36,589 nt of DNA. Source: Acidobacteriota bacterium (GTDB lineage Bacteria > Acidobacteriota > Vicinamibacteria > Vicinamibacterales > SCN-69-37). The DNA is taken from the NCBI GenBank assembly GCA_021824055.1, contig JAKALV010000001.1:1-36589 (forward strand), written 5' to 3'. Below, in pieces: positions 1-36,589 of the stretch (positions within the stretch are counted from its first letter, which is position 1; the number at the start of each line of letters is the position of its first letter). Under the pieces are notes generated by a model that had not been told where the DNA came from, did no database searches, and was given only the letters and a program-made list of their open reading frames with translations. A program made the position numbers and the translations under genes.

Positions 1-645
1 CGTGCCGTACTCCGCGATGTCCATTTCATGCGTGATGACCATGACCGTGATGCCGCGTTCCTTGTTCAGCCGCTGGAAGATGCCCATGACCTCGATGCTG
101 GTGCGCGTGTCGAGGTTGCCCGTCGGCTCGTCGGCGAGCAGGATCGAAGGTTCGTTGATCAGCGCCCGCGCGATGGCCACTCGCTGCTGCTGGCCGCCCG
201 AGAGCTGGTTGGGCAGATGGTGATGGCGCGAGCCCAGCCCGACCGCATCCAGCACGTCGATGGCTTTCTTGTGCCGGGCGGCCGCTTTCATGCCGTTCGA
301 GTTGTACAGCAGCGGCAGTTCCACGTTGTCGAGTGCCGTCGTGCGCTTCAGAAGATTGAACCCCTGAAACACGAACCCGATCTTGCGGTTGCGCACGAGC
401 GCGAGCGCGTCCTTGGATTCGGTCGCCACGTTCTTGCCGTCGAGGAAATACTCGCCGCTTGTCGGCTTGTCGAGGCAACCAATGATGTGCATGAACGTCG
501 ACTTGCCGGAGCCCGACGGCCCCGTGACGCTCACGAACTCCCCCGGCTGCACGTCAAACGACACCCCGCGGAGGGCGCGCACTTCGACCTCCCCAAGGGT
601 GTAGACCTTGGTCAGGTTCCGGACCGAAATGACCGGTTGCGCCAT
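1..645 (-). CDS. ABC transporter ATP-binding protein, MacB/LolD-like; partial, C-terminus lies beyond the window start
   Basis: Not in the ORF track because it runs off the edge. Hand translation of the minus strand from ATG at 645..643 gives [56 protein letters not shown]... It carries Walker [10 protein letters not shown], signature [15 protein letters not shown], Walker [13 protein letters not shown] and H-loop VITHE. The start lies 2 nt after the stop of the upstream adaptor gene. Confidence 0.85.
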
Positions 646-647
646 GA

Positions 648-2291
648 CTAGAGTCCGCCGCGGCCGCCCGGACCACGGCCCCGCTGCGGTTGCTGAAACG
701 GATTGCCCTGCTGGGGCGGCACGATGGTCGTGGTGGCGCCCGGAATGATGAAGTTCGTGACGACCTTGTCCCCCTCCTTGAGATCCCCCGTGACCAACTC
801 GGTGAACTGGCCGTCGCTGATTCCGGTGCGAAGCCCGTTGACCGCCTTCAGCTGGTTGTTCACGAACATCCACACGCGCTGGTTCGGCGTCTCGCGCCGG
901 ACCACTGGAGGGAGGAGGTCGTCGATCGTGCTGGCGCCGCGCTGCGTGATGGCCGTTGTGGGACCCTGGTTGGACTGACGTCCGCCGCCTTGACCGCGCA
1001 CGCCGCCGCTTGCGCCGAAGATCTTCGCCATTTCGGCGCGTCGCGCTTCCTGCGTGAGGTTCTGGTTGTTCCGGATGGCGTCAAGCTGCTTCTGCTGTTC
1101 CGGCGTCATGTTGAAGCCGCCGCGCCCACCGCGTCCGCCACCGGTGCCGCCACCGAACGGATTGGCGCCACCACGGCCGCCCTCGCTGGCACTGGCCGCC
1201 GCGCCCGGCGCACGCGCGGCCACCGTCGGGCCCGCATCCGCGGACATGTTGCGCCCACCCGCCATGCCGTTGCCGCCGCGACCGAAGCCCGGCTGCGCTT
1301 CCGGAGGAACCGGCTGCTTCAGCAGCTCAAACATCTCGGCCGTCGGGCGGAACCGCAGCGCCGCCGCCGGCACCCGCAGCGCGTCGTCGACGCGCTGGAT
1401 CTCGATCGTCAGGTTCGCCGTCATGCCCGGTTTCAGCCGGAGATCGTTGTTCTGCACGTCGATCACCGTTTCGTAGGTCACGACGTTCTGAGAGTTCTTG
1501 GCGTTGAGCCGCACCTGCTTGACCCTGCCGCGGAATGTCGAGCCACCGTACGCGTCCACCGTAAAGGTGACCGGCTGACCCTGGCGAACCCGGCTGACGT
1601 CCGCCTCGTCGATGCTCGCCGTCAGCTTCATCGTCGTCAGGTCGGTGGCCATGGTGTAGAGCGTGGGCGCGGAGTTGGTCGCGTTGACGGTCTGGCCCAC
1701 GTCGGCCGCGCGGTTCGTGATGACGCCGTCGATCGGCGCGTAGATCTTCGTGTAGCCGAGGTTCAACTTGGCCGTGTTGAGGTTGGCCTGGGTCTGGACC
1801 AGCGAGGCTTTTGAGGAATTGATCGACGCCTCGTCCATCTTGACCGCGAGCTGCGCCGCCTCAAGCTGTTCCTTTGTGACCAGGTTCTTGTTGAAGAGCT
1901 CCTGCTGACGAGCCAGCTTGGCCTTGTCGTTCTCCCAGGTGATGTTCCGCTGTTCCAGATCGACCTGCGAGCGCTGCAGGTTGGCTTCCTGCACGTCGAC
2001 CTGCGTCTGCAGGATCTGCGGGTCGAGCTCCGCGATCAGCTGGCCTTGCTTCACGATCGAGTTGAAGTCCACGTTGAGCGCGCGGACGACGCCGGAGACC
2101 TGCGTGCCGATCTGCACCGTGCGGAGCGCGTCGAGCGTGCCGGTGGCCTTGACGGTCTCGGCGATCGAACCGCGCTGGATGGCCGACTCGGTGACCTGCG
2201 GCTTCACTTCGGGCGTGCCGTACTTGTAGTACCACCAGCCCCCAGCGCCAAGGATTCCGAGAACGACGATGAGCGAAATCAGCTTCTTCAT
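648..2291 (-). CDS. HlyD/MacA-family periplasmic efflux adaptor with a long Gly/Arg-rich insertion
   Basis: 547-aa ORF. N-terminal TM anchor MKKLISLIVVLGILGAGGWW. Lipoyl/coiled-coil region (QANLNTAKLNLGYTKIYAPIDGVI) and beta-barrel region (VTFTVDAYGGSTFRGRVKQV) typical of MacA-like adaptors. It sits directly upstream of the MacB-like ATPase. About 150 extra residues (aa ~316-466) are rich in RGG/GGR. Confidence 0.85.
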   Translation of the reverse strand: MKKLISLIVVLGILGAGGWWYYKYGTPEVKPQVTESAIQRGSIAETVKATGTLDALRTVQIGTQVSGVVRALNVDFNSIVKQGQLIAELDPQILQTQVDVQEANLQRSQVDLEQRNITWENDKAKLARQQELFNKNLVTKEQLEAAQLAVKMDEASINSSKASLVQTQANLNTAKLNLGYTKIYAPIDGVITNRAADVGQTVNATNSAPTLYTMATDLTTMKLTASIDEADVSRVRQGQPVTFTVDAYGGSTFRGRVKQVRLNAKNSQNVVTYETVIDVQNNDLRLKPGMTANLTIEIQRVDDALRVPAAALRFRPTAEMFELLKQPVPPEAQPGFGRGGNGMAGGRNMSADAGPTVAARAPGAAASASEGGRGGANPFGGGTGGGRGGRGGFNMTPEQQKQLDAIRNNQNLTQEARRAEMAKIFGASGGVRGQGGGRQSNQGPTTAITQRGASTIDDLLPPVVRRETPNQRVWMFVNNQLKAVNGLRTGISDGQFTELVTGDLKEGDKVVTNFIIPGATTTIVPPQQGNPFQQPQRGRGPGGRGGL

Positions 2292-2296
2292 AAGGG

Positions 2297-5200
2297 TTAC
2301 GCCCGCTCCGGGTTGCTGGTCGACGAACGACGGCGCCAGTGTGTGAGGCCTTCTTCAAAAACCGTGTAGACACTCGGCACCAGCACAAGCGTCACCATCG
2401 TCGAGGCGGCCAGTCCGCCGATCACCACGCGCGCCAGCGGCGCCTGCAGCTCCGCGCCTTCGCCGATGCCCAGCGACATCGGGACCAGGCCCAGGATCGT
2501 GCACAGGGTGGTCATCAGGATCGGGCGCAGCCGGGTGCGCCCGGCCAGTTCCACGGCCTCCCGCACGCCCAAGCCATCCCGCCGCCGGAGGACGTTCGTG
2601 TAGTCCACCAGCAGGATCGCGTTGCTGACCACAATGCCCGCCAGCATGATCACGCCGATATACGCCTGAAGGCTGAAGGACGTTGACGTCAATTTGAGGG
2701 CGGCCACCACGCCAATGGCGGCGACGGGCACCGAAAACATGACGATAAAGGGGTCCCGGAGCGATTCGTACTGCGAGGCCATGACCGCGTAGACCAGCAG
2801 GACGCCCAGCAGCAGCAGGACCTTGAGCTGCGCGAAGGCCTGACCCTGCTGCTCAACCTCGGACCCGAAGCCCACCGAAAACCCGTCGGGGACTGAGACC
2901 TGGGGGAGGCGCGCGATCGTGTTCTTGACGGCGTCGGAGAGCACCGTGCCCGCTTCCACCTCGGCGTTCACGCGGGTCAGACGCTGCTGATTCTTCCGCT
3001 CGATCTGCGTGGGCCCAGTCTGCGATCGAAGGTCCAGCAGGTTCTTGGCCTGCAGCACCAGGCCGCCCGGGGTCGATACGAGCACGTCGTTGACCGAGTC
3101 CAGCGTGTCGCGATCCTCGGCCCGCAGGCGCACGATGATGGGGTACTCGCGGCCCTTTTCGCGGAACTGCGCCGCCGTGGTGCCGCCGATGTTTGTCCGA
3201 ATGGTGTTGGCCACCGTGGACACCGACATCCCCAGCAGCGCCGCCTTGGGGCGGTCGACGCGAATCGCCAGTTCGGGTCGGCCCTCTTCGCGGCCCAGCT
3301 GTGGGTTGGCGATACCCGGCGTCTGCTTCAGCACCGCCAGCACGTCCTGCGAAATTCGCTTGGCTTCGGTCAAATCCTCACCACGTACTTCGACCGCCAA
3401 ACGGCTGTCGCTATTCCCGCCGCCGAGCAAGCGGTTGATCTGCTGGTTGCCGCCGGACGTCCGCGTCGTGATGACCGCGCCGGCGAGGCCGACCAGCTGT
3501 CGGCGCAGGTCGGTGGCGATCTGGTCATTGCTGCGGGCGCGCTCGGTGCGGGGCACGAGCTTGATCTGCAGGTTGCCGGACGAGCCCGAGCCGCCCATCC
3601 CGCCGGCGCCGCCGGACGCGATGATCGTCGTGACCTCTGGCGTGTTGGCGCGGACCATGTCCTCGAGCCGCCGTGTCATCTCCTCCGTGCGCTCGACGCG
3701 TGTGCCGACAGGCAGGCGGGCGCTGACGGTCACCTCGCCCTCATCGGTTTGCGGGACGAGCTCGGAAGGAATCGTGGGGAGCAGGAGGAACGCGATCGTC
3801 GTCAGCAGCGCGGCGCCGCCGATGACGGTCGGCCGATGCCGGAGCGCCAGGCTGATCAAGCGGCGATACCCGTCGTCCATGGCGTCGAAGCCGCGTTCCG
3901 TGATCGTAAACAGACGGCCGAAGAGCCCCGTCCGCGCCTCGACGGGCGGCGGCAGTTTCAGCAGGCGCGAGCAGAGAACCGGCACGACCGTCACCGCGAC
4001 GAACAGCGACATCGACAGCGAGAACATGACGACGACCGACAGCTGCACGAAGATGATGCTCGATACGCCGCTCAGGAACAGCAGCGGCACGAAGACCGCG
4101 ATGTGCGTCAGCGTTGACGCCAGGATGGCCGACCAGACTTCTTCCGATCCGTCGATGGCGGCCTGCATCCGCGTCTTGCCATGCTCCATGTGGCGGAAGG
4201 TGTTTTCCAGCACGACGATCGAGGCATCCACGATCATGCCGATGCCGAGCGCCAGCCCGCCGAAGGTCATCGTGTTCAGCGTGAAGCCGGCGAAGTAGAG
4301 CAGGGCGAACGTGCCGATGACGGAAATGGGAATCGACGTGCAGATGATCAGCGTGGACCGGATGTTGCGCAGGAAGATGAAGATGATGAGCACGACGAGC
4401 AGGCCGCCGAACCACGCGGCCTCCTGCACGGCCGCGATCGAACGATGGATGTACACCGACGTGTCGTCGATCAGCGTGAGGTGCACGCTCGGCACCTCGC
4501 GGTTGGTGCGCTCCACTTCCCGGCGCACGCCCTCGGCGATCGCCACCGTGTTCTTGCCCGACTGCTTGCTGACGCGCATGCGCACGCCCGGCTTGCCGTT
4601 GATGCGCAGGAATGACCGCAGGTCTTCGGTCGCGTCCTTCACGTCCGCGATGTCGCGCAGATAGATCGGCACGCCCGCCTTGGTCAGGACGACGAGATCG
4701 CGGATCTGATCGATGTTCTGAAACTCGCCCTGGCTGCGCAGCAGGAAATTCGTGTCGCCCTCGATGATTTCGCCGAGCGGCACGTTCTGGTTTTCCGACC
4801 GGATGATGTTGACGATCCGATCCACCGACAGGTCGAGCGCCGTGATCTTTTCCTTCGACAGCTCCACGCGGACCTGCCGGCGCAGCCCGCCGTCGACCGT
4901 GACGGCCGCCACGCCCTCCACTTTCTCGAGGCGGCGGGCCAGATCGTTCTCCGCGAGTTCTCGCAGCGCGACACGGTCATAGTCGCCCTCCACGCCCACC
5001 GTCATGATCGGCTGCGCCGACGCGTCGTACTTGAAGATGCTGGGCGGGTCCGCTTCGAGCGGCAGCCGGCCGCGCACGCGATCCATGCGCGTGCGCACTT
5101 CGTCGGCGGCGTCGTTGAGGTCCACGCCCCACGCAAAATTCAGGCGCACCGTACCCGAACCCTCCGCGGCCGTTGAATTGAGCTGATCGAGTCCCGGGAC

Positions 5201-5419
5201 GGCCGCGAGACTCTGCTCGAGCGGGCGCACGATGAGCTGTTCAATTTCCTGCGGCCCCACGCCGGCGTACCCGACGCGCACGGTGATGCTCGGGTAGGTG
5301 ACGTCCGGCATGAGGTCGACGGGCAGCCGCGACAGTGAGATGCTCCCAAGCAGCACGACGACCGCCGAGATCATGAACATCGTGACCGGACGGTGGATGG
5401 CGAGGCGCGGGATGCTCAT
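2297..5419 (-). CDS. RND efflux transporter permease (AcrB/CzcA superfamily)
   Basis: 1040-aa ORF starting [25 protein letters not shown]. Has a conserved TM4-type motif [19 protein letters not shown]. Twelve-TM architecture with two large periplasmic loops. Flanked by adaptor and OMF genes. Confidence 0.95.
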
Positions 5420-5449
5420 GAGGGGGTCCTGGTCACGACAGCTGGACGC

Positions 5450-6694
5450 TTACTTTCTGCCGTCCGGCGGCACCGGCCGGCCGGCGCCGCTTCCGCCCGC
5501 GCCGCCGCCACGGCGCCCGCCCACCAACTGCACGCGGTCGCCCGAACGCAGCGCCATGGCCCCGGTCGTGATCACGCGCTGGCCGTCGTTCAGGCCTTCG
5601 AGCACCTCCACGCGGATCGCGTCCTGCAGCCCGGTACGAATCGGCGTGAAGCGCGCGAGGTTCCCGTCGTCGATCAGAAACACGCCGCGCTGGCCGTCCC
5701 TGTCCACCACGGCGCCGCGCGGCACCGTCAGCGCGTCGGGCCGCCGGTCCACGGTCAGCTGTACCCGCGCGTACATGCCGGGCTTCAAGCGGTAGCCCGG
5801 GTTGGGCACCTCAATTTCCATGGTCGCGGTTCGCGTGGCGGCATCGAACACCGGCGCCACGCGGCTGACCTTGCCGCTGAACGTTTCGCCGGGGAACGCA
5901 TCCACCTCGACCTGCGCCTCGACGCCCGCCTGCACGCGCCGGAAGTCCTTCTCCACGAGATTGGCCACCAGCCGAACACTGCTGATGTCGACGACGGAGA
6001 CCACGGCGGTGTTGGCGCCGGCAAACGCGCCCGGATCCAGATTGCGCTTGCCCACGAAGCCGTCGACGGGAGACAGGATGGACGTGTTGGCGAGCGTCAC
6101 CTTCAGCTCATCGATGCGCGCCTGCGCCTGCATCATCGACGCTTTCGCCACATCCACCTGCGCCACGGAAGCGTTGTAGCGCGCCTCGGCGTCTTCCAGC
6201 GTCTGTTTGGTCTGCAGCTGCCTGTCGTACAGATTCTTCTGGCGCTCCCAGGTGGTCTGCGCGGCTTTCATGTCGAACTCGCGCTGGCGGGCGGTGGCCC
6301 GGGCGAGCTCGAAACTGGCCTCGGCCTGCTTGACCTGCTCCTTGATGTCGGTATTTTCCATCTTCGCGATGAGCTGGCCCTTGGTCACGCGGTCACCGAG
6401 CCGTACGTGAATCACTTCAATGCGGCCGTTCACGCGGGGCGCGACGTCAACAGTGACCTCGCCGATCAGATTGCCCACCACGGTGACGTAGTCGATGATT
6501 TCCTGGCGGGACGCCTGTGCGGTGTCGACCGTCATCGGCGCGGCGCCTCGGCCGCCCGTCGCCGGCGCGGCCGCGCCGCTCCTGGCGATCGTGGTCGTCG
6601 TCGCAGCGCCGGAACCGGCGCCCGTCTTCAGATAGAAATACGTGCCGGCGGCCGCAGCCGCCAGCACCAGGACCGCGACGACGGTTCTCTTCAT
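5450..6694 (-). CDS. RND efflux periplasmic adaptor (membrane fusion protein)
   Basis: 414-aa ORF with signal/anchor MKRTVVAVLVLAAAAAGTYF. Has a coiled-coil hairpin and the SILSPVDGFVGKRNLDPGA lipoyl motif. Its ATG directly abuts the TAA of the upstream OMF gene (TAAATG at 6692..6697). Gly/Arg-rich C-terminal tail GGRRGGGAGGSGAGRP. Confidence 0.9.
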   Translation of the reverse strand: MKRTVVAVLVLAAAAAGTYFYLKTGAGSGAATTTTIARSGAAAPATGGRGAAPMTVDTAQASRQEIIDYVTVVGNLIGEVTVDVAPRVNGRIEVIHVRLGDRVTKGQLIAKMENTDIKEQVKQAEASFELARATARQREFDMKAAQTTWERQKNLYDRQLQTKQTLEDAEARYNASVAQVDVAKASMMQAQARIDELKVTLANTSILSPVDGFVGKRNLDPGAFAGANTAVVSVVDISSVRLVANLVEKDFRRVQAGVEAQVEVDAFPGETFSGKVSRVAPVFDAATRTATMEIEVPNPGYRLKPGMYARVQLTVDRRPDALTVPRGAVVDRDGQRGVFLIDDGNLARFTPIRTGLQDAIRVEVLEGLNDGQRVITTGAMALRSGDRVQLVGGRRGGGAGGSGAGRPVPPDGRK

Positions 6695-8284
6695 TTACCG
6701 TCCGACGTTCTGCACGCGCTCGAATTCGATGAGCGCTTTGACGTACGTCAGGATCGCACGCAGTTCCGCCAGTCGCGCCGTGGTGAGCGCCTGCTGCTGC
6801 TGAACCACCGTGAAGTTCGTCGACATCCCGACATCGAACTTGGTCTGCTCCGCCTCGGCCTGCCGCTCGGCCAGTTCCCGCGCTTTCTGCGAGGCCGCCA
6901 GGCTCTTGTACGCGTTCTGGACCGACAGTCCGGCGTTGGTGACATCGGTGGTGACCGTCAGTTCCGTGGACTTGAGCTGCGTCTTCGACTGTTCAAGCGA
7001 CAGCCGCGTGCGCGCCAGGTTGGCCCGCGCGGCCACTTGGCCGATCGGGTACGTGAAGTTCATCTGCACGGTCCAGGTCGGCTGATGGTACGCGCCGGTG
7101 ACCGAGTCGAAGTAGCCGGTCGTCGTCAGCAGGCCGGCGACCTTCTGCTGGCCCGCGGCGCCCTGGATTCGATACGTCCCCGTGAGGCCGAGATCCGGCA
7201 GAACCTGGTTCTTCAGCAGCTCGATGTTCAGCGCGTTGGATTCGAGCGTCTTCCGGGCCTGCACCAGGTCCGTTCGCTGATCCAGCGCCGTCTTGACCGC
7301 CGCGTCGATGTCGACGTTGGTCTGCGCCACGGAGGGCAGATCCGTGGGGTTGACGGTCGCCTTGAAGATGTCATCGTCCGTGCCGCCGGCGATCAGCTTC
7401 TTGAAGTTCATTTCGGCGGTGCGCCAGGTTGACTCCGCGTTCACCAGGCTCAGTTCGGCGTTGGCCTGCTGCGACTCGGCGGTGATGACGTCGATCTGCG
7501 CCATCGTGCCGATCTCGACCTTGGTCCGGTTCTGTTCGACCAGGGTCGTGGCCAGGGCCAGCGCGCGGCGCTGGATTTCGATGTTCTCGATCGCGGACCG
7601 CAGATCCCAGTAGGCGTTACGAACGGCCGCGATGGTGTTGGCGATCGACGTCTTCAGCTGGATGTCGTTGATGTCGCGCGTGATCTGCTGCGTCAGCAGC
7701 GTCGTGCGCGTGCTGTCGGTCTTGAAGTTGCGCAGGAGCGGCTGCGTCGCCTGGAAGCTCATCGTCGTCGTGTAGCCGAGCGGGCGCACGGTGTTGGTCT
7801 GCGTGGTCGTGCTGCGGTTCGTGCTGAAGGAGGCCGTGTAGCCGAGCCCGTGGAACGGCGTCGCCTGCGAGAGGCTCGTGTTGCCCGACAGCGTCTTCGA
7901 CGAGAAGTACAGGCTCGACCCGTCGGCGGTGGAGTTCGCGAGCGACGTCGCGTTGTTGAACTGTGTCGTCTCGCTGAGCGTGGGCATGTACGCGGCCCGC
8001 GTCTGCCGGATCGAGTAGTCGGTCAACTGAGGGTTATAGCGCTGCACCTTCAGATCGATGTTGCGGTCGAGCGCCCGCTGAATCGCGTCATCGAGCGTCA
8101 GGTTCATCAACACCTGTCCCGGCACATCCGGCGGCTTGGCTTGGCCGACCACGTAGCGATCCGGCGCCGCCTGCGGCGCGCGGGCCGCAGGCCCGACCGG
8201 CGTCTGCGCACTGGCAATCGCGGCCATGCCGGTCATGGCCACCATGAGCGCCCACACCTTAAGAGTCCTGTTCTGTTGAGTCAT
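6695..8284 (-). CDS. TolC-family outer membrane efflux protein
   Basis: The track ORF extends to 8329. I prefer ATG at 8284 (MTQQNRTLKVWALMVAMTGMAAIASAQ, a normal signal peptide) because it has GGAG about 11 nt upstream. Two repeat halves carry the typical TolC patterns (LTLDDAIQRALDRNIDLK ...; LDIDAAVKTALDQRTDL...). Confidence 0.88.
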   Translation of the reverse strand: MTQQNRTLKVWALMVAMTGMAAIASAQTPVGPAARAPQAAPDRYVVGQAKPPDVPGQVLMNLTLDDAIQRALDRNIDLKVQRYNPQLTDYSIRQTRAAYMPTLSETTQFNNATSLANSTADGSSLYFSSKTLSGNTSLSQATPFHGLGYTASFSTNRSTTTQTNTVRPLGYTTTMSFQATQPLLRNFKTDSTRTTLLTQQITRDINDIQLKTSIANTIAAVRNAYWDLRSAIENIEIQRRALALATTLVEQNRTKVEIGTMAQIDVITAESQQANAELSLVNAESTWRTAEMNFKKLIAGGTDDDIFKATVNPTDLPSVAQTNVDIDAAVKTALDQRTDLVQARKTLESNALNIELLKNQVLPDLGLTGTYRIQGAAGQQKVAGLLTTTGYFDSVTGAYHQPTWTVQMNFTYPIGQVAARANLARTRLSLEQSKTQLKSTELTVTTDVTNAGLSVQNAYKSLAASQKARELAERQAEAEQTKFDVGMSTNFTVVQQQQALTTARLAELRAILTYVKALIEFERVQNVGR

Positions 8285-8338
8285 CTGCAGTGTCACTCCG
8301 TCTGAGCTATCGGCCGAACGCCGACCCATGAGTTTACG

Positions 8339-8848
8339 TTAGGGACGCGCCCGCGGATCTTTGTGGTCCCGGTTCCGGATCTGTTCGAGCTTGGCGCGCT
8401 GTTCCGGCGTCAGCAGGCGGTGCATCCGATACAGCGTCATGATCCGGAGCTTGTTCCAGTTCGACCGCTGCGTTTCCACCTTGTCGATCTGGCGGGCGAT
8501 CACCCATTGCTCCACCTTGGATTCCGCAATCAGCCGGTCCAGCTCTTTCTCTTCGCGCGCCCGGGCGTCCCAATAACCGGCCAACTCGTCCTTGGCGGAG
8601 GTGTAGATCTGGTCCAGGGCCTTCGTCTGGTCGTCCGTGAGGCCCAGCTCCTTCCTGATGGCCTCATCGTTCCACCAGGGCTTGCGGTCGGCGGGGCGCT
8701 GCGGGTTTCCCGGCCTGGCTTGCGCGGGCGGGGCGGCTTGAACTCCGGCCTCGGTGGCGGGCACCGAGGCCTGCGCCACCAGGGCGTTGTTGGTGGTTCC
8801 CACCAGGAGGGCGAGGGCGGCTCCGACCCCCAATGTCTTGATAGTCAT
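8339..8848 (-). CDS. Spy/CpxP-family periplasmic LTxxQ-motif protein (chaperone / metal-stress type)
   Basis: The track ORF 8339..9073 overlaps ispH. I trimmed it to ATG 8848 (MTIKTLGVGAALALLVGTTNNALVAQA signal peptide). Two LTxxQ motifs are present: LGLTDDQTKALDQIY and LLTPEQRAKLEQI. Helical and charged, as in this family. Confidence 0.72.
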   Translation of the reverse strand: MTIKTLGVGAALALLVGTTNNALVAQASVPATEAGVQAAPPAQARPGNPQRPADRKPWWNDEAIRKELGLTDDQTKALDQIYTSAKDELAGYWDARAREEKELDRLIAESKVEQWVIARQIDKVETQRSNWNKLRIMTLYRMHRLLTPEQRAKLEQIRNRDHKDPRARP

Positions 8849-8865
8849 AGATTTTCCGGCGATCA

Positions 8866-8886
8866 CACCTGACTTACGATCAGGTG
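8866..8886 (-). other. Stem-loop between ispH stop and the Spy-like start
   Basis: CACCTGA (8866..8872) pairs with TCAGGTG (8880..8886), a perfect 7-bp stem. No U-tract follows on the minus strand, so it is not a canonical intrinsic terminator. It could be a processing or attenuating structure. Confidence 0.35.
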
Positions 8887-8897
8887 CAAGCTGGTGT

Positions 8898-10088
8898 TTA
8901 CTCCCTGGCCAATTCCTGAAGGCGGCGAATGGCCTGGCCCACGAGGTTGTTCGGCGTCGAGGCGCCCGCCGTGAGGCCCACGACGATGGCGCCGGCAGGC
9001 AGCCAGCCACGCGTGACGGCCTCGCGGGCTGGGGCCGTGGACGGCTGGCCGATCGGCCGATGCCGAATCTCAACAGCCGACACCAGGCAACTGGGGTCTG
9101 CGATGTGGAACGTCCGCACCTTTTCGGAGCAGATCCTGGCCAGATTGCAGGTATTGCTGCTGTTGTAGCCGCCGATGACGACCATCAGCTGCAGCGGCTC
9201 CTCGGCCAGCATTGTCAGCACCGCATCCTGACGTTCCTGCGTGGCGCTGCAAATGGTATCGAAAGTTCGGAAGCGGTCGGCCAGGCGGGCGTCTCCATGC
9301 CGGTCGCGCATCGCGGCGCGAAACAGCTCGCCAATCGCGAGTGACTCGGCCATCAGCATCGTGGTCTGGTTGGCGCAGCCGATCCGGTCGAGGTGCAGGT
9401 CGGGGTCGAAACCCGGCGAAATCGCCCCGGCGAACCGCGCGAGGAACGCGGCTCGGTCGCCGCCATGGCGAATGTAGTCGCAGGCGATCCGGGCTTCGGT
9501 CTCGTCGAGCACGACCAGAAAGTGGCCTCCGGGGAACTGCGTGGCCTGCGAGGCCGTGGCCCGGGTTTCCTCGTGCTTGACCTTGCCGTGGATGACCGAC
9601 GTGAACCCCTCCTGCGCGTAGCGGCGCACGTTCTTCCAGACGTTCAGCACCGACCCGCAGGTGGTATCGACCAGGGTGCACCCCCGGGCTTCGAGGGCGG
9701 CCAGCTCGCTGATCGACACGCCGAACGCCGGCAAGATGACGACGTCATTCGGACCGAGGGTTGAGGCATCGGCGCCCGGGTCGGTCAGGATTTCGATGCC
9801 CTGGGCGCGCAGCCGGTCGTTGACGTGGGGATTGTGAATGATCTCGCCCGTCAGGCACACGCGGCGATCGGGGAAGCGCTTGCGCGTCTGGTATGCGTAG
9901 TCGACGGCGCGATCCACGCCGTAACAGAACCCGAATTCGCGGGCGAGGTGGAGGGTGAGGCGGCCGCTCCGCTGCACGAATCCCGCGGCGCGGATTTCAT
10001 CGACGATGGCGCTGTCGTAGGAGGCGGCAAGTTCGGCCGCGACGGCCTCCTTCATGTTGAGGCCTTTGCGGAAGATCGATGACGACAC
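8898..10088 (-). CDS. ispH: 4-hydroxy-3-methylbut-2-enyl diphosphate reductase (IspH/LytB), long form with N-terminal extension
   Basis: 396 aa with a GTG start at 10088, 1 nt after the anti-sigma stop. Motifs REFGFCYGVDRAV, TCGSVLNVW and ICSATQERQ supply the three Fe-S cysteines. The N-terminal extension SIFRKGL... resembles cyanobacterial/plant-type IspH. Confidence 0.93.
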   Translation of the reverse strand: MSSSIFRKGLNMKEAVAAELAASYDSAIVDEIRAAGFVQRSGRLTLHLAREFGFCYGVDRAVDYAYQTRKRFPDRRVCLTGEIIHNPHVNDRLRAQGIEILTDPGADASTLGPNDVVILPAFGVSISELAALEARGCTLVDTTCGSVLNVWKNVRRYAQEGFTSVIHGKVKHEETRATASQATQFPGGHFLVVLDETEARIACDYIRHGGDRAAFLARFAGAISPGFDPDLHLDRIGCANQTTMLMAESLAIGELFRAAMRDRHGDARLADRFRTFDTICSATQERQDAVLTMLAEEPLQLMVVIGGYNSSNTCNLARICSEKVRTFHIADPSCLVSAVEIRHRPIGQPSTAPAREAVTRGWLPAGAIVVGLTAGASTPNNLVGQAIRRLQELARE

Positions 10089-10089
10089 T

Positions 10090-10728
10090 CTAACGGCGCC
10101 GATTGGAGGCGCGCACGACCGTCCCCTGAGGCGTCATCCTGTCAATGGCGCTGAGTGAGCGGATCTGCGGCTGGCCCGGATCCGACTCGAGCAGGAGATC
10201 CGCGCCCTGATCCAATGAGCGCAGCGTGTCCGGGGCTTTCGGGGTTCTTGGCGCCGTCGCCGCGGCCGAGGTGTGCACGGCCGGTGCCGTCGGTTGCCAC
10301 GTGCTCAATCGTCCTCCGATGACGCCGAGGATGAGGCCGGCCGCCGCGGCCGCCAGGATCCAGCCGGCAAAATGACGATGCTCGCGGCTCGCGAAATCGT
10401 GGTGTCCTGCCGTGGCCGCAGCCACCCGTGGGAATGAGAGCAGCTTCGAGGGACGATCGAGTTGCTCCAACCGGCGGAGGATCTGCGCCTGCTGAGCGGC
10501 GAGGCGCTCGGCCGGAAAGGCGGCGTCGGCCTCGGCCATGCCGAGCTCGCGCGTTTGCTCCAGCCAGCGGCTCACATCGAGTGCCCGCTCGGTGCACAGA
10601 TCGCACGTGTCCAGATGGGCCGGGCAGACGCCGGAATACCAGGCGGCGACCAGGGCGTCTTCGGACAGATGCCCTCGACGAAGAAGAGTGTCAGCGATGC
10701 GCACGGCGGCTTCCCCTTGACTTGACAT
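10090..10728 (-). CDS. Zinc-binding (ZAS-type) anti-sigma factor, single-pass membrane protein
   Basis: Contains C-x2-H-x3-C-x2-C (VCPAHLDTCDLC, nt 10594..10626), matching the HxxxCxxC ZAS motif. One TM segment, HFAGWILAAAAAGLILGVIGG. Lies directly downstream of and overlapping the ECF sigma gene. The start is uncertain: GTG 10737, ATG 10728 or GTG 10704. Confidence 0.7.
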   Translation of the reverse strand: MSSQGEAAVRIADTLLRRGHLSEDALVAAWYSGVCPAHLDTCDLCTERALDVSRWLEQTRELGMAEADAAFPAERLAAQQAQILRRLEQLDRPSKLLSFPRVAAATAGHHDFASREHRHFAGWILAAAAAGLILGVIGGRLSTWQPTAPAVHTSAAATAPRTPKAPDTLRSLDQGADLLLESDPGQPQIRSLSAIDRMTPQGTVVRASNRRR

Positions 10729-11359
10729 GTGACGCACCCGGCGCCAGCAGCGACCGCAGCCGCCGGATGGCCCGGAACAAGTGCACGCGCACGGTCGATT
10801 CGTTGAGCCCCGTCATGGCGCTCACTTCCCTCGACGTCTGGCCATCGAAATGGCTCAGCGTGAATATCAACCGCTGGCGCTCGGGCAACTTCCCGAGGGC
10901 CACGGACAATTGCTCCCGGCGCTCGCCGAGCAGCACCAGCTCTTCCGGGCTGGGACCGCGCGACGGCAGATACTCGGCCGGATCGCGCTCCACGCCCATG
11001 GTGTCGACCGGTGGGGGCGCGATCCACCGCTCTCGCCGCCGCCGCGCTTTCAGCCGGTCCAGGCATCCATTAATAAGGATGCGCGTGAACCACACTTCGA
11101 AGGGCAGATCCTCCCGGAACGTGCCGAGGTGCAGGTAGGACTTCACAAACGCGTCCTGCACGGCCTCGTCAGCGTCGGCCGCCTCGCGCAAGTAATGAAA
11201 CGCAATGCGAATCGCGCGGCGCTGGTGGCGATCCACCAACTCCGTAAATCGTTCGCGCGCGGCGTCCAACCGTCCGGCCGCCTGATGCGCCTTGACGTCG
11301 ATCGCCACGCAGGCGTCGGCTTCTCGCGTCGTAAGCGGCGTGGGACTGGCCTCTGCCAT
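10691..11359 (-). CDS. ECF-type RNA polymerase sigma-70 family factor
   Basis: 222 aa. Region 2 motifs RRAIRIAFHYLREAADADEAVQDAFVKSY and FEVWFTRILINGCLDRLKARRR. Region 4 HTH SREVSAMTGLNESTVRVHLFRAIRRLR. Confidence 0.9.
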   Translation of the reverse strand: MAEASPTPLTTREADACVAIDVKAHQAAGRLDAARERFTELVDRHQRRAIRIAFHYLREAADADEAVQDAFVKSYLHLGTFREDLPFEVWFTRILINGCLDRLKARRRRERWIAPPPVDTMGVERDPAEYLPSRGPSPEELVLLGERREQLSVALGKLPERQRLIFTLSHFDGQTSREVSAMTGLNESTVRVHLFRAIRRLRSLLAPGASHVKSRGSRRAHR

Positions 11360-11385
11360 TGGATACGTCCACGGTCTGGACGCGT

Positions 11386-12378
11386 TTACGGAATTCTACC
11401 ATCCAGCGTCCCGAGCGAGGCCCCCGGGAAGTAGAAGGCCAGGATGCGGTCAGTCGACATGTCGCGGCGGGCGCGGGCGAGCGTGCCCAACTGGCAGAGG
11501 CCCACGCCATGACCGAATCCCGTCCCGTTCAGCAGATACCCGGTTCGCGTCGGGCGGATCGTGAAGCGCGTGCTCTGGATGCCTCGGGGGCCCAGGAGTT
11601 GGTTGACCACGGTTCGGAACTCATCGCCTCGGAGATCCACGCGCCGGTCACCGGTGATCATCACCGTCGAAACCCGGCCGCTGCCGTCAATCGGGCCTGT
11701 CTTGACGGACTTGAGCGAGCGTCCGATCGCCGATCTCGGGTCGGCGTTGAGTGCGGTTTGCAGTTGCCCGCGCGTGAGGGTGAGGGTCCATGAGCGGTGT
11801 GTCAGGGCCGGCGCGCGATCCGGTTCGGAGGGCAGATAGGGCAGTGGCGCCGTGCCCCACACTTGCGCGGGCGATGCCGTGTGACCGCCGCAGTCGGCCG
11901 AAAACAGCGCGTCAATGGGCCGCCCGCCGTAGAACAGCACCTGACCGGCGGTGCGCTCGATCGCGTGACGCACGTCTGCGGCGAACCGTGAAGTGCCGAG
12001 GCGCGACGGGTCGTACAGCTGGCAGTGCGTCGAATCACACACGTCGAACCCTTCGGCGCGATGGCGTCCGAGATGCGCGAGCGCGTAGGTGCGCGCCACG
12101 ATCGCCTGCACGTCATAGACGCGCGCCACCACGCGTGGCGACTCCCCGACGGGGGTCACTTCCGTGAGCGCCGTGCCGGCCACGTAGTCTTCAAAGGCGA
12201 CCGAGACGATGCGTCCGCCCACGCGCACCCGCAGTTCGCGCGGGGCCTGCGGCAATGGCGCGGCCGGTCCGACGCGCGGCGCGGCCGGCCCGGCGCTTCC
12301 GCATCCGGCGGCGGCCGCGGCCAGCGACGCCAGCAGGACGATAGAGGCCGACTTGGCGTTTAAGTGAGGCACGGTCAC
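11386..12378 (-). CDS. SpoIID/LytB-domain protein, probable lipoprotein
   Basis: Only the C-terminal ~330 aa of track ORF 11386..12993 look real. The upstream part overlaps the divergent kinase gene and is Arg/Ser-rich noise. In-frame GTG at 12378 or 12372 gives V(TV)PHLNAKSASIVLLASLAAAAAGC, a lipobox-like signal. SpoIID signatures are present: VQAIVARTYAL, DVCDSTHCQLY, FSADCGGHT and GHGVGLCQLG. Confidence 0.8.
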   Translation of the reverse strand: MTVPHLNAKSASIVLLASLAAAAAGCGSAGPAAPRVGPAAPLPQAPRELRVRVGGRIVSVAFEDYVAGTALTEVTPVGESPRVVARVYDVQAIVARTYALAHLGRHRAEGFDVCDSTHCQLYDPSRLGTSRFAADVRHAIERTAGQVLFYGGRPIDALFSADCGGHTASPAQVWGTAPLPYLPSEPDRAPALTHRSWTLTLTRGQLQTALNADPRSAIGRSLKSVKTGPIDGSGRVSTVMITGDRRVDLRGDEFRTVVNQLLGPRGIQSTRFTIRPTRTGYLLNGTGFGHGVGLCQLGTLARARRDMSTDRILAFYFPGASLGTLDGRIP

Positions 12379-12406
12379 GTTATCGGCCGCAATTCGTCGT
12401 AGGCTT

Positions 12407-14845
12407 ATGTTTTTCGGGCGCGGCCACATGCGAATGACGGAACCCATACTCATTGTCGACGACGATCCGTTCGTGCTGGGCCTGTTGACCCACGTGGGCG
12501 AGGCGCGAGGGCTGCGGATTGTCGGCGTGCGCACGCCGGACGAGGCGGACGCTGCGCTGGCGGCCCGGCCCTTCGGCGTGGCCGTGATCGACCTCCGGCT
12601 CGGGTCGGCGTCCGGTCTGGATCTGATCAAGCGCCTCCGGGCGCGGGATGCCGCCGTCGAGACGATCGTCATTTCCGCGGACCGCCGGCTGTCGAGCGCG
12701 CTCGACAGCTTTGCGCAGGACGTGTTTGCGTTCCTGCCCAAGCCGCTCGATCCCGCGCATGTGTTCGCGACGGTGGAGCGCGCGATGCAACGTCGGCGCG
12801 ACGCATTGGAGCGCCGGCGCCTGACGTGGGAACTCGCGTTGCTGAATGAAATCGCCGAAATCGTGGCGTCGTCACTCGACGTCGAGGCCGTGCTGCAACG
12901 GGCGCTGGAGCGCGTCGCCGTCGCGTTTGAGTGCCGATGGGCCCTGGTTCGCCTGACCCCGATTTCCGGCGGCAAGCCGGCCATCTGCGCCACGTTCGGC
13001 GTGGACCTGGGCCGCCTCGAAGACGCCTACCAGCATGCGCTCGGCCGGATGCCGAGCGACCATGTGTTCGAAACGGGCCGGCCCCTGCGCATTGACGCGA
13101 CGAACCGCGCCCAGTACGACGCCCACGTGCCGCCGGCCGACGACTGGACGAGCACGATCTCCGCGCCGATCACCGCCGGCGATCAGCTTCTGGGCGTGAT
13201 CACGCTCGTGTCAACCGATCGCGAAGCCTTCAGCGAAGACGATGAACGGATCATCGTGACCATCGGGCGCCAGTTTGGTGTGGCGGTGGCCAACGCGCAG
13301 CTCTACCAGCGCGTCCACCGCGCCAAGGTCGAGTGGGAGCGCACCTTCGACGCGATCAGCGATCCTATTGCGGTGTTCGACGGGGACCGCCGGACGATGC
13401 GCACCAACGCGGCAATGGCGGCATTGCACGGCTGGCGCATTACCGAGACCCAGGGCCGCATCTGCCGCGACACGGGCTTGTGCGGCAGCGAGGGTGCGGA
13501 CTGTCTGGTGGGCCGCGCGCTGGCCGACGGGCAGAAGCACGAACAGGAAGTGGTGACGGCCGATTCGCGCATCTTTGCCGTGACGACATTGCCGGTGCCT
13601 GGCGCGACCGCGGTCGTGCTGTTTGCGAAGGAAGTGACCGAAGAGCGGCAGCAGGCGCGCCGGCTGCGCGACCTCAGCGCCGAACTGACGACGACCAACG
13701 CCCAGTTGAAGGTCACGGTCGATCGCCTGCAGACGACGCAGGCGCAGCTCGTCCAGAGCGAGAAGCTGTCGGCGATCGGCCAGTTGGTGGCCGGCGTGGC
13801 GCATGAGCTGAACAACCCGCTGACCAGCATTATTGGCTACGCCCAGCTTGTGCAGGAGGCGATCGGACAGCGCCCGGAGCTGTCGGTCGCGGCCGAGGGC
13901 ATGCTGGATGACATCGCCCGTGTGCTGTCCGAATCTGATCGCGCCGCGCGCATCGTCCGCAACTTGTTGACGTTCGCGCGCCGGCAGACGTCGGAGCGGA
14001 CCCGCACCGACATCGCGGAGCTCTGCCGCCGCGTGATCGCGCTGCGCACGTACGACCATCAGGTGCGCCAGCTGCGCGTCGACCTGCGGCTCGCCGGCGA
14101 GCTGCCACCGGTGTACGTCGATGACGGCCAGATCCAACAGGCGCTCCTGAATCTGATTCTGAACGCGGAGCAGGCGATGAAGGATCTGCCGGACCCGACG
14201 CTCGAGATCACGGCCGAGGCCGAGGCCGCCTCGAGTTCCGTCCTGCTCGCCGTCACCGACAACGGTCACGGCATCGAGCCGGAGAATCTGCCGCGCGTGT
14301 TCGATCCGTTCTTCACGACGCGGGGCGTCGGCGAGGGCACGGGACTGGGCCTCAGCATTGTCTACGGCATCGTGCGGGATCACGGTGGCCAGATCTGGGT
14401 GGAGAGCACAGGCGCGCGCACCACGTTCTTTGTGCGCCTGCCCGCGCGGTTCTCGGAAGCGCCCGGCCGGACACGACAGGCGGCTATCGTCGCGCATGCC
14501 GACACCGTGAGCCGCGACTTCTTCGTCGCCGTGCTGGCGGGGTGGGGGTACTCCGTGCGGTGCGCGGCCAACATGCGAGAGGCGATCGAGCAGGTGTCGG
14601 GCGGCGACGCGGATCTCCTGCTGCTCGATCCGGCCCTCGTCGAGCCGGATGCGGAGCGCTGGCGGGAAGTCTGGGCGGGTGTGACCGCGCGGATGCGCAT
14701 GCTGGCGGTGGACGCGCCGATCGTGTCCGATGATGCGGCCAAATTCTTGCGCGACACGGCTGCCGGAAATCTGGCACCGCCGTTCGATCTGCCGAGTCTG
14801 TGGGCCGCCACCCTTGCGGCGCCTTCGCCGGGCAAACTAAGATGA
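12407..14845 (+). CDS. Hybrid sensor histidine kinase: REC-GAF-PAS-HisKA-HATPase_c plus a degenerate C-terminal REC
   Basis: 812 aa. N-terminal receiver (ILIVDDDPF...VAVIDLRLGSASGLDLI...FLPKP). GAF region (LNEIAEIVASSLDVEAV...). PAS with a Cys triad. H-box SEKLSAIGQLVAGVAHELNNPL. N and G boxes (LNLILNAEQAM, DNGHGI, GTGLGLSIVYGIV). C-terminal receiver-like region (DLLLLDPAL). The true start may be ATG 12434 (MTEPILIVDDD). Confidence 0.9.
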   Translation: MFFGRGHMRMTEPILIVDDDPFVLGLLTHVGEARGLRIVGVRTPDEADAALAARPFGVAVIDLRLGSASGLDLIKRLRARDAAVETIVISADRRLSSALDSFAQDVFAFLPKPLDPAHVFATVERAMQRRRDALERRRLTWELALLNEIAEIVASSLDVEAVLQRALERVAVAFECRWALVRLTPISGGKPAICATFGVDLGRLEDAYQHALGRMPSDHVFETGRPLRIDATNRAQYDAHVPPADDWTSTISAPITAGDQLLGVITLVSTDREAFSEDDERIIVTIGRQFGVAVANAQLYQRVHRAKVEWERTFDAISDPIAVFDGDRRTMRTNAAMAALHGWRITETQGRICRDTGLCGSEGADCLVGRALADGQKHEQEVVTADSRIFAVTTLPVPGATAVVLFAKEVTEERQQARRLRDLSAELTTTNAQLKVTVDRLQTTQAQLVQSEKLSAIGQLVAGVAHELNNPLTSIIGYAQLVQEAIGQRPELSVAAEGMLDDIARVLSESDRAARIVRNLLTFARRQTSERTRTDIAELCRRVIALRTYDHQVRQLRVDLRLAGELPPVYVDDGQIQQALLNLILNAEQAMKDLPDPTLEITAEAEAASSSVLLAVTDNGHGIEPENLPRVFDPFFTTRGVGEGTGLGLSIVYGIVRDHGGQIWVESTGARTTFFVRLPARFSEAPGRTRQAAIVAHADTVSRDFFVAVLAGWGYSVRCAANMREAIEQVSGGDADLLLLDPALVEPDAERWREVWAGVTARMRMLAVDAPIVSDDAAKFLRDTAAGNLAPPFDLPSLWAATLAAPSPGKLR

Positions 14846-14875
14846 ACCGTTTAGCTTGGGGGCTAAGGAGAAGAC

Positions 14876-16468
14876 ATGCCGCAGGGTGATCGGAAGATTG
14901 GACTCGACGCAGCAGGGATGACGCGGGCGGGGAATGTGCACTGGAATCTTGGCATCGCGGCGCTGTACGAACACGCGATCCGCCGCGGCGAAGGCACGCT
15001 GTCGAAGGACGGCGCGTTCGTCTGCAGCACGGGCAAGTACACCGGCCGGTCGCCCAACGACAAGTTTGTGGTGAAAGAAGCGTCCAGCGAAAAGAACATC
15101 GACTGGGGCAAGGTCAACAAGCCGTTCGAGCCCGCCAAGTTCGATGCGCTGCAGAAGCGGATGATGGCCTACGCGGCCGACAAGGAACTGTTCGTGCTCG
15201 ACGCCTACGCGGGGGCGGACCCGGCGTACCGCCTGCCCGTGCGAATCGTCACGGAAATGGCCTGGCACAGCATGTTCGTGCGCAACATGTTCATTCCGGA
15301 GAACGACACGGCGAAGCAGCTGGCGCATGAGCCGCAGTTCACTGTTGTCGACATCCCGAGCTTCAAGGCGGATCCGGCGATCGACGGCACCCTGTCCGAG
15401 ACCTTCATCATTCTCAGCTTTGACAAGAAACTGGTCCTCGTGGGCGGCACCGAGTACGCCGGCGAGATCAAGAAATCCATCTTCACCGTCATGAACTACC
15501 TGCTGCCGCTAAGCGACACGATGCCGATGCACTGTTCGGCGAATATCGGCGAAGCGGGCGACACGGCGCTCTTCTTCGGCCTGTCCGGCACGGGCAAGAC
15601 GACGCTGTCGAGCGATCCGCAGCGTGGCTTGATCGGCGACGACGAGCACGGCTGGAGCAAGCATGGCGTCTTCAACTTCGAAGGCGGCTGCTACGCGAAG
15701 ACGATCAAGCTGTCGAAGGAAGCCGAACCGCAGATCTACGCGACGACGCAACGCTTCGGCACGGTGCTTGAAAACGTGGCCATGGACCCGGCGACGCGCG
15801 TGGTGGACTTCGACGATGCGTCTCGAACGGAGAATACCCGCTGCTCGTATCCGCTGAGTTTCATCGACAACTCGGTGCCGAGCGGGCAGGGTGGGCATCC
15901 GAAGAACGTCGTGATGCTGACGGCCGATGCGTTCGGCGTGCTGCCGCCGATCTCAATGCTCTCGCCGGATGCGGCGCAGTACCATTTCCTCTCGGGCTAC
16001 ACCGCCAAGGTGGCCGGCACCGAGCGCGGCATCAAGGAACCGCAGCCCAACTTCAGCACGTGCTTCGGCGCGCCGTTCATGGTGTGGGACCCGAACGTCT
16101 ACGCGAAACTGCTGGGCGATCGCATTGCCAGGCACAACGCGAAGGTGTGGTTGGTGAACACCGGCTGGACCGGTGGTCCGTACGGCGTCGGCTCGCGCAT
16201 GAAGATCGCGTACACGCGCGCGATGATCACGGCGGCCCTGACCGGCGCCCTTGATGGCGTCGGTTACGAAGTGGACCCGATCTTTAACCTGTCGGTGCCC
16301 ACGAGCTGCCCGCACGTGCCGTCCGAAGTGCTGAACCCCAAGAACACGTGGAAAGACCCGGCCGCTTATGACGCGCAGGCGAAGAAGCTGGCCGAAATGT
16401 TCAAGGAGAATTTCAAGAAGTTCGAGAAGACGGCATCACCGGCCGTGAAAGCCGCCGGTCCGAAGTAG
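14876..16468 (+). CDS. pckA: Phosphoenolpyruvate carboxykinase (ATP)
   Basis: 530 aa. Kinase-1a motif GLSGTGKTTLS, plus IGDDEHGW and FNFEGGCYAK. Strong SD AAGGAG at 14865..14870, 5 nt before the ATG. Confidence 0.97.
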   Translation: MPQGDRKIGLDAAGMTRAGNVHWNLGIAALYEHAIRRGEGTLSKDGAFVCSTGKYTGRSPNDKFVVKEASSEKNIDWGKVNKPFEPAKFDALQKRMMAYAADKELFVLDAYAGADPAYRLPVRIVTEMAWHSMFVRNMFIPENDTAKQLAHEPQFTVVDIPSFKADPAIDGTLSETFIILSFDKKLVLVGGTEYAGEIKKSIFTVMNYLLPLSDTMPMHCSANIGEAGDTALFFGLSGTGKTTLSSDPQRGLIGDDEHGWSKHGVFNFEGGCYAKTIKLSKEAEPQIYATTQRFGTVLENVAMDPATRVVDFDDASRTENTRCSYPLSFIDNSVPSGQGGHPKNVVMLTADAFGVLPPISMLSPDAAQYHFLSGYTAKVAGTERGIKEPQPNFSTCFGAPFMVWDPNVYAKLLGDRIARHNAKVWLVNTGWTGGPYGVGSRMKIAYTRAMITAALTGALDGVGYEVDPIFNLSVPTSCPHVPSEVLNPKNTWKDPAAYDAQAKKLAEMFKENFKKFEKTASPAVKAAGPK

Positions 16469-16503
16469 ACAACGCCTGACAGGTTGGAAGTCCAAAGGTC
16501 CGC

Positions 16504-17943
16504 ATGCCTTACGTTCCGGTGATTGGCCTGGAGATTCATGCGCAGCTGAAGACGCTCACCAAGATCTTCTGCGGGTGCCGCACCGACTTCGGCGCGCAGC
16601 CCAACGCCCAAGTGTGTCCGGTGTGCCTTGGCCTGCCGGGTGCGTTGCCGGTGCTGAATCGGCACGCCGTCGACCTGGCGATTCGCGCGGCCGTGGCGCT
16701 TGACTGCACCGTGCATGAGACCTCGATCTTCGCGCGAAAGAACTACTTCTACCCGGACCTCCCGAAGGGATATCAAATCTCGCAGTACGAGCAGCCCCTG
16801 GCGACCGGCGGGCGGATGCGGCTGGCGAGCGGCGCGGTGATCGGCATTACGCGGATACACATGGAAGAAGACGCCGGCAAGTCGCTGCATCACGGCTTTC
16901 CGGATGCCGACCGGCATACACGGATTGATCTCAACCGCAGCGGCACGCCGCTCATTGAGATCGTGAGCGAGCCCGATCTGCGGTCGGCGGCCGACGCGGC
17001 GGACTACTTCAGCCGGATGCGGGAGGTCCTGGTCGCGATCGGCGTCAACGACGGCAACATGGAGGAGGGGAGCCTGCGCTGCGACGCGAACGTGTCGGTT
17101 CGTCGGGGGCCCGACGCGCCGTTCGGCACGCGCACCGAGGTCAAGAACGTCAACTCCTTCAAGTATCTCGAGCAGGCCATCGCATTTGAGGTCACCCGCC
17201 AGATCGAGGTGCTCGAGGCCGGCGGCGTGATCCAGCAGGAGACGCGCCTGTTTGACAATGCGACGGGCCGCACCGAGTCGATGCGCGGCAAAGAGGACGC
17301 GCACGACTATCGTTACTTCCCGGAGCCTGATCTTCCGCCTCTCGTCGTCAGTCAGGCGTGGGTGGACGCGGCGCGCGCGGCGATGCCGGAACTGCCCGAC
17401 GCGCGGCAGGCGCGTTTCATGTCGGCGTACGGGCTGAGCGCGTACGACGCCAATCTCCTTGTGCAGTTGATCGCCGGCGGCGCGGACTACTTTGAAGAAA
17501 CGGTGAAGGCCGGCGCGTCGGCCAAGTCGGCCAGCAACTGGATACTGGGAGAGCTTCGCCGGCTCCTGAAAGACGCCGGCGCCGAGGATATGACGGCGGT
17601 GCCGGTGCCGCCCGATGCGCTGGCCGAACTGGCCGGGCTGACCGACCGCGAGGTGATCAGCAGCACGGTGGCCAAGGAAGTGCTGAGCACGATGTGGACG
17701 ACCGGGAGGCGGGCCGGCGCGATCGTTGACGCCCAAGGGTTGGCCCAGGTCGGCGACACCGGCGCGCTGCGATCTGCCGTCGCCCAGGTGCTGGCCGAGA
17801 ATCCTGATGCCGTCGCCCAGTATCGGGCGGGCAAGACGAATGCGTTTGGGTTCCTGGTCGGGCAGGCGATGAAGTCGATGAAGGGAAAGGCCAACCCCAA
17901 GGTCATCAACGAGCTGCTCAAACGGGCTCTTGGGCCGGAATGA
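16504..17943 (+). CDS. gatB: Asp-tRNA(Asn)/Glu-tRNA(Gln) amidotransferase subunit B
   Basis: 479 aa, starting MPYVPVIGLEIHAQLKTLTKIFCGC. Also has QVCPVCLGLPGALPVLN, EEGSLRCDANVSVR and a C-terminal GatB/YqeY tail. Confidence 0.97.
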   Translation: MPYVPVIGLEIHAQLKTLTKIFCGCRTDFGAQPNAQVCPVCLGLPGALPVLNRHAVDLAIRAAVALDCTVHETSIFARKNYFYPDLPKGYQISQYEQPLATGGRMRLASGAVIGITRIHMEEDAGKSLHHGFPDADRHTRIDLNRSGTPLIEIVSEPDLRSAADAADYFSRMREVLVAIGVNDGNMEEGSLRCDANVSVRRGPDAPFGTRTEVKNVNSFKYLEQAIAFEVTRQIEVLEAGGVIQQETRLFDNATGRTESMRGKEDAHDYRYFPEPDLPPLVVSQAWVDAARAAMPELPDARQARFMSAYGLSAYDANLLVQLIAGGADYFEETVKAGASAKSASNWILGELRRLLKDAGAEDMTAVPVPPDALAELAGLTDREVISSTVAKEVLSTMWTTGRRAGAIVDAQGLAQVGDTGALRSAVAQVLAENPDAVAQYRAGKTNAFGFLVGQAMKSMKGKANPKVINELLKRALGPE

Positions 17944-17995
17944 TCGAACGTTTGGTCGGTAATACGAATCGGCGGGCCTATTTTGACGCTCGACG

Positions 17996-18024
17996 TTGAC
18001 ACACGGTTGTCATGTGCCTAGACT
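17996..18024 (+). promoter_or_regulatory. Sigma-70-type promoter candidate for the Cys-rich orphan ORF
   Basis: TTGACA (17996..18001), an exact 17-nt spacer, then TAGACT (18019..18024). The predicted TSS is about 10 nt before ATG 18042, giving a near-leaderless mRNA with no SD. A TGACA/TGTCA inverted repeat (17997..18012) overlaps the -35. Confidence 0.45.
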
Positions 18025-18041
18025 GAAGTTGCTCAGCGTTC

Positions 18042-18356
18042 ATGTCCGGTTCGAATCGACTCGCGAGTTTCTCGAAAGTGGCCGGAACCCACATCCCCGT
18101 GGGAACGCCCTGCGAATGTCTCGCCGACTTCTTCCGCCAGGAAATTCTCAAGCATCATCAATGCCTGGAACAACAGCGGGAGTATTTCTCGGATGTGGCG
18201 ATCAACCAGGCTGAGCAGGCGCTGATGCGCATCCTGGAGCAGGTGGAGTGCCTTTGCCAGCGCGAGGACGCCTGCCAGATCATCGGGGAACTGCTGAAGA
18301 AATTTGATGCCGTTACGAAACTTTCCGCATGGACCGAACCGCAACAACTGAACTGA
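18042..18356 (+). CDS. Hypothetical small Cys-rich helical protein (104 aa), no family recognised
   Basis: By hand count, third-codon-position G+C is about 70% against about 55% overall for this stretch. That supports the + frame over the mirrored minus ORF 18033..18365. Six Cys arranged C-x-C (CEC), C, C-x-C (CLC), C. Preceded by a consensus-like promoter. Confidence 0.55.
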   Translation: MSGSNRLASFSKVAGTHIPVGTPCECLADFFRQEILKHHQCLEQQREYFSDVAINQAEQALMRILEQVECLCQREDACQIIGELLKKFDAVTKLSAWTEPQQLN

Positions 18357-18408
18357 ACACCGCACCCGTCGTCCCTGGTTCCGGGTTCCAGGTTTCTCAA
18401 ATCATCCA

Positions 18409-18816
18409 ATGACTCCGAAGGTTGTGGGTAGCATCGTCCTGGCCGTGTTCGTGGCGCTTGGCGTGGGCTGGGTCTGGGGCGCGTCGGGGAAGTCCGGCGT
18501 CGACCAGGAACGCCGCCGGTTCGAGCAACGAGCCGACTACGAATCGGCGCGGGCGGCCATGCTGAACGGCCGCGTGTCGCTCTTCCTCAACAACTTTGGC
18601 GACGCCAGCAAGCACTTCGAAACGGCGCGGATCGCGCTCGAGCACCTGCAGGGCCAGTTGCGGGAAGTGGGGCAGGCGGAACGCGCGGGCCGCGTGGAGA
18701 TCGTGCTGTCGAATCTGAAGGATGCCGTGCGCCTGTCTGCGCTGCTCGATGCCGGCGCCCAGAACGCCGCGACAGCGGCGCTCCAGGCGCTGAGTGCTGT
18801 GGGATTGTCTGAGTAG
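18409..18816 (+). CDS. Hypothetical membrane-anchored helical protein (135 aa)
   Basis: N-terminal TM VVGSIVLAVFVALGVGWVWG followed by Ala/Arg/Glu-rich helices. Genome-typical GC. No SD seen and no family recognised. Confidence 0.55.
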   Translation: MTPKVVGSIVLAVFVALGVGWVWGASGKSGVDQERRRFEQRADYESARAAMLNGRVSLFLNNFGDASKHFETARIALEHLQGQLREVGQAERAGRVEIVLSNLKDAVRLSALLDAGAQNAATAALQALSAVGLSE

Positions 18817-19737
18817 TTACTTCAACACAGACGCTGTCACTTCAATCGATACCGACCGCGAGCCCTTGGTGGGATCGGCTGCCTGCGTGATGACCGTCGG
18901 CACGCCGTCTTTCAAGAACAGCGAGACTGACTGAGTCACGCCCGTCATCTTCGTCGCTTCTTCCGTCCATTCCGGTTGGTAGCTGATCGTGAGGTTCGTG
19001 CTGATGACGCCGCTCCTGAACAGCGTGGCGCCGGCATCGACGTTCAGTTCGCTGCTGCGACTTCGATAACTTCCCGTAGTCGCCGTTCCACCAGCGACCA
19101 CGATGTCCTTGGCCAACGTGTCGCCCACGGAACGCACGCGGCCGTTGCCCCTGTTGGCCATGATAAGGCTTACAGTCTTGATTTGCGTTCCACCGCTGCC
19201 GCTGTCGGTGATCTTGATCGTCAGCTTGATGTTCACGTCGCTCTGGTCGATGCGCGGATCGATCGGCGGGCGAGCAGTTGGCGCTTCGGTGGCCTGCGGC
19301 GTCGGAGAGATCGGAGAAACGGCTCGCGGCGCGCCATTCTGCGGCGTGAAGTTCACGGTGACGGTCATGATGACCGGGACCGGCACGCCGTTGAGTGTCG
19401 TCGGCGTGTACTTCCACTGCCTGACCGCGTCGAGCGCCGCCTGGTCGAGCAGGGCGATCGAGCGAATGACGTGCGCTTCGGTCACCGAGCCGTCCGTGCC
19501 GATCGTCGCTTCGATGATCACGGTGCCCGATACACGCGCTTCCAAGGCGGCGGCAGGATACGCGGGGGCGACGTATTTCAGACGCTCCGGCGCTTTCACT
19601 TGGCCTCCGATCCTGAGCGGTCCAGTCTGCGTCAGCTTCTGCTCGTGCTGAGTGGCCGGCGGCGTGCCGCTCTGGCCAGCGATGGATGGGGCTGCGACGA
19701 GCAGACTGACGATGAAGAGAGACGTGATCTGACGCAT
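18817..19737 (-). CDS. Secreted TonB C-terminal-domain protein fused to an unknown beta-rich C-terminal domain
   Basis: 306 aa with a strong SD AAGGAG upstream of ATG 19737. Cleavable-looking signal MRQITSLFIVSLLVAAPSIAGQ. TonB_C signature YVAPAYPAAALEARVSGTVIIEATIGTDGSVTEAHVIRSIALLDQAALDAVRQWKYTP. A Pro-rich linker follows, then a roughly 145-aa domain with alternating beta-strand patterning. Confidence 0.8.
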   Translation of the reverse strand: MRQITSLFIVSLLVAAPSIAGQSGTPPATQHEQKLTQTGPLRIGGQVKAPERLKYVAPAYPAAALEARVSGTVIIEATIGTDGSVTEAHVIRSIALLDQAALDAVRQWKYTPTTLNGVPVPVIMTVTVNFTPQNGAPRAVSPISPTPQATEAPTARPPIDPRIDQSDVNIKLTIKITDSGSGGTQIKTVSLIMANRGNGRVRSVGDTLAKDIVVAGGTATTGSYRSRSSELNVDAGATLFRSGVISTNLTISYQPEWTEEATKMTGVTQSVSLFLKDGVPTVITQAADPTKGSRSVSIEVTASVLK

Positions 19738-19760
19738 AACGCTCCTTGTTGTGAAAATCG

Positions 19761-20306
19761 CTATCGAGATCCGGCACCGTCGGCCGGAAGAGGTGGCACG
19801 ACCAGCGGCGCGATGTCGATGGGTTCGATATTCAGTGACGACTGGTCGATCCGATCGATCTCCAGGGCATCAGGTGCGTGCAGCCGCGGTACGGCTCGTG
19901 CCTCCCAGCCGATTTCACCGGCCGAGGATGCCAGGACCGTCGCGCGACCGGGAACCCCAATGATCGTGACCACTGTGACGTGCGACGGCGGCGCCACCCA
20001 GAACGTGGGCGTGGTCTCGGCGCTCGCGCCGACAGCGATGGACGCCGATGTTGTCGGCGCCGGCGTCGCCTCTGGCGGCTTGCACGGGACTGCGGTCGTC
20101 AGCGCCGCGGCGCCGATCGCGCCGCCTGCGATCGCGAGCCGCCAGCCCCAGCGACGTCGCCGCGCCCGATTGTCCAATCGAGTGATGTGCGTCATGACGC
20201 GCGCGCGCAGGTTCCCGGACGGCGCCGCGGACGTCATGCGTCGCGCCGCGGTGTTGATCGCGGCGCTGATGTCGTCGGCAAAGAACGGCGCGCGTGTCAT
20301 GGCCAT
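19761..20306 (-). CDS. Putative anti-sigma factor (single TM), partner of the upstream ECF sigma
   Basis: 181 aa. The start lies 3 nt after the sigma stop. Short cytoplasmic N-terminus, TM WRLAIAGGAIGAAALTTAV, and a Pro/Ala/Thr-rich periplasmic part. The call rests mainly on position and topology. Confidence 0.62.
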   Translation of the reverse strand: MAMTRAPFFADDISAAINTAARRMTSAAPSGNLRARVMTHITRLDNRARRRRWGWRLAIAGGAIGAAALTTAVPCKPPEATPAPTTSASIAVGASAETTPTFWVAPPSHVTVVTIIGVPGRATVLASSAGEIGWEARAVPRLHAPDALEIDRIDQSSLNIEPIDIAPLVVPPLPADGAGSR

Positions 20307-20309
20307 GTC

Positions 20310-20966
20310 CTATCGCTCCAGCCGCGCGTTCAGTTGCTTGCGGGCTTCGGTTACGCGCCACTTCACGGTGCCGATGGGAATGCCGAGCAGCACGGCGATC
20401 TCGTCATACCGATGCTCACCGGTGACCGCGAGCAGCAGGGCATCCCGCAGCTTCGGAGACAACCGCGCGATCTCGCCGCGTGCGCGGTCGGCCAGATCGC
20501 GCGCCAGTGTGATGTGCTCCGGCGATGGCTCGGCGCCGGCAAAGTCCTCGAGCGGAGCCGGTTGGTCCCAGCCCGCACCCTGCCGCGACCACCACAGTCG
20601 CCGCGTCCGCCGGCGATCGAGCGCCTTGCGCCAGGTAATGGTGAGCAGCCACGTCTTGAACGTGGAATCCCCGCGGAATCCGCTCAGCTTGCGCCAGGCC
20701 ATGACAAACGCATCCTGGGCGGCATCCTCCGCGTCTTCGCGGGAGCCAAGCGCGGCCACCGCGGTTCGGACGACGATGCGTTCGTGGATCGAGACCAGGG
20801 CGCCGAACGCTTCCCGGTCACCCTCGCGAGCGGCGGCAACCAGGGCGCGCACTTCGGGGCTGTCGCCGGCAGTTGCCAAGGCCGCGGTGCCATCTGGCAG
20901 CTCGGTGGCTTGCATGAAGACTGAAAGGACCTGCGCCAGGTCGTGGGTCACGTTGGAAGTAGACAT
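20310..20966 (-). CDS. ECF-type RNA polymerase sigma-70 family factor
   Basis: 218 aa. Region 2 motifs REAFGALVSIHERIVVRTAVAALGSREDAEDAAQDAFVMAW and FKTWLLTITWRKALDRRR. Region 4 motif YDEIAVLLGIPIGTVKWRVTEARKQL. Confidence 0.9.
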   Translation of the reverse strand: MSTSNVTHDLAQVLSVFMQATELPDGTAALATAGDSPEVRALVAAAREGDREAFGALVSIHERIVVRTAVAALGSREDAEDAAQDAFVMAWRKLSGFRGDSTFKTWLLTITWRKALDRRRTRRLWWSRQGAGWDQPAPLEDFAGAEPSPEHITLARDLADRARGEIARLSPKLRDALLLAVTGEHRYDEIAVLLGIPIGTVKWRVTEARKQLNARLER

Positions 20967-21012
20967 TCACCCCAGCCCGTTGGTTGGGTTATTGAGAGGA
21001 TAAGCTTTAGAA

Positions 21013-23277
21013 ATGTTGGAAGTGGAACAGATTCCGTTATTGATGCGCGAGCGGGTGGACCATCCCGCGACGGTGAAGGAACTCCTGCAATTGCTGCGGG
21101 TGCCCCGGGAGGCGCGCGCCACCTTCAAGCGGCAGCTCAAGCAGCTGGTCGCGGCGGGTGAGCTGGTCGAGATTCGCGGGCAGCGCTACGGCCTGCCGGA
21201 TCTGATGAACCTCATTGTGGGCCGGGTGTCGACCAATCCGCGGGGGTTTGCGTTCGTGGACCTGGAGGATCCCGAGCCGGATGCTCCGAAGAGCATCTTC
21301 ATCGCCGGCGGCAACCTGAATCAGGCGATGCACGGCGACCGCGTCGTGGTTCGTGTTGAGCGCGAAGGCGCGCGGCCGGAAGGCCGCATCGTCCGCGTGC
21401 TCGAGCGGGCGTCGCAGATCATCGTCGGGCGGTACGATGTTGATGCGTCCGGCGTGGGATATGTGGTGCCGTTCGACCGGCGTCTGATCATGGACGTGCA
21501 GGTGGCGCTGGCCGACGCGAGAAGCGCCGCGCCCGGCGAGATGGTGACGGTGGAGATCACGCGCTTTCCAACGTCGGCGCGGCCGGCGGCGGGACGCGTC
21601 ATGGAGGTGCTGGGGCCGATTGACGCGCCCGGGGTCGACACGGCGGTGATCATCCGCAAGTACAACATCCCGGACGAGCACGGCGACGAGGCGATTGCCG
21701 AGGCCAAGCGTCTGGGCACCCTCGTGCGCGAGAAGGATCTCGCCGGCCGCACGGACTTCCGCGCGGTCACGACCGTCACGATCGACGGCGAACACGCGCG
21801 CGACTTCGATGACGCGATCACGATCGAAAAGATGCCGAGCGGCAACTTCTGGCTCGGGGTGCACATCGCGGACGTGTCGCACTACGTGCGAGAGGGCAGC
21901 GCGCTCGATCGCGAAGCTTACGATCGCAGCACGTCGGTGTACTTTCCGGAGCGCGCCGTTCATATGTTCCCGTCGGAGCTCTCGACGGGGCTCTGTTCGC
22001 TCAACCCGCATGTCGACCGCCTCGTGCAGTCGTGCCTGATGGAAGTGGACCGGCGCAGCGGCAACGTGCTCCGGTACGAAATGCACGATGGCGTCATCAA
22101 CAGCGACTCGCGGATGACCTACACGGAAGTCAACGCCATCCTGACCGACCACGACCCGGCCACCATCGCGCGCTACAAGCCGCTCGTGCCGATGTTCGAG
22201 ACGATGCACGAGCTCTTCGCCATTCTCAACGGCCGCCGCCGCCGCCGTGGCTCGATCGACTTCGACCTCAAGGAATCGCAGATCGTGCTCGACGATGAGG
22301 GGCAGGTGGAAGCGATCGTGGCGTCCGAGCGGAACGTGGCCCATCGCCTGATCGAGGAATTCATGCTGCTCGCCAACGAGACCGTGGCGCGGCATCTCGA
22401 GACGAAGGCCGTGCCCACGCTGTACCGCATTCACGAAGAGCCGGACCCGATGAAGGTCGAGGAGTTTGAAGAGTTTATCGGCTCGCTGGGATACACGCTT
22501 GGCTCCGGACCCGACTCCATCGAGCCGCGGCACTTTCAGCGGCTGGTGGAAAAGATGCACGGCAAGCCGGAAGAGAAGCCCATCGCGTTCCTCATGCTGC
22601 GCACGATGCAGCGCGCGCGGTACGACGAACGCAATCTCGGCCACTTCGGCCTGGCCGCCGAGTTCTACACGCACTTCACGTCGCCGATCCGCCGCTACCC
22701 GGACCTGGTGGTGCATCGCTCCTTGCGGGAGGGGCGGATGGGGATGACCGGCGACCGGAAGGCCGAGCTGATCGAGGATCTGCCCGGTGTCGCCAAGCAC
22801 ACGTCCGAGCGCGAACGCCGGGCCGCCGACGCCGAGCGAGAGCTGGTGCAGTGGAAGAAGGTCCGCTTCATGGCCGACAAGGTGGGTGACGAGTTCGAGG
22901 GCTACGTCACCGGCGTCAGCGCGTTCGGCCTGTTCATCGAGCTCATCGAGCACTTTGTGGAGGGCATGGTGCACGTCTCGACCATGGCCGACGACTACTA
23001 CCGGTTCGTGGAGAAGGCGCATCTACTGCGCGGCGAACGCAACGGCCGGGTCTACCGGCTAGGCGACAAGGTGCGGGTGCAGGTGATCCGTGTCGACATG
23101 GAGCGCCGGCAGATCGATCTGGGATTGGCGGAGATTCTGGACGCCGTGCGCGCGTCGGAGCGCAATCGAGGTTCGCGCCGCAGTTCGGTCAAGATCAAAA
23201 AAGAAGGGCGCCGCAGCAAGCAGCGCCCCGGGCAACGCGAACGTGCGTTTCAGAAAGCAACGAGAGGCCGAAAGTAA
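21013..23277 (+). CDS. rnr: Ribonuclease R
   Basis: 754 aa. N-terminal winged-helix/cold-shock region. RNB catalytic motifs TIDGEHARDFDDAI and RYPDLVVHR. S1 domain (FEGYVTGVSAFGLFIEL) and a basic Lys/Arg tail. Confidence 0.95.
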   Translation: MLEVEQIPLLMRERVDHPATVKELLQLLRVPREARATFKRQLKQLVAAGELVEIRGQRYGLPDLMNLIVGRVSTNPRGFAFVDLEDPEPDAPKSIFIAGGNLNQAMHGDRVVVRVEREGARPEGRIVRVLERASQIIVGRYDVDASGVGYVVPFDRRLIMDVQVALADARSAAPGEMVTVEITRFPTSARPAAGRVMEVLGPIDAPGVDTAVIIRKYNIPDEHGDEAIAEAKRLGTLVREKDLAGRTDFRAVTTVTIDGEHARDFDDAITIEKMPSGNFWLGVHIADVSHYVREGSALDREAYDRSTSVYFPERAVHMFPSELSTGLCSLNPHVDRLVQSCLMEVDRRSGNVLRYEMHDGVINSDSRMTYTEVNAILTDHDPATIARYKPLVPMFETMHELFAILNGRRRRRGSIDFDLKESQIVLDDEGQVEAIVASERNVAHRLIEEFMLLANETVARHLETKAVPTLYRIHEEPDPMKVEEFEEFIGSLGYTLGSGPDSIEPRHFQRLVEKMHGKPEEKPIAFLMLRTMQRARYDERNLGHFGLAAEFYTHFTSPIRRYPDLVVHRSLREGRMGMTGDRKAELIEDLPGVAKHTSERERRAADAERELVQWKKVRFMADKVGDEFEGYVTGVSAFGLFIELIEHFVEGMVHVSTMADDYYRFVEKAHLLRGERNGRVYRLGDKVRVQVIRVDMERRQIDLGLAEILDAVRASERNRGSRRSSVKIKKEGRRSKQRPGQRERAFQKATRGRK

Positions 23278-23308
23278 CCGGCGGACGCCGGGGCGGTGGT
23301 GGCCGTCC

Positions 23309-23467
23309 CTACTTCTTGGTGTCCGTCTCGTCCTCGCGGGTGGCTTCCTTGAAATTCTTGATGCTCTTGCCGATGCCCGTCGCCAGACTGGGCAGCCGGT
23401 TCGCGCCAAACAGGAACACGATGATGATCAGAATGATGATGAGTTCAGGAACGCCAAGTCCAAGCAT
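23309..23467 (-). CDS. tatA: Twin-arginine translocase subunit TatA/E
   Basis: Only the last 52 aa of track ORF 23309..23884 are credible: [52 protein letters not shown]. This shows the canonical TatA TM plus amphipathic helix with an FG hinge. SD GGGAG lies upstream of ATG 23467. Confidence 0.9.
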
Positions 23468-23502
23468 ATGAGTACTCCCGCCGGGCTTCCCGGCTGATCC
23501 GC

Positions 23503-23511
23503 ATTGTAGCA
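23503..23511 (-). promoter_or_regulatory. Extended -10 promoter candidate for tatA
   Basis: The minus strand reads TGCTACAAT (TGn + TACAAT) 36 nt upstream of the tatA ATG. No good -35 is found at 17 nt. Confidence 0.3.
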
Positions 23512-23657
23512 CCGCGGTTTGTCCTCCTTTGTTAACGCCGGCTAATCCGCCGCCCCCTCCGGAGGCCAACTGCGCCCGACGGTCGTCCAAGGAAACGACG
23601 CCCCCCATTGGGCACAGCCCTTGCACCCGTGGAAGTAGACCAAGGCTGGAGAGGTCT

Positions 23658-24554
23658 ATGGGTATACTGACCGGAGATTCCTTCGTCCACACGCCGATGC
23701 CCGAGATGTCGCCAACCGTTCCGCCGCCTGCCCATGCCGCCACCGGTGGCGCGGGTGCGTTCGCGACGCGGTGGACGGGCACGAAGTCGATCTTCGATCC
23801 ACCGGAGCCGGTGGATTGGTGGCGCACGGTCAAGGCGCAAGTCACCTCACTGGCGGTCCACGCGCTGGTGGTCTTCGTGCTCATCTACGGCGCCATTCGC
23901 GCCTCCCAGATCGTCCAGAAGGCGGCCGACGACAAGTTGAAGTTTGATGTGATCTACCTCGCCAACAACCCGGGACCGGGAGGTGGTGGCGGCGGGAGTC
24001 CCAAGCCGGCGCCGCCGAAGAAGGTGGAGCTGCCCAAGCCCACTCCTCAGAAGATGGTGGTGACGCCTGCGCCAACCGTTCCGCCGCCGCCGTCGCTGAA
24101 CGCTCCGGTGATGACGGTTCCGAACGCGCTGCTTTCGTCGTCGGGCGTGTCGATCGGCGCGATTGACGTTCCCCAGGGTGGAGGCGGCAAGGGCACCGGC
24201 ATGGGAACGGGCGAGGGCAGCGGGCTCGGGCCCGGCACCGGCGGTGGTTTCGGTGGCGGCGCGTATCGACCCGGCAATGGGGTCGAGAGCCCGATCCGCA
24301 TCCGCGAAGTGAAGCCTCAGTACACGCCCGAAGCCATGCGCGCGAAGATCCAGGGGACGGTGGAACTCGAGGCCGTCATCGGCACCGACGGCCGGGTGGC
24401 CGACGTGCGGGTGATCCGATCGCTCGACAAGGTGTTCGGCCTGGATGAACAGGCCCGCAAGGCCGTCTCGGCCACGCCCTTCATCCCCTGCAAGAAGCAA
24501 GGGCAGCCCGTGCCGTGTGTCGTCGTGTTCGAGCTGCAGTTCACGCTGAGATAG
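23658..24554 (+). CDS. tonB: Energy transducer TonB family protein
   Basis: I trimmed to ATG 23658, which has SD GGAGAGG upstream. [18 protein letters not shown]. Pro/Gly-rich rod [28 protein letters not shown]. TonB_C motif [40 protein letters not shown]. Confidence 0.85.
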
Positions 24555-24582
24555 GCGTTCGGGAATTCACGCGCTGAAATTG

Positions 24583-24618
24583 AAAAGGCCCGGATGGCAA
24601 TGCCATCCGGGCCTTTCT
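24583..24618. terminator. Bidirectional intrinsic terminator shared by convergent tonB and groEL
   Basis: AAAA-GGCCCGGATGG-caatg-CCATCCGGGCC-TTTCT. The stem is an 11-bp GC-rich perfect pairing (24587..24597 with 24603..24613). An A-tract on one side and a T-tract on the other supply a U-tract in both directions. Confidence 0.85.
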
Positions 24619-24631
24619 GACTTCTGGCTTT

Positions 24632-26568
<1,937 letters not shown>

Positions 26569-26614
26569 GGGTTCCCTCTTAGTGAGTAATCCTGGCACTC
26601 GGCCCCACAGCTCG

Positions 26615-26641
26615 CTAGCAGTCTCGTGGGACGACTGCTAA
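26615..26641 (-). promoter_or_regulatory. CIRCE (HrcA operator) variant in the groES leader
   Basis: The sense strand reads TTAGCAGTC-N9-GACTGCTAG against the consensus TTAGCACTC-N9-GAGTGCTAA. Arms are a perfect 8-bp inverted repeat (26616..26623 / 26633..26640) with an exact 9-nt spacer. The element abuts the -10. Confidence 0.75.
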
Positions 26642-26669
26642 ATATACCAAGAGCTGGGACAATCGGCAA
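26641..26669 (-). promoter_or_regulatory. Sigma-70-type groESL promoter candidate
   Basis: The minus strand reads TTGCCG (26669..26664), a 17-nt spacer, then TATATT (26646..26641). The CIRCE starts at the -10 edge, as in classical HrcA-controlled promoters. The -35 is itself part of the repeat array (AATCGGCAATCGGGG). Confidence 0.5.
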
Positions 26670-26845
26670 TCGGGGAATCTACAAGCGGCAATCGCTCATC
26701 GGCAATTGCCAATCTGGAATCGCGGATCGGAGAATCGAGGAATCGGGGAATCGGGGGATCGGGGGATCGGGGAATCGGGGAATCGGGGGATCGGGGAATC
26801 GGGGGATCGAGGGATCGGAGAATCGAGGGACCGGAGAATCGGCCG
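26661..26845. repeat. Left arm: tandem array of ATCGGGGR-type octamers (G-runs on + strand)
   Basis: The T of the ATCG core falls at 26727, 26735, ... 26839. That is 15 units in exact 8-bp register, with one degenerate unit (ACCG at 26830). Degenerate units with mostly 7-8-bp spacing (one 14-bp gap) extend back to 26661. One straggler CGATCGGG lies at 26851. The palindrome GGCAATTGCC is at 26701..26710. Confidence 0.95.
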
Positions 26846-26950
26846 GTTGGCGATCGGGAGGGCGTTCGAACTGCAGTGGATTCCCAGCCGGGGCCGCTCG
26901 ATGCGGCAATTCTTGCGACGTCGCCTATGCCGCCCGATAGCAGGTCTTGC

Positions 26951-27055
26951 GATTCCCCGATTCCCCGATTCCCCGATTGCCCGATTCCCCGATTGCCGAT
27001 CAGTCGATTCCCGATTCCCGATCGGCGATTGCCGATTCCCGATTCGGCAATTGCC
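26951..27055. repeat. Right arm: tandem array of GATTCCCC/GATTGCC units, reverse complement of the left arm (G-runs on - strand)
   Basis: GAT starts at 26951, 26959, 26967, 26975, 26983 and 26991 (8-bp spacing). Further starts at 26998, 27006, 27013, 27020, 27027, 27034 and 27041 have 7-8-bp spacing. That makes 13 units. The arm ends in the same palindrome GGCAATTGCC (27046..27055), 18 nt from the stop codon of the HTH gene. Confidence 0.95.
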
Positions 27056-27073
27056 CATGCCCGCCCGAAGCCG

Positions 27074-27286
27074 CTAGCCGGCTTTGCGGATTTTGTAGGA
27101 CGCCATCTTGCGGCTGAGGGTATTTCTGTGGAGCCCCGTGATCTTGGCCGCCTTGCAGACGTTGAAGTTGCTCTTGGCCAGCGCCCGCGCGATGAACATC
27201 CGTTCGAACTCACGCTGGGCATCGTCGAACAGGATGCCGCGTTCGATCATCGACTGAATCAGGCGTTCGAGGTCTTCTCGCATCAT
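27074..27286 (-). CDS. Small Fis-type helix-turn-helix DNA-binding protein (70 aa)
   Basis: Track ORF 27074..27424 overlaps purC, so I trimmed it to ATGATG at 27286/27283. The product is MMREDLERLIQSMIERGILFDDAQREFERMFIARALAKSNFNVCKAAKITGLHRNTLSRKMASYKIRKAG. The last roughly 40 aa match the Fis/NtrC C-terminal HTH pattern (A..LGI.R.TL.RK...). The gap after the purC stop is 26 nt. Confidence 0.72.
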   Translation of the reverse strand: MMREDLERLIQSMIERGILFDDAQREFERMFIARALAKSNFNVCKAAKITGLHRNTLSRKMASYKIRKAG

Positions 27287-27312
27287 GGAAGGCTGCCTGG
27301 CGGCTGGCGCCG

Positions 27313-28218
27313 CTAGACCTCCAGCTCGCGGCCCGACAGCAGCCGGTAGGCTTCCAGATATTTGGCCCGCGTGCGTGCCACGACATCGTCGGGCAGCGAG
27401 GGGACGGGAGGCTGCTTGTTCCACTTGATCTCTTCGAGATAGTCGCGGACGAACTGCTTGTCGTAGCTCGGCTGGCTGCGGCCGGGCGCGTAGTGCGCCT
27501 TCGGCCAGAAGCGGGACGAGTCCGGCGTCAGAATCTCGTCGATCAGGACCAGCTCCGTATTGTCCGGTCCGGCCAGCCCAAACTCAAGCTTCGTGTCCGC
27601 GATGATGATGCCGCAGGTTTCGGCGTGGGCGACGCCGCGCGCGTAGATGGCGAGCGTCAGGTCGCGCAGGCGCCTGATGAGCGCGGCCCCGACGATCTCG
27701 CCGGCGCGCTCCTCGCTGATGTTCTCGTCGTGACCCGATTCCGCCTTGGTGGCCGGGGTGAAGATGGCTGTGGGCAGCCGGTCCGAATCCCTCAAGCCCG
27801 CCGGCAGCGCATGGCCGCAGACGGCCCCCGTCTTGTTGTAGTCCTTCAGGCCGGAACCCGAGAGAAAGCCGCGCGCGACGCACTCGACCGGCAGCGGATT
27901 CGTCTTCCGGACCAGCATCGACCGGCCGCGCAGGATGTCGCGGTGCGGTCTGGTGGCGGCGGGGAAGTCGGCGACATCGATCGACACGAGATGGTGCGGC
28001 GTCAGATCACCGATCTTGCCGAACCAGAAGGCCGACAGCTGCGTGAGGACCTTGCCCTTGTCCGGTATCCCGGAACCGAGCACGTAGTCGAACGCCGAAA
28101 TGCGATCGGTCGCGACGATCAAGAGATGTTCGCCGAGATCGTAGACATCGCGTACTTTGCCGCGACGCTGCAGCGTGAGGCCCGAAAGATTCGTCTCCAG
28201 TACCAATGAGGTTGCCAT
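27313..28218 (-). CDS. purC: Phosphoribosylaminoimidazole-succinocarboxamide (SAICAR) synthase
   Basis: RGKVRDVYDLGEHLLIVATDRISAFD, DTKLEFG and DEILTPDSSRFW motifs. I prefer ATG 28218 (MATSLVLETNL...) over the track start 28266. Confidence 0.93.
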   Translation of the reverse strand: MATSLVLETNLSGLTLQRRGKVRDVYDLGEHLLIVATDRISAFDYVLGSGIPDKGKVLTQLSAFWFGKIGDLTPHHLVSIDVADFPAATRPHRDILRGRSMLVRKTNPLPVECVARGFLSGSGLKDYNKTGAVCGHALPAGLRDSDRLPTAIFTPATKAESGHDENISEERAGEIVGAALIRRLRDLTLAIYARGVAHAETCGIIIADTKLEFGLAGPDNTELVLIDEILTPDSSRFWPKAHYAPGRSQPSYDKQFVRDYLEEIKWNKQPPVPSLPDDVVARTRAKYLEAYRLLSGRELEV

Positions 28219-28290
28219 GCGGACAAGAAGAAATGGAAGCGTACGCACCTGCGCGAACGAGGTCAAGTCCGATACGCGTTTTCGTGCGGG

Positions 28291-29409
28291 TTATTTTTTG
28301 CTTGATTTTTTCAGCACGATGTTTGCGCCCTGATTGCGCAGGGAAACGCGGGGCGCCGCCGCGGACGGCGCGCTCAGCGCGACGTCGAGACGCGCGTCCA
28401 CCGGCGATGTCGTGGCGGTCTGTCCCCAGTCGGCGGCGTCGATCGCGCCATTGGCCGCCACCGCGTCGACGTGCACTCCCGCGGGATCGCGCCAGCTCAC
28501 GCGCAATTCCTCATCGCTGGTCACAATGCTTCCGCTGACGCCAGACGCGAGCTCCGCGTCCACTTCGGTGCGACGCAAGTCCAGGTGCACCTCGTCGGTG
28601 GCCCCCACGATGCGAACCTGACCATCCGCGCCCGAGATCTTCACGGGGCCGCGGTGGCCGCGAATGGTGATGTCGCCGCGCCGTGCCTCGATCTCGAGGG
28701 GCCCCCGCGATCCGGTGATCTCGGTGTCCCCGTCATTGACCTCGAGCGACTGGGTGCCGGTGACCTCGCTGATGCGGGCGCGCGTCCGCGAAAGCGTCAT
28801 CCTGAGCGTCTTGATCGACGCGAGCGTGATCGTGCCGCCGTTCTGCGTGCCCGTGACCTGTTCCGCGACGTGGTCGATCACCGTCGTGCCCCGCGCGGGG
28901 TTGGTAAGGTCCACCGAGCGCACGTTGGAAATCGATGTCTCGCGGGTTCCGTCCATCCTGACGCCAAGGCGGAGTGGAATCTTCAGGACGGCCTGCGAGG
29001 TCTGGGTCTCGTCCTTGGGAAACACCACCCGCAGGGCCAGGACCCCGCCGACGCGGTCTTCGGAAACGGTGGTCTGGTTGGCCAAGGCGATGGCCGCGTC
29101 CTGGTTCTCGCCGGTCGATGCGACGGTCAGTTCGAGCGAGACGTTGTCACGGGCTTCACCAAGGATCTTCACGGGGCCGGCCGAACCGGCGATGCTCACA
29201 TGTGTGATGTCCGTGCCGACCGGGAACGTCAGCGTCCGCGGCGGCGCCGTGTAGCTCTGATTGCCGTGCATCTGGCGCCGTGCCGAATCGAGGAGTTTGG
29301 AGAACGAGAACCCGCCCGGCTGCTCTTTCGCTGGTGGCGCGCTGAACTGAAACGCAATCGTGCCGAGGGCAACAAACGCCACCAGAATCAGTAACTCTCG
29401 TTTTCCCAT
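28291..29409 (-). CDS. Secreted/anchored beta-repeat protein, DUF4097-like (putative adhesin fold)
   Basis: Start trimmed to ATG 29409 (MGKRELLILVAFVALGTIAF). It has repetitive short beta-strand units such as GDTEITGSRGPLEIEARRGDITIRGHRGPVKISGADGQVRIVG, typical of DUF4097-type proteins. The family call is by eye only. Confidence 0.65.
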   Translation of the reverse strand: MGKRELLILVAFVALGTIAFQFSAPPAKEQPGGFSFSKLLDSARRQMHGNQSYTAPPRTLTFPVGTDITHVSIAGSAGPVKILGEARDNVSLELTVASTGENQDAAIALANQTTVSEDRVGGVLALRVVFPKDETQTSQAVLKIPLRLGVRMDGTRETSISNVRSVDLTNPARGTTVIDHVAEQVTGTQNGGTITLASIKTLRMTLSRTRARISEVTGTQSLEVNDGDTEITGSRGPLEIEARRGDITIRGHRGPVKISGADGQVRIVGATDEVHLDLRRTEVDAELASGVSGSIVTSDEELRVSWRDPAGVHVDAVAANGAIDAADWGQTATTSPVDARLDVALSAPSAAAPRVSLRNQGANIVLKKSSKK

Positions 29410-29450
29410 AGACTTGCCGCCAATCTTATAGTACGAACTGTGCAACTCGC

Positions 29451-30473
29451 GTGATGATGCCCGCTTCGTCCCACCGCGGTTTTCCCTGGCACACCGTGGT
29501 CATTGCCGCTCTCACGCTCGCGCTGGTCGCGTGGTTTCTCCGCGGCATCAACTTTCGCAGCCTGGGCCAGGCCCTCGCCAACGCGCATTTCGGCTTGATC
29601 GGCGCCGCCGTGCTCGTGACCCTACAGACATATACGTTCCGCGCGTGGCGCTGGCAGGCGCTCTTGGCGCCGATCGGCGGCGCGTCGTTTCGAAACAGCT
29701 TCCGCATCACCGTGATCGGGTTCACGGCCAGCAATCTGTTGCCCGGCCGGCTCGGCGAAGTGCTGCGGCCGTACCTCATGTCGAAGGCGGAGCCGGTGCG
29801 GGCGGCGGCGGCGCTGGCCACCGTCCTGATCGAGCGGCTGTTGGACTTGGCCACCGTGATGTTGCTGTTCGGCGTCTTTCTCATGACGTCGGCCGTTGAC
29901 GTGGGGCCCGACGTGAAGTGGGCCGGCCTGGCCGCGTCCGTGGTTGCGGTCGTGGCGCTCTCCGGTCTCGTGTTCGGGGCCGGCCGCCCGGACACGCTCC
30001 GCCGCATCGCGGACGCTCTGGCCGCCCGGTTGCCCGCGCGGCTGGCGGACGTGGCGCGGCGCTTTGCGCACATGCTGGTGGACGGGCTTGCCGTCATGCG
30101 CCAGCCGCGCCAGCTCGTTGTGGCGGTGTTCATGTCGCTGTGCCTGTGGCTGTCGATCGCGGCCGGCATCTGGCTGTCATCGCGCGCGCTCGATTTGACG
30201 ATGCCCTTTCCCGCGACGTTCCTCATCATGATGTATCTGGTGGTCGGCGTCTCCGTCCCCGTGCCGGCCGGCGTCGGCAGTTTCCATTTCATGTACCAGC
30301 TGGCGGTGACCACGGTGCTCGGCGCCGGCCGGGAGCAGGCCGCGGCGGGCGCGATCGTGCTGCACGCGGTGTTCTTTGTACCGATTTCCCTGCTGGGATT
30401 GGCGTTCATGGCGCAAGATGGATGGACGCTGGCGCGGCTGCGCGGCGTGGAGCCGGACGGAGGCCTGAAGTGA
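29451..30473 (+). CDS. UPF0104 / lysylphosphatidylglycerol-synthase-TM-region-like (flippase-like) integral membrane protein
   Basis: 340 aa with about 8 TM segments. The motif region [14 protein letters not shown]...[26 protein letters not shown] is characteristic of this family. The start may be GTG 29451 or ATG 29454/29457. Confidence 0.75.
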
Positions 30474-30928
30474 AGTGTCCGTATTGCGGGCATCTGGGTG
30501 ACAAAGTCGTCGATTCCCGCGAAAGCAAGGAAGGCGAGGCCATCCGCCGTCGCCGCGAATGTCTGGAATGCGGGCGGCGGTTCACCAGCTACGAGCGCAT
30601 CGACGAAATCCCCTACATGGTGGTCAAGAAGGACGGCCGGCGCGAGCGGTTCGAGCGTCAGAAATTTGTGGCCGGCCTGCTGAAGGCGTGCGAGAAGCGC
30701 CCGGTGCGCGTGGCGGCGCTCGAGGCCATCGCCGACAAGGTGGAATCGGCGCTGCAGGAAAAGCCCGAGCGCGAAATGACGACCGAGGAAATCGGCGCGC
30801 ACGTGATGGAGGAGCTCAAGCGTCTCGACAAGGTCGCCTACGTGCGGTTCGCCTCCGTCTATCGCAACTTCCGGGATATCGACGAGTTCAAGAACGAGTT
30901 GAACGACCTCTTGAAGGCGCGCGAATGA
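30470..30928 (+). CDS. nrdR: Transcriptional repressor NrdR (zinc ribbon + ATP-cone)
   Basis: GTG at 30470 overlaps the upstream TGA (GTGA). The product begins [46 protein letters not shown]... and includes [18 protein letters not shown]. Only the C-terminal 152 aa of track ORF 29918..30928 are real. Confidence 0.93.
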
Positions 30929-31467
30929 CGACGCCCCGGCGCCGCTTCGGCGTGCTGATGCTGCTGTGGAGCGCTGCGGCCGCGACGCTGCTGGCCGCCG
31001 ATGTCCGGGTGACGCCGCTCGTGAGCGAGGGGCGGGTGTACGCGTCGTTTGCCGCCCCCGACAGTTACACTCCCGAGGTGCGCGAGGCGGTGCAAAGCGG
31101 CCTGCCGACCACCCTCACGTTCTTCGTCGAGTTGCGCCAGGCGTCGGTGATCTGGTTCGATCACACCGTCGCCAGCGTGACCGTGGCCTCGTCCATCAAG
31201 TACGACACGCTGACACGCGCGTTCCTGGTCTCGAAGATGACCGACGGCCAGGTGTTCTCGTCGCGCGGCACGGACAAGGAAGCCGACGTGAGGGCCTGGG
31301 CGACCGAGTTTGAGCGCGTCAGCCTGTCGAACGGCGATAACCTCGAACCGAACGGCGAGTACTACGTGCGCGTGCGCATGCGCACCACGCCGCGCCGCAG
31401 CCTGTCCATCTGGCCCTGGAGCCGCGACGACGCGGCCGGCCGCGCGGATTTCACCTTCATTCGCTAG
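30925..31467 (+). CDS. DUF4390-like secreted protein
   Basis: ATG 30925 overlaps the nrdR stop (ATGA). Signal [25 protein letters not shown]. About 180 aa. It sits immediately upstream of an NtrY-like kinase, the classical DUF4390 neighbourhood. The family call is by eye and context. Confidence 0.65.
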
Positions 31468-31472
31468 CGGCC

Positions 31473-33731
31473 GTGGCCCCCGTTTCCCTGCTGACACCCG
31501 AGCCCGCCGCGCCGGCACCGTCGCCGCGCCGGCGGCCCTTCGACAATCCGCGCCTGATCGGCACGGTGGTCTTTGCGCTGGTCGCGCTCCTGGTGTTCCT
31601 GTTCCTGGCCGCCACCCGCACCGAACAGCTGCGCCCGGAATTCATCAGCGACGTCGTGGTCTACGCGCTGTCCGCCGTCGATCTGGCGATGCTCGTGGCG
31701 CTCGTCTTCGTGCTGGCGCGCAACGTGCTGAAACTGTGGGTGGAGCGGCGGCGCGCGCTGCCGTTCGCGCGCTTTCGCGCCAAGCTCGTGGCGGCGTTGC
31801 TCGCGATGACGATCGTGCCGTCGGTGCTCGTGCTGCTGATCGGCAGCGAGATGATCAACAGCTCGGCGCAGCGCTGGTTCAGCACGCCGGCGGAGGAACT
31901 GGTGAACGCCGCCAATGACATCGCGCAGCGCGTCTACACCGACCGCGCGACCGTGGCCGTGGCGCGGGCCCAACGGCTGGCGTCGACCCTGGCCGCCGAC
32001 GCGGTGGCGGCCGGTGATCTCGCGGTGCTGCAGCCGCTGCTGGCGTCCGAAGTGGCGTCGACCTCGACCGGCATGGTCGAACTCTACCGGGTGGTGGACA
32101 ACCGGGACAGCGCACCGGACGCGGTGTTTCTGACCTCGGTGGGCGAGTCGAGCATGCCCCGCAGCCATGCGATGGCCTCGGCCGATCGGCTGGCCTCGCG
32201 CGTCGCCGCGTCCGGCCGGCCCGAGAAACTCGACGATCAGATCACGGATGTCCTGCTCATCCGGGCGGCGGCGCCGATCCGGGGTGTCGGCGGAACGATC
32301 GTCGGCGTGGTGGTGGCGTCCGAGGCGATGAGCGGCCAGATCAATGCGCGCGCGCGGTTCATGGCCGATGCGTTCAGCCAGTACCAGCAGCTGAGCGTGT
32401 TGAAGCGCCCGTTGCAGGGGTTCTACCTGTCGTTCTTCCTGATGGTCACGTTGCTGATTCTGGTCAGCGCGACGTGGTTCGGGCTGTTCGTGGCGAAGCG
32501 GATCACGCGCCCCGTCCAGATGCTCGCGGAAGGCGCGCGCGCCGTCGGCGCCGGTCAGCTCGATCTGCGCATCGAACCCGATTCGAGCGATGAGCTCGGA
32601 TCGCTGGTCGAGGCCTTCAACACGATGGCCGCGGAGCTGCGCACGAGTCACGAGCGCCTCGACGCGCGCCGCCGATACATCGAGACGATTCTCGAGCGTG
32701 TCGCCACCGGCGTGATCTCGCTGACGGCCGACGGCAGAGTCTCCACGGTGAACGGCGCGGCGCAGCGGCTGCTGGGACTGGATGCCCGGGCGATCGGCCA
32801 GCCGGCGGCCAGCGTGTTTGCGCGGGAGGATCTCGCGCCGCTTCTGCCGATCATTGACGTCACCGGGCAGGGATGGCAGGCGGGCCTGGTCGAGGAGATC
32901 ACGCTGGCGCGCGAGGAACGGGAGATTCATCTCGCGGTGGCCTCCACGATGCTGATCGCGGAGGGCGGGAAGCGCGAGGGCGCGGTCGTGGTGCTCGACG
33001 ATGTGACCCCGCTGATCCGCGCGCAACGCGTGGCGGCCTGGCGCGACGTCGCGCGGCGCCTCGCGCATGAGATCAAGAACCCGCTCACCCCCATCCAGCT
33101 CAGCGCCGAGCGTCTGCAGCGGAATTTCGCCACCGCGCCGCCCAACGCGCGGGCCCTGGTCGAGGAGTGCACCGGAGCGATCATCACCGAGGTCGAGGCG
33201 CTGAAGGGACTGGTCGACGAGTTCGCGCAGTTTGCACGAATGCGGGGGCCCAAGCTGGTTCCGGCGGATCTGAACCTCCTCGCGGCCGATACCGTGCGGC
33301 TCTATCGCGGCGTGCTGCAGCAGGGGGCGCTCGAGCTGACGCACGATCTGCAGCCGGCGCTGCCGCCCGTGCGCGTGGATCCGGAGCAGATGCGGCAGGT
33401 GCTCATCAATCTGGTCGACAACGCGATCGATGCCCTCGGCGGCGCGGCCGCCGGCGCGCGGCCCAACGGCGAGCGTCCGCGCATCACCGTCGCCACCTCC
33501 CATGAGACCGGGAGCGGCGTCGTGCGGGTGACCGTGACGGACAACGGTCCGGGCATCCCGCTGGCCGACCGTGAAAAGCTGTTCCTGCCGTACTATTCGA
33601 CCAAGGGGCGCGGCAGCGGCCTCGGGCTGGCGATTGTCCGCCGCATCATCACGGAGCATGGAGGCACCGTGGAGGTCGCCGATGCCGTTTTGCAGGGGAC
33701 CGTGTTCACGGTGGACCTGCCGGCCGCATAG
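31473..33731 (+). CDS. NtrY-like sensor histidine kinase (multi-TM, HAMP, PAS, HisKA, HATPase_c)
   Basis: 752 aa with a GTG start. N-terminal TM bundle. HAMP ITRPVQMLAEGARAVGAGQLDLRI...ELGSLVEAFNTMAAEL. H-box ARRLAHEIKNPLTPIQLSAERL. N/G boxes LINLVDNAIDAL, DNGPGIP and GSGLGLAIVRRII. Confidence 0.9.
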   Translation: MAPVSLLTPEPAAPAPSPRRRPFDNPRLIGTVVFALVALLVFLFLAATRTEQLRPEFISDVVVYALSAVDLAMLVALVFVLARNVLKLWVERRRALPFARFRAKLVAALLAMTIVPSVLVLLIGSEMINSSAQRWFSTPAEELVNAANDIAQRVYTDRATVAVARAQRLASTLAADAVAAGDLAVLQPLLASEVASTSTGMVELYRVVDNRDSAPDAVFLTSVGESSMPRSHAMASADRLASRVAASGRPEKLDDQITDVLLIRAAAPIRGVGGTIVGVVVASEAMSGQINARARFMADAFSQYQQLSVLKRPLQGFYLSFFLMVTLLILVSATWFGLFVAKRITRPVQMLAEGARAVGAGQLDLRIEPDSSDELGSLVEAFNTMAAELRTSHERLDARRRYIETILERVATGVISLTADGRVSTVNGAAQRLLGLDARAIGQPAASVFAREDLAPLLPIIDVTGQGWQAGLVEEITLAREEREIHLAVASTMLIAEGGKREGAVVVLDDVTPLIRAQRVAAWRDVARRLAHEIKNPLTPIQLSAERLQRNFATAPPNARALVEECTGAIITEVEALKGLVDEFAQFARMRGPKLVPADLNLLAADTVRLYRGVLQQGALELTHDLQPALPPVRVDPEQMRQVLINLVDNAIDALGGAAAGARPNGERPRITVATSHETGSGVVRVTVTDNGPGIPLADREKLFLPYYSTKGRGSGLGLAIVRRIITEHGGTVEVADAVLQGTVFTVDLPAA

Positions 33732-33734
33732 ATT

Positions 33735-35132
33735 ATGTCGTCCATTTTGATCGTCGATGACGAAGCTGGGGTGCGCGCGTCGCTCGCGGGCGTGTTGCGC
33801 GACGAGGGCTACACGGTGGATGCCGTGGAGAGCGGTGAAGCGTGTCTCGAGCAGGTGACGCGGCAGGCCTACGATGTGATCCTGCTCGACATCTGGCTGC
33901 CCGGCATCGACGGATTGGCCACCCTGGAACGCCTGCGTGAGCGGCGTGTGGAGGGGCCGGTCATCATGATTTCCGGCCATGGCACGGTCGAAACCGCCAT
34001 GCGCGCCACACGTCTCGGCGCGTTCGACTTCATCGAAAAGCCGCTGTCGATCGACAAGACCGTGCTGGCCGTGCGCAACGCGATTCGGCAGCGCCGCCTC
34101 GAGGTGGAGAACCGGGCGCTGCGCGCGCGCGTGGACCGCCCGCTCGTCATCGTGGGGGCCAGTCCCGTGATGGCCGCCTTGCGTGAGCAGATCGGCATGG
34201 CGGCGCCGACCAACGGCCGCGTCCTGATCTCCGGGGAAAACGGCACCGGCAAGGAACTGGTGGCGCGCCAGATTCACGCGCTCAGCCAGCGACGGACCGG
34301 CCCGTTCGTCGAAGTCAACTGCGCCGCCATCCCCGAAGAGCTGATTGAGTCCGAACTGTTCGGCCACATGAAGGGCGCGTTCACGGGGGCGGTGGCGGAT
34401 CGCCGGGGGAAGTTCGAGCTCGCCACCGGCGGCACGCTGTTCCTCGACGAAGTGGGCGACATGAGCCTGAAGACGCAGGCCAAGGTCCTGCGGGCGCTGC
34501 AGGAGCAGATCATCGAACCGGTGGGCGGCCACACGAGCGTGCGCGTGGACGTGCGGGTGCTGGCGGCGACCAACAAGGACCTGCCGGAGGAAATCCGCGC
34601 CGGCCGGTTCCGCGAGGACCTGTTCTTCCGGCTCAATGTCATTCCCCTGGCCGTGCCGCCGCTGCGGGAGCGCGGCGCCGATGTGATTCGGCTCGCGGAA
34701 CATTTCATCGCGGAGTTCGCCAGCGAATACGGGCGCCGCATGAAGCGCCTGACGCCCGAGGCCGCGCAGGCGCTGTGCGGCTATCGATGGCCGGGCAATG
34801 TGCGCGAACTGCGCAACGTGATCGAACGGCTGATGATCATGGTGCCGAGTGACACCATCGCGGTGGAGGATCTCTGGTTCCTCGACGAGCTGTTGGTGGT
34901 GCCGGTCCCGCCGGCCGCGGTGGCCCGGCCGGCGCTGGCCACCGGCGCGGCGGTCCGGCCGCTCTACGAGGCGCGCGACGCGTGGGAACGCGAGTATCTG
35001 TTGCAGGCCCTGGCGGCCTTCGACGGCAACATGTCGCGCACCGCGGATGCCCTCGGCGTGGAGCGCAGCAATCTGTATCGGAAGATGCGCGGCCTCGGGA
35101 TCCACACCCGCAAAGACGACGAACCGCTGTAG
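33735..35132 (+). CDS. Sigma-54-dependent response regulator (REC, AAA+, Fis-HTH; NtrC/NtrX-like)
   Basis: 465 aa. REC ILIVDDEAGVR...VILLDIWLPGIDG. Walker A GENGTGKE. GAFTGA loop present (MKGAFTGAVADRRGKFELA). Also has LFLDEVGDM, WPGNVRELRNVIER and a C-terminal HTH MSRTADALGVERSNLYRKMR. Confidence 0.93.
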   Translation: MSSILIVDDEAGVRASLAGVLRDEGYTVDAVESGEACLEQVTRQAYDVILLDIWLPGIDGLATLERLRERRVEGPVIMISGHGTVETAMRATRLGAFDFIEKPLSIDKTVLAVRNAIRQRRLEVENRALRARVDRPLVIVGASPVMAALREQIGMAAPTNGRVLISGENGTGKELVARQIHALSQRRTGPFVEVNCAAIPEELIESELFGHMKGAFTGAVADRRGKFELATGGTLFLDEVGDMSLKTQAKVLRALQEQIIEPVGGHTSVRVDVRVLAATNKDLPEEIRAGRFREDLFFRLNVIPLAVPPLRERGADVIRLAEHFIAEFASEYGRRMKRLTPEAAQALCGYRWPGNVRELRNVIERLMIMVPSDTIAVEDLWFLDELLVVPVPPAAVARPALATGAAVRPLYEARDAWEREYLLQALAAFDGNMSRTADALGVERSNLYRKMRGLGIHTRKDDEPL

Positions 35133-35152
35133 CCCTGAAACGCGCGCCCGCG

Positions 35153-36043
35153 CTAGCCGCGGAGCTTGTTTTCCAGAACCTGGCCGTCGTGGAAGCGATC
35201 GAGCTGCAGGTACCAGGCGGCCGATGCGGTCAGCGCCGCCTGGGGAATCAGGCCGATGATCTCGCTCTCGAGCACCTCGACGCCGTACCGCGCGGCCTCC
35301 CGCTTGACCAGCTCGAAGACGCGGAACACGGGCGTCTTCTCGTAATTGGTCAGATTCATCGAGACCTGCACGATGTCCCGGTCACCCAGTTCGATGCCCA
35401 TCGCTTTCACAAACCGCAGGCCGCCCGAACTGTGGCGCACCGCGGTCGCGATCTTCTTGGCCACATCGAGACGGTGGGTGGCCAGGTTGATGTTGTAGGC
35501 GATCAGCGGCATGCGCGCGCCGATGACCGAGGCGCCCGCCGACGGATGCGGCTGCGCGGGGCCGAAGTCGGGCCGCCAGTCGGTGCCGGCCATCTTCGTC
35601 GCGAGTCCTTCGAATTCGCCGCGGCGGACGTCTTCGAGATTGTGACGCGAGGGCTGACTGGCGGCCTCTTCATACAGGTAGATCGGCAGCTGGTGCCGGT
35701 CGGCGACCTCTGCGGCAACCGCTTTCGCCATCGCCACGCAATCGCTCATCGTCACGCCCTCGATCGGCACGAACGGCACCACGTCGACGGCTCCCATGCG
35801 GGGATGCTCGCCGGTATGCCGCCGCAGATCGATCAGCGGCAGCGCCGCGTCGAAAAGGGCCAGCACCGCCGCCCGCACCTCCGCGGGTTCACCGGCAAAG
35901 GTGTATACGGTTCGGTTGTGCGACGAATCGGGCTTCACGTCGAGCAGGCGCACCCCGGTCTCCGTGATGGCGTTCGCGCAGGCGTCGAGGACGTCCTGCC
36001 GGCGGCCCTCGCTGATGTTCGGAATGCACTCGACAATGGCCAT
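35153..36043 (-). CDS. Glutamate formimidoyltransferase (FtcD N-terminal-type)
   Basis: 296 aa. It starts MAIVECIPNISEGRRQDVLD, the hallmark N-terminus of formiminotransferases. DSSHNRTVYTFAG and RMGAVDVVPFVPI are also present. Confidence 0.88.
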   Translation of the reverse strand: MAIVECIPNISEGRRQDVLDACANAITETGVRLLDVKPDSSHNRTVYTFAGEPAEVRAAVLALFDAALPLIDLRRHTGEHPRMGAVDVVPFVPIEGVTMSDCVAMAKAVAAEVADRHQLPIYLYEEAASQPSRHNLEDVRRGEFEGLATKMAGTDWRPDFGPAQPHPSAGASVIGARMPLIAYNINLATHRLDVAKKIATAVRHSSGGLRFVKAMGIELGDRDIVQVSMNLTNYEKTPVFRVFELVKREAARYGVEVLESEIIGLIPQAALTASAAWYLQLDRFHDGQVLENKLRG

Positions 36044-36069
36044 GGCGGATTTGTACCACAGGAAGCCTC

Positions 36070-36098
36070 TTGTACTGTTCGAGCCGGGTCGCTATAAT
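36070..36098 (+). promoter_or_regulatory. Sigma-70-type promoter candidate for the terminal partial ORF
   Basis: TTGTAC (36070..36075), an exact 17-nt spacer, then a perfect TATAAT (36093..36098). ATG 36116 lies 17 nt after the -10, so the leader would be only about 10 nt. Confidence 0.5.
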
Positions 36099-36115
36099 CG
36101 CTGCCAGGCTGATTG

Positions 36116-36589
36116 ATGGCAGAGACTCGCCGCACCGATCTGCTCGATGCAGGTGCTGATCCCGATCGGGACAGCCGGGTGGAATCGTTGCTGGTGGAAG
36201 GACTCGACCGCTACTTCCTGGGCCGCTACGAAGACGCCATCCACATCTGGACCCGCGTACTGTTCCTTGATCGCACGCATCCCCGCGCCCGCGCGTACAT
36301 CGACCGGGCCCGCACGGCGCTCGCCGAACGCCAGCGGCGCGCCGATGAGCTGCTGCACGCCAGCCAGGCGCTGCTCGAGCAGGGGCGCACGAGCGATGCG
36401 CGGGAGCTGTTGACCGAAGCGATCGCCGCGACCGGCGATGACGAGCGGGCGGCCGCGCTCCGCATGCGCCTCGAGCGGGCGGAACGCGCCCAGTCGGGAT
36501 TGCCGGCTCGGGTTTCCAACCACGATTCGGCGGCATCCGAAACCGAGGCGTTCCTGCAGACCCCGGGGGTGTGGTGGACCCTGGTGGGT
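36116..36589 (+). CDS. Hypothetical protein with TPR-like N-terminal helices; partial, continues past the window end
   Basis: Not in the ORF track because there is no stop within the window. Hand translation gives MAETRRTDLLDAGADPDRDSRVESLLVEGLDRYFLGRYEDAIHIWTRVLFLDRTHPRARAYIDRARTALAERQRRADELLHASQALLEQGRTSDARELL... The frame is open for 158 codons with genome-typical codon bias. Confidence 0.6.
   Translation, partial: MAETRRTDLLDAGADPDRDSRVESLLVEGLDRYFLGRYEDAIHIWTRVLFLDRTHPRARAYIDRARTALAERQRRADELLHASQALLEQGRTSDARELLTEAIAATGDDERAAALRMRLERAERAQSGLPARVSNHDSAASETEAFLQTPGVWWTLVG

Follow-up and report, generated by a model that had tools for sequence, protein, structure and literature searches.

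What is the palindrome of about 400 bp that separates a Fis-type HTH gene from the groESL promoter in this Acidobacteriota bacterium, how did it come to lie there, and what might it do? We analyzed it in the window, i.e., the whole stretch of 36,589 nucleotides in which it was noticed, and compared it with the same locus in near-identical strains and in relatives, and with short tandem repeats described in other bacteria.

Layout of the HTH-groES spacer

The genes around the palindrome are all on the minus strand, in keeping with the initial annotation, which had placed it between a Fis-type HTH gene and groESL, both transcribed leftward. They are purC (27313-28266), the gene of a 70-aa HTH_8 (Fis-type) protein (27074..27286, stop codon at 27074-27076), groES (26278..26568, coding for a 96-aa Cpn10 protein) and groEL (24632-26263). 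The HTH_8 gene is conserved beside purC in Acidobacteriota, and the close homologues of its product are labelled Acidobacteriota or Vicinamibacterales at NCBI. The window matches contig DAIERI010000152.1 of assembly GCA_027346905.1. The element starts 17 nt past the HTH_8 stop codon and reaches into a sigma-70-type candidate for the groESL promoter (26641..26669, minus strand), composed of a -35 box TTGCCG (26669-26664), a 17-nt spacer and a -10 box TATATT (26646-26641). The -35 box is embedded in a repeat unit, GATTGCCG, within the outermost units of the left arm. Directly after the -10 box comes a CIRCE-like inverted repeat (TTAGCAGTC-N9-GACTGCTAG, 26615..26641, minus strand), which is conserved in every relative that has groES downstream; CIRCE elements are operators of the HrcA type. 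The same promoter arrangement is found in the relatives L125 and L129.

Two arrays of the unit GGGGAATC (8 bp), oriented toward each other across a unique centre of 104 bp (26846..26949), make up the palindrome. Tandem Repeats Finder, a repeat search and shuffled controls all confirmed the opposed arrays and the imperfect palindrome that had been read from the letters. The left array comprises 15 to 16 ATCGGGGR units (26716-26845), 15 of which form the inner left arm in exact 8-bp register (26726..26845, plus strand). Tandem Repeats Finder reported it at 26716-26842 with a period of 8, 16.0 copies, 80% matches, a score of 149 and the consensus GGAATCGG, and the repeat search found 14 overlapping in-register copies spaced by exactly 8 bp. 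The right array holds about 13 reverse-complement units (26950-27047; Tandem Repeats Finder, 26950-27045, period 8, 12.8 copies, 8% indels, consensus CGATTCCC) and is a mixture, with 8-mers on the inside and 7-mers on the outside: six units CGATTCCC/CGATTGCC form the inner right arm (26950..26997, plus strand), and 7-mers of the types CGATTCC and CGATTGC the outer right arm (26998..27057). We counted nine copies of GGGGAATC in the locus and a single one in the rest of the window (36 kb), against 1.3 occurrences expected by chance, and none of 100 shuffles reached 10. The variant GGGGGATC was seen in the left arm only. No other array of the GGGGAATC type was found in the 36.6-kb window or in 8.5 kb more of the contig on one side, such that this is the one site in about 45 kb.

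Both arms are two-layered, with irregular 7-mers (GGCAATC, GGGAATC) outside and regular octamers inside. The degenerate outer left arm (26661..26725; reported by Tandem Repeats Finder as a degenerate 7-mer run at 26660-26722) is made of irregularly spaced 7-mers of the GGCAATC/GGGAATC type. It contains the palindrome GGCAATTGCC (26701-26710), which recurs in the outer right arm (27046-27055), and the centre carries a nested palindrome, GCGGCA..GCGACGTCGC..TGCCGC, with GCGACGTCGC at 26915-26924; these previously noted landmarks were all recovered in place. Within the left array, degeneracy is restricted to the units at the two edges, the middle ones being perfect, which is the usual signature of growth by slippage from within. 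The inverted arms are complementary by up to 93% over 45 nt. In the mRNA sense, the right inner arm is a G-rich 5′ arm, (GGGGAAUC)n, and the left arm a C-rich 3′ arm, (GAUYCCCC)n, with more units in the C-rich than in the G-rich arm. Taken alone, the 104-bp centre has no significant fold (z = 0.15).

The element is non-coding, as had been proposed from its stop-free period of 8. Pfam searches returned no match for four ORFs that run through the array, its alleles differ by 8 and 81 nt (see below), and the orthologous spacers measure between 123 and 607 nt. In Rfam nothing reached the gathering threshold, the only hits being long-hairpin miRNA models that scored far lower (47 versus 137 bits). 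A CRISPR array would consist of 23- to 50-nt repeats with unique spacers; here, spacerless units of 7 to 8 nt follow one another head to tail, which agrees with the initial view that the element is not CRISPR-like.

Strain alleles and a described repeat class

Four assemblies taken from separate records (L116, L117, L120 and L121) agree at every base of the 505-nt spacer between the HTH gene and groES, making an assembly artefact unlikely. Two further contigs break inside the array, and all of the assemblies are short-read, to which absolute unit counts are subject. In L118, exactly one GGGGAATC unit is missing (26971-26978). L202, from another NCBI assembly, matches the window at 99.7 to 100% in the flanks, with 3 SNPs over 1003 nt, and has a spacer shorter by 81 nt. 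Its 104-bp centre is the same but for one SNP. In the mRNA-sense 5′ arm of this allele, GGGAATC is present three times versus twice in the window and the octamer twice versus five times, and the 3′ arm has about eight units fewer. These differences are not those of a simple repeat collapse, indicating that the array is real and that its unit number varies between strains.

Unit number is thus hypervariable among near-identical strains, with spacer alleles of 505, 497 and 424 nt. Each arm gains or loses copies from strain to strain, and the palindromic layout is retained throughout. The initial annotation had suggested a slippage-prone, length-variable element and a comparison of unit counts between strains; the three alleles bear this out, the window differing from L118 by one unit and from L202 by 81 nt. 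Arrays of this type matter for assembly and annotation, since they break short-read contigs and create long spurious ORFs. As in the simple sequence repeats of contingency loci, copy number changes between strains are slippage-driven, yet in the window they shift neither a reading frame nor promoter spacing, because the array lies outside the ORF and the -35/-10 interval. The repeat tract extends upstream of and up to the -35 box; the 17 nt between the -35 and -10 boxes contain no repeat and are unchanged in L202. We therefore rejected a phase-variable promoter repeat, as the tract ends at the -35 box.

The initial annotation knew of no described element of this form, which proved incorrect, as convergent (GGGAATC)n pairs near stop codons have been reported in Xanthomonas (Rehm et al. 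2015, PMC4692102). The genomes of that genus carry about 185 (GGGAATC)n and GGGNATC repeats each, of 2 to 26 units, about 90% of them intergenic, separated from the upstream ORF by 28 nt on average and in most cases flanked by co-oriented genes (PMC4692102). They include 70 to 75 convergent two-site inverted repeats per genome. X. campestris and X. axonopodis have repeats of different lengths but of the same pair type, and loci with repeats are more stable than controls (PMC4692102). Transcript starts or ends are more frequent at the G4-type repeats than at controls, and CD spectroscopy showed that (GGGAATC)4 oligonucleotides form G4 and the C-strand an i-motif (PMC4692102). No function was identified for the class (PMC4692102). 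Inverted pairs also lie between groES and groEL and between atpA and atpG in Xanthomonas (PMC4692102, supplementary table), and their presence inside these operons argues that the class is not a strong terminator everywhere.

We compared the locus with the features that define these repeats (Rehm et al. 2015). Head-to-tail (GGGANTN)n runs of at least 14 bp with at least one GGGAATC are represented in the locus by GGGRATCGGGRATC matches. The element is intergenic, 17 nt from the upstream stop codon, between co-oriented minus-strand neighbours. It is a convergent inverted pair with arms at most 93% complementary and the G-rich arm 5′ on both strands, and its length varies (505, 497 and 424 nt) with the pair type kept. 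GGGAATC and GGGGAATC are nearly the same unit, the octamer being longer by one G, and the heptamer itself also occurs in the window, as the pair GGGAATCGGGAATC on the minus strand in the outer right arm. Intergenic position a few nucleotides after a stop, convergent pairing, unit numbers between 2 and 26, labile length and, in X. campestris pv. campestris (Xcc), a groES/groEL pair are further likenesses. We thus assign the window element to a described class of G-rich intergenic repeats, in which it is a large member dominated by octamers; in the literature searched, the class was previously unreported in the phylum Acidobacteriota.

It nevertheless differs from its Xanthomonas counterparts in several respects. 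Its unit is mainly an octamer rather than a heptamer, its arms have 15 and about 13 units over 400 bp where four units are usual in Xanthomonas, and its host is an acidobacterium, not a gammaproteobacterium. The Xcc pair lies between groES and groEL, whereas the window element precedes the groES promoter and includes its -35 box. The Xanthomonas repeats are dispersed in many copies, and here the repeat is known from one site in about 45 kb. The CD data for G4 cover the heptamer, whereas G4 formation by the octamer is predicted from its sequence motif.

Other known repeats are less similar. The cyanobacterial STRR of Nostoc PCC 7120, GGGGA(C/T)T, are intergenic tandem 7-mers with a G4 run and highly variable copy number, but they have another unit sequence and few inverted-repeat pairs. 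The TAACTGA heptamers of Beggiatoaceae, cyanobacteria and Bacteroidetes (MacGregor 2015, PMC4679880) are likewise short-unit intergenic tandem arrays in which one unit occurs in distant phyla. Unlike the window arrays, they are nearly all direct, with one indirect case, and lie just upstream of start codons, where they were proposed as sites for a translational regulator (PMC4679880). REP and BIME sequences share with the element an intergenic or intercistronic location and an imperfect palindrome at gene 3′ ends. They are thought to stabilise the upstream mRNA or to attenuate read-through. REPs, however, are dispersed 20- to 40-bp units with GTAG/CGTC heads and an associated transposase, whereas the window has locus-specific tandem units and no such heads. 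Literature searches with the literal octamer returned only primers and NF-kB sites, and newer work on heptamer repeats and terminators was not found beyond Rehm et al. 2015 and MacGregor 2015.

Searching other genomes for octamer arrays, as had been suggested, showed that they are not particular to this locus. A scan for three consecutive octamers in one genome per GTDB species gave at least 115 loci, in many phyla among the matches listed; several metagenome-assembled genomes (MAGs) have multiple sites, including a Vicinamibacteraceae MAG. In these loci a strict regular expression found no opposed partners, while Tandem Repeats Finder with rotated-consensus matching found many degenerate ones. 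By the latter approach, opposed short-unit arrays, each with its own unit, were present at many other fetched loci, e.g., L043 with an opposed pair of 9-mers of 17.7 and 13.9 copies. A crude test for octamer arrays behind ORF stops, based on stop-to-stop ORFs of at least 120 aa, came to 28 versus 32; it is uninformative, because the stop-free repeats themselves lie in spurious ORFs.

Orthologous spacers and the origin of the arrays

Using the HTH protein to scan metagenomes, we collected 80 loci. The purC-HTH-groES synteny holds in relatives at 67 to 97% HTH identity. Wherever the HTH-groES spacer is free of other insertions, it is 123 to 607 nt long; the L165 spacer carries a MITE-like insertion of 256 nt. 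In many relatives the spacer is filled by opposed arrays of 6- to 9-bp tandem units from the stop codon to the -35 box. The unit changes with the lineage: it is GGCAATC in L122, L129 and L160, AATCGGG in L159, GTCCGRG in L127 and L137, CTAACGG in L140, GGAACCN in L148, and GGTTCAT together with GGGTTCC in L162 to L165. A fold with z ≤ -3 was predicted for 14 of 24 distinct orthologous spacers, which use at least seven unrelated units, among them GGCAATC, GTCCGRG, CTAACGG, GGAACCN and GGTTCAT. The other 10 have no significant fold, some of them containing one-way arrays only (L149, L155 and L157), which argues that the palindrome is dispensable. Where a feature recurs at this locus, it appears to be structure rather than sequence.

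In L122, DNA identity to the window is 90 to 96% over the flanking genes, but no more than 49 of the 403 spacer nucleotides can be aligned. The part that aligns, GGCAATTGCCGAATCG..GGCAATCGCCGAT, is the outer layer and is common to the window, L122, L123 and L126. The outer left-arm 7-mers are therefore the older ones. Homology between the outer units and the corresponding units of relatives shows that the element expanded where it lies.

The shortest spacers, those of L125 (133 nt) and L124 (154 nt), are reduced to a single hairpin that uses the same units and has a U run behind it. In L125 the hairpin is CCGGCAAUCG-GGAAU-CGAUUGCCGG followed by GGUUUUC, and in L124 a 12-bp stem is followed by GUUUUU; in both, the -35 box TTGCCG of groES lies inside the 3′ arm of the hairpin. 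Unit number then rises along the series L123, L122 and the window, from a few units in L123 to about 20 in L122. The gradation suggests in-place multiplication of the arms of an ancestral hairpin that resembled a terminator. The ancestral spacer would have contained a single hairpin with arms GGCAATCG/CGATTGCC and then a short U run, its 3′ arm already including the groES -35 box, from which the present element may descend. Replication slippage would have multiplied the arm sequence, each arm independently, leaving old degenerate 7-mers outside and young homogeneous GGGGAATC octamers inside. A strict terminator scan of L125 did not call its hairpin, so the idea of an ancestral terminator is based on RNA folds and visible U runs. 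The single hairpin of L125, the spacers of L123 and L122 and the 424-, 497- and 505-nt alleles make up a natural allelic series beside the easily assayed groESL/CIRCE promoter.

Growth in place also bears on whether the element is mobile, as a MITE with tandem-repeat terminal inverted repeats, or an artefact of assembly. The copies of GGCAATTGCC at both outer flanks, the MITE-like insertion in L165 and the two contigs that end within the array would fit such an origin, but no target duplication flanks the element, its centre has no second copy in the approximately 1.3 Mb of fetched loci, its outer units have homologues in relatives, and four assemblies agree on the 505-nt spacer. We rejected a MITE on the first two of these observations, in line with the initial statement that no IS or MITE features were visible. 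Both mobility and artefact are disfavoured, and we regard them as highly improbable.

The same comparison addresses the initial suggestion of a protein-binding array. We considered that the adjacent Fis-type HTH protein or a nucleoid protein would bind the units and thereby organise the DNA ahead of the heat-shock promoter. The array directly neighbours the HTH gene on one side and the groES -35 box on the other, in a conserved purC-HTH-groES synteny, and its direct and inverted 8-bp units resemble operator arrays. However, the recognition helix of the HTH protein, TGLHRNTLSRKM, is identical across all lineages with differing units, including those where the spacer units are unrelated, which argues that the arrays are not a specific target of the neighbouring protein. 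In addition, the close relatives L125 and L124 are almost devoid of an array, and the octamer arrays are also known from many phyla and from further loci that lack this HTH gene. Binding of the neighbouring HTH protein is therefore disfavoured, and an array of protein sites in general seems very unlikely.

Folding and a possible barrier between transcription units

We folded the minus-sense RNA (27073..26640), a check suggested in the initial annotation, and obtained a predicted free energy of -224.2 kcal/mol (z = -7.0). The antisense RNA reached -249.8 kcal/mol (z = -9.1) and the plus strand as single-stranded DNA -130.9 kcal/mol (z = -8.2). By these predictions the element is strongly structured, and the potential for a hairpin or cruciform that had been ascribed to it is very strong indeed. 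The antisense RNA folds better because mismatches between the arms are G.U on the plus strand and A.C on the mRNA-sense strand, a bias also present in most relatives. The A.C mismatches on the sense strand give no sign of a hairpin tuned at the level of the sense transcript, and better antisense pairing is the opposite of what selection on an mRNA-sense hairpin would leave. Such selection is thus unsupported by this test of strand asymmetry.

Like an intrinsic terminator, the element places a hairpin just past a stop codon, and in L125 and L124 a 10- to 12-bp stem is followed by four to five U residues. Unlike an intrinsic terminator, in which a GC-rich hairpin is immediately followed by a U-tract, the window allele has an imperfect stem that is longer by an order of magnitude. 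No U-tract follows its 3′ arm, and the terminator scan of the minus strand was empty. The proposed role as a giant terminator is therefore unproven, given the missing U-tract, the A.C mismatches in the mRNA sense and the 10 of 24 orthologous spacers without a significant fold. A canonical terminator is present after groEL in the same genome (24583..24613, minus strand; GC stem and UUUU, -37.5 kcal/mol, z = -7), indicating that the organism uses ordinary terminators. In relatives the groEL terminator is itself flanked by 7- to 8-mer arrays, with heptamer arrays on both sides in L129 and 2.5 copies of GGGGAATC ahead of it in L148.

The reading that we favour, with a probability of roughly 0.55, joins membership in the G-rich repeat class, expansion of an ancestral hairpin by slippage, and a barrier at the RNA or DNA level between two transcription units. 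Read-through transcripts from the HTH gene would form a very long imperfect hairpin tolerant of register shifts. This hairpin might pause or terminate RNA polymerase, or be processed, so that the purC-HTH transcript would be separated from the groESL promoter controlled by HrcA/CIRCE. We infer such a barrier function between the purC-HTH and groESL units, and the exact length of the array is probably not under selection. In favour of this reading are the predicted folds of RNA and DNA, the recurrence of structure under unrelated units and the Xanthomonas transcripts that begin or end at such repeats (PMC4692102). Against the barrier count the missing U-tract, the better antisense pairing, the unfolded orthologous spacers, the intra-operon pairs of Xanthomonas and the canonical terminator after groEL.

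Several observations would suit an inert element, i.e., a neutral, self-propagating microsatellite expansion that merely inherited its palindrome from the ancestral hairpin. Length is extremely labile even at 99.7 to 100% flank identity, 10 of 24 orthologous spacers lack a significant fold, the sense strand bears no G.U signature, and no function was found for the class in Xanthomonas (PMC4692102). Neutral expansion alone, however, predicts neither the return of an opposed layout at this locus once the unit has been wholly exchanged nor a strong rule for the order of the arms. In Xanthomonas, moreover, the pair type is kept between species and repeat loci are more stable than controls (PMC4692102). 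We consider inertness a less probable explanation.

The order of the arms was apparent beyond this locus. In a sample of 35 non-redundant pairs ascertained through octamer arrays, the 5′ arm was G-rich in 25 and C-rich in 3, so that the G-rich arm comes 5′ in 25 of the 28 skewed pairs (p ~3e-5). This order would also suit a mechanism in which G-quadruplexes, i-motifs or R-loops, rather than a hairpin, block transcription in both directions. The G-rich arm, transcribed first from either side, would favour a G4 or R-loop on the non-template strand, after which the C-rich, G-poor arm could load Rho. Within the window, 18 of the 21 starts of canonical G4 motifs fall in the two arms, and the inner left arm alone accounts for 15 of the 18 on the plus strand. 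The heptamer oligonucleotides form G4 and their C-strand an i-motif (PMC4692102), and part of the C-rich arm, which has surplus units, would stay unpaired. The units CTAACGG, GGTTCAT, AAGTTAG and GTCCGAG of relatives, however, cannot form G4 and still have the opposed layout, the competing hairpin is predicted to be very stable, and the dependence on Rho is purely conjectural. We think action through G4, R-loops or Rho rather unlikely.

Any explanation is constrained by an opposed layout that outlasts full replacement of the unit, also by units that cannot form G4, and by the nearly invariant 5′ position of the G-rich arm. It is conceivable, though doubtful, that opposed short-tandem arrays are a selected structural module, independent of sequence, that acts as a bidirectional transcription barrier through a hairpin, an R-loop or G4, or Rho loading. 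Such a module would outlast slippage, since any register still pairs. Retention at the same locus through turnover of the unit fits this idea, as do the G-rich-5′ rule, seen in many phyla, and an inversion of the whole palindromic module between L162 and L164, which are 88% identical in reverse versus 76% in forward orientation.

Reversal, insertions and folding of the spacer palindromes

Comparison of two close relatives, L162 (4251-4426) and L164 (4259-4425), revealed that the entire palindromic repeat module of the spacer between the HTH_8 (Fis-type) gene and groES is reversed between them. The two modules match at 155/176 positions as reverse complement versus 133/176 in the forward direction, and the flanks on either side are collinear. 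Spacer palindromes of this kind can flip. The opposed arms directly adjoin each other in relative L122, are 104 nt apart in the window, and are separated by approximately 350 nt of unrelated sequence in relative L126 (560-900). Insertions are tolerated at the centre of these palindromes. Compared with L164, the spacer of L165 (approximately 4240-4500) carries an extra insertion, about 256 nt long, that has the inverted repeats GGATGGGCAGATTCCAGTG and CACTGGAATCCGCCCATCC at its borders and looks MITE-like.

The arms follow an orientation rule among the matches listed for the window and the fetched loci L001-L201. Of 35 opposed-array pairs, 25 have the G-rich arm on the 5′ side, whichever strand is read, against 3 with the C-rich arm there and 7 that are neutral, consistent with the remark that the Xanthomonas repeats are "always convergent" (Rehm 2015, PMC4692102). 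Between positions 26640 and 27073 of the window, folding is stronger by approximately 25 kcal/mol for the gene-antisense strand than for the mRNA-sense strand; where the arms mismatch, the plus strand has G.U and the minus strand A.C. Most relatives (spacers of L122-L185) have the same antisense-strand bias, which may originate in replication-strand mutation skew, because cumulative GC skew increases along the window.

The groES promoter and the purC-linked regulator gene

The groES -35 hexamer, TTGCCG (window 26664-26669), lies inside a repeat unit, GATTGCCG, as it does in relatives L122, L124, L125 and L129. Since the unit contains this hexamer, each GATTGCCG unit of the 3′ arm is a -35-like box. 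More distant relatives have a canonical CTTGAC -35 box located outside the repeats. In most relatives (spacers of L122-L165), a second inverted repeat, CAGTCAGN...CTGACTGCCAG, directly follows CIRCE, the HrcA-type operator, in the groES 5′ UTR; its window counterpart is a diverged form, GCGAGCTGTGGGGCCGAGTGCCAGG.

The 70-aa HTH_8 gene is conserved immediately downstream of purC down to approximately 45-50% identity (L122-L201), and this adjacency persists even where a gene other than groES comes next, which suggests that the small regulator is functionally linked to purC rather than to groESL.

Repeats at the groEL terminator and at other loci

In relatives (L122:2636-2700, L129:6705-6850, L148:6428-6470 and L157:5275-5330), 7-8-mer tandem units fill the interval that separates the groEL stop codon from the canonical terminator of this gene. 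For example, AAGGCAG and AGAAGYN units flank the terminator on both sides in L129, and GGGGAATC units precede it in L148; in the window interval (24583-24634), AGAAGYC is repeated no more than about 2.5 times.

Among the matches listed, octamer arrays often lie right where a MAG contig terminates (L013, L014, L043, L045, L059, L060, L098 and L111), and are therefore assembly breakpoints; at least eight distinct arrays occur in the Oceanospirillales MAG CAJXKA01. The 8-kb L043 locus, from a Vicinamibacteraceae MAG, carries opposed 9-mer arrays at 6315-6982, with 17.7 copies of ACAGAGCCT and 13.9 of its complement separated by 386 bp; this pair is on the same scale as the element in the window, and its repeat unit is unrelated. 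An array of GGGGAATC also lies in this locus, where the contig ends.
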